From Thermodesulfovibrionales bacterium (GTDB lineage Bacteria; Nitrospirota; Thermodesulfovibrionia; Thermodesulfovibrionales; SM23-35): a stretch of DNA of 64,000 nt. The first letter of the stretch is position 1; each line of letters starts with the position of its first letter. The notes beneath the pieces were generated by a model. That model ran no database searches. It was not told where the DNA came from and saw only the letters and a list, made by a program, of their open reading frames with translations. Made by a program: the position numbers and the translations under genes. The DNA lies in NCBI GenBank assembly GCA_963715195.1, contig CAVQRT010000007.1:352001-416000 (forward strand), given 5' to 3'. This document shows, piece by piece, positions 1 through 64,000 of this stretch.

Positions 1-69
1 CATACTGTTCACATCACTGGCATTTCTCGATAAACAATATCAAAAAAATGTGAAGAGGCCGCGAAGGAA

Positions 70-1470
70 TTATGAAGATTTTGTGAATTTTGGAATGGAA
101 AGAATGAACGTGGAACCTTTACCATATTCACTCCGGACGTCGATGCGCCCTCCGTGGGCATCGGTGAGCTCCTTGACTATGGTAAGCCCCAGGCCGAGTC
201 CGCCTTCGGAAGCCCGGTAAAACCTTTCGAACACAAACGGCAGGTCTTGCTTTTTGATGCCGGTTCCGGTATCTGAAATGTCTATAAAACTGTCTGTTTC
301 TCTCTCGCCTGCTTTCATCCGCACCGTGCCACCCTTCTCTGTTGCCTTGAGTGCATTGCTCAGGAGATTAATCACGATTTGGCTCAGTTTATCGGGGTCG
401 GCATCCATGGTTGCCGTATCGGTGCATTCGAATTCGAGGACTACCCCTTTATCAGAGAATAATTTCTCGAAACGTTCTTTCAAGATGCCCAGAAACGGTT
501 TAAGAACAACCGGTCTTCTCCGCAGTTCAAGGACACTCGCCTGGGCTCTTGAAAGTTCCTCGATTCCTTCAATGATATGTTTCAGGCGGTTTGTTTCTTC
601 GTGGAGGGATATCAGCCGTTCCCTGTCGATCCTGATCAGTCCGTCAAGCATGCCCTCGATCTCCCCCTGCATGGCACTTAACGGTGTTCTGAGTTCATGG
701 GCAATATTTGATGTCAGTTTCCGCCGCAAGGCTTCCTGGACTTCGAGATTATGAGCCATCAAATTAAACGTCCGCGAGAGATTGCTGATTTCATCATTCC
801 CTTTTACCGGGACCCTGCTAGTGATATTCCCTTCGCTGATGTCTGCTGCAGCTGTCGTCAGTCTCTTGATCGGCTCAGTCATTCTCCGCGAATAGACAAA
901 ACTCAGGAGAACAGACAGCCCTCCCAATACAAAAATCACGAGAACAAGAAACCGGTTTGACCTCATCATGAAAATGGTCTCCTTGCCCTGGGGCTCATGC
1001 ATGAACAGAGGGCGAATTTCGAGAAACCCTATTCCATTGCCTCCCAGGAATAACGGGTAGTTTGTGAACGGGGCATTCGAACTAAGCAGGTTGCCTTCAG
1101 GTGAAAAACCCGCAAGAGCTGAAATTCTTCTTTGCATGAGCGGCGGAAGATTTTCGATCGCCTTCCTGGTACTTATCAGCTGGTTATTGCCGGCATCGAA
1201 AATGTTGATCTCGTATCCGAGCAGGAGAGCCCAGACGGCATTCTCCTGGAGCAATTCCGTGCTCCATCCGGAATGTCGTTCATACGATCCCTCGATTGTC
1301 GCCATAACCCGGTAAATCCTGTCCTCATTCTCGCCTTCGAGATATTCCTCGAAATCCGTTACGATGAGTTCGCGTAAGGTCATGGCTGCTGAAAGAGATA
1401 TGACGGAAATTGAAAGAAGAAGAATGAGGAACTTAACCCAGAGACTTTTTATCATCCCGTGTACCGGCAA
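70..1470 (-). CDS. Membrane sensor histidine kinase (HAMP-HisKA-HATPase, BaeS-like)
   Basis: Two TM segments, HAMP, H-box AHELRTPL, N-box NLLSNALK, G-boxes DTGTGI and GLGLGL; true start may be slightly downstream (MIKSLW). Confidence 0.93.
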   Translation of the reverse strand: MPVHGMIKSLWVKFLILLLSISVISLSAAMTLRELIVTDFEEYLEGENEDRIYRVMATIEGSYERHSGWSTELLQENAVWALLLGYEINIFDAGNNQLISTRKAIENLPPLMQRRISALAGFSPEGNLLSSNAPFTNYPLFLGGNGIGFLEIRPLFMHEPQGKETIFMMRSNRFLVLVIFVLGGLSVLLSFVYSRRMTEPIKRLTTAAADISEGNITSRVPVKGNDEISNLSRTFNLMAHNLEVQEALRRKLTSNIAHELRTPLSAMQGEIEGMLDGLIRIDRERLISLHEETNRLKHIIEGIEELSRAQASVLELRRRPVVLKPFLGILKERFEKLFSDKGVVLEFECTDTATMDADPDKLSQIVINLLSNALKATEKGGTVRMKAGERETDSFIDISDTGTGIKKQDLPFVFERFYRASEGGLGLGLTIVKELTDAHGGRIDVRSEYGKGSTFILSIPKFTKSS

Positions 1471-2149
1471 ACTTATATCCTACTCCATAGACCGTATGAA
1501 TCAACATCGGGCTTTTCGGGTCATCTTCAATTTTCTGACGGATATTTTTGATGTGGGCATCAATGCTCCGTTCATATCCCTCGAATTGGTATCCAAGGGC
1601 GCTCTCCACAAGCTCTCCCCGGGTGAAGACTCTCCCGGGCGCATGGGAAAGCACCGAGAGTATCTTAAACTCGGTAGGCGTCAGGGTTAATGATAAACCC
1701 TTTTTATTCACTTCATAACTCCGGGGGTCGATGGTTAGCATACCGCCGTTGAAACTCATCTGTTCTGCAGAATGGAATTCATGTTTGGGTGATCTTTTCA
1801 GAACAGCCCTGACCCGCGCAACGAGCTCCTTCGGGCTGAAGGGTTTCACAACATAGTCATCCGCCCCAAGAGCAAATCCTGCAACACGCTCATTCTCAGA
1901 GGATTTTGCCGTAACCATAATGATAGGGAAATCACCCATTTCCCTGAGTTCCTGACAAACCTCTTCGCCCGACATGTCAGGGAGCATGAGATCAAGTATT
2001 ACTAACGTAGGGATTTCTTTCAGCGCGGCAGACAGGGCATCTCTGCCATTTTCAGCCGTGACTACCCGATACCCTTCACCTTCGAGATATACCTTTACAA
2101 CCCTCGAAATCTTTTTATCGTCCTCGACAACGAGTATCGGCCTGATCAT
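1433..2149 (-). CDS. OmpR/PhoB-family response regulator
   Basis: Receiver motifs VVEDD, LDLMLP, KPF; winged-helix end IHTVYGVGYKF; overlaps the kinase. Confidence 0.95.
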   Translation of the reverse strand: MIRPILVVEDDKKISRVVKVYLEGEGYRVVTAENGRDALSAALKEIPTLVILDLMLPDMSGEEVCQELREMGDFPIIMVTAKSSENERVAGFALGADDYVVKPFSPKELVARVRAVLKRSPKHEFHSAEQMSFNGGMLTIDPRSYEVNKKGLSLTLTPTEFKILSVLSHAPGRVFTRGELVESALGYQFEGYERSIDAHIKNIRQKIEDDPKSPMLIHTVYGVGYKFAGTRDDKKSLG

Positions 2150-2395
2150 ACCTAACTATACCATAGAGTGAAAATTTTTCTTCCCGGTCTACACGAGAAT
2201 ATGTCTGATGACCTCATCAAGATTCAAGCAGCGTTTGCATGTCCGGGCTTTATTATCGGCTTTTTCAAGAACATTTTTTCTCCCATCTCCGTCTGACGGA
2301 AGCCAGATCCTTGAACTCTTTTTGTCTCCCAGATTTTTCATTCCTCCGCTCTGTTTTTGGAAAGAGCACGCTCATTTGTATATAATAGCTGCACT

Positions 2396-3070
2396 ATGTC
2401 CAGAATCATTTTTGACATCGAGACCGTTGGAAAAGATTTTGATTCACTCGATGCACCGACCCAGGAATATCTTCTGAGATATGCCGGAACAAACGACGAA
2501 AAAGAGGAGATCAAAGACCGCCTGTCGTTTTATCCTCTGACAGCCGAAATCGTGACGATCGGACTCCTCGAACCTGAGTCAGGGAAAGGGTTTGTTTTTT
2601 TTCAGACTTCCGGTGAACCGTTGCTCCCGTTCGAAGAGGACAATATCCTCTACGAGACCGGAACGGAACAAGAGATTATCCGGAAATTCTGGAATGAAAT
2701 CAAGCGATACAGGCATTTTATCACCTTCAATGGCAGAAGCTTCGACTGTCCTTTCATACTGATAAGAACCGCTGTCAATAAAATAAAACCGACAAGAGAT
2801 CTCATGCCGAACAGGTATGCAGACACCCATATTGACCTGTTCGATCAGCTCCAATTTTTTGGCGCTTCACGAAGACGGTTCAGCCTCGATATGTGGTGCA
2901 GGACTTTCGGCATTAAAAGTCCCAAAGCAGAGGGTATTACAGGGTATGAGGTAAAGGATCTATTCAAAGCGGGCCGGTGCCTTGATATCGCCAGATATTG
3001 TGCCGGAGACCTCCGGGCAACGAGAGAGCTCCTGTTTTACTGGGAGAACTATATACGTTTTTCACCGTAA
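2396..3070 (+). CDS. Stand-alone PolB-like 3'-5' exonuclease (DEDD/RNase H-like)
   Basis: FDIET, TFNGRSFDCPF and YCAGD exonuclease motifs; start moved to ATG 2396. Confidence 0.8.
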   Translation: MSRIIFDIETVGKDFDSLDAPTQEYLLRYAGTNDEKEEIKDRLSFYPLTAEIVTIGLLEPESGKGFVFFQTSGEPLLPFEEDNILYETGTEQEIIRKFWNEIKRYRHFITFNGRSFDCPFILIRTAVNKIKPTRDLMPNRYADTHIDLFDQLQFFGASRRRFSLDMWCRTFGIKSPKAEGITGYEVKDLFKAGRCLDIARYCAGDLRATRELLFYWENYIRFSP

Positions 3071-4138
3071 GTATTCATTCACCCTTTCGACGTCAAAATC
3101 CGCATCGCTTAAAACATTCAGAACAAATCTGAAGATGCATTTTCTCTGTTCATTCGTCACATCGGGATAAAAGAGAGGATTTCCGACAACAGCCCCCCGG
3201 AAAGCGTAGAACGGTGCAGCAACTGCTGTTATCTCCGCATCACCGGATTCCCTGATATATTCATTGAAGAAAAGACGCAACCCTTCATAAAAAGGTCCCC
3301 GCACATCCCCGTAGGTAAGAATCGAAAAAAAGATGTAATTGATTGTCAGCGCAGTTACATCATCTGCGGGATCTCCCCACGGACCGCGGCTTCTGTCGAG
3401 AAGGACAAAGTTCTCACTGCCTGCGTCTCCTCCCGACAAGGATGGATCAGGAGGAACAAACCAGATGTTACCTGGATGAAAGTCCCCGTGCACCTGTGAA
3501 AGCCTTTCATGTTTTGGTTTAAGTTTTATAATCCAATCTATTGATTTTTTTATTATATTAGACATTTTTGCAGTGCTGATGAACCCGTCAGGATAGGTAT
3601 CAAAAACGCCCATCAGACACTCACCGTGTCCGACCGTATCCCGCAACTTTCTTCGGTAAAGAGCAGGCGATTCTCTTTTCACAGCGTGAATACCAGTAAG
3701 ATACGATGTCATGGCCTTGATTTTTCCTCTGTCCGATGCATCAAGACTTTTCTTTTTGGCAAACAATTTGAGGTCATGGAAATAATGTCTCCCCTCTGCC
3801 CTTTCCATGAGCAGATAATATTCCCTTCCGCCACCGATTGATTTTATGGAACCGTCTTCCATCTCTGAAAGGACATCAACCGCTTTCACATGGTTCGGGA
3901 GATTTGTATATTCATCAAGGTCGAGGAGAAACACTGCTGCTCTGTCCGATGGGTAGTCATGTCCCAATCCCTCGGTAAGGAGCGCCTTTATAACATATGA
4001 CTGAACGCCCCCCGGTGTCCGGACCTCGATAAGGAACCCTGACCCCTGCACGCCGGAACCGATCGGTGATATCCGGATATCGACGGCATTGCTGAATGTA
4101 TTGAGGAGATACGCCTTTATTGCGGTTTCGTTGATCAC
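3062..4138 (-). CDS. APH/choline-kinase-like phosphotransferase
   Basis: Brenner motif HGDFHPGNI and LLD metal-binding motif; coupled to upstream PfkB kinase. Confidence 0.8.
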   Translation of the reverse strand: MINETAIKAYLLNTFSNAVDIRISPIGSGVQGSGFLIEVRTPGGVQSYVIKALLTEGLGHDYPSDRAAVFLLDLDEYTNLPNHVKAVDVLSEMEDGSIKSIGGGREYYLLMERAEGRHYFHDLKLFAKKKSLDASDRGKIKAMTSYLTGIHAVKRESPALYRRKLRDTVGHGECLMGVFDTYPDGFISTAKMSNIIKKSIDWIIKLKPKHERLSQVHGDFHPGNIWFVPPDPSLSGGDAGSENFVLLDRSRGPWGDPADDVTALTINYIFFSILTYGDVRGPFYEGLRLFFNEYIRESGDAEITAVAAPFYAFRGAVVGNPLFYPDVTNEQRKCIFRFVLNVLSDADFDVERVNEYLR

Positions 4139-5067
4139 AGTGCACCGAAGTTGCTTCTGTATCGTTCAAGGAAATCATCATACAGGAAATGATGTTCCTG
4201 GGTACCATAGTGTTCAATCGCATAGGTAGCGGCAACCGAACCTAATCGTGCGGCGGTCTGGATATCCCTCCCTTCAACAAGACCTTTCAACAGCCCTGCC
4301 CTGTAGGCATCCCCTGCACCGGTCGGGTCAAAAACGCGTTCTACCCGCATTGAAGGTACATGCTGATCAGACTCAGGGGTGCTTATCAATGAACCCTCTT
4401 CTCCCAGCGTTGTGATGATAACATCAGTCAGCTTGAGCAGATCAATTTTCTTCAATCCGGTAATCTTCAGAATGATCTCGAGTTCATAATCATTGGAGAT
4501 TAACACCATGGAGCCCTTGATCCACTCTCTGAGCGCTTCACCTCCCCATTTTGTCAGAGACTGGCCGGGGTCACAGATGAACCGGATTCCCTTCAGGCGG
4601 CACTGCGCTGCGTATTCGATCATGTCCTGAAGATTTCCGGGTGCAATCAGGACAAGCGATTGTTCCGGTTCTCCGTCATCAAACCGGTATGCGGACGGAT
4701 GTTTCATCGCTCCGGGATTGAATCCCGTAATCTGGTTATCCGCCATATCGGTTGTGATGTAGGCACCCGCGGTAAACTCTTCAGGGATGATTCTGATTCC
4801 ATCAACCGGGATGTTGTTTTGCTGAAGCCATGCAAAATACTGCTGGTGGTCCTTGCCGATCGTTGCAACAATAATCGGTTTCTCTCTCAGGAGACTGAGC
4901 GTATATGCAATGTTGCCCGCAGTACCGCCGAATTTCTCTGACAATCCGTTTACATTGAAACAGACATTCAGCACATGGATTTTATCCGGGAGTATATAGT
5001 CGGAAAATTTACCCGGAAAATCCATAATCCTGTCATACGCCATCGAACCAGATATGAAAATATTCAT
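4135..5067 (-). CDS. PfkB-family sugar/nucleoside kinase (adenosine kinase-like)
   Basis: GSMAYD, FGGTAGNIAY, DPTGAGDAYRAG. Confidence 0.9.
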   Translation of the reverse strand: MNIFISGSMAYDRIMDFPGKFSDYILPDKIHVLNVCFNVNGLSEKFGGTAGNIAYTLSLLREKPIIVATIGKDHQQYFAWLQQNNIPVDGIRIIPEEFTAGAYITTDMADNQITGFNPGAMKHPSAYRFDDGEPEQSLVLIAPGNLQDMIEYAAQCRLKGIRFICDPGQSLTKWGGEALREWIKGSMVLISNDYELEIILKITGLKKIDLLKLTDVIITTLGEEGSLISTPESDQHVPSMRVERVFDPTGAGDAYRAGLLKGLVEGRDIQTAARLGSVAATYAIEHYGTQEHHFLYDDFLERYRSNFGAL

Positions 5068-5101
5068 GATAAACCCTATTTCAATGGTTGAAATGATATG
5101 T

Positions 5102-5199
5102 TGTCATTCCCGCTTGTCGGGAATCTTTCTGGTTCCCCTTCGTAAAGGGAAACAAAGAGGGTTGTTTTGAAGAAAGATTCCGGCCAGGCCGGAATGACA
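5102..5199. repeat. REP-like inverted dimer
   Basis: TGTCATTCCCGCTTGTCGGGAATCTTTCT ... AGAAAGATTCCGGCCAGGCCGGAATGACA; each half palindromic and the halves mutually inverted. Confidence 0.8.
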
Positions 5200-5250
5200 G
5201 ATTAAATAACACCAACCAACTATTAAAATATTTATAGAGTAACAACATGG

Positions 5251-7029
5251 CTATTCCCCCAGTTCCTTCAGAAGATCCCCGGCAACGCGCCTGTTAAAAC
5301 CTTTCAGGCCGGCTATTGTCTCGATAGTAGCATTTTTTATATTTTCCACGCTACCGAAAACGCGCAACAGTTCGAGCCGCCGCTTTTTCCCGATTCCTGC
5401 AATACTTTCGAGAGGAGATTTTAAAAGCGCTTTGTCCCGCAGTTTTCTGTGATACCCAACGGCAACCCTGTGGGCTTCATCCCGTATACTCTTCAGGAGA
5501 AGCGAAGACCGCCTTCTGTCTTCAAGATTCACCGGCATTGCCGACGTTGAGAGGAATGCCCGGTCAGGGTCTTTAGCGATTGCAACGACATCGGGCACTT
5601 TCTTCAGCGCAGAACTGTTATCAGCGAGAACCTTTTTTGCGGTCTCCAGATGTCCTTTCCCGCCATCAATAATGAGCAGATCCGGCATAGTGCCTTCGAG
5701 ATGTGCTATCATCCGTCCGATCATCTCCTCCATCATCGAATAATCATCAATCCCCATGACCGTTCTGATCCTCACCCTCCGGTAGCGGTCTTTGTCAAAA
5801 GCCCCCTCCTCCCAGTAAACAAATGATCCTGCCGCCTCGTTCCCCGATATATTTGAAATATCAAATGCCCCCATGCTTCCGGGAGTATTGATGAGATGCA
5901 ACCGCTCACGGACCTCGCTTAGGATCTCATGTGTTGTCAACGTTCTCCTTTCCCTGAATGCAAAACTGGCATTTTCCGAAGCCATATCGACAAGTTCTTT
6001 CTTTTTTCCCTTCACCGGTTTTCGAATCCTCACGCTTTTTCCGCTACGCTCTCCAAGCCACCCCTCCAATGATTTCACCTCATCCGGCAGAACAGATGTC
6101 AAAATTTCAGCAGGAGCAATAATCTCCCCGGAATAGAACTGCATGAGAAACGCACGCAGCAACTCTTTTTCGGGAAACTCACCTGCCGTGTGCACCCGGA
6201 AATCTTTTGATCCGATCATGCATCCGTTCCGGATAAACAAAACGGTGAACAAGACTTCCTGTTCTTCCCGTGAAAAGCCTATGATATCGATATCCCGGAG
6301 TTCCGGTGCAACAACCTTCTGGGACTCCATGCCACGCTCAATTGCCCTGATCCTGTCGCGCATTGCGGCAGCCTCTTCATACTTCATCTCCCCGGAGAGT
6401 TTCAGCATCTTTCGTTTAAGATTCCCGATGAGATTTTTTTTCTGCCCTCTCAGGAAAAGCCTGACTTCTTCGACCAGTTGTGCATATGCTGCTTTGCTGA
6501 CATGGCCTGTGCACGGCGCGACACATTTTCCCATCTGATGCTGAATACAGGGCTTCATCGGTTTCTGAAATGAAAACCGGCAATCCCGTATACGGAAATT
6601 TCTCCTGATAAATGCAATGATATCCCACAAGGCACCTGCCGGCACATAAGGACCAAAATACAATGCACCGTCCCTTGTAACTTTCCTCACAACCTCAATT
6701 CCCGGCCAGTCCTCGTGGACATTCAGCTTCAGGTAAGGATAATTTTTATCATCACGCAGAATAATGTTGAACCGCGGTTTGTATTGTTTGATAAGATTCG
6801 CCTCGAGAACAAAGGCTTCGAGTTCATTCTTGGTGACGATGTAGGAAAATTTCTCCACATCCCTCATCATCGAGGTCTTGCGGGGATCAGGGATTGATTG
6901 TTTCCGAAAGTAGCTCCTTATGCGGCTTCTAAGGTTCTTTGCCTTCCCGACATACAGTACTTTCTGCAGCGAGTCTTTGAAGAGATAAACGCCCGGCTTT
7001 AAAGGTATTGAAGAAAGTCTTTGCGGCAT
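5251..7029 (-). CDS. uvrC: Excinuclease ABC subunit C
   Basis: GIY-YIG (PGVYLF..YVGKAKNLRSR), UVR domain, FDISN, IDGGKG, C-terminal HhH; start placed at ATG 7029 (approximate). Confidence 0.95.
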   Translation of the reverse strand: MPQRLSSIPLKPGVYLFKDSLQKVLYVGKAKNLRSRIRSYFRKQSIPDPRKTSMMRDVEKFSYIVTKNELEAFVLEANLIKQYKPRFNIILRDDKNYPYLKLNVHEDWPGIEVVRKVTRDGALYFGPYVPAGALWDIIAFIRRNFRIRDCRFSFQKPMKPCIQHQMGKCVAPCTGHVSKAAYAQLVEEVRLFLRGQKKNLIGNLKRKMLKLSGEMKYEEAAAMRDRIRAIERGMESQKVVAPELRDIDIIGFSREEQEVLFTVLFIRNGCMIGSKDFRVHTAGEFPEKELLRAFLMQFYSGEIIAPAEILTSVLPDEVKSLEGWLGERSGKSVRIRKPVKGKKKELVDMASENASFAFRERRTLTTHEILSEVRERLHLINTPGSMGAFDISNISGNEAAGSFVYWEEGAFDKDRYRRVRIRTVMGIDDYSMMEEMIGRMIAHLEGTMPDLLIIDGGKGHLETAKKVLADNSSALKKVPDVVAIAKDPDRAFLSTSAMPVNLEDRRRSSLLLKSIRDEAHRVAVGYHRKLRDKALLKSPLESIAGIGKKRRLELLRVFGSVENIKNATIETIAGLKGFNRRVAGDLLKELGE

Positions 7030-7057
7030 GGTATTCAGACTAAAAAGAGCGGGGTCC

Positions 7058-8038
7058 TTATTCCACCTCTTCCATGAAGCTCCCGATCCTTCTGAATCTT
7101 CGGTACCGCTCCTCAAGGAGCTTGCCCGGCGTTTTGGCCTTCAGTTCTTCGAGGGCAGCCGCAAGATGTTCAGAGATATTCCGCGCTGTCTCTTCAGGAT
7201 TCCGGTGTGCTCCTCCATGAGGCTCAGGGATTATACCGTCGATGATTTTAAAGCGCAGGAGGTCCTGCGCTGTCATTTTGAGAGCATCCGCAGCCCGCGA
7301 AAAATCTGCAACGCCAAGGTCGCCCTCCTTCTTCCAGAGAATCGCAGCGCATCCTTCAGGTGAGATAACGGAATAGCAGGAATGTTCGAGCATATACAGG
7401 CGGTCAGCAACTCCGAGGGCAAGCGCACCGCCGCTCCCGCCCTCACCGATGACAAACGAGACAACAGGGGTTTTGAGCCGGGACATCTCCATCAGGTTAA
7501 CAGCAATGGCCTCCGCCTGTCCCCTTTCCTCTGCACCGATTCCGGGAAACGCTCCCGGGGTATCGATAAAAGTTATCACCGGACGTTTGAATCGTTCGGC
7601 AATTTTCATCACCCTGAGCGCTTTCCGGTAACCCTCCGGCTGGGGCTGTCCGAAATTGCGGGAGATCCGCTCCTTTGTCCCGCGCCCTTTCTGATGTCCT
7701 GCGACCGCAACAGGGTTAGCCTTAAATTTTGCCACACCTGCGACGACAGCAGGGTCATCAGCAAATCTTCTGTCTCCATGCAATTCGACAAAATCAGTCA
7801 TAATCGTATTGATGTAGTCGAGGGTGTATGGCCTGTCAGGATGCCGCGCTATGAGGGTTTTCTGCCACGGACTTAACGAAGTAAAAATCTCGGAACGGAG
7901 ATCTCTTACCTTTTTTTCAAGCTTCTTGATTTCACTGGAGATGTCAATATCCTTCCCGTCAGACACCCGTTTCAGTTCCTCGATCTTCAGTTCGAGCTCC
8001 TCAATCGGTTTTTCGAAGTCAAGGTAATACCGTATCAT
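7058..8038 (-). CDS. accA: Acetyl-CoA carboxylase carboxyltransferase alpha subunit
   Basis: [32 protein letters not shown]. Confidence 0.97.
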
Positions 8039-11000
8039 TGGAAAATCACAGCTCCCTTTCCCACTATTGCTTCGATCCGGCGAACCATCTCTTTATCACC
8101 CGAGATTTTCATGTCCGTCTCGATTACTGTTTCTGCATCTCTATGCATAACTCTGAGAAAGAGAGGGTAAAGTCCTGTATTGTCTGTGAGAATAGAGCGA
8201 AGCGTTTGGAGCTGCATGCCGTCTGCCAAAGGCAGTCTCAGGGTCAACTCAGCTTTCCGCAGATGGTTTCCTACCATAACATCCAGACGTGATATCTCAT
8301 TCGCAATGATCTTGATTCCCTTCTCCGTTTTATCCACGCTGCCTTTCACAAGAAGGGGAACATCTTTCTGGAGGATTGCGAGGCTCGACTTATACAGCTC
8401 CGGGAAGACAATGATATCAATATTGGCCTCGGGGTCCTCAAGTGTGCAGTATGCCATAATCTCAGCCTTTGATTTGGTCTGGGTCTTCCGTATAGCCGTC
8501 AGTATACCTGCAATCCTGACCTCCTGGCCATCAGCAGTCTCTTCAAGTTCCGATATGGTCTTTGTCCCCAATTTTTTGAGATAGGCCTCATATTTGATTA
8601 AGGGGTGTCCGGTAATATAAAACCCGAGTGATTCCTTTTCGTATTTCAAGAGTTCATCCTTATTCCACTCAGACACAACACCGGTCTCAGCATCCGGGAT
8701 ATCACCGAAAATGCTTTGCTGTCCAAATACCCGTCCTGCTGAACTTTTCATTCCATTGCCCAGGAGTCTGTTCATGGTGTCCATTGCCCCAGCTCTGGTG
8801 CCTTCAAGCGAATCAAAAGCACCAGCTTTGATGAGGCCATCAATAACCTTCTTATTGACCTTGCGCTGATCGATCCGTTCAAGAAAATTCGTGACAGAGG
8901 TAAAAGGACCGGTTGCATCTCGGGCTTCTATGATCGACTCTATGGCTGCAGAACCGACACCTTTTACCGCCTCAAGTCCAAACCGTATTGAGGTCCCGAC
9001 AACCTTGAACTCCTTCCCCGAGTGATTGATGTCCGGCGGCAGAATCTCTATCCCCATATCCCTGCACCCGGCGATTGATTTGACAATCTTGTCAGTATTG
9101 TCCATATCGGCGCTTAATGTCGCCGCCATGAATTCAACGGAGTAATGGGCTTTCAGATATGCAGTCTGATATGCAACGTACGCATAAGCAGCGGAATGAG
9201 ATTTATTGAACCCGTATTCCGCAAAATAAGCCATGAGGTCAAAGATGCGCTTCGCCTTTTTCTCAGGAATACGGTTTGCAATCGCCCCCTGAATGAAGGC
9301 TTCTTTCTGCTTTTCCATCTCCTCAGGTTTTTTCTTCCCCATAGCCTTACGCAGAATATCCGCCTGACCCATAGAAAAATTCGCGAGTTTATTTGCGATC
9401 CTCATGACCTGCTCCTGATAGAGGATAACACCGTATGTCTCGTCCAATATCTCTTTCAGCTGCGGCAGATCATATTTCACCGGAATCTTTCCCTTTTTTC
9501 GTTTGATGAATTCGTCAATCATGCCGCTCCCCATCGGACCAGGCCTGTAGAGCGCGACGATGGCGATGATGTCTTCAAATCTGTTCGGAGAGATTTTGAC
9601 GAGCAGATCACGCATCCCCGCACTTTCGAGCTGAAAAATACCCGTCGTATTTCCCGAACTGAGGAGTTCATAGGTCTTTCGGTCGTCAAACGATATATCT
9701 TTCAGAGCAAAATCACTCCCGTTCTCACGCATATAAGCCAAGGTTTTATCGATGACCGTGAGGGTCTTCAATCCCAGGAAATCAAACTTTAAAAGGCCTA
9801 TCCGTTCGATAGAGAGCATGTCGAACTGTGTCATGATACTGCCGTCGGACGGATTCCGGTAAAGAGGCGTATAGTCCGTTAGCGGAGCGGGCGAGATGAC
9901 GACTCCTGCTGCATGGGTGGATGCATGCCGGCTGAGGCCCTCAAGCCGCATTGCCGTATCGATCAGTTCCTGTATCTTCGGATTGCTTTCATACAGGGCC
10001 TTCAACTGAGCCTCGGATTTCAGGGTGTCCTGAATTGTTATATGCACGGTATTCGGAATCAGTTTCGCGATTCTGTCAACTTCACCGTAGGGCATATCAA
10101 GCGCTCTTCCCACATCACGGATAGCAGCCTTGGCAGCCATCGTCCCAAAGGTAATAATCTGCGCGACATGGTCCTTTCCATACTTATCAGCGACATACGA
10201 AATGACTTCAGATCTCCTGTCTTTGCAAAAGTCGACATCGATATCCGGCATGCTGATTCGTTCAGGGTTCAGAAAACGCTCAAAGAGGAGAGTGTATTTC
10301 ACGGGGTCAATATCCGTAATTCCAAGGCAGTATGAAACAAGACTGCCTGCTGCCGATCCCCTACCGGGGCCGACCGGGATTCCCTGCTCTTTGGCGTGGC
10401 GGATGAAATCCCAGACGATAAGGAAATAGGATGCATAATCCATCTTCCTGATAATCTCAAGCTCCCTGTCCAAACGCTGGGTATACACAGCGTCCGCATG
10501 CCTTCCCAACCGGTTTGTCAGACCGGCATGGACAAGTTCATCGAGGAGCGATTCAGGCGATTTGTCCTGCACTTCATACCTCGGTAGCAGACTGTCCCCG
10601 AGCTTGAATTCCACACTGCAGCGCTCAGCAATCGCCCTCGAATTCAGGACTGCTTCAGGGATGTCCCTGAAGGCACGCTTCATCTCATCGGGTGATTTAA
10701 AATAGAAACCGTCCGACTGAAACCGGAGCCGGTTTTTATCATTGACGGTTTTTCCCGTCTGGATGCAGAGCAAAATATCATGCGCCCGGGCGTCCTCCCG
10801 TTTCAAGTAATGACAATCATTCGTCGCAACAATGCCGATATGCAGCTCCCTGGCCAGTTCAAAGAGCTTGTGATTGAGCTTCTCCTGCTCAGGCAGCCCG
10901 TTATCCTGCAATTCAATATAAAAATTTTCAGGGCCAAGGATGTGTTTGTACTCAAGGGCCTTTTCGCGGGCCTTCTCAATCATCCCCCGCTGAAGGTAAA

Positions 11001-11448
11001 CGGGAATTTCACCCTTCATGCACGAGGTGAGGGCGATCAATCCTCCGCTGTATTGCTCGAGCAGGTCACGGTCTATTCTTGGTTTGTAATAGAACCCTTC
11101 GGTATATGCCCTGGTAACCAGTGACACGAGATTGCGGTATCCCTGATTGTCCCTGGCGATCAGGATAAGATGATACGATGCATCTTCACTGTCATTTCCG
11201 TGCCGCTTCTCAAGACGGCTCCCTGGGGCGACGTATACTTCGCAGCCGATGATCGGTTTTATCCCGGCCTTCGTTGCAAGGCGATACAATTCCACTGCAC
11301 CGAACAGATTGCCGTGGTCTGTGACTGCCACTGCGGGCATTCTGAATGCGGATGCTTCGTCCACGAGTTCCTGCAACCGTATCGCTCCGTCAAGAAGGCT
11401 GTATTCAGAATGCAGATGGAGGGGCACATAATCTGCGTGTTGATGCAT
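8035..11448 (-). CDS. dnaE: DNA polymerase III alpha subunit
   Basis: [38 protein letters not shown]; no intein-sized insertion evident. Confidence 0.98.
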
Positions 11449-11455
11449 AATAGAG

Positions 11456-11485
11456 ATATTAACCCCAGCAGTATTTTTTAGTCAA
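11456..11485 (-). promoter_or_regulatory. Sigma70-type promoter of dnaE
   Basis: TTGACT-18 nt-TAATAT on the minus strand, 7 nt before the ATG. Confidence 0.55.
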
Positions 11486-11513
11486 TGCAGGAAGAGGCTG
11501 CATTTTTCTGTTT

Positions 11514-11543
11514 TTGACAGCTATTTTTGATCAAGATTATAAT
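11514..11543 (+). promoter_or_regulatory. Sigma70-type promoter of PBP1A gene
   Basis: TTGACA(11514)-18 nt-TATAAT(11538). Confidence 0.65.
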
Positions 11544-11553
11544 GAATAGATAT

Positions 11554-13863
11554 ATGAACCGAAAACTGTTTATCAGCGTTGCACTGATTTCGATTCTTCT
11601 CGGTGTCTCCGCCGGAGGGTATGTTGCCTACAGTATGGGAATTCCATCCATCGAAGAGATCAAACAGTATAAACCGACAGGCGGCACAAAGATTTATGCC
11701 GACGACGATGTGATAATCGGAGAGCTCAAGGCAGAGAAAGGCACCTTTGTTCCTCTGAAGAATATTCCGGAATCCATAATCAATGCCGTTGTTGCAGTCG
11801 AAGATGCACGCTTCTGGAAACACAAGGGGATTGATTACCTCGCAATAGCGAGGGCCCTCTTCAAGGACATCATCCACGGGGAATTGCGGGAGGGCGGAAG
11901 CACCATAACGCAGCAACTCGCCAAGGTGGTTTTTCTGACGCCCGAAAAAACCCTTCAGAGAAAGATCAGGGAAGCCGCCCTTGCAATAAAGATAGAAAAG
12001 AACCTCGACAAGCGGGAGATTCTCGAATTATATCTCAACAAGATCTATTTCGGTCACGGTGCATACGGCGTCGAAATGGCATCGCGAATCTATTTCGGAA
12101 AGCCGGTACGGGACATTAAGCTGCCGGAGGCAGCTCTCATTACCGGTCTCATCAAGGCCCCCTCCCTGTATTCCCCCTTCAACGACCTTGGAAAAGCCAG
12201 AGAGCGGCAGTATATTGTGCTGTCCCGTATGGTAGAAGAAGGGTACCTGAAAAAGTCCGAAATGGAGCAAGCCCTCAAACAGCCTCTCTCTCTCTCGAGC
12301 ATGAGAAAAGGCATTGACGCGAATAACTACTTCATTGAATACGTCCGGAAATATCTTGAAGACAAATATGGTATCGAGAAGGTCTATAAAGGGAATCTCA
12401 GGGTTTACACTACCCTCGACAGAACTGCTCAGACTGCAGCTGCAAAGGCTGTGCAGGATGGGCTCAGAGCGCTCGATAAAAGAAGGGGCTGGCGTGGTCC
12501 GATCGACCACAAAAAAGACCTCGATATCGGGCAGGAGATGAAGACCAGTGAACTGTCCACCATTGTTGCTACAAACCCCGGCGATCTTTCCACCGGTCTT
12601 GTCCTGAAAGTAACCAATAAGGAAGCAATCGTTAAGGTAAGGGGAGTCATCGGAAAGCTTGCCCCCGAGGATGCACAATGGGCATCGAAAATTCTCGATC
12701 TGGACAGCGGAAAAAGCCGGGTGCTAAAAAAATTTATCCTTCCACAGATCCTGCAACCCGGCGACATCGTGAAAGTGAGTATCAAAAGCGTTCAGGGCAA
12801 TACTATCCGTCTTTCCCTGCAGCAGGAACCTCAAGCAGAGGCCGCTCTGGTCGCTCTTGATCAGGAGACCGGGTTCATCCGTGCAATGATCGGCGGGTAT
12901 GACTTTGTAAAAAGCGATTTTAACAGGGTACTCTATGCAAAACGCCAGCCGGGATCTGCCTTCAAACCGATCATCTATGCTGCTGCTCTGCAGAATGGAT
13001 ATACTCCGGCAAGCATCATTACTGATGAGCCAGTGACCTATACCGGAGGGGCGCAGGGCGACTGGTCTCCGGAAAATGCCGACAATAAATTTCATGGTCC
13101 GACAACACTCAGGGAGGCGTTGACTTATTCGAGAAATGTCGTTACAGTAAAGCTGGTTGATGCCGTAGGAATTGATAAGGTAGTGGATTTTGCCCGGACA
13201 ATAGGTATCCAGGGGGAATTGCCCAGAAATCTGACGCTGGCACTTGGATCTTTGAGTATCTCACCACTTGAGCTTGCACTCTGCTACAGCGTTTTTGCAA
13301 ACGGTGGCTTGAAAGTCAAGCCAATTGCCATTAAATATATCACAGATGCAAACGGCAGTGTCCTTGAAAGCAATGACCCCGAGGCGGAAGAAGTGATCAG
13401 CTCCACGACAGCGTTTCTGATCACTTCCCTGATGGAAAATGTTGTTCAGCATGGAACAGGATGGAGGGCAAAGGCCCTCGGCAGACCGGTTGCAGGCAAA
13501 ACAGGTACAACGAATGACTACAGAGACGCCTGGTTCGTCGGCTATACACCAAATCTGACCGCAGCGGTTTGGGTGGGTTTTGACGATACGAAACCGCTCG
13601 GAGCACTGGAAACAGGGGCACGCGCAGCGTCTCCTATTTGGGTATCGTTTATGCAAAATGCCCTGAGCGGTCCTCCCGAGGCATTTACCGTTCCCGAGGG
13701 AATCGTCATTCGTACCATTGATCCGGGAACAGGCCTTCTCGCGAGGGAAGAAGCTGACGGTGTGCGGGAATATTTCAAGGAAGGAACAGAGCCGGAACAG
13801 TATACGCCATCACCTTTCTTCCGCAGGATATGGGAACAGGATACAAATCTTAATTTTGATTAG
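11554..13863 (+). CDS. mrcA: Penicillin-binding protein 1A (class A PBP)
   Basis: TM anchor, EDARF, GGSTITQQ, SxxK (GSAFKP), SRN, KTGT; OB-like insert. Confidence 0.92.
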   Translation: MNRKLFISVALISILLGVSAGGYVAYSMGIPSIEEIKQYKPTGGTKIYADDDVIIGELKAEKGTFVPLKNIPESIINAVVAVEDARFWKHKGIDYLAIARALFKDIIHGELREGGSTITQQLAKVVFLTPEKTLQRKIREAALAIKIEKNLDKREILELYLNKIYFGHGAYGVEMASRIYFGKPVRDIKLPEAALITGLIKAPSLYSPFNDLGKARERQYIVLSRMVEEGYLKKSEMEQALKQPLSLSSMRKGIDANNYFIEYVRKYLEDKYGIEKVYKGNLRVYTTLDRTAQTAAAKAVQDGLRALDKRRGWRGPIDHKKDLDIGQEMKTSELSTIVATNPGDLSTGLVLKVTNKEAIVKVRGVIGKLAPEDAQWASKILDLDSGKSRVLKKFILPQILQPGDIVKVSIKSVQGNTIRLSLQQEPQAEAALVALDQETGFIRAMIGGYDFVKSDFNRVLYAKRQPGSAFKPIIYAAALQNGYTPASIITDEPVTYTGGAQGDWSPENADNKFHGPTTLREALTYSRNVVTVKLVDAVGIDKVVDFARTIGIQGELPRNLTLALGSLSISPLELALCYSVFANGGLKVKPIAIKYITDANGSVLESNDPEAEEVISSTTAFLITSLMENVVQHGTGWRAKALGRPVAGKTGTTNDYRDAWFVGYTPNLTAAVWVGFDDTKPLGALETGARAASPIWVSFMQNALSGPPEAFTVPEGIVIRTIDPGTGLLAREEADGVREYFKEGTEPEQYTPSPFFRRIWEQDTNLNFD

Positions 13864-13873
13864 GGGGTAAACA

Positions 13874-14179
13874 ATGGAAACGAAAAGACATATCTGGAAA
13901 ACAGCGGCAATCCTCGGTATTTTCATTCTCCTGCTCATACCTTCTCTTCTCTCAGCGCAGGAAAATTCCTATGATAAAGCCGTCCAAGCCTATATGAAAA
14001 AGGATTTCAAAACCGCTGTCAGAATTCTCAGGGAATACGGAAAGAAAAACCCTGATCCGTATGTATATTATCTGCTGGGGTATGCATTGTATAAGCAGAA
14101 AAAGCATGCTGAATCTGCAAAGTATTTTCAAGAGGCGTACGTTCTCGATCCGAACATTTCACCGGTTGTAATGAAATAG
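13874..14179 (+). CDS. Small secreted TPR protein
   Basis: Signal peptide; TPR-like YYLLGYALYK...AYVLDP. Confidence 0.75.
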   Translation: METKRHIWKTAAILGIFILLLIPSLLSAQENSYDKAVQAYMKKDFKTAVRILREYGKKNPDPYVYYLLGYALYKQKKHAESAKYFQEAYVLDPNISPVVMK

Positions 14180-14202
14180 TGTATTGTCATAATGTCGCAG
14201 TT

Positions 14203-14485
14203 TGTTATTGTCCGGTTTGACCGGATAATCCAGTCTCTACAATAATCGTGCTTGAAAAACTGGATTCCCCGACCGAGAGGCAGTGTCGCAATGTCATTCT
14301 AAGGCCCAAGCCGAAGGATCTCGGTTTTATCGCACATTGATCTGATGAGATTCTTCACGGAGCCTGTCCTGAGCAAAAAGGCGAGATTCTTCGCTTCGTT
14401 CAGAATGACAGGATGCGAATGGTTCAGAATGATAAATTTACATTTCAAGGTAATTGCGGCACAGCTTCCGAGCAGGAGAACGACA
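14203..14485. repeat. Nested REP/MITE-like composite
   Basis: Outer REP pair interrupted by a TIR-bounded insert that contains GTCATTCT.../...CAGAATGACA REP-like units. Confidence 0.7.
14277..14468. mobile_element. Putative MITE (192 bp, non-autonomous)
   Basis: TIRs GAGGCAGTGTCGCAAT / ATTGCGGCACAGCTTC (13/16 complementary) flanked by CGA on both sides. Confidence 0.55.
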
Positions 14486-14539
14486 TAAGTATTTGAAGTT
14501 TTACATTATTTTATTGGCTTGATCAGGCAATTCGGAATA

Positions 14540-14568
14540 TTGACATTTCATTTGATGTTATGTAATAT
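14540..14568 (+). promoter_or_regulatory. Sigma70-type promoter of atpBE
   Basis: TTGACA-17 nt-TAATAT; SD AGGAGG before ATG 14598. Confidence 0.7.
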
Positions 14569-14597
14569 AACCAAACTTTTTCGATCAGGAGGCACAT

Positions 14598-15290
14598 ATG
14601 GAAGGTTTGCACGAAGTACTGTTGATGGATGCGTTTATCAATCCTGAAGTAATTCCCCATAATGTCAGCCATGCCTTTCTCGTCTCGGTTCTGCTGATTG
14701 TCGCAGCCTTGATAGTCAAGGGGTCGTTGCGTCTGGTGCCGAGAGGCTTCCAGAATTTTGTGGAGATGCTCACCGAACAGATTCTGAAGCTGGTTGACGA
14801 CACCATAGGACTTAAATGGAGCAGATCTCTGTTTCCTTTCATCTGTACGATATTCCTTTTTATACTCGTTGCGAATCTCATGGGCCTCATACCCGGCTTC
14901 ATGGCGGCAACTTCTAATGTGAACACCAATGCTGCAATGGCAGTACCGGTTTTTTTGATGTACAATTATTACGGTATAAAGGTCCATGGTGTCCATTATC
15001 TCAACCATTTTCTTGGCCCTATTCGTTCACTGGCTGGCCTCCCGCTCATGATCATGATGTTCTTTATAGAAATCATCGGTCATTTCGTCCGTCCGATTAC
15101 CCTGACCGTACGACTTTTCGGCAACATGACCGGGAAACACATCCTGCTGCTCGTTCTGGGTATTATCTCTCCTGCGATTATTCCTTCGGTCATTCTCGGT
15201 CTCGGCCTTCTGGTCAGCGTTGTTCAGGCACTTGTCTTTACCCTTTTAACCACATGTTATTTCGCCGGTGCCGTTGAAGAGGCACATTAA
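14598..15290 (+). CDS. atpB: F0F1 ATP synthase subunit a
   Basis: [13 protein letters not shown] (essential Arg), VQALVFTLL. Confidence 0.96.
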
Positions 15291-15322
15291 TTACCATATT
15301 TCAAGAAAGGAGGAAGGTAATA

Positions 15323-15679
15323 ATGAAGAAAACCATCACAACAATTCTTATCGCCCTCACCCTGATCGTTGTACTGGCACCTGTATGCTTTGCTGAAGAA
15401 GCAGCAGCCGCAGGAAAAAGCACCAACATTCTCTATTACGCTCTCGCTGCCCTCGGTTCCGCAATCGGAATGGGTCTTGCAGCACTCGGCACAGGTATCG
15501 GCATGGGTACCGGTTTAGGTGGCGCATGCGAAGGAGTGGCAAGGAATCCTGGTGCATCAGGTAAAATTACCACAACCCTCATCATCGGTCTCGCGATGAT
15601 CGAGTCCCTCGCAATTTACGCACTCGTCGTCGTCCTCATCCTCATCTTCGTGAACCCGTTCGGGAAACTCCTCCAGTAA
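15323..15679 (+). CDS. atpE: F0F1 ATP synthase subunit c with N-terminal signal-like extension
   Basis: GxGxG, ARNP loop, IESLAIY carboxylate. Confidence 0.96.
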
Positions 15680-15699
15680 GAGTGCACGTTAAAGATTAC

Positions 15700-15730
15700 A
15701 AAAAAGGGCAGGTACCCCCTGCCCTTTTTT
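15700..15730. terminator. Bidirectional intrinsic terminator
   Basis: AAAAAAGGGCAGG-loop-CCTGCCCTTTTTT between convergent atpE and macro-domain gene. Confidence 0.9.
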
Positions 15731-16271
15731 ATGTGATTTTCTCAAATTCTTTCTTAAAATACCCTGCCGTCTGATCATCAAAGACGCAGAATTCGATGAC
15801 TTCAAGGCTGGTTTCAGGGTATTCCTGTATATAATAGATTGATTCTTTGACGAGTATCATTGCACACCTGTCTTTCGGAAATCCGAAAATGCCTGAGCTT
15901 ATGGCAGGCATGGAGATGCTTCGAAGTCCCTTTTCTGAAGCAAGCTGAAGGCTGCTGCGCACTGTGCTCTTCAGTTTTTCATCCTCATCACCCTCCCCCA
16001 TCCTCGGGCCTACTGCGTGGATTACGAATCGCGCGCGAAGCTTTCCCGCCCCAGTAATTGCTGCATAGCCGACAGGTACGAACCCGATTTGATCGCTCTC
16101 CTCCTGAATGATCTGTCCGCCTTTTCTGACAATCGCACCTGCTACCCCGCCACCGTGCTGCAGACGGGAATTTGCTGCGTTCACGATACCCTCTGCGTCT
16201 CTGTCGGTAATGTCCCCCTGAACAAGTCGGAGGGTTGTCCTGCCGATTCGGTGTTCTGCGATAATATTCAT
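15729..16271 (-). CDS. Macro domain protein (O-acetyl-ADP-ribose deacetylase/YmdB-like)
   Basis: GDIT, IVNAAN, GGGVAGAI, HAVGP, PAISSGIFGFP; GGAGG SD before ATG 16271. Confidence 0.92.
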   Translation of the reverse strand: MNIIAEHRIGRTTLRLVQGDITDRDAEGIVNAANSRLQHGGGVAGAIVRKGGQIIQEESDQIGFVPVGYAAITGAGKLRARFVIHAVGPRMGEGDEDEKLKSTVRSSLQLASEKGLRSISMPAISSGIFGFPKDRCAMILVKESIYYIQEYPETSLEVIEFCVFDDQTAGYFKKEFEKIT

Positions 16272-16346
16272 GATGACCTCCAAGTCCCCCTCGTCAATAT
16301 GACAATTCTATGATAAAATATTATAAAAACTCATGGAGGGATATAC

Positions 16347-17978
16347 ATACCAGCGCTCCACGGAAACATTTCAGGCCTTAAAGCAAGTTATCTGACTGCT
16401 CTCGAACGGATTTACCGGAGAAAGCTCCACCGCGAATTCATCAGCCCTGAGCTTGCCCGCTACCTTACCTCTCTCTCCCATGAAATAAACCGCCAGATCG
16501 GCATCCTTGTCAGCAGGTCGGGAAATATTACCCATGTGATTGTCGGAGATGCGAGGGGGATATTTATCCCTGCACTCGAAGATTATCCTTTGGGCAGAAA
16601 GGCTTTAAGAGGCTTGAGGCTTGTTCACACGCATCTTCAGGAAGAGCCTCTGACCCAGGATGACCTCACAGACCTTGCCCTGCTCAGATTCGATCTCATT
16701 GCGGCAATGGGGGTCAGACACGGCCTTCCCGGAAATATCTCTGTTGCCCATTTGACTCCTGCCGGCAATGAGCCGTTTGAAATCCTGCGTAATGAGAATT
16801 TCCATAATTTTGAATTTGATTTTCTCCCCTTTATAGAATCCCTTGAAGAAGAGATGGAGAGGATCAGGCACTTTAATCCTGACGACAGGAGGGAACGGGC
16901 CATCCTGGTCAGTGTTTCGAAACAGCCAAAATATGAGCAGCAGGATTCTGTCGCCGAATTGGATGAGCTCGCACGTTCGAGTGATCTGCTGGTCCTTGAC
17001 ACGGTAATCCAGAGGCCTAAGGAGATAAACCCGAGATATTTAATGGGAGAGGGGAAAATCAAGGATCTCATCATCAACGCACTGAGCAAAGGCGCAACTA
17101 TCCTGGTCTTTGACCAGGAATTAAGTCCTTCACAGATTAAGGCGATCAGTGAACTCACCGAATTGAAAGTCATTGACCGCTCCCAGCTCATTCTGGACAT
17201 TTTCGCGCGCCGCGCGCACAGCAGGGACGGTAAGGTTCAGGTTGAACTCGCGCAACTGAAATACCGCCTACCGCGCCTGACGGGAAAGGGGACCGCGATG
17301 TCCCGTCTTATGGGAGGTATCGGCGGAAGGGGGCCCGGAGAAATGAAGCTCGAGATTGACAGACGCCGCGTGAGGGAGAGGATCTCGCTCCTCGAAAGAG
17401 AACTCAGGTCTCTCGGTGAAGCGAGGAAACAGAGAAAACAGAAGAGGATCGAAACAGGCATCCCTATTGTATCGATCATCGGGTATACCAATGCGGGGAA
17501 ATCAACGCTCCTTAATTCCCTTACGAAGAGCTATGTGTTTGTTGAGGATAAACTGTTTGCAACGCTTGATACGGCGAGCCGGCGGTTGCGTTTTCCGCGG
17601 GAACGGGACGTCATTGTTACCGATACCGTCGGTTTCATACGGGACCTGCCGAAGGATCTTCTGACAGCATTCAAAGCAACGCTTGAGGAACTCGAAGATG
17701 CCGACCTGCTGGTGCATCTGATAGACGCCTCAAATCCGAGATTCGAACAGCAGACAGACTCCGTTGAGAATATTCTCAGGGATTTGCAGCTTCACGAAAA
17801 ACCGAGGGTCCTCGTGTTGAATAAAATAGACAGAATCAGTCGAGAAGAGACTTCAAACCTTGCCGTGCGGTACCATGCTGTCACTATATCCGCACGAGAC
17901 CCGTCAACGTTCGGGCCTCTTCTCAAGGCGATAGAGGAAAATATCTGGAGTGATAAACTTGTCGAAGCGGAGGTTTGA
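16347..17978 (+). CDS. hflX: Ribosome-splitting GTPase HflX, long N-terminal form; probable ATA start
   Basis: GYTNAGKS, LFATLD, DTVG, NKID; frame open upstream of GTG 16536 encoding HGNISGLK...RQIGILVSRSG; start codon inferred. Confidence 0.9.
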   Translation: MPALHGNISGLKASYLTALERIYRRKLHREFISPELARYLTSLSHEINRQIGILVSRSGNITHVIVGDARGIFIPALEDYPLGRKALRGLRLVHTHLQEEPLTQDDLTDLALLRFDLIAAMGVRHGLPGNISVAHLTPAGNEPFEILRNENFHNFEFDFLPFIESLEEEMERIRHFNPDDRRERAILVSVSKQPKYEQQDSVAELDELARSSDLLVLDTVIQRPKEINPRYLMGEGKIKDLIINALSKGATILVFDQELSPSQIKAISELTELKVIDRSQLILDIFARRAHSRDGKVQVELAQLKYRLPRLTGKGTAMSRLMGGIGGRGPGEMKLEIDRRRVRERISLLERELRSLGEARKQRKQKRIETGIPIVSIIGYTNAGKSTLLNSLTKSYVFVEDKLFATLDTASRRLRFPRERDVIVTDTVGFIRDLPKDLLTAFKATLEELEDADLLVHLIDASNPRFEQQTDSVENILRDLQLHEKPRVLVLNKIDRISREETSNLAVRYHAVTISARDPSTFGPLLKAIEENIWSDKLVEAEV

Positions 17979-19058
17979 TTGATTACAGAATTTACGCCGA
18001 AATGGATAGCGTGGGAAATAACGAGAAGGTGCAACCTGAGATGTGTTCACTGCCGTTCGTCTTCAGACACCGAGGCAAAGGCACATCCTGATTTCTCCAC
18101 AGAAGAAGCGTTCAGAATCATCGATGACATCAGCGGTTATGCACAACCGGTCATCGTACTCTCCGGTGGAGAGCCTCTTTTGAGAAATGACGTCTTCAAG
18201 ATTGCCCGCTACGGAACTGAGAAAGGTCTCAGGATGTGTCTTGCAACAAACGGTACGCTCGTGAGTGATGAGATATGTGAGAAGATCAGGGATTCCGGAA
18301 TCAGGATTGTTTCCCTCAGCCTCGATGGTTCAGAGGAGAAGGTGCATGATGACTTCAGAGGGCAGAACGGTGCCTTTGCAGGATCGCTCCGAGCAGCCGG
18401 ACTCTTTCGGAAACACGGCATCGAATTTATCATCAACTCTTCCTTTACGAAGAGAAATCAGGAGGAAATTCCAAAGGTATACGCGCTGGCAAAGAATCTT
18501 GGCGCCACAGCATGGTATATGTTCATGATTGTGCCGACCGGCAGGGGCGAGGAAATCATGAACGAGCTGATCACCAAGGAGGATTATGAGGAAATTCTCG
18601 ACTGGCATTATCATATGGAGAAAGACGAAAAAGATATTCTCGTCAGGCCTACCTGCGCACCTCATTATTACCGGATAGTCCTGCAGAAGTCGAAGGAAGA
18701 AGGTTCAAAATTTGAGAGGAGAACTTTGAAATTTTCCACTGGCGGCTCAAAGGGATGCATAGCCGGGCAGGTCATCGCGCTGATCGATGTGGACGGTAAC
18801 GTCCTCCCCTGCAGTTATTTTCCAAAACCCGCCGGGAACATACGGTCACAATCGTTCAGAGAGATATGGGAAAATTCAGAGCTGTTCAAAAATCTCCGGG
18901 ATTTCAAAAAATACAAGGGTAAATGTGGCTCATGCGAGTATGTGACCGTCTGCGGAGGTTGCCGTGCAAGAGCATATGCCGTCCACGGGGATTACCTCGA
19001 AGAAGAGCCATTCTGCGGATACAAACCGCGCAAACTAAAAAAAGTGGATAGCGGATAG
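17979..19058 (+). CDS. Radical SAM/SPASM heme biosynthesis protein (AhbD/NirJ-like)
   Basis: [42 protein letters not shown]; adjacent to hemE/hemH. Confidence 0.85.
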
Positions 19059-19136
19059 GGATTATAGAATTAAACAAAGGAGTCCTATATACTACCTACG
19101 GTCTAGTATCTCATATCTTTTTAGGGGGTGGGTTTT

Positions 19137-20168
19137 ATGAACGATATATTTCTGAAAGCATGCCGTGGTGAAGAAGTTGATTACACCCCTGTCTGGCTCA
19201 TGCGTCAGGCAGGGAGATATCTCCCTGAGTATCAGTCCGTTCGGTCCACTATTGATTTTCTGTCACTCTGCAAAAGCCCGAAACTAGCCGCAGAGGTAAC
19301 ACTCCAGCCTGTCGATATTCTCGGTGTTGATGCAGCAATCCTTTTCTCCGATATCCTTATTCCCCTAGAAGCAATGGGAATGCATCTCGAATTTTCAGAC
19401 AAGGAAGGCCCTGTCCTCAGTGAACCAATACGGAACAAAACTTCTGTGGAAAAGCTGATTATTCCTGATGTGGAGGACGACCTGCCTTTTATTTTCGACA
19501 CCATCAGGATTCTTCGTATGGAACTGGAGCATAAAGTCCCTCTCATCGGATTTGCAGGCGCCCCGTTTACTCTGTCTACCTATATGATCGAAGGCGGAAC
19601 GTCAAAGAATTTCCTGCATACGAAAAAAATGATGTTCCAGAATAGTCAGGTCTTCCACTATCTCATGGAAAAAATAACCGACATGCTGATATCGTATCTT
19701 TCCTTCCAGGTAAGGGCGGGAGCACAGGCGATCCAGATCTTTGACTCATGGGCAGGAATTCTTGCGCCGGGTGACTACAAGAAATTTGCTTTCCCGTATG
19801 CCAAAAAAGTGATATCCGAAATAAAAAAGGAGCGGGTTCCGGTCATCTATTTTGTGAATGACTGTGCGGGCATCCTCAAGGAAGTTAAAAATTCCGGTGC
19901 AGATGTCATCAGTGTTGACTGGAGGGTTGACATCTCCGATGCGATCAAGAAACTCGGCAAGAAAGTGATCATTCAGGGGAACCTTGATCCATGTGCGCTC
20001 TTTCTCCCGAAAGAGAAACTTGAGGAAAGAGTCAAGGAAATCCTCTGGAAGGGTGAAACCGCAAAAGGTCATATCTTTAATCTTGGCCACGGTGTTCTTC
20101 CGCAGACGCCTGTTGAGAATGTAATCGCCATGGTTGAAGCCGTCCATACCTATGGAACAAAAAGTTGA
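19137..20168 (+). CDS. hemE: Uroporphyrinogen decarboxylase
   Basis: PVWLMRQAGRYLPEY, FSDIL, FNLGHG. Confidence 0.97.
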   Translation: MNDIFLKACRGEEVDYTPVWLMRQAGRYLPEYQSVRSTIDFLSLCKSPKLAAEVTLQPVDILGVDAAILFSDILIPLEAMGMHLEFSDKEGPVLSEPIRNKTSVEKLIIPDVEDDLPFIFDTIRILRMELEHKVPLIGFAGAPFTLSTYMIEGGTSKNFLHTKKMMFQNSQVFHYLMEKITDMLISYLSFQVRAGAQAIQIFDSWAGILAPGDYKKFAFPYAKKVISEIKKERVPVIYFVNDCAGILKEVKNSGADVISVDWRVDISDAIKKLGKKVIIQGNLDPCALFLPKEKLEERVKEILWKGETAKGHIFNLGHGVLPQTPVENVIAMVEAVHTYGTKS

Positions 20169-21172
20169 CCACGTCCCGAATAACGACAGGAGTTATCCTT
20201 CTCAATCTCGGCGGTCCCGATTCACTGCAGGCAGTAAGACCGTTTCTCTATAACCTTTTTTCGGACAGGCAGATCATACGGCTCGGACCTGAGTTCATGC
20301 AGAAACCCCTTGCATGGCTCATATCAACCCTCCGTTCAAAGAAGACCGAAAATATGTACAGCCAGATCGGGGGCAAGTCACCTATTCTTGATATTACAAA
20401 AGCTCAGGCAAAGGCGCTGGAAGAAGCATTAAATACACATGCCAATTCCCCTCATTCTTTCACCGTTTACATCGGCATGCGTTACTGGCGTCCTTTTACT
20501 GAAAAGGTTATAGCGCAAATCTCGAAGGATGGCATCAAAAAAATTGTCGGTCTGAGTCTTTATCCGCATTATTCCGTGACAACATCCGGCTCATCTCTCT
20601 CCAAGTTCAAAGAAGTCTCATCCGCTTATGACATGGAAATCCTTACTGTTGATTCATGGCACAATCACCCGTTATATATAGAGGCCCTCGTTGATGTCAT
20701 TAAAAAGGGATTTATGTCGTTTCATTCTTCTCCCTTAAGCCCTGAATCTTCATCCTTTGATCATATCCATGTCCTCTTCAGTGCGCATAGTCTCCCCCAG
20801 AAGATAATCGACCATGGTGATCCTTATGTTGATCAGACGCTGGGGACGATAAAGGAAATCGAGAAACTTCTCCCCGTCAAGTGGCATCTGAGCTATCAGT
20901 CAAAAAGCGGCCCGGTAAAATGGCTCGAGCCCTCCACGGAGGATAAGCTCGAAAAACTTGCGCGCGACGGCATACAGAATGTGCTGGTTGTCCCGATCAG
21001 TTTCGTCTCCGATCACATCGAAACCCTTTACGAGATCGATATTCTGTACAAGAACCTTGCCGAAAGACTCAATATCAATATGAAGAGAACGGAATCACTG
21101 AATACCCATCCGAAATTCATCGGGGCCTTACAAGACATTGTGCTGAAGTGTCTTAGAACTGAGGCGAAATAA
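20165..21172 (+). CDS. hemH: Ferrochelatase
   Basis: LLNLGGP, GMRYW, FSAHSLP, SYQS, FVSDHIETLYEID. Confidence 0.96.
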   Translation: MTTSRITTGVILLNLGGPDSLQAVRPFLYNLFSDRQIIRLGPEFMQKPLAWLISTLRSKKTENMYSQIGGKSPILDITKAQAKALEEALNTHANSPHSFTVYIGMRYWRPFTEKVIAQISKDGIKKIVGLSLYPHYSVTTSGSSLSKFKEVSSAYDMEILTVDSWHNHPLYIEALVDVIKKGFMSFHSSPLSPESSSFDHIHVLFSAHSLPQKIIDHGDPYVDQTLGTIKEIEKLLPVKWHLSYQSKSGPVKWLEPSTEDKLEKLARDGIQNVLVVPISFVSDHIETLYEIDILYKNLAERLNINMKRTESLNTHPKFIGALQDIVLKCLRTEAK

Positions 21173-21275
21173 ACCTATAGTATTACCTTGCTTTTTACCT
21201 GTAACATATGCTATTAATTACAAAATTTAACTTCTTACTTCAAAAATAAAGGATACTTTTCAAAAGATCACCATA

Positions 21276-22583
21276 ATGGCCTTTTCATCATTCAGAGGAG
21301 GAATACATCCTCCTGACAAAAAAGAACTTTCTTCGGAGAAACCGATCTCCGCGACAAAACCTCCGGCCCGGGTCATAATTCCACTCAGCCAGCATCTCGG
21401 GGCACCATGTAAACCAGTCGTCACGATGGACCAGAAAGTGAAAAAAGGAGAAATGATCGGTGAACCAGCTGGCTTTGTCTCGGCACCGGTCCATGCATCC
21501 GTATCAGGCGGGGTGATCGCGATCGGAGAATTCCTCAATGCAATGGGAAGGATGGTGCCTTCTGTTGTGATCGAAAATGATGGGAACGAGGAATGGTCAA
21601 TGCTGAAAGATCATCCTGATTATATGAACCTCTCACCTGATGAGATGAGAGAAAAGATCAGGAACGCCGGGATTGTCGGAATGGGAGGAGCTGCTTTCCC
21701 GACAGTCGTTAAGCTGTCTCCGCCTAAGGAAAAACCCATCGATACAGTTATTCTGAACGGTGCCGAATGCGAACCATATCTGACCGCAGATTACCGGCTG
21801 ATGCTCGAAAAACCATTCGAGGTTGTCGAAGGGCTTAAGGTGCTCATAAAGGTTTTGGGGGTTCAGAGGGGATTCATCGGTATTGAGAACAACAAGCCTG
21901 AAGCTGTAAAATCGCTTAAAAAAGCTGCCCAGGGAGAGAACTCTGTTGAGGTCTGCTCACTTCCTACGAAATATCCTCAGGGTGCTGAGAAGATGCTTAT
22001 TAAAACAATTACCGGCAGGGAAGTTCCCCCGAGGGCACTTCCGATGGATGTCAGGGTGGTTGTTCAGAATATCAGTACTGCAGTCGCTGTCTTTGAAGCG
22101 GTTCGATACGGGAAACCCCTCATAGAAAGGGTTGTAACCGTTACCGGAGAAGGCATTTACCAGCCAAAAAATCTTTTGACAAAAATCGGGACTCTGGTAT
22201 CACAGCTTATTGAGGATTGCGGAGGCATAAAAGGCGAAAATCTGAAGGTGATCTCCGGAGGACCGATGATGGGCTTTGCACTCTCTTCACTCGAAATTCC
22301 TGTTACGAAGGGGACATCGGGCATCGTCGTTCTGGCAGAGAGTGATATTGTGCATATGGAAAGTTTCGGGCCGTGCATCCGCTGCGGCAGGTGCATTGAT
22401 ATCTGCCCGATGGGTTTGATGCCCTCGATGCTCAGCATCTATGCAGAAAAAGGCTTCTATGAAGGAGCAAAAGAATACGGCCTGTTCGACTGTTTTGAGT
22501 GCGGTTCCTGTGCATTTGTCTGCCCGTCGAAAAGGCCGATAGTTCAGCTCATACGTCTCGCAAAATCACAGGTAAAACCATGA
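21276..22583 (+). CDS. rnfC: Rnf complex subunit C
   Basis: GIVGMGGAAFPT, NGAECEPY, YPQGAEK, two ferredoxin-type motifs. Confidence 0.97.
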   Translation: MAFSSFRGGIHPPDKKELSSEKPISATKPPARVIIPLSQHLGAPCKPVVTMDQKVKKGEMIGEPAGFVSAPVHASVSGGVIAIGEFLNAMGRMVPSVVIENDGNEEWSMLKDHPDYMNLSPDEMREKIRNAGIVGMGGAAFPTVVKLSPPKEKPIDTVILNGAECEPYLTADYRLMLEKPFEVVEGLKVLIKVLGVQRGFIGIENNKPEAVKSLKKAAQGENSVEVCSLPTKYPQGAEKMLIKTITGREVPPRALPMDVRVVVQNISTAVAVFEAVRYGKPLIERVVTVTGEGIYQPKNLLTKIGTLVSQLIEDCGGIKGENLKVISGGPMMGFALSSLEIPVTKGTSGIVVLAESDIVHMESFGPCIRCGRCIDICPMGLMPSMLSIYAEKGFYEGAKEYGLFDCFECGSCAFVCPSKRPIVQLIRLAKSQVKP

Positions 22584-22673
22584 TTAAATTCAAAACTGTT
22601 TTGTTCATTTGGAATTATGATTTGTTTAGCCGTTAGATATTTAAATTCAAGATTTAGACTCCTCATGTAATTT

Positions 22674-23669
22674 ATGGAAATTACCAAGAAACCATTTATT
22701 GTCTCGGTCAGTCCGCACATAAGAAGTGACGAGACAACGGCAAGGATCATGTGGAGCGTATCCGCTTGTCTGCTCCCAGCAGCAGTTATGGGAGCATACT
22801 TTTTCGGTCCCAGGGCAGTTTTGACTGTTTCGCTCTGCGTCATTGCATCAGTCCTCTCGGAACACCTGTATCAGAAGGCCCTGAAGAAACCGTCAACAGT
22901 CCGCGACGGCAGTGCCTTTCTTACCGGCCTTCTGCTCGGCCTTAATCTGCCACCTTCAGCGCCTTTTTACCTATCGCTGATCGGATCTTTTGTTGCAATC
23001 ATCATCACCAAACAGCTCTTCGGGGGACTCGGCTACAACATCTTCAACCCCGCCCTTATCGGAAGGGCATTCCTCGTAATCTCATTCCCAAAGCTAATGA
23101 CCGTGTGGAGCGAGCCGACTGCCGCATTCATTCTCCTTGACGCAAAGACCACGGCAACCCCGCTCGGAATTCTCAAAGAAGAGGGGCCTGCAAAGCTGAT
23201 ACAAGTCTTCGGAGATCAGCTAAACCTTTACGCCCAGCTTATTACCGGTCACAGAGCGGGTTCAATCGGAGAGACTTCGGCTGTTGCCCTTCTCATCGGT
23301 GCTGCATTCCTGCTTTATAAGAGATATATCACCTGGCATATACCTTTGTCCTTTCTCGGGACAGCTGCGGTGATCGCGTGGATAATCGGTGGAACGGATT
23401 CACTCTTTACCGGGGATCCCCTCCTGCACCTTTTCAGCGGCGGTATGATTCTTGGGGCTTTTTTTATGGCAACCGATTATGTCACGAGTCCTTCGATGAA
23501 AAGCGGCCAGATCGTTTTCGGAGCCGGATGCGGTTTTCTCACAATGCTCATCCGGCTCAAGGGCGGCTATCCCGAAGGGGTTATGTTCGCCATTCTGATC
23601 ATGAACGCTTTTGCGCCCCTCATCGACAGAGGATTTCAATCAAAATTCTTCGGGGCCGGAAAGAAATAA
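22674..23669 (+). CDS. rnfD: Rnf complex subunit D
   Basis: SPHI, FGGLGYNIFNPA, FMN site TTATPL, FMATDYVT. Confidence 0.97.
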   Translation: MEITKKPFIVSVSPHIRSDETTARIMWSVSACLLPAAVMGAYFFGPRAVLTVSLCVIASVLSEHLYQKALKKPSTVRDGSAFLTGLLLGLNLPPSAPFYLSLIGSFVAIIITKQLFGGLGYNIFNPALIGRAFLVISFPKLMTVWSEPTAAFILLDAKTTATPLGILKEEGPAKLIQVFGDQLNLYAQLITGHRAGSIGETSAVALLIGAAFLLYKRYITWHIPLSFLGTAAVIAWIIGGTDSLFTGDPLLHLFSGGMILGAFFMATDYVTSPSMKSGQIVFGAGCGFLTMLIRLKGGYPEGVMFAILIMNAFAPLIDRGFQSKFFGAGKK

Positions 23670-23684
23670 CCAGAGGGAGATACC

Positions 23685-24257
23685 TTGTCGGGAAAGGATA
23701 TACTGAAAATAACGTTTAACCTTGTTACAATCTATCTCGCTGGTGGATTAATCCTTGCACTCGTTTATGCAAAGACTTCACCGATCATGTACCGGAATGC
23801 TGTTCTGGAAAAGGAGAACGCCTTAAAAATGCTCATACCTGAAGCCGACAGCATTGACAAGCTGGGCGACTGGACGATTCATGACAAGCATGCAGAGTAT
23901 TTTGTCGCAAAAAAAGGAGATGCTGTCGCAGGGTACATTATCCAGTCATTCGGCAAAGGCTATTCAAGCTATATTAATACCCTCATTGCGGTCGATCCCG
24001 ATTTCAAAGTCCGGAAGATCAGTATCCTCGGTCATGCAGAGACACCGGGTCTCGGAGATGAGATTGAAGCAGAAAGCTTTCAGAACCAGTTCATTGGGAA
24101 AGGGCCGGACCATCTGACGGTATTGAAAACGGAGACGACAGACTACATTCAGGCAATTTCCGGAGCAACGATTTCAAGCAGGGCAGTTACCGAAGATGCG
24201 GTGAAAGCAGGACTCGATTTTCTCATAACCACCATGACAGATAAAAGCGAGGAATAA
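23685..24257 (+). CDS. rnfG: Rnf complex subunit G
   Basis: ETPGLG, FMN motif ISGATISS. Confidence 0.95.
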   Translation: MSGKDILKITFNLVTIYLAGGLILALVYAKTSPIMYRNAVLEKENALKMLIPEADSIDKLGDWTIHDKHAEYFVAKKGDAVAGYIIQSFGKGYSSYINTLIAVDPDFKVRKISILGHAETPGLGDEIEAESFQNQFIGKGPDHLTVLKTETTDYIQAISGATISSRAVTEDAVKAGLDFLITTMTDKSEE

Positions 24258-24874
24258 TGGTCCAGGGAGAAAAACCTGATTATATTGGGCTCATCAAAGA
24301 TGGCATTTTCAAGGAGAATACCATCTTCAAGCTTGCGCTGAGCCTGTGCCCTTCCATAGCGGTTACGAACAGTCTGCGGAATGGTGTTCTCATGGGAACC
24401 GCCGTCCTTTTTGTTCAGGTAATGGTCAACATTACCATTTCCATGATGAGAAATTTCATTCATCCGAGAATCCGTCTCCCTGTCTTCATGCTCGTCATTT
24501 CAGGGTGGGTCACGGTCACCGATCTGACCATGGCAGCCTTTGCCCAGGATGCATACAAGCAGATGGGTCTCTATATTCAGCTCATCGTTGCCTTTGCATC
24601 AATCCTTGCGCGCGCGGAAATGTTTGCGAGCAAGAACAAGATTGTTCCGTCCCTCTTTGACGGGATCGGGATGGGCCTCGGCTTTCTCTTTGCGCTCACT
24701 ATCATAAGTTTTTTCAGGGAGCTTCTCGGGAAAGGTTCACTGTGGGGTGTTCCGATTATCAACGCAAAGCCTCTCCTCATCATGATCCTCCCGGCAGGCG
24801 GCTTTTTTGCTGTCGGCATTTTGATGGGGTTTTTCAACTGGTTAGGTATGAGAAATGCTGGAAAAAGTCATTAA
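24257..24874 (+). CDS. rnfE: Rnf complex subunit E
   Basis: LSLCPSIAVT, IRLPVF, FFRELLG, ILPAGGF. Confidence 0.94.
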   Translation: MVQGEKPDYIGLIKDGIFKENTIFKLALSLCPSIAVTNSLRNGVLMGTAVLFVQVMVNITISMMRNFIHPRIRLPVFMLVISGWVTVTDLTMAAFAQDAYKQMGLYIQLIVAFASILARAEMFASKNKIVPSLFDGIGMGLGFLFALTIISFFRELLGKGSLWGVPIINAKPLLIMILPAGGFFAVGILMGFFNWLGMRNAGKSH

Positions 24875-25039
24875 TGCGATGCAGGGAATAGTGTTTGAGC
24901 GAATTTTCCTGCCGATAGTCAATTCATACTCAGCTCATAAAGATGCAAAAGCCTCGGAGTTTTCCGATCCCGAAATCATTCGGGACCGGGAAACGAGAAT
25001 GGGCAGCAATACGCTACCTTGCATTGAAGGAATGCGATA

Positions 25040-25627
25040 ATGGAATTTTGGAAACTTTTTGAATTGATTGTCTCAGCATCGCTGATTAATAACTTTGTGT
25101 TCACCCGTTTTCTAGGCCTCTGCATATTTTTTGGCGTCTCCCGGAGAATGGAAACAGCCATCGGCATGAGCATAACCTTCACGGTGGTGATGATGATCAG
25201 CGCAGGACTGAGCTGGCTCATTTTTCAGTACGTCATGATTCCCCTTGATATAACGTTTCTCAAGATTATCATCTTCATCGGTATTGTTGCCGGTTTTGTG
25301 CAGGCCTCAGACACCATCATGAGAAAAATCTCCCCGGGCCTTTATCACAAACTCGGCATATACCTTGCTCTGATATCTACAAATTGCATCATTCTTGCCG
25401 TTCCGCTGATTAACGCAGGGGAACAATACAGTTTTTTTGAAAGTCTTGCTTTTGCCCTCGGTTCAGGCCTCGGGTTTGCGCTTGCACTGATCATCATGGC
25501 AAGCATTCGCGAAAAGCTCGAACTCGCAGATGTTCCGGGTCCGTTCAGGGGAACACCGATCGCGTTTATCGTCACCGGCCTGATCGCCCTCGCATTTTCA
25601 GGCTTTGCAGGGCTTATAAAAATCTGA
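25040..25627 (+). CDS. rnfA: Rnf complex subunit A
   Basis: NNFVFTRFLGLC, LGIYLALISTNC, SIREKL. Confidence 0.96.
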   Translation: MEFWKLFELIVSASLINNFVFTRFLGLCIFFGVSRRMETAIGMSITFTVVMMISAGLSWLIFQYVMIPLDITFLKIIIFIGIVAGFVQASDTIMRKISPGLYHKLGIYLALISTNCIILAVPLINAGEQYSFFESLAFALGSGLGFALALIIMASIREKLELADVPGPFRGTPIAFIVTGLIALAFSGFAGLIKI

Positions 25628-25637
25628 TGGGGGGGAA

Positions 25638-26774
25638 ATGCTGACGGATATCCTTCAACTGTTGCACCTTCCCGATATCGTTCACTTTCTTGTTCCATAT
25701 GCCGGGGTCGGAGGCGGGGTTGAGGCAAAAGAACATGTGGCGTTAGCGCCGTTAATCAAATACACCCTCATCTTCCTCGCTGCTGTTGGAACCATATTCG
25801 GACTCGGGCTCGCGCTTGCCGCAAAAAAATTTTCTGTAAGGACTAATCCAAAGGTCGAGAAGGTCAAGGAAGTCCTTGCTCATGCTCACTGAGGGGCTTG
25901 CGGGTTCGCAGGGTGCGAACAATACGCGGAAGCAGTTGTCAAAAACCCTGAGGTCCCCCCGAATCTCTGTGTGCCTGCGGGAGCAAGAGGAGCGGAGACA
26001 ATTTCCCGTATCACGGGCAAGAAACCCGTGGCACGGGAGCCAATTTTTGCGCGGGTCATGTGTCAGGGCGGTTGGAGCAGATCTGCAAAAAAATTTGTTT
26101 ATGAGGGAGTTCAGGATTGCAGGGCGGTCATGCTCACCGGCGGTGATAAGGCGTGCAGATATGGATGTCTTGGTTACGGGACATGCGAGCGAGTCTGTCC
26201 GTTCGGTGCAATTACCATGACAGGCGATCATCTCCCCTTCGTCGATATTCAGAAGTGCACCGGGTGCAGAAAATGTGAAGCGGCCTGTCCGACACAAATA
26301 ATCGAAGTTCTTCCGGAATCGAAACAGGTTCTCATTGCATGTCATTCAAAAGACAAAGGTGCCGACACGAAAAGAAGCTGCGAGGTCGGATGTATCGCGT
26401 GCGGGATCTGTGCAAAAATTTGTCCGTTTGATGCACCTTCCATCAAGCATAATCTGTCCGGAATCGATCTGAATAAGTGCACCGTTTGTGGTCTCTGCGT
26501 TCCGAGATGCCCGACAGGAGCAATAACAGAATTTATTCCGCAGCGGCCGAAAGCATTCATTCTCAGTCATTGCACAGGCTGCCGGATATGCGCCGAAGTG
26601 TGTCCCGTGGATGCGCCTTCTGGTCAAGTGCACAAGCTGCACGTCATCGATACGACGAGATGCACCGGTTGCGGTATCTGTACTGTACATTGCCCGGTCC
26701 AGGCTATTGACGGAACATTCAATGTTACCGCGGTCTTTGCCGCTGCGGCACAAAGGAAGCAAGAAGCCGCATAA
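25638..26774 (+). CDS. rnfB: Rnf complex subunit B, 378 aa if in-frame TGA 25890-25892 is read through (probable selenocysteine)
   Basis: ORFs 25638-25892 and 25971-26774 share a frame; read-through gives AHAH-U-GACGFAGCEQYAEAV...NLCVP, then six ferredoxin-type motifs; last gene of rnfCDGEAB. Confidence 0.9.
25904..25920 (+). promoter_or_regulatory. Putative bacterial SECIS hairpin
   Basis: GTTCGCA-GGG-TGCGAAC perfect 7-bp stem; 18 nt separate the TGA from the G loop. Confidence 0.65.
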
Positions 26775-26868
26775 AACCCAGATGCTTTGTGCTTTCCAAA
26801 GATAGTCGGTTGTCGGGCACCCCATCTCTCTGATATCATTGTAGAGAAACGAAGGGAGCACCCTTTTC

Positions 26869-28677
26869 ATGGAAGAACTAATCATTCAATTCATTCGGAC
26901 AAATCCGATACTCGCCAACTACAATCTTACAGAACACGATATCAACGAGCTTGCCGTCCTGCTCAGAAAACACTGTATTGCAACCCATGTCGAACACGTC
27001 GTCCGGATGGTCGAAGAGGTCATCAGCATAGATCCAACCATGGAATGGAAGGAGATTCTTGCAGCCGCCGCACAGAAGATTGTCCAATTTCTTCATGCAG
27101 ATGCTGCCTCTATCAGAATTTTTGACCCGGAGACGGAGAAGCTCGTCGCTTTCGGCTCATATCAATACTATTCTGAAACCGGAAGGGAAAAAACAATTCC
27201 TCTTGAAAAGTCTGTCGCAGGCAAGGTAATCCAGAGCGGCAAGAGTTATCTGGTGCCGAATATCCTCAATGAACCCGATTACATGAACAAAGACGTCGTC
27301 AAGGACCTCGGCTTTCACTCACTGATGGCTATTCCGATTGTCATTAAGGGATTTCTCGAACATGAGGCGATCATACAGGGTACTATTCAGCTCTATTATA
27401 AAGAAGCGGACAAAGAATTTGATCCTCTCGAAGTAGCAAATGCAGAACTGATGGCCAGACGGGTCAGTTATGTCCTCGCAAAAAAACGGATCCTGGACCT
27501 CCAAAAATTGAATATCCAGAAAGAAAAAATCGTCGAGAAAATATTTGTAAAGCTCAGTCACCGCGAGGGGATCAAGATGAAAGATGTCTTCCAGATGATG
27601 ATTCCGGAACTGGTCAATATTATTCAGGTACAGAGCTGTACGCTTTTTTCCGTATCGTCTGACAGAAAACATGTTCAGATCGAGCTCGAGTATCCTTCGG
27701 GTCAGGAAATTCATCAGATCTGCTGCACGTATGCAGTGCAGGATCATCCCTATTTTCACGCATTGCTCAATGACACGGAAACACGCGGTGATTTTGAATA
27801 CGAACGCATTACCCAATCGTATATCCTTATCAAGGATCCGCTCAAGAGCAGGCTATCAAACGATGACCTTAAGCGCTATGCATCCCGCAAGAATGTAAAC
27901 TCCGTCCTTCTGATCCCTCTCGCGGCAAAGAATGAAATCAATTATTTTCTGGTCTTCTATGCCAAAGACCGCCGGCAGGAATTTACCGAATACGAGATAG
28001 ACCTCCTCACTTTTTTCGGAAAAGAGATCATGAAGGCACTCAGGATTGAGAAACTGGATGACGTTCTCCATGATTTCAAGAATCCTGCGGTCGCAATCGC
28101 GGGATTTGCAAAAAGAACAAAAAAACTATTGGAAAAGGAAGACATCGAAACTGTAAAGGAAAAGCTCTCAGATTATCTGGATATCATTATTCAGGAGAGT
28201 GTCAGGATGCAGGAGCTTGCCATTTACCCGAACATAGAGGGGCGTGAACGGGAGGTAGATCTGTCCGAGACGCTCGGAAGACGGTTCAGGATCAACAAGG
28301 AATCAATACGGGAGCAGAAAAGGTTGAATATTCATCTCATTGAAGGGGAGCGCGAGCCTGGCCTCAGGATCTATTGTTCCCCACTCGGTCTTGAGCGTGT
28401 ACTCGACAATCTCCTTGATAACGCCACGAAAGCGATTCCTGAGGAAGGAGGCGAGCTGTCAATAAAAAGCTACCGCAGCGGAGATATGGGGGTGTTTGAG
28501 ATCCGGAATACCGGGGAAATACCTGAAGAAAATATCGATCAGATCAGAAAAGGAGAAGTAAAAGGACGCGGTCTTAATATTATTTACCGCTTCATACAGG
28601 CAAATCGTGGAAAGCTCGATGTTTTCACCGAAGATAATTCAACAACCTTCCGTATCATGCTTCCCCTTCGTCCATAA
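26869..28677 (+). CDS. Cytoplasmic GAF-GAF histidine kinase-like protein
   Basis: GAF-like segments (SLMAIPI, SVLLIPL), H-box HDFKNP, N-box NLLDNATK; degenerate G-boxes. Confidence 0.75.
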   Translation: MEELIIQFIRTNPILANYNLTEHDINELAVLLRKHCIATHVEHVVRMVEEVISIDPTMEWKEILAAAAQKIVQFLHADAASIRIFDPETEKLVAFGSYQYYSETGREKTIPLEKSVAGKVIQSGKSYLVPNILNEPDYMNKDVVKDLGFHSLMAIPIVIKGFLEHEAIIQGTIQLYYKEADKEFDPLEVANAELMARRVSYVLAKKRILDLQKLNIQKEKIVEKIFVKLSHREGIKMKDVFQMMIPELVNIIQVQSCTLFSVSSDRKHVQIELEYPSGQEIHQICCTYAVQDHPYFHALLNDTETRGDFEYERITQSYILIKDPLKSRLSNDDLKRYASRKNVNSVLLIPLAAKNEINYFLVFYAKDRRQEFTEYEIDLLTFFGKEIMKALRIEKLDDVLHDFKNPAVAIAGFAKRTKKLLEKEDIETVKEKLSDYLDIIIQESVRMQELAIYPNIEGREREVDLSETLGRRFRINKESIREQKRLNIHLIEGEREPGLRIYCSPLGLERVLDNLLDNATKAIPEEGGELSIKSYRSGDMGVFEIRNTGEIPEENIDQIRKGEVKGRGLNIIYRFIQANRGKLDVFTEDNSTTFRIMLPLRP

Positions 28678-28699
28678 CCTCCCGCAAAGCCGGAAAGAT

Positions 28700-29257
28700 A
28701 TGACAATGACTACGGTAATCAATAAGAAAACCCTGTATGAAGGGAAGTTTCTGAAGTTTGTGGTGGCAACCTATACCGACTCACGCGGCATCCGGAGGGA
28801 GTGGGAATTTATCGAGCGCCTCAACTGCAACGGTATCGTTGCTATCGTACCGGTTACGGAAGCCCGGGAAGTTCTTCTTATCCGGCAGTTCCGGCCGCCG
28901 GTAAACCGTCATGTGATCGAATTCCCAGCCGGTCTCAACGATAAAGGCGATTCAATTGTAGAAGCAGCCCGGAGGGAACTCCTCGAAGAAACAGGCTATT
29001 ATGCGGGGGAAATAATTTTTCTTTCGGAAGGTCCTCTGTCATCAGGGGCTTCAGGAGAAATTCTCTCGGTCTATCTTGCACGGGATCTTCAGTTCAAAGG
29101 CACGATCGAACGGGATGAGACCGAAGATATCGAGGTTCTCAGAATACCGGCCGATGCGGTGCCTGAGCGTTTGTCCGCTTACCGGTCACAGGGAGATTTG
29201 GTGGATTTAAAAATTTTGGGACTGCTCGAACTCGCAGAGGAAGCAATGAGACCGTAA
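28700..29257 (+). CDS. Nudix hydrolase (ADP-ribose pyrophosphatase-like)
   Basis: RQFRPP, Nudix box PAGLNDKGDSIVEAARRELLEETG. Confidence 0.92.
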   Translation: MTMTTVINKKTLYEGKFLKFVVATYTDSRGIRREWEFIERLNCNGIVAIVPVTEAREVLLIRQFRPPVNRHVIEFPAGLNDKGDSIVEAARRELLEETGYYAGEIIFLSEGPLSSGASGEILSVYLARDLQFKGTIERDETEDIEVLRIPADAVPERLSAYRSQGDLVDLKILGLLELAEEAMRP

Positions 29258-30472
29258 TCAGCTTCTGGCGGTTACCTTCAGAAACTTCCGTTTGCCGACT
29301 TTGAAGAGGTACTCTCCTGCCGGCAGCTTCGCATCCGGGTCATTGAGTTTCTGTTCATTGACGGTGACACCTCCCTGCTTGATCAGCCTCATCGCTTCGC
29401 CCGTGCTCGGTGTCAGACCTGAAAGCTTCAAAATCTTCGGTACCCACATTTCATGTGCGTCCCAGAAAAGAGCGACCGAAGGGATGTCTTCAGGAAGGCC
29501 TTTCTGCCGGAAAACATGTTCAAACTCATCCCTGACCCGCAGGGCTTCCTCCCTGCTCCAGTACCGTTCAACGATCTCAAGAGCGAGGTTCTCCTTTGCA
29601 CGCTTTGGATGAACAGACCCCGCCTTCAGACCTTCCTTCAGGGAAGAAAGCTCTTCCAATGAAAGATGGCTCAGCAACTCATAATACCTGAGCATGAGAT
29701 CATCGGAAATCGACATGATCTTGCCGTACATCTCCCCGGGCTGTTCGGTAATACCGATGTAATTTCCCAGACTCTTGCTCATTTTTTTCACTCCGTCAAG
29801 ACCTTCAAGCAGCGGCATGAGCACAACGCATTGCGGCTCCTGCCCGTATTCCTTCTGGAGTTCCCTGCCAACGATGAGATTAAATTTCTGATCCGTTCCC
29901 CCGAGTTCCACATCAGCATGCAGCGCCACGGAATCATATCCCTGGATGAGCGGATACATGAATTCGTGAATACCGATAGGATTCTGATTTACCCATCTCA
30001 TCCTGAAATCCTCGCGTTCGAGCATCCGTGCAACGGTATATGTGCTGGTAAGCTGTATCATCTGTGAGGAGGTCATCTGTGACATCCACTCTGAGTTGAA
30101 AACCACCCTGGTCTTTTGGGGATCAAGCATTTTCGATATCTGATCCCGGTAGGTCGCTGCATTCTGAAGAACCTCCCCCCGTGTGAGCGGTTTCCGCATC
30201 TCACTCTTACCGCTCGGGTCACCGATCATCCCGGTAAAATCACCGATGAGAAAGATCACCTCATGGCCGAGCTCCTGGAACTGCCTCATCTTTTCGAGCA
30301 GGACAGTATGACCGAGATGAATGTCCGGTGCGGTTGGATCAAACCCTGCCTTGATTTTCAGCGGCCTCTTTTCGTGGAATGACTGTTCGAGTTTCCGGAG
30401 AAGGTCTGCCTCAACAATGGTTTCGACTGCACCCCTTTTAATGATATCAAGTTGACGCTCCGGTTTCAGCAT
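29258..30472 (-). CDS. tyrS: Tyrosyl-tRNA synthetase
   Basis: [32 protein letters not shown]4 domain. Confidence 0.98.
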
Positions 30473-30517
30473 GACATGTATGTTAAAATTTGTTCCGGCC
30501 GCAGGTCAAATGCCTGA

Positions 30518-30964
30518 TCAGGATTTGAGCCTCAGTATTCTAAGAAGAATACCGAGATATTTATTGAGCCAATTGCTTCTCTTAAGAAAAGGCAAGACGG
30601 GCGAGCTTCTGATGCCGAGTCTATGCAGTTCACCCGCAATTTCATCGTTCGGGCCATACCTGAGCCCTTCCCGAAAACTTCGAATTGCTTCCTCCCGGTT
30701 CTTCATGAGAAGATAAATCCTCCCAAGATTGAGGTAGTGAACTGAATTCTCAGGTTCCTTGCGGAGGCTTTCTTCACACCATGCGATGCCCCTAGTCGTC
30801 AATCCGCGTTCTTTTGCAATGCAGAATGCCAGATAGGAACGCGCGGACGGGTTGTCTTCTCGTTCAGCCGCCCTCTCGAAGAAACCAAGTGCCAGGAGGG
30901 TATCGCCCTGCCTGAGCGCTTCCGTCCCATTCTTGATGAGGTCTATTCCTTCGCTCTCCGTCAT
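30518..30964 (-). CDS. TPR protein
   Basis: TPR-like repeats (HYLNLGRIYL). Confidence 0.75.
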   Translation of the reverse strand: MTESEGIDLIKNGTEALRQGDTLLALGFFERAAEREDNPSARSYLAFCIAKERGLTTRGIAWCEESLRKEPENSVHYLNLGRIYLLMKNREEAIRSFREGLRYGPNDEIAGELHRLGIRSSPVLPFLKRSNWLNKYLGILLRILRLKS

Positions 30965-31079
30965 ATATGATCTATATAATACCCGAAACCTGCTTCAAAC
31001 TGCAGATATGTTTGCTCTGGTTTATTTTGAGATATGCTAAAATTACAAGAATGCCTGTTTTCAGCACAAAGAGCAGGAG

Positions 31080-32306
31080 GTGCATACTCTGATACGGTTT
31101 TATAATACCCTCGGAAAGAACCTTCAGACATTCCAGCCAGTGAGGAAACGCGTGGTGACCATATTCACCTGTGGTCCCTCCGTGTACCAAAAATCTCACA
31201 TCGGCAACTTTAGAACATTCCTGTTCGAAGACATTCTCTCGCGCTATCTTGCCTATGCCGGCTTTAAAGTCACGAGAGGCATGAATTTCACCGACATGGA
31301 AGATAAGGCAATCATCGAAGCGGCAAAGAAAAAGATTACGGTTCAACGCCTGACAGAGAACAATATAAAAGAGTTCCTCCGTACAATAAAACGCCTAAGG
31401 ATGCAATTTCCCGACTATCTGCCGAGGGCCTCTGAACATGTTGATGCTGCGGTCGCACTCATTCAAAAGCTGATCGAGCGGGGTATTGCTTATTGGCACA
31501 ACGGAAATGTGTACTATAATCCGTTAACATTTCCGGGATTCGGGAAACTCTATGGTCTCGATATGTCCCGTTGGCCGTTACAGAGAAAAAGATTCCACAA
31601 GGATACCTATCCCGGCCTGCAATGGAATAAAGGGGATTTCATTCTCTGGCACGGATACAAAAATGGCGACACCTGTTACCGGGATACAGAGATCGGCAGG
31701 GGCCGTCCATCATGGAACATTCAGGATCCGGCCATGGTCAGTCACTGCTTCCATGAGACCCTCTCGATCTATTGCGGAGGGATAGACAACCTCTATCGTC
31801 ACCATGACTACACAAAGGCAATCCTTGAATCAGTGAGACCCTACCCGATGGCAAAATTCTGGCTTCACTGCAATCATTTATATGTGAACGGAGAGAAGAT
31901 GTCGAAAAGCAAGGGCAATGTCATCCATGTTGATACGCTCATCAAGAGGGGTTTTAGCATGGATGAAATTCGGTTCTTTCTCATATACGGACATTACCGG
32001 CAGAAGCAGGACTACACGGACAGACTGATGAACCTGACGGCAATAAAACTGAGAATATTCAAGGAACTGGTTAAGAACATCAAAACAAAGGCCGGGCACA
32101 ATTGGGATTCTGCTGACAGGGTTCAGGGAATGTTCAGAAGGACTTTTGCTGAACATATGGATAATGACTTGCACGTCCAGGATGCTTTTGATGGGTTATT
32201 GCAACTATTGTCCGATATAAAGCTTCATTCATTAACCCCGGCAACTGCGAAGGGGATCATCAAGACCCTCAGAGAAATCGACAAAGTATTACAGGTTATT
32301 TTTTAA
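31080..32306 (+). CDS. Cysteinyl-tRNA synthetase paralog (atypical, short)
   Basis: YNTL, TCGPSVY, HIGN, NFTD, DFILW, KMSKS retained; WHIEC replaced by WNIQD; ends after the DALR-like helices; real start may be CTG 31089. Confidence 0.8.
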   Translation: MHTLIRFYNTLGKNLQTFQPVRKRVVTIFTCGPSVYQKSHIGNFRTFLFEDILSRYLAYAGFKVTRGMNFTDMEDKAIIEAAKKKITVQRLTENNIKEFLRTIKRLRMQFPDYLPRASEHVDAAVALIQKLIERGIAYWHNGNVYYNPLTFPGFGKLYGLDMSRWPLQRKRFHKDTYPGLQWNKGDFILWHGYKNGDTCYRDTEIGRGRPSWNIQDPAMVSHCFHETLSIYCGGIDNLYRHHDYTKAILESVRPYPMAKFWLHCNHLYVNGEKMSKSKGNVIHVDTLIKRGFSMDEIRFFLIYGHYRQKQDYTDRLMNLTAIKLRIFKELVKNIKTKAGHNWDSADRVQGMFRRTFAEHMDNDLHVQDAFDGLLQLLSDIKLHSLTPATAKGIIKTLREIDKVLQVIF

Positions 32307-32646
32307 TCGAAAACAGGGGTTCCTGTATTGACTCACTGCGACAGACCGGACATTTCCCGGGTTTTTTGAGCCGGTCCCGTTTCCGGAAAATGAACTTGCA
32401 TTTTCTGCATACTGCAGGGATAACGACAAAACTCCGGCCGCCTTTGCTTATTGTCTGTTGGATATGTTCAAGATGATCATAGACATCTTTTTCAGAAATG
32501 CCCGTCTCGACGGATAGCTCTTTTGCAGAAAGCGTATTCCCGTTCAGAATCGATGAGATTTTTTGGCGGACCGTCTCCTGGCATGCTACCGGAACTGAAG
32601 GCTCCAGGTTTTTTTTCTTTGCGTATTTACGCAGAAAGCGCTGCAT
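32296..32646 (-). CDS. HTH plus Zn-ribbon predicted transcriptional regulator
   Basis: SAKELS..EKDVYDHLEHI, CRKC and CPVC; start uncertain. Confidence 0.75.
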   Translation of the reverse strand: MQRFLRKYAKKKNLEPSVPVACQETVRQKISSILNGNTLSAKELSVETGISEKDVYDHLEHIQQTISKGGRSFVVIPAVCRKCKFIFRKRDRLKKPGKCPVCRSESIQEPLFSIKK

Positions 32647-33742
32647 GCATCGACCGCATAAAATTATTCAGCAGAACCGGGTTGAACGCACCTCCCGCAT
32701 CGCGTTTCATTAACGAGAGCACTTCCCTGATTTCCAGCGCCTTCCGGTATGGCCTGCGGCTCCTGAGCGCATCAAAATAATCTGAGATTGCGACGGTCTG
32801 GCTGCACAGATGCTGATTCTTGTTCCGAAGGGCAGAGTCAGGATATCCTTTCCCGTCGAACCTCCGATGATGTTCAAACGCAACAACAGCCGCAAGGTGC
32901 GGAAGACCGTCCATCGTTGAAAGATATTTCGCCCCATAGACCGGATGCATGCGTATTTCATCCCAGTCATTCTCGTCGAGAGCTTCTTTCTTTTCGAGCA
33001 ACTCCTTTGCAATAAATAATTTCCCCACATCATGCAACAATGCAGATATCCCGATGTCACGAAGCAGGTCATCGCGCACCCCCAGCGTCTCTGCCTGGAA
33101 CATCGAAAGCACTGCGACATTTGTAGCATGTGTATAGGTATATTCGCTGAAAGACTTCACAGGGCTTATCATCCTTAGGATATTCGCCTCCCTCCTGAAA
33201 GTGAGGATAAAATTCACAACAATCTCCTCAAGTCCCGCGATGTTGAGCTTCTTGAACGGTGTAAGGCCGCGGTAGACATCCTTGACCATTTCAACCTGTC
33301 CTGATGTAAACCCTGAGAGGCTTTCCATATCAAAGTCGACGCCGTCCACTCCGAATCCACCCAGGCGGACATCGACGACACCGGTCCTGATATGGGCATA
33401 TGTTTTCGGTTCTTGCGTAGATGCGGAGACATCTGCAACAAACAGGATGAGTTCTGAAAATGTAATTCCCTTCAGAAAATCGACGCGGGAAAGGCCTTTC
33501 CTCTTCAATCGCTTCATGAGATTGATCCCCTGCGTTCCGGGTTCCCTAAACGGTGAATTGTTCACGATAAGATCATCCCCGACGATCATAAGCTCAAGGC
33601 TGTCTGTCTCCTGCAAAAATTCATTGAGCTGTGAAAGGGCCTTCTGGGTCAAATCATGAACGGAGGCGTGCTCCTTTGAATAAAGCGTGCAGTTCGAAAC
33701 CGCCGACATGAATGTTGACAAAAATGCCTTTACGTTTTCCAT
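32627..33742 (-). CDS. HD-GYP domain phosphodiesterase
   Basis: YTYTHATNV, LHDVGK, EHH..DGKGYP, DYFDAL..RPYR. Confidence 0.9.
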   Translation of the reverse strand: MENVKAFLSTFMSAVSNCTLYSKEHASVHDLTQKALSQLNEFLQETDSLELMIVGDDLIVNNSPFREPGTQGINLMKRLKRKGLSRVDFLKGITFSELILFVADVSASTQEPKTYAHIRTGVVDVRLGGFGVDGVDFDMESLSGFTSGQVEMVKDVYRGLTPFKKLNIAGLEEIVVNFILTFRREANILRMISPVKSFSEYTYTHATNVAVLSMFQAETLGVRDDLLRDIGISALLHDVGKLFIAKELLEKKEALDENDWDEIRMHPVYGAKYLSTMDGLPHLAAVVAFEHHRRFDGKGYPDSALRNKNQHLCSQTVAISDYFDALRSRRPYRKALEIREVLSLMKRDAGGAFNPVLLNNFMRSMHAALSA

Positions 33743-35884
33743 TTAGTCTGTCAGCGTCCTGCCTAACCGTAATGATTCCGAGCGTATGTAATCATTTTTT
33801 GATTTCGCACCTTCTTCGACGAAATCTCTGATATCCCCTGAAGGGTAATTTTTCAGTGTCCGGTATATCTCCTCCTTCAGTTTCTCGGTGACCCCTTTAA
33901 ACAGGATGCTTTTCCCTGAAATAATTTCTCTGAGCGCATCAAGGGCACGGGGATCACCGATCTCGCCGAGGGCTTTCACGACGGGAATCTTATCATACAA
34001 GTCTGCTCCGCCGATACCCCGCTTCCGTAACATCTGTATCAATTCAGGGACCACTTCTCTCACCCGGTAAGTTCCTGCGAGGGCTATCCCCTGTTCAACC
34101 GTCTCTCTGAATTCCGACCCAAGATAGTCCCTGACCGCTGCAATGCCGTATCCGTCTCCTGCATTCAGCAGATACTTGACGGCCTCATAACTGACTTTGC
34201 GGTTTTCATGACGGCAGTACGACCGTATATATGGTAATACTTCTTCACTGCTGCACTCCCCGAGAATATACAGCATATTTCTCTTCACAAACCATCTGCT
34301 GTCCCCGAGTCTCTTTACCGCTTCCGGAATGATCCTGTTACCGAACTGCTTCAAAATACCGACGATGAATCTCCTGATAATCTGTGAATCCTCAGTGATT
34401 AGCGCGTCAACAAGCGGCGATATGATCCTGTCTCCATAATATTCGCAGAGGTTCCAGGCCTCTTCCCTCATCTGCCTTCCGAGTATTTTGAATGACTCTA
34501 TAAGGGTTCCGATAAACTCCGGGGTATCATAACTCCTGATCGCCTCCGAAGTTATATCCAAAAATACGTTCTTCTCTGCATTCAATTTCAGGACACGCAG
34601 TATCTGAAGAACCTGTTCGTATTGTCCGGTCCAGAGAAATTGGTCAACCTGTTCTTTAATCATCCCGATGAGCAATTGGTATTCTTCCACGGTAAGGATA
34701 GGCAGGGAAAGCAGTTCCAGGATTGTCCGATTGAAATCCTTCTCAATAATATCATCACTATATTCCCTCTCCAACTCCTTCATTCCGATCGGGGCAACAT
34801 CAGATTTGAAGTTGAGCAACTTTTGGATATCGCTCTGATAGGACTTGTCGATGTAAGACTCCAAGTCCCCTGCTCCCAGGAGATTGACGATATCCGGGGA
34901 CAGAAAAATGTCGTCAACCAGCATACTATCACCAAACATAACGTTTTCCAGACCGGTCTGGGGAAGATCCGACAGTTTATCGAGCAGGTTTTTTAACGCA
35001 TCGGGGATGATCATTTTCTGTTCATTGATCGTGCCGAGAAGCTGAATGATTTCGTCAACCGAAACAGCGCTCAATGCCTTGTACGCTGAATCCATATCGC
35101 TTGAAACAGTCCTGACCGTCGAGGAAAGAAACTGCTTCTTGAGATCTGGCTTTAGCCCGTTGATAAAATCGAGAAGCCGTCTGAGATCGCCGCTCGAAAA
35201 AACACTGTCAGATGACCTTCTGATATAGGAGGTAATAACCCGGTCGTATGATTCTTCCTTCAAATCAACGGACGGATTTTTGTTCAGGAACCGGGCGAGC
35301 ATTTCAGGCGGAATCTCCCTGATATCCTCTGATATGCCGTCGGGCTGCAATGTTCCTTCGAGCATTCCGTAGACATATCGTTCCCAGATTTCTTCCTTCG
35401 GAGGTTCCTTCTGTGTTTTCCCTTCTTCAAAAGCAAAGGCCCCATAATCGATGAATACCGTCCTGATGTGGATCAGATTGAGTTTTCGCAACTGCTCCTG
35501 AACCGGCTCCTGAGGCAAATCACCGACTTTCGCGGAAATAAACCGGTGAAATTCGTACAGTTCTTCTTTGGTAAGCCCTGTGATAAAGGAAACGGACGCA
35601 ATATTCAGACCGCTCAGCTGAAGTGCAAACTCCCGGTAAACGGGATTCTTTTTTTCCAGATAATAATCATCAATAATCAGCGTATCCTTGGCAACAGCGA
35701 GTGTGATCTCCGGCCTCAATTCGAAGAGCTTCTGCATCAATTCAAAGGCGCGGCTTAACGATCTGTCGACAGAAGGGTGATTTGGCGGATAGATTGAAAC
35801 ATTCCGCCGGGAGATGTTCAACTCGATAATCGCATCACTGAGCAACCTGGCATCGATAGGAACTTTTTCACTCTGCTCTGACAT
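33743..35884 (-). CDS. HEAT-repeat protein
   Basis: DSRWFVKRNMLYILG, ALGEIGDPRAL; start at ATG 35884. Confidence 0.75.
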   Translation of the reverse strand: MSEQSEKVPIDARLLSDAIIELNISRRNVSIYPPNHPSVDRSLSRAFELMQKLFELRPEITLAVAKDTLIIDDYYLEKKNPVYREFALQLSGLNIASVSFITGLTKEELYEFHRFISAKVGDLPQEPVQEQLRKLNLIHIRTVFIDYGAFAFEEGKTQKEPPKEEIWERYVYGMLEGTLQPDGISEDIREIPPEMLARFLNKNPSVDLKEESYDRVITSYIRRSSDSVFSSGDLRRLLDFINGLKPDLKKQFLSSTVRTVSSDMDSAYKALSAVSVDEIIQLLGTINEQKMIIPDALKNLLDKLSDLPQTGLENVMFGDSMLVDDIFLSPDIVNLLGAGDLESYIDKSYQSDIQKLLNFKSDVAPIGMKELEREYSDDIIEKDFNRTILELLSLPILTVEEYQLLIGMIKEQVDQFLWTGQYEQVLQILRVLKLNAEKNVFLDITSEAIRSYDTPEFIGTLIESFKILGRQMREEAWNLCEYYGDRIISPLVDALITEDSQIIRRFIVGILKQFGNRIIPEAVKRLGDSRWFVKRNMLYILGECSSEEVLPYIRSYCRHENRKVSYEAVKYLLNAGDGYGIAAVRDYLGSEFRETVEQGIALAGTYRVREVVPELIQMLRKRGIGGADLYDKIPVVKALGEIGDPRALDALREIISGKSILFKGVTEKLKEEIYRTLKNYPSGDIRDFVEEGAKSKNDYIRSESLRLGRTLTD

Positions 35885-35957
35885 ACTATAAATTACCACA
35901 GAACAGCGTGAAAATAAATGATTCCTCCGCAGTATCCCCCAGTTGTGGGAATAGCTT

Positions 35958-37037
<1,080 letters not shown>

Positions 37038-37052
37038 TCATACTGTTACGGT

Positions 37053-37313
37053 TTATTGCGACACAGGATAAACGCTTACCTGCAGTCTCGCCCTGTCTTT
37101 CCGTTCAAAATTCACCACACCGTCAATCAGAGAAAAAAGGGTATCATCAGAGCCTTTCCCCACATTCACGCCGGGATGGAATTTTGTGCCACGCTGTCTG
37201 ACCAAAATATTGCCGGCACGGACAATCTGCCCGCCGAATCTTTTGACACCAAGGCGCTTTGACTCACTGTCCCTGCCGTTCCGTGAACTGCCTACACCTT
37301 TCTTATGTGCCAT
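37053..37313 (-). CDS. rpmA: 50S ribosomal protein L27
   Basis: [16 protein letters not shown]. Confidence 0.99.
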
Positions 37314-37632
37314 TGCTGTCCTCCAAAACTATTTCCCTAATTTTTAAGGCAGTATAGGGTTGCCTGTGTCCGTTTGTCTTCCGGTACACTTTGCGGGGCC
37401 TCTGCTTGTGGACCATCACTTTCCGCGCCCTGTCATTCTTCTCGACCGTCGCGATCACTTTTGCACCCGGTATATAGGGAGAACCATAGATACTTTTATC
37501 GTCCCGGTTGACCATGAGAACAGTATCGATGGCAACATCTTCACCCGCCTCGCGAGAGAGCCTTTCAACAGTCACCAAATCACCGGGAGAGACCCTGTAT
37601 TGCTTCCCCCCGTTCTCAATTATTGCGTACAT
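37303..37632 (-). CDS. rplU: 50S ribosomal protein L21
   Basis: [26 protein letters not shown]. Confidence 0.98.
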
Positions 37633-37768
37633 TTCCACCTCCAGAATCAAAATTATAATATAAAATGCATCTGAAAAACAATAAGCAATTCAGGAGATTG
37701 TCGTCGCTTCTGATTTCTGTCACGGACCCTCTGATATAACATCCCCGCATCAGAAAGAATGAAGCATG

Positions 37769-38572
37769 TCATCTCAGAACGATACCCGCATAGCCGACGA
37801 CATGATCATAATCGCCGCTCACCTCTGCCGATGTGGCATATTTCACCAGACGGGCAGACCGGGCACCGAGAGCCTTTGCGGCAAAGAGAAGGGTGGTTAC
37901 GGCCAAATATCCGCACATGGATATCTGCTCCTTCAGAACTACCTCATATAGTCCCTCCGGATCAAGGGCCAAGATTCTGTCGATAGCCTTTTTGTCCTTC
38001 TGTTTCGCAACGCTGTCTGGCACATAATGGCTCATGTCGGAGCTTGCTATCAGAACTACCGGATATCCGGCAGTCTTAACCGCCTGTGCTATTCCCTCAC
38101 CAAGTATTCTGCAGTCTTCAACTGATGCGGAAAGAATGGTGATGGGTACAATCTTTGTCTGCTGCGAGAAATATGCAATGAAGGGCAACTGCACCTCGAG
38201 AGAATGTTCAAACATGTGTGCCTTTGCATCCTTTGTTACGAGGGGAACGTTCATCGCAATTCTGTGGGAAATCTTCTCATCGATCTGAAATGTCGCTGTC
38301 GGAATCTCCCATTCGCCCGACTCCATGAGGGAAATCCGTGCCCCCAAACCGGTATGATTCGGTCCCATGAGGATAAATGTCTCGGGAAAGTCGATTGCAG
38401 AATATACTGCTCCTGCAACAGATCCCGAATACATCAGGCCGGCGTGAGGACAGACCGCACCGATAACCCTCTCCTTTTTTGCCGATACATCAATGTATTC
38501 ATTGACCTGCTGTGTCAGCTTCGGTACCGTGCCGTAATAAAACTGTCCCGCAACAGACGGTGCCCTTTTCAA
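37769..38572 (-). CDS. MEMO1-family protein (AmmeMemoRadiSam protein B)
   Basis: AGQFY, PHAG..YSG, GPNH, EHSLEVQLPF, SSDMSHY, SMCG. Confidence 0.92.
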   Translation of the reverse strand: MKRAPSVAGQFYYGTVPKLTQQVNEYIDVSAKKERVIGAVCPHAGLMYSGSVAGAVYSAIDFPETFILMGPNHTGLGARISLMESGEWEIPTATFQIDEKISHRIAMNVPLVTKDAKAHMFEHSLEVQLPFIAYFSQQTKIVPITILSASVEDCRILGEGIAQAVKTAGYPVVLIASSDMSHYVPDSVAKQKDKKAIDRILALDPEGLYEVVLKEQISMCGYLAVTTLLFAAKALGARSARLVKYATSAEVSGDYDHVVGYAGIVLR

Positions 38573-39933
38573 AATGCCTCCTCCCCGCTCTCTTCCATAT
38601 CCCTGTCGAAGATATTCAGAAATCTCGTGCAGCTTGACATGAAAGCAAGGTTGACTGTTCCGGTCGGTCCGTTCCTCTGTTTTGCAATGATGACTTCCGC
38701 GTGTCCCTTTTTCGACTCCTTGTTATACACCTCATCCCGGTAGAGAAAAAGAATCACGTCCGCATCCTGCTCAATTGCTCCGGATTCCCTGAGGTCCGCC
38801 AATATCGGCTTCGGGGGACGCCGCTGCTCAACACTCCTGTTGAGCTGGCTCACGGCTATGACCGGAACGCTTAACTCTTTCGACAATGCCTTCAGGGAAC
38901 GGGATATATCCGATATCTCTTGTTCACGCCTTTCAAAAGATCCCTTCCCCCTCATAAGCTGCAGATAATCAACGATGACGAGGCTGAGGCCATGCTCGAT
39001 CTTAAGTCGTCTCGCCTTTGCCCTGAGCTCAAGGACCGTAATGCCTGAGGTGTCATCGATAAAAACTGGCGCTCCGGTGAGATTGCTGGCTGCGCTGGTC
39101 AATTTATGCCAGTCCTCTTTCTTGATAAACCCTTTCCTGATACTGTTGGAATTCACCATTGCCTCTGCACACAACATCCGGATTGCGAGTTGTTCCTTTG
39201 CCATCTCGAGACTGAATATCGCAACCGGCTCTCTGAGTTCGAGCCCGACATGCTGAGCGATATTCAGGGCAAAGGCTGTTTTTCCCATGGAGGGTCTCCC
39301 TCCAACGACAATGAGGTCGCCTTTCTGAAAACCGGTCGTCAGGTCGTCAAGATCCCTAAACCCCGAGGGCACACCCGTTATGGTCTCTTTCTTATCATAG
39401 AGATGCTCGATCATCTCGAAACTGTCGCGGATAACCTCTCTCAATGTCACGAACGACGCCTTGACCCGTTTGTCGGAAATCCTGAAGATCGATCGTTCGG
39501 CATAGTCCACGAGGTCTTCCGCGTCAAGATTATCCTCGTACACCTTGCCAGCGATCTCGTTTGCTGAAAGCAGGAGTCCTCTGAGGAGAGCCTTCTCCCG
39601 TACAATGTGCGAATGGTACTTCACATTCGCAGCGGTAGGAACCATATTCACCATCAGGGAAAGATAGGCTATGCCGCCAACAGCCTCCAATTCATCATTC
39701 TTCTTCAGCTCGTCTGTGAGGGTGATAAGGTCTATCGGCTCATTCTTATCAAAGAGCTCGGTCATGGCAAAGAAGATTTTCCGGTGTGACATCTTGTAAA
39801 AGTCTTCCGGATCGAGGATCTCCAGAGCTCTCGTCAGCGCATTGTTGTCGATCAGAATGGCGCCGAGAACAGACTGCTCGGCGTCGAGGTTCTGAGGCGG
39901 TAATTTATCGAGATGCAGATCGGTATTCCGCAT
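38569..39933 (-). CDS. dnaB: Replicative DNA helicase
   Basis: PPQNLDAEQSVLG, RPSMGKT, DYLQL, SQLNR, DLRESG, KQRNGP; no intein. Confidence 0.98.
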   Translation of the reverse strand: MRNTDLHLDKLPPQNLDAEQSVLGAILIDNNALTRALEILDPEDFYKMSHRKIFFAMTELFDKNEPIDLITLTDELKKNDELEAVGGIAYLSLMVNMVPTAANVKYHSHIVREKALLRGLLLSANEIAGKVYEDNLDAEDLVDYAERSIFRISDKRVKASFVTLREVIRDSFEMIEHLYDKKETITGVPSGFRDLDDLTTGFQKGDLIVVGGRPSMGKTAFALNIAQHVGLELREPVAIFSLEMAKEQLAIRMLCAEAMVNSNSIRKGFIKKEDWHKLTSAASNLTGAPVFIDDTSGITVLELRAKARRLKIEHGLSLVIVDYLQLMRGKGSFERREQEISDISRSLKALSKELSVPVIAVSQLNRSVEQRRPPKPILADLRESGAIEQDADVILFLYRDEVYNKESKKGHAEVIIAKQRNGPTGTVNLAFMSSCTRFLNIFDRDMEESGEEAF

Positions 39934-39953
39934 TCCTTTATGACCTGAAAACG

Positions 39954-40397
39954 TTATTCTTCAACAACCTGCAGGGTAATCTGTGTATTGATCTCCGGGT
40001 GTAAATGGATACTGACCGTGTGGGTTCCGAGTCTCTTGATCGGTTCCTCAAGGGATATTTTTTTCCTGTCTATTTCGATTCCCTCGCTTTTGAGTTTTTC
40101 AGCGATATCCATACTCGTTACCGAACCGAACAGCTTGCCCTCTTCCCCGGACTTAGCCTGCAGCACGAGTGTAATCTTCGAAAGCCTGTCAGCGAAGTCC
40201 TGCAATGATTCCTTCACTTTCTTTGCCTTTTCCTGTATCACCCGCTGTGCATGTTCCAGTGATTTCATGTTCTTGCTGCTTGCCTCAACAGCGAGCCCCC
40301 TTGGTACCAGATAGTTCCGTGCAAATCCGTCGGCGACAGTAACGATCTGTCCCATACTCCCCAGCTTTTTTACATCTTCCTTCAGGATAACTCTCAT
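39954..40397 (-). CDS. rplI: 50S ribosomal protein L9
   Basis: MRVIL, GFARNYL, GKLFGSV. Confidence 0.98.
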   Translation of the reverse strand: MRVILKEDVKKLGSMGQIVTVADGFARNYLVPRGLAVEASSKNMKSLEHAQRVIQEKAKKVKESLQDFADRLSKITLVLQAKSGEEGKLFGSVTSMDIAEKLKSEGIEIDRKKISLEEPIKRLGTHTVSIHLHPEINTQITLQVVEE

Positions 40398-40468
40398 GTA
40401 TCGTCTCCTTTTATCAACTATATTGGGAACGGTTCATCCCGCAAAAAGAGCTCTTTGGTGCCGAGTCT

Positions 40469-40554
40469 ATCATTCCCGCTCGGCGGGAACCCTTCTGAAT
40501 ATAAACACATTGAACTAAAAAACAGGGAGAGATTCCGGATAATCCGGAATGACA
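40469..40554. repeat. REP-like inverted dimer (degenerate)
   Basis: ATCATTCCCGCTCGGCGGGAAC ... GATTCCGGATAATCCGGAATGACA, same family as 5102-5199. Confidence 0.7.
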
Positions 40555-40649
40555 CCTCAATATTACAAATAACCTAGGAAATTATTCCCAAAAACCTATT
40601 TTTCCTTCGAGAAGGTAGCATTAGTATACCACATCACCAGTTTATATAA

Positions 40650-41483
40650 TTATATGATCCTGAACGGAACCGGTATAAAGGTGATGATAAAAATCAGGAA
40701 CGCGATCCAGCCGGTTAGCTTTCTCCTCCCGTCAAGGGCGTTCTCCCAGTAAATAACCGGCGGATGTCTGAGTCCGAGGACCAACAGCAACACAGCCCAT
40801 ACGACCCACCCTTCCCACAGGAAAAACCCGAGTAAACTCATCATGAGAACAAGGATAAATGACAGGCCAGTATGTTTTTCCCCGAGAAATGCGTATGCGA
40901 TATGGCCACCGTCAAGCTGTCCGACTGGTATGAGATTGATGGAAGTCACAAAAAGGCCGATCCATCCCGCAAATGCGATAGGATTTAAAAGAATATCGGC
41001 ATCTGCAGGCGTAACACCTATAACAGCATTGGAAAGCAGAGAAAACAGGATTGAATCCCCCAGATTCAGTGCGCCTTTGGTCTGTGCAACCGGTACAACC
41101 TCTGATACACGAAGTCCGATTGCTGAGGCGGCAACTGAAACAACGAATCCGGCTATCGGTCCTGAAGCGCCGATATCGATCAGGGCCTTCCTGGTGACAA
41201 TCGGGGATTTCATCTTGATGAATGCCCCGAATGTTCCGATAATGGTCGGAGCCGGAATAAAATATGGGAGCGTGGCCTTGACCCCGTGTCTCTTCGATGC
41301 AAAATAATGGGACAATTCATGGGTCAGGAGAATGATCATCAACGACAGGGCAAATGGAAGGCCCCGGTAAATCTGCCCCGGATCTTTCAGGAGGTCTGCC
41401 CCTGTCTGCATGGCCCCCACAAACAGCGTCGAGAACAGCGTAAGGATGAAAAGAATGATATGCAGAAAAGGTATTTTTTTCAT
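40650..41483 (-). CDS. Site-2 protease (M50) family
   Basis: HELSH, ASGP, NLIPVGQLDGGH. Confidence 0.93.
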   Translation of the reverse strand: MKKIPFLHIILFILTLFSTLFVGAMQTGADLLKDPGQIYRGLPFALSLMIILLTHELSHYFASKRHGVKATLPYFIPAPTIIGTFGAFIKMKSPIVTRKALIDIGASGPIAGFVVSVAASAIGLRVSEVVPVAQTKGALNLGDSILFSLLSNAVIGVTPADADILLNPIAFAGWIGLFVTSINLIPVGQLDGGHIAYAFLGEKHTGLSFILVLMMSLLGFFLWEGWVVWAVLLLVLGLRHPPVIYWENALDGRRKLTGWIAFLIFIITFIPVPFRII

Positions 41484-41519
41484 GCACGTATTATATCAAT
41501 TTCCCTGCAGGTGCACGAT

Positions 41520-42662
41520 CTATTCATCCGCACGGACAAGGTCGATAACCGTTACTTCCGGAGGTGAAAGAAAACGTATCGGCGGCCCCCAGGTGCCCGA
41601 ACCCCTGCTGACGTATAGTGAGGATCCGTCCGACAGTTGCGCAAGACCGGACTGCGTTTCATAGTAAAGCCCGGTTATGATGCTGAAGGGGAATATCTGG
41701 CCCCGGTGAACATGCCCGGAGAGCTGCAGATCAAAGAGACCCCGCGAGGATTCATCAATCAGCGGCCTGTGTTTCAGAAGCAGGACAAACCTGTTATCCG
41801 GCAGATCAGCAAGCACCTCTTTCTCAGTTCCGCCCCGGTAAAGGCCAAAAGAATTTGCCTGTGGATCATCAACACCGGCAATGGTAAGAATGTTCTGTAT
41901 ATCAACCCGTTCCCCCCGAAGCATGGTGAATCCTGCTTGCTCGGTAAACCACATCGACTGCTCGAGTCCGGCGTAAAATTCGTGGTTGCCTGTTATTGCA
42001 TACTTGCCGAACCGGGGGTTGATCTCCCGGAACATTGCTGCAAGTCCCGAGAGGTTGTCGATTTGCCCGTCAACGAGATCTCCGGTCGAAACGAGGATGT
42101 CCGGTTCTGCTCTTTCGATTTCCGACAGGATGCGTTCCAGTCGGCTTTCCCGCACGATCAGCCCAAGGTGGACATCCGAAATCTGTGCTATGCGCACCCT
42201 GTTGACGTCAGGGGGAATTTTATGAGACCATATCGTGAGCTTTTCAGTGCGGATGTTCACAGCCTCGAAAAAACCGTATAGAGCAATCATGATCGAAATC
42301 ACAAGGGGAAGAAGAACGGCATACCGCCCTGTAAAGGACAGATACGTCAGGTCTTTCCCCAGAACAGAACCTCCTGCAGCAACGCACAACCGGTACACGT
42401 CAATCAGGATGGAAAAGGAAACAAAGAGAAATATGATCCCCATCCATGTATATCCAACATATGACATCAGGCGTGCAAAAAGTTCGGAGCCGGCTTTCTC
42501 GGAGAAGCGAATAATGATCGGGGAAATAGTCATCACCAGCATCAACCCGGCAATAAAAATGCCGGTCGTCGTGCTGAAGGCAAACGCTGCCCGCGCCCGC
42601 AGAAACGCATACAGATGAAGGCTTCCGTAGAGCAGGAAGAATGTCAGCAGAAAGAGCGTCAA
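41520..42662 (-). CDS. Membrane-anchored metallophosphoesterase (YkuE/YaeI-like)
   Basis: DVH, GDLVD, GNHE, GHVH. Confidence 0.92.
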   Translation of the reverse strand: MTLFLLTFFLLYGSLHLYAFLRARAAFAFSTTTGIFIAGLMLVMTISPIIIRFSEKAGSELFARLMSYVGYTWMGIIFLFVSFSILIDVYRLCVAAGGSVLGKDLTYLSFTGRYAVLLPLVISIMIALYGFFEAVNIRTEKLTIWSHKIPPDVNRVRIAQISDVHLGLIVRESRLERILSEIERAEPDILVSTGDLVDGQIDNLSGLAAMFREINPRFGKYAITGNHEFYAGLEQSMWFTEQAGFTMLRGERVDIQNILTIAGVDDPQANSFGLYRGGTEKEVLADLPDNRFVLLLKHRPLIDESSRGLFDLQLSGHVHRGQIFPFSIITGLYYETQSGLAQLSDGSSLYVSRGSGTWGPPIRFLSPPEVTVIDLVRADE

Positions 42663-42663
42663 C

Positions 42664-44193
42664 TCAGTGCATCCCCGGCGGCAGGCCCTGTTTTCCCATT
42701 TTCATAAAAAAAACAAACGGCAGAACACATACCATTATTATATAGACAACGAAGAATGCGTCGTTGAATGCCATCATCGTTGCCTGTCTAAGGAGTCCCT
42801 TGTAGATCATTCCGAGCCCACCATAGATAGAAGTGAAATCGTCAAGCCCGCGATATTGCAACAACTGAGAACTTTTCTCGGAGAACATACGATAGGCTGT
42901 ATCAAAAGGTGTGAGATTTTCAACAAGATGATTCTGATGGAACTGCGCCCGGCGTGATAGCACGGTGGTCACAAAGGCGACCCCAAAACTCCCACCGAGA
43001 TTTCTGAGCAGGTTGTATATTGCTGAGGCGTTGCCCATATCCTCTCTTTTAATTCCGGACATGGTCATAGTTGTGAGCGGGATGAAGAAAAAGCCCATCC
43101 CGATACCGAGGACAACTCTTGGCCATATTATCGTGCTGAAATCGGCAAACAGATTGAAATTTGACATGAGATACGTGGCGTAGGCGTTCACAATAATCCC
43201 GAATGCCAGAAGATACTTCGGATTTATTCTGTTCACTAAATTCCCCGCGATAGGCATGGCGATCATGGTTGCGATACCCCCAGGCCCCAGAACGAGTCCT
43301 GCAAGATATGCAGTATATCCCATAAGCGTCTGGAGATAGATGGGAAGGAGAACAATGCTTGCGAAAAGGTTAAAAAATCCGAGAAACATGATGATATTCC
43401 CGGTGCTGAAGGTTATGTTCCTGAATGCCCTCAGGTTTACTATGGGATGTTCGGTAAAAAACTCTACAAAAATAAAGGAAATCAGTGAGACAGAGGAGAT
43501 AATGCTTAACCAGAAAATAAAACTCGATGAGAACCAGTTTTCCTGTTGTCCTTTATCGAGGACAATCTGCAGGCATCCTAAGCCGAGTACGAGAAACGAC
43601 AGTCCCCAGTAGTCTATCTTCATCCTCATCCTCTTCATATATGGTGGATCTGTAATGAACAGCATTGTGAGAAGAACGGATAGGATTCCGATAGGAACAT
43701 TAATGAAGAATATCCAGTGCCATGACCAATTGTCGGTAATCCATCCACCAAGGAGCGGGCCTACAATAGGGCCGAACATAATCCCGACCCCGAAGATAGC
43801 CATCGCTATCCCGTGCTGACGGGGTGGGAACGTCTCAAGGAGGATCGACTGAGAAATAGGTTGGAGTGCTCCGCCACCCATCCCCTGGAGGATCCTGAAA
43901 ATAATCAGACTCTGGAGATTCCATGCCGAACCGCAGAGAAAGGAGCTTACCGTAAATATTACAATGGAAATTATCAAATAGCGTTTTCTGCCAAAAAACC
44001 TGCTTAACCATCCTGTCATGGGAATGATGATAGCATTCGATACGAGGTATGAAGTAATGGTCCATGTCGATTCATCGATGCCTGCCGATAGGCTTCCACG
44101 GATATGATCAAGTGCAACATTGACAATGGATATGTCGATAATCTCGATGAGCGTGGGAACCATAACGGTGAGTGCAACGAGCCATTTATTCAT
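42664..44193 (-). CDS. emrB: DHA2 MFS efflux permease (EmrB-like)
   Basis: IDISIVNVAL, W..TSYL, FGRKR, GP..GP.LGG, INVPIG. Confidence 0.9.
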   Translation of the reverse strand: MNKWLVALTVMVPTLIEIIDISIVNVALDHIRGSLSAGIDESTWTITSYLVSNAIIIPMTGWLSRFFGRKRYLIISIVIFTVSSFLCGSAWNLQSLIIFRILQGMGGGALQPISQSILLETFPPRQHGIAMAIFGVGIMFGPIVGPLLGGWITDNWSWHWIFFINVPIGILSVLLTMLFITDPPYMKRMRMKIDYWGLSFLVLGLGCLQIVLDKGQQENWFSSSFIFWLSIISSVSLISFIFVEFFTEHPIVNLRAFRNITFSTGNIIMFLGFFNLFASIVLLPIYLQTLMGYTAYLAGLVLGPGGIATMIAMPIAGNLVNRINPKYLLAFGIIVNAYATYLMSNFNLFADFSTIIWPRVVLGIGMGFFFIPLTTMTMSGIKREDMGNASAIYNLLRNLGGSFGVAFVTTVLSRRAQFHQNHLVENLTPFDTAYRMFSEKSSQLLQYRGLDDFTSIYGGLGMIYKGLLRQATMMAFNDAFFVVYIIMVCVLPFVFFMKMGKQGLPPGMH

Positions 44194-44307
44194 AAGATGT
44201 AAAAACGGTCTAAGGGGTCAAGGGTTCAAGGGTCATACCCATAAGATAACTACCCATCAAAATACGTGCAGACAGATACGCGCATAATTCATTTTCAAAA
44301 GGTTCTT

Positions 44308-44334
44308 GATTGTCCTGTCAAACCGGACAATGAC
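44308..44334. repeat. Single REP-like palindrome
   Basis: GATTGTCCTGTCAAACCGGACAATGAC, reverse complement resembles the unit at 14203-14230. Confidence 0.55.
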
Positions 44335-44453
44335 AAAATGCGATTTTATGGACCAACACGAAATAATTTTTCTCACAACATCTGCACTTTTACAATGTAT
44401 TTTCTATGTTCATCTAATGATTTTGTATGACCACTTGGACCCTCGGCACCTTT

Positions 44454-45572
44454 TTACTCTTTAATGAGTATTGTCGGGACAACAGACATGCCGATCCTGA
44501 GAAGATGTTCAATATCAGTCTCTTTATCAATAGTAATCTTGACCGGTATTCTCTGGACGACCTTCACATAATTCCCCGATGCATTTTCCGGGGGAAAGAG
44601 CGAAAACATCGCACCTGTGCCAGACATGATGCTCTCAACCTTTCCGGTAAAATCTCTCCCGGAATAGGTATCAACCTTAAATCTGACCGTTTGGCCGGGA
44701 CGAACCTTCTCAAGCTGAGTCTCTTTATAGTTTGCGGTGATCCATAAATCATCTAATGAAACAACTGCCATGAGTGGTTGCGCAACTTCTACCTGGTTAC
44801 CGACTTCGACAGCTTTCTTGGTTATATAGCCATCCGCAGGAGCATAAATCTTTGTGTATCCGTAATTGAGTTGGGCAGCATCCAATCGAGCTTCCCTTTC
44901 CCTGATCATAGAAAGCTGCGATGCCCGCAAAGCCTGGGCTTGCTTGACGACAGACGTCTGCGTCTCAAGAGCTTTTTCTGCCTGCTTCAATTGTTCCCGA
45001 GCCGCCTTTGACTGAGCAAGAACCACCGTATGGGCTGTCTGTGTCTTTTCGAACCTGTCCTTCGAAATCGTCCCGAGCTTGAAGAGATTCTCTGCACGGA
45101 GAGCATCCTTCTCAGCCTGCTGAAGTTGTGCCTCCTGGAGCTCAAGATTCGCCCTTGCTGTCTCAATCGAAGCCTTCATTTCAGCCATCTGCATCTTTGC
45201 AACCTGTATCCGTGCTTCCACTTCTGTAAGCCGTGATTTTTCCGCATGCACTCCCGATTGAGCCTCGCTCACCTTCAGATCATAATCCGCAGGGTCAATC
45301 TCGACGAGCATGTCTCCCCTTTTCACCTGCTGGTTGTCCTGTACATAAATGTTGTTCACAGACCCCTTAATCCTCGCCGAGATCGTGTGAATTCGTCCAT
45401 CAACATACGCGTCGTCTGTCGTAATATGGGTTGCCTTATACCTGAGGTAGAAAAAAAGAATGACAACACCGATGATTCCGATTAAACCAAAAACGAGGAT
45501 AGCAAGTTTCTTTTTTTTTCTGTTGTTTTGTTTTTTTACATCGTCACTTTTTCCTTTTTCATTCTGCTCCAT
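44454..45572 (-). CDS. emrA: EmrA-like membrane fusion protein
   Basis: TDDAYV, ANYKETQL, PENASGNYVKVVQRIPV. Confidence 0.92.
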   Translation of the reverse strand: MEQNEKGKSDDVKKQNNRKKKKLAILVFGLIGIIGVVILFFYLRYKATHITTDDAYVDGRIHTISARIKGSVNNIYVQDNQQVKRGDMLVEIDPADYDLKVSEAQSGVHAEKSRLTEVEARIQVAKMQMAEMKASIETARANLELQEAQLQQAEKDALRAENLFKLGTISKDRFEKTQTAHTVVLAQSKAAREQLKQAEKALETQTSVVKQAQALRASQLSMIREREARLDAAQLNYGYTKIYAPADGYITKKAVEVGNQVEVAQPLMAVVSLDDLWITANYKETQLEKVRPGQTVRFKVDTYSGRDFTGKVESIMSGTGAMFSLFPPENASGNYVKVVQRIPVKITIDKETDIEHLLRIGMSVVPTILIKE

Positions 45573-45601
45573 CAGCGAACTCCCTTATCATGAATCTAAG
45601 A

Positions 45602-48600
45602 TTATTGTTTCTCTGCATCGGCATCGTTAACCGCAGTTTCTCCACTTTTGTTCGTGGTTCGCTTCTCCATGCCGATAAAAAAGAGCAGGAGAGACGGAAT
45701 GACAAATACGGTAAAAATTGTCGATACCGCTATTCCACCGAGGATGACGCTCCCAAGTCCACGGTACAATTCAGACCCGGGGCCCGGTGCTATAACGAGA
45801 GGCAGCATACCGAATATACTGGTGGAGGCGCTCATGTAGATCGGACGCAGACGTGTCCGGACCGATTCAAGAACCGCATCGCGATAATCCATACCTTGGT
45901 AACGGATGTTGTTGAGCGATTGATGAACAATGAGAATTGCATTATTGACAATGATGCCGACCAAAATCACAAACCCGAGCATGGTAAGTATATCCAGTGG
46001 TTGTGTCGTGAGAAAAACATTCACAAGTGCAAGCCCAATAAATCCACCGGCAGCCCCGAGTGGAAGGGTAAACATGATGACAAAAGGATATATGAAATTC
46101 CCGAAGAGCGCTGCCATGAGCAGGTAAGCAATAACAGCTGCGAGCAGGAAATCCCACTGGAGCACCTTTCTCGTTTCAGTAAGTTTATCGGCCACACCAC
46201 TCTGGTTAACATCGACAGCGGAGAGAAGACCGCTCTTCTTCAGCTGTCCAATTACATTTGCATTTATCTGATCCATGGCTTGTTCCATAGGGACCGCAAA
46301 CGGAGGGGTCACCTGGAGTGTTATCGTGCGCTTTCTCTCAAGATGACGTATTTCTGTTACACCGGTAGTCCTCACAAGTTCTGTAAAAGACGATATAGGA
46401 ACACCTTTTCCCTCTGGAGTCACAATGATGGTCCGATAAAGTTCCTCGGGACTTGTGACATCATTTTCTGATGCCTTCAGCACAAGGTCTACCTTTTTTT
46501 CTCCTTCTTCCTTGAAATCGCCGATTTTCCTCCCGTCCATAAGCACATCAAGGGTAATGCCAAGTTCTGCTGCACTCATCCCTGCCGCCTTTATCCGGTC
46601 TCTTTCAGGGATAAGCCTTACCTCGGGGTACAGGACCTCAAGGGAAGGGAGAGGCCTGATCTGCGATCCCGGAATCTCTTGCATGATTTTTCCAAAAAGC
46701 ATCTGCGCCACCTCTATCGTGCGGTTTAGGTCGTCTCCGCTGACGTCTACATCGATTGTCCTTCCCCTGCCGAGTCTTGTTTGAAATATCCCGGCCTGGT
46801 TGCTGACGCCGAAGATCCCAGGGATGCTGTTAATATATCCCATAAACAGCGGGACGAGCTCGCCGGCCATTTGTTCATGAGTACTGATCGCTCCGGAAAT
46901 CATGATCTGTTCGGCGCCAACATAAAACATATTCTTGATTCCCGGAAATCCCTCTTTGTCCTTTCCCATGTGAGGTTCAAGAGTCTCAAATAAACGATCT
47001 CCTATCTCTTTCCGCTCTTCGTATGAAAGGCCAGGCGGAGGTACAAACAGGTTAATAACAAGATTCCGATTCCCCTGGGGAAGGTATTCCATCTTCGGGA
47101 ATAACAGTACCGCTGTCACAAGAGCAAATGCAGTAAGTGAAATTATTGTTACGAAACGAGTCATGCGATTCCTCGTTGCTACCCTGACAAGGCCCATGAT
47201 GAAATCCGACATTCTCTTCCCCATGAAAACAAGCCTAGACCTCCTTTGCTGCAAAGGTTTTTCTTTCATAAAACTGAACAGCTTCTCGGAAAGCATAGGG
47301 ATAACCGACACGGACACGAACAGACTGAGCGAAACAGCACAGGTGACAGCGATTGCTATATCACGGAAAAGCTGCCCTGCTTCTTCCTGCACAAAAACAA
47401 CCGGAAGGAATACCGCAATGGTTGTGAGAGTAGAGGCGAGAACAGCTCCCCATACCTCGCGTGCACCGTCATAGGCAGCATCGAAAGGAGGTTTTCCCAT
47501 TTTCCTGTGGCGATCGATATTTTCAAGGACAACGATGGCATTATCGACAAGCATTCCCACGGCAAAGGCGATTCCGGCGAGGCTGATGACATTGAGATTC
47601 CTGCCTAAGGCATTCATGATGATGAAGGTACCGATGACGCTGATCGGAATCGCGGTTGAGACGACTATGGTTGACGATATGCTCCGGAGAAAAATAAGGA
47701 GGACAACGACTGCCAGTGTACTGCCGATAAAGATGTTGCGCTTGACGAGATCAATAGCGCCCCTGATGTAAGGCCTTTGATCATAGACCCATTCGAGACT
47801 AACTTTGAGTGGATTCAACTTTTCATCATTTAATGATTTCACCACCTGTTCCAGATTGTCGGAGAGGTTCAGGATATTCGTGCCCGGTTCGGGTTTTACT
47901 CCGATCGCAATTCCTTCCTGCCCGTTATGGATCATCGCTACCGTCCGTTTTTCGTATCCAAACTGTATCTGTGCAACATCTGAGACGGTGATGCGCCGCT
48001 GTCCAGTTGAAGCAATGACGATCTTCCCGATATCCTGAGGTGACCTGAATTCTGCAATGGTTCGTATGCGATAATCTCTCCTTCCCACTCCGACATTGCC
48101 GGCCGATACATTGATATTTTCTGCCCTGAGAATAGTTACGAGATCGCTGACCGAAAGTTTGTGCGCTGCCAGCTTCTCTGGTTTGACGATAATATGCATC
48201 TGCTTTTCCGTACCACCTCCGATGAAGAGGTCAGCTACCCCCTCAACGCGTTCAAGATACTGCCGTATTTCATTCTCAAAATATGTTTTATACGTACTCG
48301 CAGATTTATCATTGCCGGGGTCTGTCTTGAGGATCATCCATATCACTGGTGATGTCGCTGCTCCTGTTGCATTGATGACCGGTTTTTCAACATTTTCCGG
48401 ATATGACGGGACTTCATTCATTTTGTTTGAGACCCTGAGAAGGGCATCATCCACGTCTGTATCAATCTTGAACCTGAGGGTAACCGTACCCTGTCCGTTA
48501 AAGGATGAACTTTCCATTTCGATCAGCCCGGGTATGCCCTTCAGTACTTTTTCCTGTTCCTCGATGACATCCCGTTCAATCTCATACGGTGAAGCTCCGG

Positions 48601-48754
48601 GCCAGTTGGTCGTGACGGTAATCTCCGGCTCTGTGACATCAGGACTGAGCTGATAGGGCATGCTGATAAGACCGATTACTCCGAAGAGAACAACGAGGAT
48701 GACACCGACAAAAACTGTAACAGGTTTGTTGATCGAGAATTTAATAATATCCAT
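45602..48754 (-). CDS. RND efflux permease (AcrB family)
   Basis: GMLVDNAIVVLENI, GIIVNNAIL, RLRPIYM. Confidence 0.95.
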   Translation of the reverse strand: MDIIKFSINKPVTVFVGVILVVLFGVIGLISMPYQLSPDVTEPEITVTTNWPGASPYEIERDVIEEQEKVLKGIPGLIEMESSSFNGQGTVTLRFKIDTDVDDALLRVSNKMNEVPSYPENVEKPVINATGAATSPVIWMILKTDPGNDKSASTYKTYFENEIRQYLERVEGVADLFIGGGTEKQMHIIVKPEKLAAHKLSVSDLVTILRAENINVSAGNVGVGRRDYRIRTIAEFRSPQDIGKIVIASTGQRRITVSDVAQIQFGYEKRTVAMIHNGQEGIAIGVKPEPGTNILNLSDNLEQVVKSLNDEKLNPLKVSLEWVYDQRPYIRGAIDLVKRNIFIGSTLAVVVLLIFLRSISSTIVVSTAIPISVIGTFIIMNALGRNLNVISLAGIAFAVGMLVDNAIVVLENIDRHRKMGKPPFDAAYDGAREVWGAVLASTLTTIAVFLPVVFVQEEAGQLFRDIAIAVTCAVSLSLFVSVSVIPMLSEKLFSFMKEKPLQQRRSRLVFMGKRMSDFIMGLVRVATRNRMTRFVTIISLTAFALVTAVLLFPKMEYLPQGNRNLVINLFVPPPGLSYEERKEIGDRLFETLEPHMGKDKEGFPGIKNMFYVGAEQIMISGAISTHEQMAGELVPLFMGYINSIPGIFGVSNQAGIFQTRLGRGRTIDVDVSGDDLNRTIEVAQMLFGKIMQEIPGSQIRPLPSLEVLYPEVRLIPERDRIKAAGMSAAELGITLDVLMDGRKIGDFKEEGEKKVDLVLKASENDVTSPEELYRTIIVTPEGKGVPISSFTELVRTTGVTEIRHLERKRTITLQVTPPFAVPMEQAMDQINANVIGQLKKSGLLSAVDVNQSGVADKLTETRKVLQWDFLLAAVIAYLLMAALFGNFIYPFVIMFTLPLGAAGGFIGLALVNVFLTTQPLDILTMLGFVILVGIIVNNAILIVHQSLNNIRYQGMDYRDAVLESVRTRLRPIYMSASTSIFGMLPLVIAPGPGSELYRGLGSVILGGIAVSTIFTVFVIPSLLLFFIGMEKRTTNKSGETAVNDADAEKQ

Positions 48755-48765
48755 GGTTCTTCAGG

Positions 48766-49833
48766 TTACCTCATTTTGCCTGTACCTGTAATGTGAACAG
48801 GCTGTCCATTCATGAGCCGCTCATTCCCTTTGATAACGATCTTCATCCCTTCCTGCAAAGCTTCTGAAGAGATTCCGATATTTTTTCCACTGTATCCGGT
48901 AACATCCACCGGTATCATAACTGCCTTTGAATCGTCAACACTGAACAGAAACGTCATGCCTGATTTTCGAATGAGTGCGTCCCTCGAGACCAGAAGCGTT
49001 TTTTGCTGTTTGTCGCTGGGAAGCCTCACCCTCGCCTCCATACCGCCCATCAGAGAACCGGCCTTATGTACCCTGACCTTGACGGGAAACGTCCGTGTTG
49101 CAATATCGCCACTGGGAATAATGGCAAAGACCTTTCCGGATTCGGTCTTCCCTCCTGCTTCAACAGACACGCTCATGCCCGGCTTCACATGTGCAAGCAC
49201 GTCTTCAGGAACTTCAACGATAATATCGAACACTTCATCTCTTGCAACGGTTGCAACAGCTGCACCTGAAGCAATCCACTCACCTCTCTGCACATGCTTC
49301 TTGATGATTACACCGTTGAATGGTGCAATGACATTCTTTTTCTGCAGTTCAAGCTCCAAGCGCTCAACTTCAGCCTTCAGGGAATCAGCTTTTTTTTCAA
49401 GGGACAATGCCCTGAATCGATAATCGTCGTAAGTCTTATCAGAGATGAGCTGCTCTGCATGAAGTTTTTCTGCTCTTTCGAGATCACGCTGTGCACTCGT
49501 CTGTTCTGTCAGAACCTGTTCGTGGGAAGCCTTCATTGCCTGCAGTGTTTTTTCAAGGAGATCTGATGCGATAGTAATGAGAACATCACCTTTCCTAACC
49601 CGTTTCCCTTCTTCAAACGTTATACTCTCTGCAAGTCCGCCGACCTCAGACGCGATATCGGATATTTCCTGATAATAAACGGTCCCTATGAATTCCGTCT
49701 GGGGTGACATCGTGCCTGAACGGAGTTCTTCAACAACCACATTTGCTGGAGGCATCCCCTGGGCATCGAGAACTCGCGATGAGACCAGTAATACAAAAAA
49801 CACGCCTACAATCAATTGGATAAATCGCGCCAT
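48766..49833 (-). CDS. RND periplasmic adaptor
   Basis: Lipoyl half-motifs (APFNGVI), coiled hairpin, TRTFPV; SD before ATG 49833. Confidence 0.9.
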   Translation of the reverse strand: MARFIQLIVGVFFVLLVSSRVLDAQGMPPANVVVEELRSGTMSPQTEFIGTVYYQEISDIASEVGGLAESITFEEGKRVRKGDVLITIASDLLEKTLQAMKASHEQVLTEQTSAQRDLERAEKLHAEQLISDKTYDDYRFRALSLEKKADSLKAEVERLELELQKKNVIAPFNGVIIKKHVQRGEWIASGAAVATVARDEVFDIIVEVPEDVLAHVKPGMSVSVEAGGKTESGKVFAIIPSGDIATRTFPVKVRVHKAGSLMGGMEARVRLPSDKQQKTLLVSRDALIRKSGMTFLFSVDDSKAVMIPVDVTGYSGKNIGISSEALQEGMKIVIKGNERLMNGQPVHITGTGKMR

Positions 49834-49874
49834 AGTCTTTTTCCCTCCTGCCTGTCCCTTATGCCAGGACATAG

Positions 49875-51239
49875 CTATTCCTTGAAAATTTCGGATTCGA
49901 TCCTCCTGGTTACGGTCTCCAGCAGGCTTCCAGTCGCGCGCTGCAACTGGAGAAGGGCGAACTGGTAATCGTACTGAGATCTGAAGAGATCCAGTTCTGA
50001 AGTAACAAGGAGCGTATTTGCATCCAGTACATCCAGGCTGCTGGCCAGCCCGTACTGAAACTGTTTCTCGACCATATAAAAATTCTCACGTGCAAACGTA
50101 AACTGGTCCTTAAGTGACTGCAGGACACCTGCCTGAGTTTTCAGATTCAAATATGCCTCTTCGACCTCTAATCTTATGGTCTTTTTGAGATCCGATAGAG
50201 CAAGTTCAGCTTGTCTTTTTTTCGCTTCCGTCTCTCTTACCTCTGCTTTTCTCAATCCTCCTTCAAAGAACGGGAAGTCGAGCCTGAGTGCACCGTATAT
50301 GCTCTCCTCGTTGAAAAAAGGCGAAGAAGGTTCTTCATCCATGCGGACATATACGCCCTCGAGAATGAGTGTCGGCCAATATGCTCCCTTGGCGAACTTC
50401 ACCTGGTCTTCAGCTATGCTCCTCTGAACAGCACCCGCCTTCATCTCTGCCCTTTTTAAAAATGCACTGTTCTGAAGGGACTCCAGATCCTTGCGTTCAA
50501 GCTGGCTGATCCAATGCAGGTCTGATTCCCTTATTTGAGAGTCTTCACCAAGCCCTACAAAACGTGCGAGACTCGCTTTGGTAAACTTGAGAAGGTTTTC
50601 AGCCTTTACGAGATCTGCTTTAGAACCCGATAATTCAGCCTCAGCCCTCAGGAGAAGGGTTTTTGTCGTCTCACCGATTCTTAATTTTATCTCTGCATCG
50701 TCCCGGTATTTCTGCAACCGTTCAACGTTGGCATTTGCTATTTCGACCGCCTTCTGTGCCTTGAGAACATTAAAATATCTCAGCGAAACTCCGAGGAGAT
50801 ATTCCTCTCTGACAGTCGCGAAATCAAGCGCACTTTGTTCGATCCCTTTCCTGGATATCCTGTACGAAGTAATTTCTCTTCCTCCGAGGGATAACGACTG
50901 ATCAAGCCGAAGCCCCCACATAGTTGATCTTTCTGGCTGAATCGAAAATCTTCCGAAAGAACTTGAAATCTCTTTCTCATCACTGTAACGGGTATAATCC
51001 CAGAAGGCGGATACCCTGGGAACGAGCGCCGAGCGGGCCTTATCTTTCTTCCGTTCGGCAATAACCACATCCTCTTCTGATATTTTGATCTTTTCCGACC
51101 GTTCAAGAGCAATCGTGAAAAGATCTGCAAGGGTATATTCTGTGGGAACAGTGCCCGCAGCAGAATCACCCGCAAGTTGTGCCGATGCGGGATGGAAAAG
51201 CAATAAAATCAGAACCGGAACGATACCGATCTTTTTCAT
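49875..51239 (-). CDS. TolC-family outer membrane factor
   Basis: Signal peptide, two OEP repeats (YWPTL, PFFEGG). Confidence 0.92.
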   Translation of the reverse strand: MKKIGIVPVLILLLFHPASAQLAGDSAAGTVPTEYTLADLFTIALERSEKIKISEEDVVIAERKKDKARSALVPRVSAFWDYTRYSDEKEISSSFGRFSIQPERSTMWGLRLDQSLSLGGREITSYRISRKGIEQSALDFATVREEYLLGVSLRYFNVLKAQKAVEIANANVERLQKYRDDAEIKLRIGETTKTLLLRAEAELSGSKADLVKAENLLKFTKASLARFVGLGEDSQIRESDLHWISQLERKDLESLQNSAFLKRAEMKAGAVQRSIAEDQVKFAKGAYWPTLILEGVYVRMDEEPSSPFFNEESIYGALRLDFPFFEGGLRKAEVRETEAKKRQAELALSDLKKTIRLEVEEAYLNLKTQAGVLQSLKDQFTFARENFYMVEKQFQYGLASSLDVLDANTLLVTSELDLFRSQYDYQFALLQLQRATGSLLETVTRRIESEIFKE

Positions 51240-51826
51240 GGAACTGCTCCTTTCCCTCTTTTTCCAATACCATACAGTATGAAATCATTCAGTGTCGCTG
51301 GTGCGAGATGTACATCCCCATCCAATGCCATCGAGAGAATGACCCCTCTGAGCGACCCCATGATAACCTTAGCCATATCATCTGCATTGCATTTCCTGAA
51401 TTCGCCGGTACGAATCCCTTTTTGAATTATCTGTTCTATGAGCTCTCTCTGCTTCTTGAAGAATTTCCTTTTTTCCTGGATACCAAATGTAAACCCGTGC
51501 TCCCTGATATGAAGCAGAATAAATTCCTTGTGCTTGAAGGCATTCTCCATATGCACGCATAAAAAATGTGATAACGCTCCAGAAGCAGACAGGGTCTCTC
51601 CGACAATCATTTCGGTCTTGCTTCCGATATCCAGCATCCTTTCACTGATAAGGCTTCGGTAAAGTTCCTCCTTGTTCCGAAAATACAGGTAAATGCCGCC
51701 TATGCTGATCCCGGCAGTCTGTGCTATCTCCCTCATGTTTGCTTTCGCATATCCTTTGCGAGAGAAGACATCCATCGCAGCCTTCATAATTTTCTGCTTC
51801 GACTCTATTCCTGAACGTTTGTTCAT
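51236..51826 (-). CDS. TetR/AcrR-family regulator
   Basis: HTH MREIAQTAGISIGGIYLYFRNKEEL. Confidence 0.95.
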   Translation of the reverse strand: MNKRSGIESKQKIMKAAMDVFSRKGYAKANMREIAQTAGISIGGIYLYFRNKEELYRSLISERMLDIGSKTEMIVGETLSASGALSHFLCVHMENAFKHKEFILLHIREHGFTFGIQEKRKFFKKQRELIEQIIQKGIRTGEFRKCNADDMAKVIMGSLRGVILSMALDGDVHLAPATLNDFILYGIGKRGKGAVP

Positions 51827-51869
51827 GTGAACCTATGTTCAGTATAAAGGGTCGCGTGGACCCTGTCAA
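51812..51869 (-). promoter_or_regulatory. Promoter of tetR efflux operon with tandem palindromic operator
   Basis: TTGACA-17 nt-TATACT, then two TGAAC-N4-GTTCA palindromes at 51828-51841 and 51812-51825. Confidence 0.8.
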
Positions 51870-52001
51870 GTATACGGAAAATCTCACCGCATTTCATCCA
51901 TACTGATTCCTGCCGGTCGCCGTTATTCCCGTCCTGTTGTTCAAATCACAGAACCCCGACACACCATTCTGGTAATATGTATGCACCGTGTGGTACCGGA
52001 A

Positions 52002-52166
52002 ATGAAAATATCGAAAAAGACAAAACTGATGAAGCGTCTCCCCCTTGAAGCAGTACTCCGGCTCACGAGCTTTCCGGTCACGACTCAAAAGGGAGAAAAA
52101 GGATACAACAGGAAGAAATTACAAGAACAGAACAGAAAGAATGCAAGAGATGATATCCAGCAATAA
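52002..52166 (+). CDS. Small basic protein, possibly ArfA-like
   Basis: 54 aa, K/R-rich, KGEKGYNRKK segment; fills an intergenic gap. Confidence 0.45.
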   Translation: MKISKKTKLMKRLPLEAVLRLTSFPVTTQKGEKGYNRKKLQEQNRKNARDDIQQ

Positions 52167-52211
52167 AATTCTTGATATTATTACCAATTTCTGATATCTT
52201 TATCTCTATTT

Positions 52212-52745
52212 ATGGATCAGAACAGCGAGTATAAATCAATTTTTGAAGCAATGCTCTTTCTTTCCGGAGACGTTTTGCCGGTCCAGTCTTTCAGGGAAAT
52301 CGTTGGAATATCCGAAGCTGATATGAAGCTTCTCATGAACGACCTCATTGCGGAGTATCGTGACAGGAATAGGGGATTGCTCATTGTCGAGATTGCCAAC
52401 GGCTATCAAATGGTAACAAATCCGGAATATGCCGGGTGGGTAAAGAAATTCAGGACTATCCATACTTCAAGCAGATTGTCCATGCCAGCGCTCGAAACGC
52501 TCGCGATTATCGCCTACAAGCAGCCGATTATTAAAGCCGAGATTGAGCAGATTCGCGGGGTGAACTCCGACAGCGCAATCAGAACCCTGTATGACAAGCG
52601 GCTGATCAAGATCATGGGCCGCAAAGAGGCTCCCGGTAGGCCTTTCCTCTATGGTACTACAAGAGAATTCCTCCAGTATTTCGGACTGAAGGATCTCACG
52701 GAGTTGCCTACCCTCAAGGATCTGAACCGGGAGGAAGCAGCATGA
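52212..52745 (+). CDS. scpB: SMC-ScpAB complex subunit ScpB
   Basis: LSMPALETLAIIAYKQPI, IRGVNS, PGRPFLYGTT..FL. Confidence 0.96.
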   Translation: MDQNSEYKSIFEAMLFLSGDVLPVQSFREIVGISEADMKLLMNDLIAEYRDRNRGLLIVEIANGYQMVTNPEYAGWVKKFRTIHTSSRLSMPALETLAIIAYKQPIIKAEIEQIRGVNSDSAIRTLYDKRLIKIMGRKEAPGRPFLYGTTREFLQYFGLKDLTELPTLKDLNREEAA

Positions 52746-53872
52746 TGAAAGCATCTAAGAACAGCTTGTATCTGTCTATTACTGCCTCTATTATTGCGGT
52801 CCTGATTGCCGGAAGCAGTTATGCTGAGGTTACATACAAGGTGAAAAAAGGTGATAATCCCTATAGCATAGCAAAAAAATTCAACGTCAACCATGACGAT
52901 ATCATTAAAATCAATGCAATCGACCCTCATCTTCTCAAGCCCGGCACCAGAATAACGATACCTTCCCAAAAGCATGCGAACCCCCAAAAAGCTGACCCTC
53001 ACCAGGAAACAACTGCTGAAGGTCCGGATCCTGTTCAGGAAAACGGAGATGATCGCATCCAAAAGGAAGAGCCTTCTTTTCATATCGTGAAAAAGGGAGA
53101 TACAATCTCGGCCCTCTCAAAAAAATATTCCATACCGGCACGGAAACTCATGGACATAAACAATTTACGATCCACAAGGCTCAGAATCGGACAAAAGATT
53201 GCGTTGAAGCGACCGGAGGTTTCAGATTACACCGTGCGCAAGGGCGACACGATCTGGGATATTGCAGCAAGATTTGACACCAGCCCGGAAAATCTGATGG
53301 CCATGAACAGTCTCGAAACAGATTCCCTGAAACCGGGCCAAAAAATTCTCCTGAAGCGGAAGCCTGAACCGGCGGAACCCAAACCTTATGAGGCGATACT
53401 CTCTCAGGGTGAGGAGGAGCATGAAAGCGAACCAATACGAGAAGCACCAGAGGCACCGGCGTCCGGATTACACAGCAGACTCATTCTGTTCGCAAAGAAG
53501 ATGCTGGATATTCCCTACCGTTTCGGCGGTAACAGCCTGATCGGTATTGATTGTTCTGCTTATGTAAAAAAGGTATACAGCATGATTGGCGTTGTTCTTC
53601 CCCGGTCGGCAAGGGAGCAGTTTAATGAAGGCACACCTATTGATGTGGATAACCTTTCGAGCGGAGATCTCGTCTTTTTCAGAACTTACGCATCATATCC
53701 GTCGCACGTGGGGATTTATCTCGGGAACAACCTGTTTATTCATGCCTCGTCAAAGAAGAAGAAGGTTACCATTGACCGCCTTGATACACCGTTCTATGTC
53801 AAGAGATTTATCGGGGCAAAAAGGCTTCTCGACTTGAGTGCAAATAATCAGGAACCGGGGAAAGAGGGATAA
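52742..53872 (+). CDS. LysM x3 plus NlpC/P60 peptidoglycan endopeptidase
   Basis: Three VKKGD/VRKGD LysM repeats; YRFGG, DCS, HVGIY, FIHAS. Confidence 0.93.
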   Translation: MMKASKNSLYLSITASIIAVLIAGSSYAEVTYKVKKGDNPYSIAKKFNVNHDDIIKINAIDPHLLKPGTRITIPSQKHANPQKADPHQETTAEGPDPVQENGDDRIQKEEPSFHIVKKGDTISALSKKYSIPARKLMDINNLRSTRLRIGQKIALKRPEVSDYTVRKGDTIWDIAARFDTSPENLMAMNSLETDSLKPGQKILLKRKPEPAEPKPYEAILSQGEEEHESEPIREAPEAPASGLHSRLILFAKKMLDIPYRFGGNSLIGIDCSAYVKKVYSMIGVVLPRSAREQFNEGTPIDVDNLSSGDLVFFRTYASYPSHVGIYLGNNLFIHASSKKKKVTIDRLDTPFYVKRFIGAKRLLDLSANNQEPGKEG

Positions 53873-53878
53873 CGGATT

Positions 53879-55876
53879 TCAAGAGACTATTGATCCCATA
53901 TCCGAGATATCATAACCTCCGAGTCCCGTAACCGTCTCACGAAATTCCCTGTCCCCGCGAATAAGTGATACCAGACACCTGATCATTTCAGTGTCGAGAT
54001 ATTCTGCAGGGATAGCCAGATCATAGCGCTCCTTCGCAACCGGGATAAAATCGAGATCGAGGGCACGTGCAGATGCAAGAATCGCGAGGCCCGTATCAGC
54101 AACTCCCGTCAGCACGGCTGAGGCAACACCCATATGGGTATATTCTTCTCTTTCGTACCCTTTTACCTGAGCGGGACTGATACCCGATTCCCTCAGACAT
54201 TTATCCGTCAGAAGCCTCGTCCCGGCGCCTGCCTGTCTGTTCACAAAAATGACGTCGCTCCTTGTCAGATCCTGAAATCCGGCAATATTTTTTGGATTGC
54301 CTTTCGTCACCAGGAGACCCTGCTCCCGGTAGACTAGATTCATGAGGATAATTTTCCTGTCCGGAAGGAGTCTCCGTATGAACGCGATATTGTATTCACC
54401 GGTCTCTTCGTCGAGCAGATGGGTGCCTGCGATATGAGCCTCACCCCGTTTCAGCGCAACCAGTCCGCCCATCGATCCCACGTGGGCTGAAGAGAGCGAG
54501 TATTTCGGGTAGCGCTTCTTCAAAATATTCGCGAGCAGGTCAAGAGTGTTGTCGTGACTCCCAATGCAAACGATAGTATTCTCGATATCATGTTTTGACC
54601 TCAGGAGTTCAACAGGAATTTCTGTACCGGAACCGATCCCTTCAGACATTGCAGGTATGCGGATAAAACCGTCCGCCCGCACCAGCGACATCAGAACTCC
54701 GGCCCCGCGGGTTATCGGCGTTGCAATATAGCGATCACCAACCTTCCCGACTTTCACGCGCACGAATTCTTCCTGTCCGGGGGTCGAAGCAACCTGCCGT
54801 GAAAGCATCGCGCTCAGAATATCAGGTTCTTTGAGCTCGATCCCCTGCATTTTATAGACAAGAGGCTTCACAAAGAGTGTGAAAGTGATATACGCAGAGA
54901 CCGGATAGCCGGGAATCCCGAGCACCGGCTTTCCCCTCACCCATCCAAGGATAAGAGGCTTTCCAGGTTTTATCCCAATGCCATGCAGCAGAACCTCTCC
55001 CAGGTCCCTGAGAGCCGCTCCGGTATAATCCTCGGTGCCTGCCGATGAACCTGCATTCACAACCACCATATCACCGGCAGCGATTGCGTCCAGAATTGTC
55101 TTTTTAAGCTGTCCGGGGTCGTCAGGGACGACGCCGAACCTGACCGGGTCGCCACCCCATTCAGAGACCAGCCCACTGAGAATCCTTGAATTATATTCGA
55201 TGATGTCGCCCTTCTTCAGAGGTGACCCGGGCTCTACAATTTCTGTACCGGTCGGCACAATGACCACCCGCGGCTTCCTTCTCACCGGCACCTCCGTATG
55301 CCCGCCTGCAAGCATTGCACCGATATCGACCGGCCTGATCTTATGATTTTCAGGAACAATCAACTCAGTTGCCACAATATCATCGCCGATGACCCTAATA
55401 TGCTGCCACGGAGGAGCAGACGCGATAATCTCTATGCATTCAGTGTCCTCTTTACGGTTCGCTGACCGCAACCCTTTATGGACGTCTGCTGATTCAGAAG
55501 GACCGGACGGCGGGCTTTGAATCTTCCGGATATTCACATCTTCAATCATAATCACCGCATTAAAGCCGTCAGGGATGGGATCGCCTGTATCGACAGGGAT
55601 AGCCTGCCTGCCGACAATAAGGCATTTAGGCGTCCTTTCCGAGGCACCGAATGTTTCAGGAAAGTTTACAGCATACCCGTCCATCGCTGACGAGTGATAA
55701 AAGGGGGAAGAGATCTTTGCGATGACCGCTTCGGCGGTAACCCTACCGAGAGAATCGATTAGCCTCACGGTCTCGGCGGGAAGAGGCCTGTCAACTGCTT
55801 CAGAGGCACACCGTTCAAGCCACTTTCTCAGCGCCTCATCCAGAGGAGTACTTTCAAGATAGACGTCCCGGGGCAC
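53879..55876 (-). CDS. moeA: Molybdopterin molybdenumtransferase fused to PBP/LysR-type substrate-binding domain
   Basis: SAMDGYAV, TGTE, KPGKP, PGYPVS; C-terminal GSHD..VGSMGGL..HLLD, NRQAGAGTR. Confidence 0.9.
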   Translation of the reverse strand: MPRDVYLESTPLDEALRKWLERCASEAVDRPLPAETVRLIDSLGRVTAEAVIAKISSPFYHSSAMDGYAVNFPETFGASERTPKCLIVGRQAIPVDTGDPIPDGFNAVIMIEDVNIRKIQSPPSGPSESADVHKGLRSANRKEDTECIEIIASAPPWQHIRVIGDDIVATELIVPENHKIRPVDIGAMLAGGHTEVPVRRKPRVVIVPTGTEIVEPGSPLKKGDIIEYNSRILSGLVSEWGGDPVRFGVVPDDPGQLKKTILDAIAAGDMVVVNAGSSAGTEDYTGAALRDLGEVLLHGIGIKPGKPLILGWVRGKPVLGIPGYPVSAYITFTLFVKPLVYKMQGIELKEPDILSAMLSRQVASTPGQEEFVRVKVGKVGDRYIATPITRGAGVLMSLVRADGFIRIPAMSEGIGSGTEIPVELLRSKHDIENTIVCIGSHDNTLDLLANILKKRYPKYSLSSAHVGSMGGLVALKRGEAHIAGTHLLDEETGEYNIAFIRRLLPDRKIILMNLVYREQGLLVTKGNPKNIAGFQDLTRSDVIFVNRQAGAGTRLLTDKCLRESGISPAQVKGYEREEYTHMGVASAVLTGVADTGLAILASARALDLDFIPVAKERYDLAIPAEYLDTEMIRCLVSLIRGDREFRETVTGLGGYDISDMGSIVS

Positions 55877-55878
55877 GT

Positions 55879-56226
55879 TTATTTATTGAGCAAGTTCTTA
55901 ATCATGTTTTTCAATTCATCGAGGTCCGACGACTTTACAATATAGGCTTCGGATGCCCAGACGGCAAAATCATCCCGGTAGTCGTATGCGGTGGACATGA
56001 TGATCGGAACCTTCGGATTCTTTTCCTTCATCTGCCTCAGCAGGCGGATACCGTCTATGTCGGGCAGCAGAATGTCGAGTGTTACGATATCAGGTGTTTC
56101 CTTCTCGAACATGTCCATTGCCTCCTGCCCGTTCGAGGCAACAACAACCTCGTACCCCTCATCTTCAAACTCCTCCTTGTACAGCCTCTGAATGTGCAGG
56201 TCATCATCAACGACAAGTATTTTCAT
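55879..56226 (-). CDS. Single-domain response regulator
   Basis: VVDDD, LDI, TAY, K. Confidence 0.92.
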   Translation of the reverse strand: MKILVVDDDLHIQRLYKEEFEDEGYEVVVASNGQEAMDMFEKETPDIVTLDILLPDIDGIRLLRQMKEKNPKVPIIMSTAYDYRDDFAVWASEAYIVKSSDLDELKNMIKNLLNK

Positions 56227-56245
56227 ATGCCTCCTCCCTCCCGTA

Positions 56246-58681
56246 TCACTCTTCTTTTATTGGTATTATCACCCTGAATGTGCTGCCCTCCCCTGCTGTG
56301 CTCTCCACTTCAATCCTTCCATCGTGTTCTTCAATAATCCGGTGGGTTATGGTAAGGCCGAGACCGGTACCGACTTCCTTGGTCGTATAAAATGGATCAA
56401 AAATAAACGGCAGGTCTTTTTCTGGAATGCCCGGTCCGGTGTCCCTGATCTCCAGCACGCAGGTCCTGTTCTTACGGTAAATTCTGAGCAGAATTGTTCC
56501 GTTGTTTCCCAACGCCTGCATGGCATTTTTTACAATATTGAGCAATGCGTCCTTTACCCGGTTCGGATCAACATAGAGTTCTACCGGGTCTCCGAAATCC
56601 AGTTCGAGGGAGATTCCCCGGTCGTCAATTTCCGAACGGATGAGGGCAATGACTTCCTCCATGAGTGTCTGAGCCGTAACGGGTTCTTTCCTGACCCGCG
56701 TTTCCTTCACAAAACTCAGGATATCATTGAGGATGTCTTCGAGCCTTCCGACTTCTTTGCCAATGATATCGGCATACTCTTTCTGGCCTCCGGTTAACTG
56801 CTTCTCGAGCCGGCGCGCAAAACCTCCGAGGGAAACGAGCGGATTCCGTATTTCATGAGCCACCCGTGCAGCTACCTCCCCAAGTGCAGCCATCCTATCT
56901 GTCTTGATCACCCGCTCCCTGAGAGTTTTCAGTTCCGTAATATCACTCATGATATTTACGGTTCCCATAAATCGGCCGTTTACATCAAAGATTGGTGAGC
57001 TCGACATGATGAACGTAGCACCCATAAAGGGGTCTTCAAGTTCCTGGACAAATGCCTCCTTCGTTTCGACCGTCCTGTGATGAGGACACTCAGCCCACGG
57101 CTGCTGCATCCCGTGAAATATCTCATAACATTTCTTCCCGATGATCTCCTCAGGGAGTTTACCCAGCCTTTTGCTGACCGCCTGATTGATGTTCTTCACG
57201 ACATAATCTTCCGCAACAAAGTAAACCATGTCGGAGATAGACTCAAAAATATTCTCGAGTTCCTGCTCCGCGAATTTCACCCGCTCGAAGAGCCGCGCGT
57301 TTTCGATCGCTGAAGCCACATGGTTTGAAAAGGCCGTCAAAAAGTGCATATCTTCTTCGATAATAGGCCTGTTGGTGAAATAGTTGTCTACCCAAAGGAC
57401 CCCGATTACTTTGTTCCGCGAGATGAGGGGAACAGCAGCAAAAGCCCGCGTCCCCAACTGCTGTATGAGGATAACATCCGAAAGCGGTTCTTTCCCGACA
57501 TCATCGATATTGAATTGCTTGTGTTCTTTCACGGCTTTGCTTAGCGACGTCTCCTCTGCAAGGGGGATCTCTATGCTCTGGCTCAGCTTGTCAAAAAAAG
57601 AATCCTTCCTCATCAGTCCGGTATCGATCTCGTCCATCATATCCGGCAAAGTCTTTTTCTCGAGGGATAACCTTTCCCAGACATGAAATGCCTCCTCATA
57701 GCTTGCAGGGCCCACCCCCATCGCTCCCCGCAAGACATTCTTCTCCTCGTCGACGAGGAAGAGGATTGCACGGTTGAAGCCGAGTCCGTCTCCCATGGTA
57801 ACCGCGGTGAGGACCATGCGCAGGACCCGGTTGAGATCGAGCGTTCCCCGCATGGCAGAACTGATGAAGAAAAGCCGCGAAAGTTCCTGGTTTCTCCTTA
57901 CCAGTTCTTTCTCGACGTTTTTCTTTTCCGAAATGTCGCGCGATATTCCACTGATGCCGATAATCTCCCCTGCTACATTCTTGATCGGAGAGAGCGTCAG
58001 GCTCACCGATATGATGGTGCCGTCTTTCCTCTTCCTGAATGTCTCGACTCTCCTCAGCACCTCCCCGTTTCTGATCTTCCTGTTGTTTTCCCACTCAGGG
58101 TCCATGAGAAATTCAGGGACAAACGGGAGATATTTTCCGATGGCTTCCTCTTTCGTAAACCCGTACATTCGCTCTGCACCGGTGTTCCAGGAGAGGATAA
58201 TTCCGTTCAGATCAGAGGTCACAATTGCATCGGCTGAATCTTCAATGATACTTTCGAGGTATTCCTTTGTCTGGGTAACCTCATTATAGAGTCTGAGAAC
58301 CTCGTCATGACAGAGCATCCTGTCAGTAATATCCTGGATAAAGACAACACACTCGATAACCTCTCCGTTCTCATTTTTTATCGGGTACGCCGACACTTCG
58401 GCGTACACCGCGGTATCCTGATTATTCTTCTTTTGGGTCATCGTGATCATCTGCCCTGTTTCAAATACCCCGACTGCTGCGCAATGAGGGCATATCTTGC
58501 CCTGTTCATGAAAAACTTCCCTGCAATCTCTGTTCAGGATTTCATCCGGTGGGTTACCGGTCCATTTTGTTAGGGACTCGTTTGCATCCACGATCCTGAA
58601 ATCCCTGTCAAGGATGACGATTCCGTCTCTGATATTCCTAAAAATCACTTCAGTAAATTTCTGGCTATCCTTCATATCCAT
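56246..58681 (-). CDS. PAS-PAS-GAF-PAS histidine kinase
   Basis: PAS/PAC repeats with CPHC/CPH motifs, GAF, AHEIRNPL, GTGLGL. Confidence 0.93.
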   Translation of the reverse strand: MDMKDSQKFTEVIFRNIRDGIVILDRDFRIVDANESLTKWTGNPPDEILNRDCREVFHEQGKICPHCAAVGVFETGQMITMTQKKNNQDTAVYAEVSAYPIKNENGEVIECVVFIQDITDRMLCHDEVLRLYNEVTQTKEYLESIIEDSADAIVTSDLNGIILSWNTGAERMYGFTKEEAIGKYLPFVPEFLMDPEWENNRKIRNGEVLRRVETFRKRKDGTIISVSLTLSPIKNVAGEIIGISGISRDISEKKNVEKELVRRNQELSRLFFISSAMRGTLDLNRVLRMVLTAVTMGDGLGFNRAILFLVDEEKNVLRGAMGVGPASYEEAFHVWERLSLEKKTLPDMMDEIDTGLMRKDSFFDKLSQSIEIPLAEETSLSKAVKEHKQFNIDDVGKEPLSDVILIQQLGTRAFAAVPLISRNKVIGVLWVDNYFTNRPIIEEDMHFLTAFSNHVASAIENARLFERVKFAEQELENIFESISDMVYFVAEDYVVKNINQAVSKRLGKLPEEIIGKKCYEIFHGMQQPWAECPHHRTVETKEAFVQELEDPFMGATFIMSSSPIFDVNGRFMGTVNIMSDITELKTLRERVIKTDRMAALGEVAARVAHEIRNPLVSLGGFARRLEKQLTGGQKEYADIIGKEVGRLEDILNDILSFVKETRVRKEPVTAQTLMEEVIALIRSEIDDRGISLELDFGDPVELYVDPNRVKDALLNIVKNAMQALGNNGTILLRIYRKNRTCVLEIRDTGPGIPEKDLPFIFDPFYTTKEVGTGLGLTITHRIIEEHDGRIEVESTAGEGSTFRVIIPIKEE

Positions 58682-58688
58682 AAGAACG

Positions 58689-60146
58689 TTACACCTTCTT
58701 TTTCCTGAGAGCGGTTTTATAGAGCTCGAGATACTGCTGGGCTGATCTTTTCCATGTGAAATTCGCCTTCATTCCGGCCCTGATTATGCTCTGCATCTTT
58801 TCCACATCGGTATAAACACAGAAGGCCCGCTTCAGTGCATCGAGCAGAGCAGGAGCCGTATAGTCGGAAAAAAGAAACCCTGTTCCCCTCCGTGTCAAAG
58901 GTTCAAAATCCTGAACCGTATCCACGAGCCCGCCTGTCCTTCTTGCCACAGGGACTGCGCCGTACCGCAACGCTATGAGCTGACTAAGTCCGCATGGTTC
59001 ATATTTCGAAGGCATCAGAAAATAGTCTGAACCTGCATAAATCCTGTGGGCAAGGGTCTCATCAAACCCTACCGTCACCGAGATGTTTTCCCGATATCTT
59101 TCCGACATCTCCTGAAAACTGCTCTGGAAGCGGTCTTCCCCCTTTCCGAGAACGACGAGCTTCACCCCATAAGACACGATGTCCGGAATCGCCTCTAAAA
59201 CAATATCCATCCCTTTTTGTTCGGATAAACGGGTGACCATGCCGATGAGGGGAACCTGGTCGTCCTCGCTGTCGTCTTCTTTTCTGAAGAGCATCCTGAG
59301 GAGCTCCCTTTTGCAGAGGGTTTTCCCGGACAGGTCACCGGCATGATAGTTGGCAGACAAGTGTTTGTCACTGGCAGGGTCCCACTCACGGTAATCGATT
59401 CCGTTTACGATGCCGAAGAGGTCATTTCTTCGCCTGTTCAGGACACCGTCAAGACCAAACCCTGATTCAGGCTGAAGGATCTCACTGGCATATGTTTGAC
59501 TGACCGTGCTCAAAAGATCGGAGGCGATCAATCCGCCCTTCAGAAAATTAACCTTTCCATAAAATTCAATCCCCTCAGGGTTAAACATTTCCCAACCGAG
59601 ATTTGTCAGAGACATGTGCGATGGAGGGAAAAGACCCTGATAGCCAATGTTGTGAATTGTCAGAAGGGTAGCAGTCTTCCTGAAAAAGGAATCTTTTCCG
59701 TAAAGGGTCCTCAGGTAGAGTGGTATCAGTGCAGTCTGCCAGTCATTGCAATGGATGATATCCGGTTTGTAAGAGATCGCCCTGCACATTTCAGGGACAC
59801 TCTTCGCAAAGAGTGCAAATCTCGATGCATTGTCGCTGTAATCGCCTGCTGCTGTTCCGTAAGGCTCTGGCCGGTCAAAAAATTCATCGCACGCAATAAA
59901 ATATGCGGCCTGTTTATGCTCTAATACCCTGCAGTTGAGCACCCTGTCTCCGACCTGTATGTCCAGCGAAACCCCGGTATCAGCAAGACGGATTTTGCTG
60001 TCCCTGATCCTTTTATAAAGCGGCAGCACAAGGACGGCGTCTTCTTTCAACTTCCGGAATTCTTTCAGCAGGGCACCGACGACATCGGCAAGTCCGCCGG
60101 TTTTTATATAGGGGACAGCCTCCGGCGAGGCAATCAGAATCTTCAT
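58689..60146 (-). CDS. glgA: Glycogen synthase
   Basis: KTGGLADV, HCNDWQT, TIHN, PSKYEPCGL. Confidence 0.96.
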   Translation of the reverse strand: MKILIASPEAVPYIKTGGLADVVGALLKEFRKLKEDAVLVLPLYKRIRDSKIRLADTGVSLDIQVGDRVLNCRVLEHKQAAYFIACDEFFDRPEPYGTAAGDYSDNASRFALFAKSVPEMCRAISYKPDIIHCNDWQTALIPLYLRTLYGKDSFFRKTATLLTIHNIGYQGLFPPSHMSLTNLGWEMFNPEGIEFYGKVNFLKGGLIASDLLSTVSQTYASEILQPESGFGLDGVLNRRRNDLFGIVNGIDYREWDPASDKHLSANYHAGDLSGKTLCKRELLRMLFRKEDDSEDDQVPLIGMVTRLSEQKGMDIVLEAIPDIVSYGVKLVVLGKGEDRFQSSFQEMSERYRENISVTVGFDETLAHRIYAGSDYFLMPSKYEPCGLSQLIALRYGAVPVARRTGGLVDTVQDFEPLTRRGTGFLFSDYTAPALLDALKRAFCVYTDVEKMQSIIRAGMKANFTWKRSAQQYLELYKTALRKKKV

Positions 60147-61138
60147 ATCTTTGCTTCCCGCATAAATCGTGCTGACTCTTCAGGTGGTGTGGGGTTGATA
60201 TAAAAACCTGATCCCCATTCAAACCCTGCTATTTTTGTCAGTTTCGGCACCAGTTCTATATGCCAGTGATAGTAATCGTTTATCTCCTCAACAAATGGAG
60301 AGGTATGGAGCACAAAATTATATGGCGGGATATCCAGAATCCGGTCTATCTGCTTCAGGGTAACCCGGAGTATTTCCGCCAGCTGAAGGAAAGTGTTTTC
60401 CGGGGGATAAAAACTTGATTCATGCTTCTTGGGTAATATCCATGTCTCGAATGGAGCACTCGGAGCAAAGGGGGCGAGAGCAACATATAGAGCGTTTTCG
60501 TAGATTACCCTCTTTTTGGATTCGAGTTCCTGGCTGATAACATCGCAGAAGATGCACCGCTCTTTGAGATCGTAGTAACGCTTTGCCGAGTCCATCTCTT
60601 CTTTGACCAGCTTCGGTATGATCGGAAGGGCAATAAGCTGGGTATGCGAATGCTCAAGAGAGGCGCCTGCAGCATCTCCCTCATTCTTGAAAATCAGGAC
60701 ATATTTGAACCTACGATCTCTCCTGAGATCAGTCAGCCGCATATAGTAGGCCCATAGGGCATCCTCAACCCCTTTCAGAGGCATCGTTGCGAGCGACTGC
60801 ATGTGATCAGGGGTTTCGACAATAACCTCATGGGCTCCGATACCGTTCATCTTGTCAAAAATACCCTCTCCCAATTTGTTTAGTTCGCCGAAAACATTCA
60901 GAGCGGGGAATTTGTTTGACATTGCCCTGAGGGTCCATCCGGGAGAATTCGGTTTTGTGTCGGCGGGCCTGAATGCCATGATTTCTGCAGGTGTGGTATA
61001 CTCGTTGCCGGGACAGAACGGACAGAATCCGCCCCGTTTCTTCTGGGAAGGTGAGACAAAATCAGTTGGCCTTTTCCCCCGTTCGACAGAGATAATCACC
61101 CAGCGTCCGGATATGGGATCTTTCCTCAGCTCCGACAT
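60143..61138 (-). CDS. galT: GalT-family hexose-1-phosphate nucleotidyltransferase
   Basis: ELRKDP, CPFCPGNE, NKFPAL, GASLEHSHTQ; GGAGG SD before ATG 61138; substrate uncertain. Confidence 0.85.
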   Translation of the reverse strand: MSELRKDPISGRWVIISVERGKRPTDFVSPSQKKRGGFCPFCPGNEYTTPAEIMAFRPADTKPNSPGWTLRAMSNKFPALNVFGELNKLGEGIFDKMNGIGAHEVIVETPDHMQSLATMPLKGVEDALWAYYMRLTDLRRDRRFKYVLIFKNEGDAAGASLEHSHTQLIALPIIPKLVKEEMDSAKRYYDLKERCIFCDVISQELESKKRVIYENALYVALAPFAPSAPFETWILPKKHESSFYPPENTFLQLAEILRVTLKQIDRILDIPPYNFVLHTSPFVEEINDYYHWHIELVPKLTKIAGFEWGSGFYINPTPPEESARFMREAKI

Positions 61139-61283
61139 AGCACCTCCGTGGAAAGGCATGAAGCACAAACCCACCGGCATGATCCCAGGCTGTTTAGATT
61201 GTTCGCCGGATGCCCGTCAGGCTTTATCTTCAGCCGGTCCTGCATTTTTGGTAGTATTATATCACAATGATCTATAATCACTT

Positions 61284-62252
61284 ATGAAACCCTCATTCAT
61301 GCACAGAATGGTCAATACCCCTTTTGATGACCCCGGTTTGTTCGTCAGAATATTCAGGGAAAAAAGGGCTTTGCTCTTCGATGCTGGAGATATTTCCCGG
61401 TTAAAATCCGGCGACCTGCAGAAGATAACGGACGTATTCATAACACATACCCACATCGATCATTTCATAGGATTTGATACGCTCGTCAGAGCGCTCTTGA
61501 GAAGGTCCGTTCCTCTTCATGTCTACGGCCCGGCCAACATAGACGATTGCATAGAGGGAAAGCTGAAAGGATACACATGGAATCTCATCACGGAATACCC
61601 GCTTAAGATAGAAGTCTACGGTATCGACGGCAATACCATATGCCATTCAAGTTTTCATGCCGAAAACAGGTTTCAGCGGAGAATACACCGTATCCGCAAA
61701 ATGAGCGGTGTTCTCTTCAGGGAACCGCTCTTCACGGTCAAAGCGCTCCAGCTCGATCATCAAATCCCGTGCCTTGCGTATTCGCTTGAAGAGGATTTCC
61801 ATATCAATATTAATAAAGCATTGTTACGGGAAATGGCCCTCCCGGTAGGTCCCTGGCTGTCAGAACTGAAAGATGCAATCAGGGTTCGGATGCCGGGGAA
61901 TACCGAATTTGTCGTATCAGGCAGACAGTACAGGCTTGATGAGCTGCAGGCAATCGCAACCATCACGAAAGGCCAGAAGATATCCTATGTGACTGACGTA
62001 TCATTAACGGATGACAATATCCGGAGGATCATTGAATTCGTGAGGGATTCCGATACCCTCTATTGTGAGGCCTATTTTATGGACAAGGATATCGATATGG
62101 CGAGAAAAAGATTTCATCTCACCGCAAAGATTACCGGAAGCATCGCGCGCCGGGCTGGAGTAAAACACCTCGTCGTCATGCATTTCTCTCCCCGGTACCG
62201 GAACCTGCCCGAAAGTCCTGGGGAGGAGGCAATGCGGGAATTCATGAAGTAA
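61284..62252 (+). CDS. Ribonuclease Z-like metallo-beta-lactamase
   Basis: THTHIDH, YVTD, EAYF, HLTA, HFSPRY. Confidence 0.8.
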   Translation: MKPSFMHRMVNTPFDDPGLFVRIFREKRALLFDAGDISRLKSGDLQKITDVFITHTHIDHFIGFDTLVRALLRRSVPLHVYGPANIDDCIEGKLKGYTWNLITEYPLKIEVYGIDGNTICHSSFHAENRFQRRIHRIRKMSGVLFREPLFTVKALQLDHQIPCLAYSLEEDFHININKALLREMALPVGPWLSELKDAIRVRMPGNTEFVVSGRQYRLDELQAIATITKGQKISYVTDVSLTDDNIRRIIEFVRDSDTLYCEAYFMDKDIDMARKRFHLTAKITGSIARRAGVKHLVVMHFSPRYRNLPESPGEEAMREFMK

Positions 62253-63474
62253 ACTTCCTGAAAACCAGCACAGCGTTTAATCCCCCGAAACCGAACGATT
62301 GACAAAGCGCAGTGTGCGGATGAGCGTGCCTGCATTCCGTAACATACTCAAGATCACATTCCGGGTCCCTCTCCAGCAAATTGATGGTCGGGAAGATAAC
62401 ACCATCCCTCAAACTCAACAAAGTAAGGGCTGCTTCGAGAGCACCCGATGCGGCAAGCATATGGCCTGTGAGAGATTTCAGAGCCGTGACCGGTATTAAA
62501 TATGCATCCTTTCCGAACACCCGTTTGATCGCTTCGGTTTCTGTTTTGTCTCCGAGACGGGTAGATGTCCCGTGGGCGCTTATAAAATGAATATCGCCCG
62601 GCTTCAACCGTGCTTCGTCGAGGGCTGACTGCATTGCCCGGGCTTCTCCCTGCGCAGAGGGAATTGTCTGGTGGAATGAGTCCGTTGTATTCCCATAGCC
62701 GATGACCTCACCATAGATTCCAACTCCCCTTCTTATTGCGCTTTCATATGGTTCAAGGACAAGGATGCACGCACCCTCCGACAGAATAAATCCGTCCCGG
62801 TTTCTGTCGAACGGCCTGCTCGCGAAGGAACCGGTTTTCCTTGAGAGAGCACCCGATACCCCATATCCTTCTATGCAGGTTCTGCAGACAGGAGCTTCGG
62901 TACCGCCGCATATTACTGGATGGCGGTAACCTGATTTCACCAACCGGTAAGCTTCCCCGATTGCACTCGATCCCGAAGCGCACGCGTTTGATATGCCGAG
63001 ACAATACCCGGTAATCCCAAGTTTTTGAGCAACGTATGACGATGCCATGCTGACCGTTGTAGAAGGCATAAGAAAAGCAGACATGCGCGAGGGATATGCT
63101 GTATGGTGTGACAGGTATTTTTTCCGGAGCGCCTTCTCTATCGTTCCAATCCCACCGCGGCTTGAACCGATAATGACACCGGCGGACTGCAGGGAATCTG
63201 TTCCTGTAAGGCCGGCGTCTGCTGTGGCCATGACTGCTGCAGCGACTGCATAATGAACAAACGGATCAAGACGGATTATTTCCTTGGGATTGAGATATGC
63301 TTCCGCATGGAAATCCTTCACGGTTCCAGCTGCTTTCCAGGGGATATCAGCAACATCGAATCCGGTAATCGCCTCTATTCCTGATTTTCCCGCCCTTGCC
63401 CGGGACCAGGTTTCCTCCAGGGAATTCCCGATAGGGCTGACTGCCCCTGCGCCTGTCACAACGACTCGATTCAT
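62242..63474 (-). CDS. fabF: Beta-ketoacyl-ACP synthase II-like
   Basis: RVVVTG, ACAS, HGTST, KSLTGH, SFGFGG. Confidence 0.9.
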   Translation of the reverse strand: MNRVVVTGAGAVSPIGNSLEETWSRARAGKSGIEAITGFDVADIPWKAAGTVKDFHAEAYLNPKEIIRLDPFVHYAVAAAVMATADAGLTGTDSLQSAGVIIGSSRGGIGTIEKALRKKYLSHHTAYPSRMSAFLMPSTTVSMASSYVAQKLGITGYCLGISNACASGSSAIGEAYRLVKSGYRHPVICGGTEAPVCRTCIEGYGVSGALSRKTGSFASRPFDRNRDGFILSEGACILVLEPYESAIRRGVGIYGEVIGYGNTTDSFHQTIPSAQGEARAMQSALDEARLKPGDIHFISAHGTSTRLGDKTETEAIKRVFGKDAYLIPVTALKSLTGHMLAASGALEAALTLLSLRDGVIFPTINLLERDPECDLEYVTECRHAHPHTALCQSFGFGGLNAVLVFRKFTS

Positions 63475-63625
63475 GCTCAGGGTATAATAGCACAATGATC
63501 GAAGACCCTCTGTTTCATTGCCCTTCCCGGCGGCATAATGGTATCATGAATGGAATTCGGCGGTACGGAATTGCTTGTTTCACCGTTGAACGGAAAATGG
63601 ACGTGGGATGAGATAATAGGGAATC

Positions 63626-64000
63626 ATGATAAGAAATACCTTCAGCATTCTGAACGGAATCGGCGATAAACTGGAACGGAAGCTCTGGGGTGCAGGCATC
63701 CTCACATGGGATAAATTTATCGGTGCCCCGGATATCACCTTCATAAGCGCACATAAGAAAACGTTTTTTGATGAATCTCTCTCGTCTGCCCTGAACGCAC
63801 TGGACCATGCAGACGCAGCCTATTTCGCCCGCGCTATCAAGAGGAGGGATCACTGGCGGCTATATGACATCTTCAAAGAAGAGTCGGCGTGTCTTGACAT
63901 AGAAACAAATGGTTTCATGCCGGGAGGCGGAGGTGTTGTCACCGTAATCGGAATTTACGACGGGTTCGATTACAAGTGCTTTATACGGGATGAAAACCTC
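63626..64000 (+). CDS. YprB-like RNase H-fold exonuclease, truncated by window end
   Basis: Read manually: MIRNTFSILNGIG..ERKLW.AGI.TW, HWRLY, CLDIETNG; absent from ORF track because no stop in window. Confidence 0.75.
   Translation, partial: MIRNTFSILNGIGDKLERKLWGAGILTWDKFIGAPDITFISAHKKTFFDESLSSALNALDHADAAYFARAIKRRDHWRLYDIFKEESACLDIETNGFMPGGGGVVTVIGIYDGFDYKCFIRDENL

Follow-up and report, generated by a model that had tools for sequence, protein, structure and literature searches.

Rnf is a central energy-conserving pump of anaerobes. The RnfB subunits of the solved complexes (A. woodii 9eri_B, C. tetanomorphum 7zc6_B, A. vinelandii 8ahx_B) have a membrane anchor, an FdI motif and a polyferredoxin part, their genes belong to an rnfCDGEAB operon, and the first ligand of their FdI cluster is a cysteine. 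In the accessible text of Vitt et al. 2022 (PMC9588780), FdI is described as very mobile and as placed between the membrane helix on one side and the fixed FdII+III part on the other, and it is proposed to shuttle electrons from cluster RnfB-2 to the metal centre of RnfA/E. The same shuttle role is given in the Rnf review PMC12174285, which holds no word beginning with "selen", and selenium is also unmentioned in the accessible parts of the Rnf structural literature that we searched.

A selenoprotein type of the kind described here has catalogue entries in the accessible parts of Zhang et al. 2022 (PMC9312934) and of a 2026 AEM review (PMC13188914), under a generic name and with one example accession only; like the rnfB of this report, it was predicted there by Cys/Sec pairing plus a bSECIS. 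The catalogued family has the same model as our protein, NF005503, which is now named RnfB, and the same UxxC motif (U-G-A-C here), and the Sec column of the catalogue examples is likely the same as that of U85 in our protein. The accessible main text of Zhang & Gladyshev 2008 (the GOS paper), which both reviews cite for the family, does not mention it. Table S3 of Peng et al. 2016, as far as it is accessible, lists "RnfC" as a selenoprotein and does not contain RnfB; according to the accessible text of Fonknechten et al. 2010 (PMC3091704), this "RnfC" is PrdC of the proline reductase operon and not a subunit of the Rnf pump, so that it is a Sec-bearing Rnf subunit in name only. The rnfC of the present genome has no in-frame stop. 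Literature searches on RnfB with selenocysteine or selenoprotein, on Thermodesulfovibrio Rnf, and on the Rnf complex with selenium returned no paper whose accessible text names RnfB a selenoprotein. Here, we report an rnfB from Thermodesulfovibrionales (Nitrospirota) with a predicted selenocysteine at the first FdI ligand. The lineage member is new, and its kind is already catalogued, uncharacterised and routinely mis-annotated; what we add is a comparison of synonymous sites in Sec and in Cys forms, a stem pair that covaries from one phylum to the other, and evidence for more than one origin.

The rnf operon and the reading frame of rnfB

The window is a 64-kb stretch (C7:352001-416000) of a host genome of 2.81 Mb in 36 contigs, and all positions are those of the window unless a contig is given. 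The features discussed are as follows.

21276..25627, + strand: rnfC, rnfD, rnfG, rnfE and rnfA, upstream in the same operon, all intact (Pfam)
25638..26774, + strand: rnfB, full-length predicted selenoprotein gene, 378 aa with U85 (one frame under TGA=U)
25881..25976, + strand: coding region of the FdI-type Fe-S domain, residues 82-113 (Pfam PF04060)
25890..25892, + strand: predicted Sec-UGA codon U85, at the first ligand position of the CxxCxxxxC...C motif (column comparison, contigs)
25896..25933, + strand: possible extended lower SECIS stem around the hairpin, tentative (48-nt MFE fold)
25904..25920, + strand: bSECIS upper stem-loop GUUCGCA / GGG / UGCGAAC (sequence, folding, Sec/Cys comparison)

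The operon order is rnfC (21276-22583), rnfD, rnfG, rnfE, rnfA (25040-25627) and rnfB, with hemE and hemH before it and a GAF histidine kinase after it. An earlier sequence-only reading of this DNA had taken the rest of the operon to be intact, and Pfam bears this out with Complex1_51K and RnfC_N in rnfC, NQR2_RnfD_RnfE in rnfD, FMN_bind in rnfG, and Rnf-Nqr twice, in rnfE and rnfA. Gene calling with table 11 cuts rnfB at the TGA and yields one ORF at 25638-25892 and another at 25971-26774. In a standard annotation rnfB would thus look truncated or broken, and metabolic reconstructions of Thermodesulfovibrionales from sediments could mistake a working Rnf for a defective one. The same reading had joined the two fragments through a single TGA, and translation with TGA=U indeed gives one frame of 378 residues with its sole TGA at 25890-25892 (...AHAH-U-GACGFAGC-x17-C...). 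It had also denied that UGA is globally reassigned, correctly so, since three of the nine neighbouring genes (hemE, rnfC, and rnfA) terminate with TGA.

The read-through protein is RnfB by several measures. It scores 274.1 bits with the NCBIfam profile NF005503 ("RnfABCDGE type electron transport complex subunit B", cut-off 252) and 138.5 bits with TIGR01944 (cut-off 68.7), and PF04060 ("Putative Fe-S cluster") matches residues 82-113 with 33.3 bits against a cut-off of 23. Among solved RnfB chains it matches 9eri_B of A. woodii (1.1e-72) and 7zc6_B of C. tetanomorphum (3e-61), and its residues 42-113 align with the N-terminal anchor and the FdI motif of both. In this alignment U85 is opposite the first Cys of CGGCG..GC in the two chains, which places the predicted Sec at the first cluster ligand, the position that the sequence-only reading had assigned to it.

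The spacer between rnfE and rnfA is unusually long (165 nt, 24875-25039). A 61-aa ORF at 24855-25040 is probably non-coding, i.e., spacer, because tblastn found no match to it among 49 related loci.

TGA and cysteine codons alternate at one column

In a first survey of 61 relatives, full-length orthologues were found in most, and nine genomes (this one counted) had one TGA, always at the same codon. A family search over 57 Thermodesulfovibrionales genomes, with a match defined as E<=1e-60, gave RnfB in 35, and 13 of these 35 (this genome included) have one TGA. In 13/13 TGA forms the TGA coincides with the motif's first Cys codon, where the rest of the 35 have TGC or TGT; this is the alternation among orthologues that had been named beforehand as a check. 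The TGA forms span at least nine genera of the family. Within one genus TGA is present in 4/6 genomes, indicating that the predicted Sec/Cys state switches between close relatives. In a phylum sample of 401 genomes, 201 of them with a match, TGA occurs solely in this family among the 150 matches listed.

A Desulfobacterota sample of 401 genomes contained 153 with an RnfB match, and from it we compared 12 matches flagged as having one TGA together with four Cys forms. Half of the 12 (L108, L111-L114, and L117) have their TGA at the U85 column. The other six (L106, L107, L109, L110, L115, and L116; one is also flagged for one TAA) have Cys at the first ligand and TGA elsewhere, which could be either the normal end of the gene, translated past in the search, or another Sec site. 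Over the whole comparison set the column holds TGA in 19 sequences and TGC or TGT in 44; please note that the genomes compared are kin, and these counts overstate the number of independent observations.

A SECIS-like hairpin conserved together with TGA

The hairpin downstream of the UGA is exactly as it had been described from the sequence, i.e., a perfect 7-bp stem with arms GTTCGCA (25904-25910) and TGCGAAC (25914-25920) closing a GGG loop (25911-25913), with 18 nt between UGA and loop. The published bSECIS model, given in the Fig. 2 legend of PMC13188914 (the review being accessible in part), sets a loop of 3-9 nt, an upper stem of 4-16 bp, G in the first two loop positions, a spacing of 16-37 nt and MFE <= -7.5. 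The rnfB hairpin fits every one of these limits with its 3-nt GGG loop, 7 bp, 18-nt spacing, and MFE of -7.5 kcal/mol for the 17-nt hairpin alone or -15.4 kcal/mol for the 48-nt fold from the UGA (z = -2.28; 4/200 shuffles fold as well). The 48-nt MFE fold also contains the imperfect lower stem to which the hairpin had been said to extend, with about 25896-25902 paired with 25927-25933, and we keep this extension as tentative; over nine Sec forms the lower helix forms in 81.9% of cells, with no convincing covariation. Folding 76 nt around the site gave no advantage over shuffled sequences (z = -0.45), and an Rfam scan of 25800-26050 at E<=10 gave no SECIS family and only a chance lncRNA match. 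On the nine Sec forms RNAalifold prefers another helix, which overlaps the hairpin, begins directly behind the UGA, and has a GGUU loop and no compensatory pairs; the exact SECIS fold given here is thus tentative.

The comparison of Sec and Cys forms is more informative. The six core stem pairs are formed in 19/19 Sec forms, 18 of them with Watson-Crick pairs throughout, vs 2/44 Cys forms, none of which is Watson-Crick throughout, and the median hairpin energy is -7.5 kcal/mol in Sec forms vs -0.8 in Cys forms. The synonymous sites of codons +3 (UGC), +4 (GGG), +5 (UUC), +8 (UGC), and +9 (GAA) are invariant in the 13 Nitrospirota Sec forms and all variable in 35 Cys forms, and all remaining degenerate codons between -3 and +16 do vary among the same 13 Sec forms. 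All 19 Sec forms have Phe (UUC) as residue +5, and 26/35 Nitrospirota Cys forms have Tyr; since an A in the middle of codon +5, as in Tyr, would break the stem, Phe at this residue is a choice of amino acid by which the stem is kept.

Covariation of the hairpin, another check proposed in advance, was found in one pair. The outermost pair is G-C in the 13 Nitrospirota Sec forms and C-G (five) or A-U (one) in the Desulfobacterota Sec forms, a compensatory change between the two phyla that comes from only six Desulfobacterota sequences, which were chosen for carrying TGA and, as kin, are not independent. Inside the Nitrospirota Sec forms neither RNAalifold nor pair counting against shuffles (nine Sec forms) found covariation, because the stem arms never vary within the 9 or the 13 forms. 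Two Cys forms, L025 (genome G016) and L044 (genome G002, of the same genus as the present genome), keep a pairable stem with G-U pairs. Both adjoin Sec forms in the tree or in taxonomy, and from this placement they look like recent Sec-to-Cys reversions; their stems mean that the hairpin by itself does not imply Sec at this site.

Sec machinery and the decoding of UGA85

The Sec genes that the sequence-only reading had listed for searching are all present in the genome: selA (531 bits), selB (355.6 bits vs a cut-off of 242), selD (369 bits, with one in-frame TGA), and tRNA-Sec (selC; 73.4 bits vs a gathering score of 47, anticodon TCA by ARAGORN). All 13 TGA-rnfB genomes of the family have selA. 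Three sampled relatives had no selA match; one of them has a Cys-RnfB, and the other two are without an RnfB match.

The codon, its frame, the hairpin with its lineage-specific conservation, the Sec machinery, and the Cys/Sec alternation are all directly observed. On these grounds we put a probability of about 0.9 on the reading that rnfB is an intact selenoprotein gene whose UGA85 encodes selenocysteine at the first Cys ligand of the FdI cluster. In the mechanism that we propose, SelB with Sec-tRNA(Sec) would bind the hairpin at 25904-25920, itself part of the coding sequence and with 18 nt between its loop and the UGA, selenocysteine would be put in at codon 85, and the ribosome would read on through the remaining 293 codons. 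Sec85 would then replace the first of the four Cys ligands (U-x2-C-x4-C-x17-C) of the [4Fe-4S] cluster of FdI, a small ferredoxin-like domain at the N-terminus of RnfB, and the shuttle cluster would be Se-ligated in an ion pump that is in other respects an ordinary ferredoxin:NAD+ oxidoreductase. Sec85 is the first FdI ligand by alignment and FdI is assigned the shuttle role; the prediction is thus an Rnf pump with one Se ligand on its shuttle cluster. We infer in this sense that selenocysteine is actually inserted and that selenium ligates the cluster, possibly with some shift in redox potential or robustness, and the "selenium-dependent Rnf complex" of the sequence-only reading is to be understood in the same way. 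If so, the mobile shuttle [4Fe-4S] cluster would be a natural experiment, with Se for S at one ligand of a low-potential relay.

UGA85 may alternatively be read through, wholly or partly, by something other than Sec, i.e., by Cys inserted via the Sec pathway when selenium is scarce or by near-cognate Trp/Cys suppression, and the mature RnfB would then often be ordinary and Cys-ligated. Cys does suit the site, as the 44 sampled homologues with Cys attest, and Cys insertion at Sec codons is known in other systems. However, the SelB-type hairpin is kept by selection specifically with TGA, the TGA genomes have Sec machinery (the full set in this genome and selA in all 13), and a plain TGC would do if Cys were intended, a switch that relatives do make. 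We regard this alternative as improbable.

Still less probable, in our judgement, is that the TGA is a true stop, with rnfB either a pseudogene or split into an 84-residue membrane anchor and a C-terminal protein of 267 aa that starts at GTG 25971. Table 11 yields exactly these two ORFs, and neighbouring genes do terminate at UGA; the remaining rnf genes, however, are intact, and TGA recurs at one column over at least nine genera with the frame beyond it intact in 12/13 forms (the match in G020 has one TAA). The next possible start, GTG 25971, falls after the fourth ligand, so a protein started there would have neither the membrane anchor nor any of the FdI cluster site. The other three cluster ligands are encoded in the 26 codons that separate the TGA from this GTG, and the residues after the TGA, GACGFAGCEQYAEAVV, are invariant in 13/13 TGA forms save one E/D change, with synonymous sites varying; such conservation as protein with synonymous drift indicates that the stretch from the TGA to GTG 25971 is translated.

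A sequencing or assembly error for TGC or TGT, conceivable in a metagenome-assembled genome with an estimated contamination of 6.57%, is the least credible explanation of all, given that 12 other family assemblies have TGA at this column and that the codon at 25890-25892 is unchanged in Logan contigs from three runs of three studies (one run may be the source sample of the MAG itself). The sole variant nearby is 25913 G>A in one of the three runs (X2), at the third loop base, where GGG becomes GGA, a synonymous Gly codon; the stem and the UGA are unchanged.

Probably more than one origin of the Sec state

We masked the motif in 63 RnfB proteins and inferred a quick tree with IQ-TREE, on which at least five Sec/Cys changes are needed. 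A single clade of all 19 Sec forms is rejected (p-AU 7.6e-39), which argues that the predicted Sec state arose, or was lost, more than once. For the 13 Nitrospirota Sec forms taken alone, the test does not reject a single clade (p = 0.115). From the tree, Sec probably arose separately in Thermodesulfovibrionales and Desulfobacterota. The Sec forms of the two phyla share the TGA column and a core stem UUCGC/GCGAA with an NGGNU loop, coded by F-A-G-C-E; the Desulfobacterota forms differ from ours in the outer pair (C-G or A-U vs G-C), in length (287-309 aa vs 378), and in forming a distinct clade.

Because the codons of the conserved peptide F-A-G-C-E themselves spell out the stem, repeated recoding would be plausible. 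A broader proposal, which we put forward tentatively and would sooner bet against than for, is that the coding sequence of G-F-A-G-C-E is a latent SECIS, in which UUC, UGC, and GAA pair as UUCGC/GCGAA around a GG loop that is suitably spaced from the first ligand codon. This may have let Cys-to-Sec recoding arise independently in Thermodesulfovibrionales and in Desulfobacterota and revert easily, and the Se ligand would tune a mobile shuttle cluster that feeds a membrane Fe-S centre, itself without one of its four canonical Cys ligands in the whole order (RnfE AFAS, described below).

Observations on other subunits and genes

RnfE of this genome has IVAFASILARAE at residues 112-115 (24590-24601), compared with IV(V/T)NC(I/A)ILxRAE in the solved RnfE/NqrD chains 9eri_E, 7zc6_E, and 8ahx_E, and AFAS stands in place of (V/T)NC(I/A) of these homologues. 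The second conserved RnfE Cys, which is one of the four ligands of the membrane [2Fe-2S] cluster (PMC12174285), is Ala here in the alignment. The AFAS string occurs in 39/48 Nitrospirota loci, alike in those with Sec- and Cys-RnfB; the other nine are without a match to the pattern.

An entry in Table 2 of PMC2398784, a source accessible in part, concerns PF02508, the Rnf-Nqr membrane subunit family of RnfA/RnfE, and another Rnf/Nqr subunit may thus also occur as a selenoprotein. The selD gene of this genome lies outside the window, at C7:136569-137492 on the minus strand, and it is probably a selenoprotein gene too, given its one in-frame TGA.

Follow-up and report, generated by a model that had tools for sequence, protein, structure and literature searches.

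The window, a 64,000-nucleotide stretch of Thermodesulfovibrionales bacterium DNA, encodes at 31080..32306 (+) a paralog of cysteinyl-tRNA synthetase (CysRS) that belongs to a real, conserved and apparently uncharacterised family, the WN[IV]QD / RHHDY family, which by the features tested is neither CysRS, nor MshC, nor the CysRS* of Desulfobacterales. We tentatively favour the reading that it is a CysRS-derived accessory enzyme that would activate cysteine and transfer it to an RNA-like acceptor without reading an anticodon (the metal, the cysteine substrate, the RNA acceptor and any role in stress are what we infer). On this proposal an accessory class I enzyme that retains HIGN and KMSKS and has lost its anticodon domain would likely make cysteinyl-AMP at its predicted metal site (Cys31/Asp216/His241), and would then hand the residue on to an RNA-like, polyanionic acceptor held by a basic acceptor loop. 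That acceptor could be the end of a tRNA recognised independently of its anticodon, or a modified base in a tRNA, the kind of target used by Glu-Q-RS, which has no anticodon domain. More specifically, and more doubtfully, the family may cysteinylate RNA outside the genetic code, either at non-cognate tRNA ends (deliberate cysteine mistranslation) or on a modified base within tRNA, and so be a cysteine analogue of Glu-Q-RS (YadB). The latter, a class I paralog derived from GluRS, acylates tRNA at a site away from the 3' end (PMC9437257) and is invoked here as an analogy only. The table of CysRS paralog functions in that 2022 review holds CysRS* and MshC alone; a strictly conserved family that is neither, and that spans archaea and bacteria, thus probably represents a third chemistry, and the candidates are narrowed to a single soluble protein with cysteine first among substrates and RNA or another polyanion first among acceptors. 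In the full-text literature, with subscription journals mostly outside reach, we found no description of the family, although members might be present in the supplementary CysRS* alignment of PMC5389517 and paralog lists of PMC5388404, and the ESM Atlas returned generic CysRS and MshC clusters only.

The gene is a single intact open frame of 408 codons followed by TAA. Because the ribosome-binding-like AGGAGG at 31075-31080 covers the G of the GTG start, and because 83 of 121 sequences (the query plus its top 120 hits) show Met at aligned position 4, the start is probably CTG 31089, 8 bases downstream of the AGGAGG (the element as a whole is 31075..31091 (+)), giving a protein of 405 residues. 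A promoter scan of the locus gave matches at chance level and none upstream of the gene, and a metatranscriptome contig of 192 bases that spans 31752-31943 may be DNA and is not counted as expression. The query scores 244.7 bits against the PF01406 profile and 163.8 bits against TIGR03447 (MshC), for which the cut-off is 485.

The first-pass annotation had taken the protein for something other than the housekeeping CysRS and had proposed a search for a canonical cysS elsewhere in the genome. That view stands: the TIGR00435 score of 313.9 bits lies under the cut-off of 340, and a canonical 498-aa cysS with WHIECSAM and FPHHENEIAQ is found on another contig (C36), together with one tRNA-Cys(GCA) carrying U73 and one ordinary tRNA-Sec in the same genome. 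In the host class a family-level match occurs in 19 of 151 genomes, and all 19 show a second, weaker match of canonical-level identity, its motif having been checked only for the query genome. The paralog is scattered over Nitrospirota, Bathyarchaeia and Spirochaetota, and the five named carriers (one, two and two from these groups, respectively) all have a second, stronger PF01406 match with WHIEC. It is carried by 6/151 genomes of the Bathyarchaeia sample, each with a second match, one of them cut by a contig end, and by 1/61 of the Spirochaetota sample, the centre genome only; in no carrier genome checked was it the sole CysRS-type gene. A contig scan of genomes returned mostly canonical CysRS, with 5 family loci among the 80 matches listed, while at least 120 metagenome stretches match the family pattern and no viral sequence does. 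Among the matches listed, the closest one with a name, at 60% identity, comes from a Thermodesulfovibrionales record. As a side observation, many canonical cysS genes of the host class (L026-L036 and other class genomes) sit in stop-to-stop frames of ~700-750 aa, which may reflect a fusion or an upstream gene in the same frame, and by the tRNA cluster near cysS on contig C36 of the query genome a translation GTPase match, probably one tuf copy, lies in two frames (G000:C36:20738-21635; L262, L266).

The claim that the adenylation motifs and the first cysteine are kept was borne out: FTCGP (C31), SHIGN (H40-N43) and KMSKS (273-277) are all present in the 408-codon frame. HIGN is no degeneration, N being found at the same place in 85/125 canonical CysRS. 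The TCGPS element, which holds the metal ligand C31 and has S34 in place of the canonical T, lies with HIGN at 31167..31208 (+), and the intact KMSKS ATP loop at 31896..31910 (+). Residues were mapped by alignment to E. coli CysRS 1LI5, with an offset of 7 around the pocket motifs, so that C28 corresponds to C31; W205 to W212, H206 to N213, E208 to Q215 and C209 to D216 in the first part of the pocket (residues 208-219, GRPSWNIQDPAM), and P233 to R240, H234 to H241, H235 to H242, E236 to D243, N237 to Y244 and E238 to T245 in the second (residues 233-248, GGIDNLYRHHDYTKAI). This alignment confirmed the substitutions that had been reported at WNIQD and RHHDYT, C209D and E238T among them. At WNIQD (31713..31727 (+)) W212 is kept and the changes are H206N, E208Q and C209D; at GGIDNLYRHHDYT (31776..31814 (+)) query residues D236, H241 and H242 are kept and the changes are P233R, E236D, N237Y and E238T. 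The zinc ligands of CysRS are C28, C209, H234 and E238 (PMC7563103), of which the query retains two, as C31 and H241, and replaces the other two with D216 and T245.

These substitutions are features of the whole family. In an alignment of the query with its 120 best hits (60-99% identity, with no selection on motifs), C31, W212, N213, Q215, D216, R240, H241, H242, D243, Y244 and KMSKS are invariant in 121/121. A second set of 66 members, dereplicated at 70%, was chosen by WN[IV]QD, which makes the letters of that motif constant by selection; all 66 have S34, R240 and Y244 and keep C31, H40, N43, T71, K76, W212, D236, H241, H242 and M274-K276. Position 34 is T in 124/125 canonical enzymes, and position 245, which is Thr, Asn or Ser in 64/66 members, is Glu in 124/125. 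Five pocket changes (H206N, E208Q, C209D, P233R and E238T) are fixed together in the family, and three of them, H206N, E208Q and P233R, occur in 0/125 canonical enzymes. In a quick-search tree of 71 proteins, with midpoint rooting only and one MshC on a long branch, the family comes out as a single clade (SH-aLRT 100) that includes one additional, degenerate member. The neighbours of this clade are short proteins (~410 aa), the majority of which retain an intact zinc site, and beyond them lie full-length CysRS of the HIGN type; one near relative (P0164) is an intermediate with WNVQC/HHENT. With the same reservation about rooting, this order suggests that loss of the anticodon domain preceded the pocket changes. 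Both MshC, which is set apart by supported branches, and the genome's own cysS fall elsewhere in the tree. The degenerate member (P0185) sits inside the clade, its branch is long, and it has largely lost the catalytic motifs.

The protein ends at 408 aa, and the first-pass annotation had read from this that the anticodon-binding domain is apparently missing. The AlphaFold model (pLDDT 91.9, pTM 0.92) agrees: it superposes on residues 1-395 of the 461 of 1U0B (Z 48.0, rmsd 2.2, 385 aligned), and by this predicted structure the helical bundle (32016..32303 (+)) is present, ends at the place of E. coli CysRS residue 395 and is followed by no C-terminal anticodon-binding domain. The closest structures are CysRS 8QHP (TM 0.90) and MshC 3C8Z (TM 0.83). 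To judge by the sequences, the short C-terminal end is a family trait, the median number of residues after KMSK being 136 (111-151, n=199) against 203 (170-322, n=117) in canonical enzymes chosen by WH.EC and a length of 445-530, or taken from named loci. The paralog shares with canonical CysRS of the HIGN type (TIGR00435, PF01406; 8QHP, 1LI5/1U0B) the Rossmann-fold catalytic domain, CP1, the helical bundle, HIGN, KMSKS, C31, W212, H241 and H242; it differs in the missing anticodon domain, the changed pocket, the basic acceptor loop and in always being a second copy in the genomes checked.

What carries the RNA-like acceptor in our proposal is charge. Measured over one and the same span, the query's net charge is +21 and that of the genome's own CysRS -14, and the paralog is the more basic partner in 8/8 within-genome pairs. 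Median net charge is +18 for the family (120/125 above zero) and +10 for the metagenome loci (51/57 above zero), compared with -10 for canonical enzymes (21/184 above zero). The shift is largest in residues 151-190 (+4.7 vs -1.3), with conserved basic gains at 38, 164, 167-170, 174 and 240 and acid losses at 37, 215 and 245. Residues 164-183 of this region (RWPLQRKRFHKDTYPGLQWN; 31569..31628 (+)) form a CP1 acceptor loop that has been rebuilt with basic and aromatic residues and replaces the AGAR loop of the genome's own CysRS. In CysRS a CP1 loop with an MSGA motif reads the first base pair of tRNA-Cys (PMC5389517), and loop 164-183 would be its counterpart. The conserved Lys after DFxLW (K in 118/125 canonical enzymes) is also lost, with H191 in 60/66 members, and a tRNA contact may have gone with it. 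The basic shift suggests that a polyanion, RNA being the simplest case, is bound in a novel manner; net charge is a crude measure, and fits CoA, nucleotides and sugar phosphates as well as RNA. Nonetheless, because the family is so strongly basic and the gain is concentrated in the acceptor loop, we prefer an RNA-like acceptor over an amino sugar of the MshC type.

The CysRS* of Desulfobacterales (PMC5389517) is like the paralog a second cysS without an anticodon domain and with a changed CP1 loop, and it acts on RNA; it sits with selB* and selC*, and it is by gene linkage that the paralog is set apart from it. The selC*/selB* system was rejected, the genome having one tRNA-Sec (G73, G1:C72) and one selB over the cut-off, and no selB* or selC* beside the locus. 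A wider link to selenocysteine was also rejected, since selA, present in 144/151 genomes of the class, does not track the 19 carriers. No tRNA-Cys or tRNA-Sec was called in 104 family loci, and, as a point against an RNA acceptor, no dedicated tRNA or known RNA was found beside the paralog, 37 loci yielding 1 ordinary tRNA.

The alternative that survives best, itself unlikely, is that the enzyme works as MshC does, ligating cysteine to a small-molecule acceptor (an amine, a sugar phosphate or a CoA-like compound) to give a low-molecular-weight thiol or an exported metabolite. MshC (TIGR03447; 3C8Z) is also accessory to a canonical CysRS and also ends after the helical bundle, with 124 residues after KMSK in L082 compared with 136 in the paralog, and its HHEYS resembles HHDYT, each having HH, an acid, Tyr and a hydroxyl residue for HHENE. 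Against this, the paralog has a separate origin and is not sister to MshC in the tree, MshC keeps WHVEC and Pro, and the paralog is basic where MshC is acidic (-23 for L082, a single MshC; its host is high in GC, and acidic CysRS, at -11 and -14, occur in the host's phylum too). Flanked by a divergent TPR gene and a convergent PF0610-like gene, the query gene is on its own here, close to tyrS; in a genome of the same genus (G110) too, tyrS lies on one side of the paralog, with the HD and HEAT genes opposite. Of the 104 loci, ten were dropped where no family frame was called, and in the remaining 94 no neighbour is common to different lineages, but in favour of a small molecule a MATE transporter lies directly upstream in 17/94 loci (Nitrospirota) and a BCP-type peroxiredoxin in 15/94 (Bathyarchaeia). 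Within the host class MATE lies immediately upstream of the paralog in 13/18 other carriers, with changing flanks, and is present in 15/19 carriers vs 1/27 non-carriers, which are related genomes and not independent. This co-occurrence hints at a small molecule and against an RNA acceptor; on the other side, MATE has no match in the query genome. A link to the amino-sugar thiol pathways was rejected: the PIG-L deacetylase of the MshB/BshB step (PF02585), present in the query genome and in 8/9 carriers outside the host class, does not track the paralog (9/19 class carriers vs 9/22 non-carriers), and no glycosyltransferase-deacetylase block recurs beside the gene in the loci examined. Five fusion candidates of 715-2040 aa gave none at E 1e-30, which is weak evidence. 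The lack of both a biosynthetic partner across lineages in the 94 loci and a fused form fits a lone enzyme acting on a substrate that every cell has. Separately, in a second carrier group (L341:3149-4228, L342:5790-6878, L160, L195) the next gene downstream, in the same orientation, is DinB-like (IMS family).

The next alternative, which we also think improbable, is that the pocket now prefers a different amino acid, such as serine, homocysteine or oxidised cysteine, whichever kind of acceptor is used. The first-pass annotation had argued for a non-cysteine substrate from C209D and E238T; the conservation of those residues stood, and the argument itself proved weak, both changes having precedents in enzymes of the cysteine type. 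For example, MshC 3C8Z reads FPHHEYSAAH, with Ser at the place of E238 and Tyr before it, and its zinc is held by two Cys and one His. MshC ligates cysteine (PMC9437257, PMC2922099). As to C209D, WHIED enzymes that keep E238 (full-length or cut by a contig) are the sole PF01406 match in G157, G309 and G165, draft archaeal genomes of no given completeness in which SepRS was not found; in G309 a contig end truncates the gene. Since MshC lacks E238 and WHIED is the sole CysRS found in those three genomes, C209D/E238T is weakened as a sign of a new substrate. In favour of another amino acid, five simultaneous pocket changes are fixed in the family, a Cys/Asp/His metal site is a harder one, and no natural enzyme compared combines both C209D and E238 loss with H206N and P233R; the three changes absent from canonical enzymes may mean that the amino acid has changed. 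E. coli CysRS C28D and C28/209D mutants, moreover, lose translation activity, C209D alone going unreported in the relevant passages (PMC5660078). Against it, W212, C31, H241, H242 and T71 are kept. Because the ATP and amino-acid backbone residues are present in 66/66 members and cysteine-type enzymes offer a precedent for the loss of each missing zinc ligand, activation of cysteine is supported, and we take cysteine to be the likeliest single substrate. Other CysRS with Asp for the zinc ligand C209 were seen at L309-L311 and L308 and in P0167, P0198, P0226, P0243 and P0257, and C209D CysRS apparently serves as the housekeeping enzyme in some archaea.

A third alternative, and quite an improbable one, is a back-up enzyme for stress, which would load ordinary tRNA-Cys by way of U73 and the acceptor stem and whose metal site would better tolerate oxidation or a lack of zinc. 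It draws on the ability of U73 by itself to give minihelices cysteine identity (PMC9976931), on a CysRS variant without an anticodon domain that charged tRNA in E. coli (PMC5389517), and on the redox or stress genes among some neighbours (peroxiredoxin, rubrerythrin, Usp, Rrf2, Hsp20), though genes of this sort are common generally. It has to contend with a first-base-pair loop that is wholly rebuilt, with a paralog that is never the sole CysRS-type gene in the carriers checked, and with Zur-regulated CysRS paralogs that retain the zinc residues (PMC2770081). Slightly less probable still is a dedicated cysteine persulfide synthase or dinucleotide (Ap4A) synthase that has lost amino-acid transfer. 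The E. coli C28/209D mutants retained persulfide synthesis (PMC5660078), and the equivalents of E. coli K73, K266 and K269 (K76, K273 and K276), three of the four KxxK/KMSK lysines, are kept; the equivalent of E. coli K76, needed according to the same paper, is variable at query position 79 (E13, A9, K8 and Q7 of 66), as it is in canonical enzymes too, and either activity leaves the conserved new loop unexplained. That the gene is a decaying duplicate of cysS, as its patchy spread (19/151 class genomes) and two frameshifted metagenome copies (L129, L147) might suggest, has next to no probability and is refuted by the conservation data, the motifs being invariant across archaea and bacteria, third codon positions differing by 0.58 from the same-genus ortholog and first and second by 0.25, and the gene being, by the tree, no duplicate of the genome's own cysS.

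Natural Cys/Asp/His/Glu zinc sites in likely housekeeping CysRS, together with repeated loss of the anticodon domain, bear on the evolution of thiol selection. Two further short lineages were seen. The first (L298-L305, from G319, G312, G326, G368, G340, G354, G347 and G333) has frames of 386-421 aa, no anticodon domain, WHIQC, WHTEC, WHIEC or WHAEC with YPHHE, and an acidic to neutral charge; it is the sole PF01406 match in 5/5 genomes tested, with SepRS encoded in 6/6 tested. The second (L337-L339, from G266, G283 and G289) is a 409-aa accessory CysRS of Bathyarchaeia with WHIEDT and FPHHEAE, a full-length copy being found elsewhere in each genome. An anticodon-less CysRS as housekeeping enzyme was rejected as a candidate, all six short-CysRS genomes tested also having SepRS and four Bathyarchaeia short copies lying beside full-length ones. 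Elsewhere in the window, in what we take from its sequences to be an Rnf-like cluster (21276-26774), an rnfB-like gene at 25638-26774 is in two frames (84 aa, then 267 aa), through a frameshift or an assembly error.
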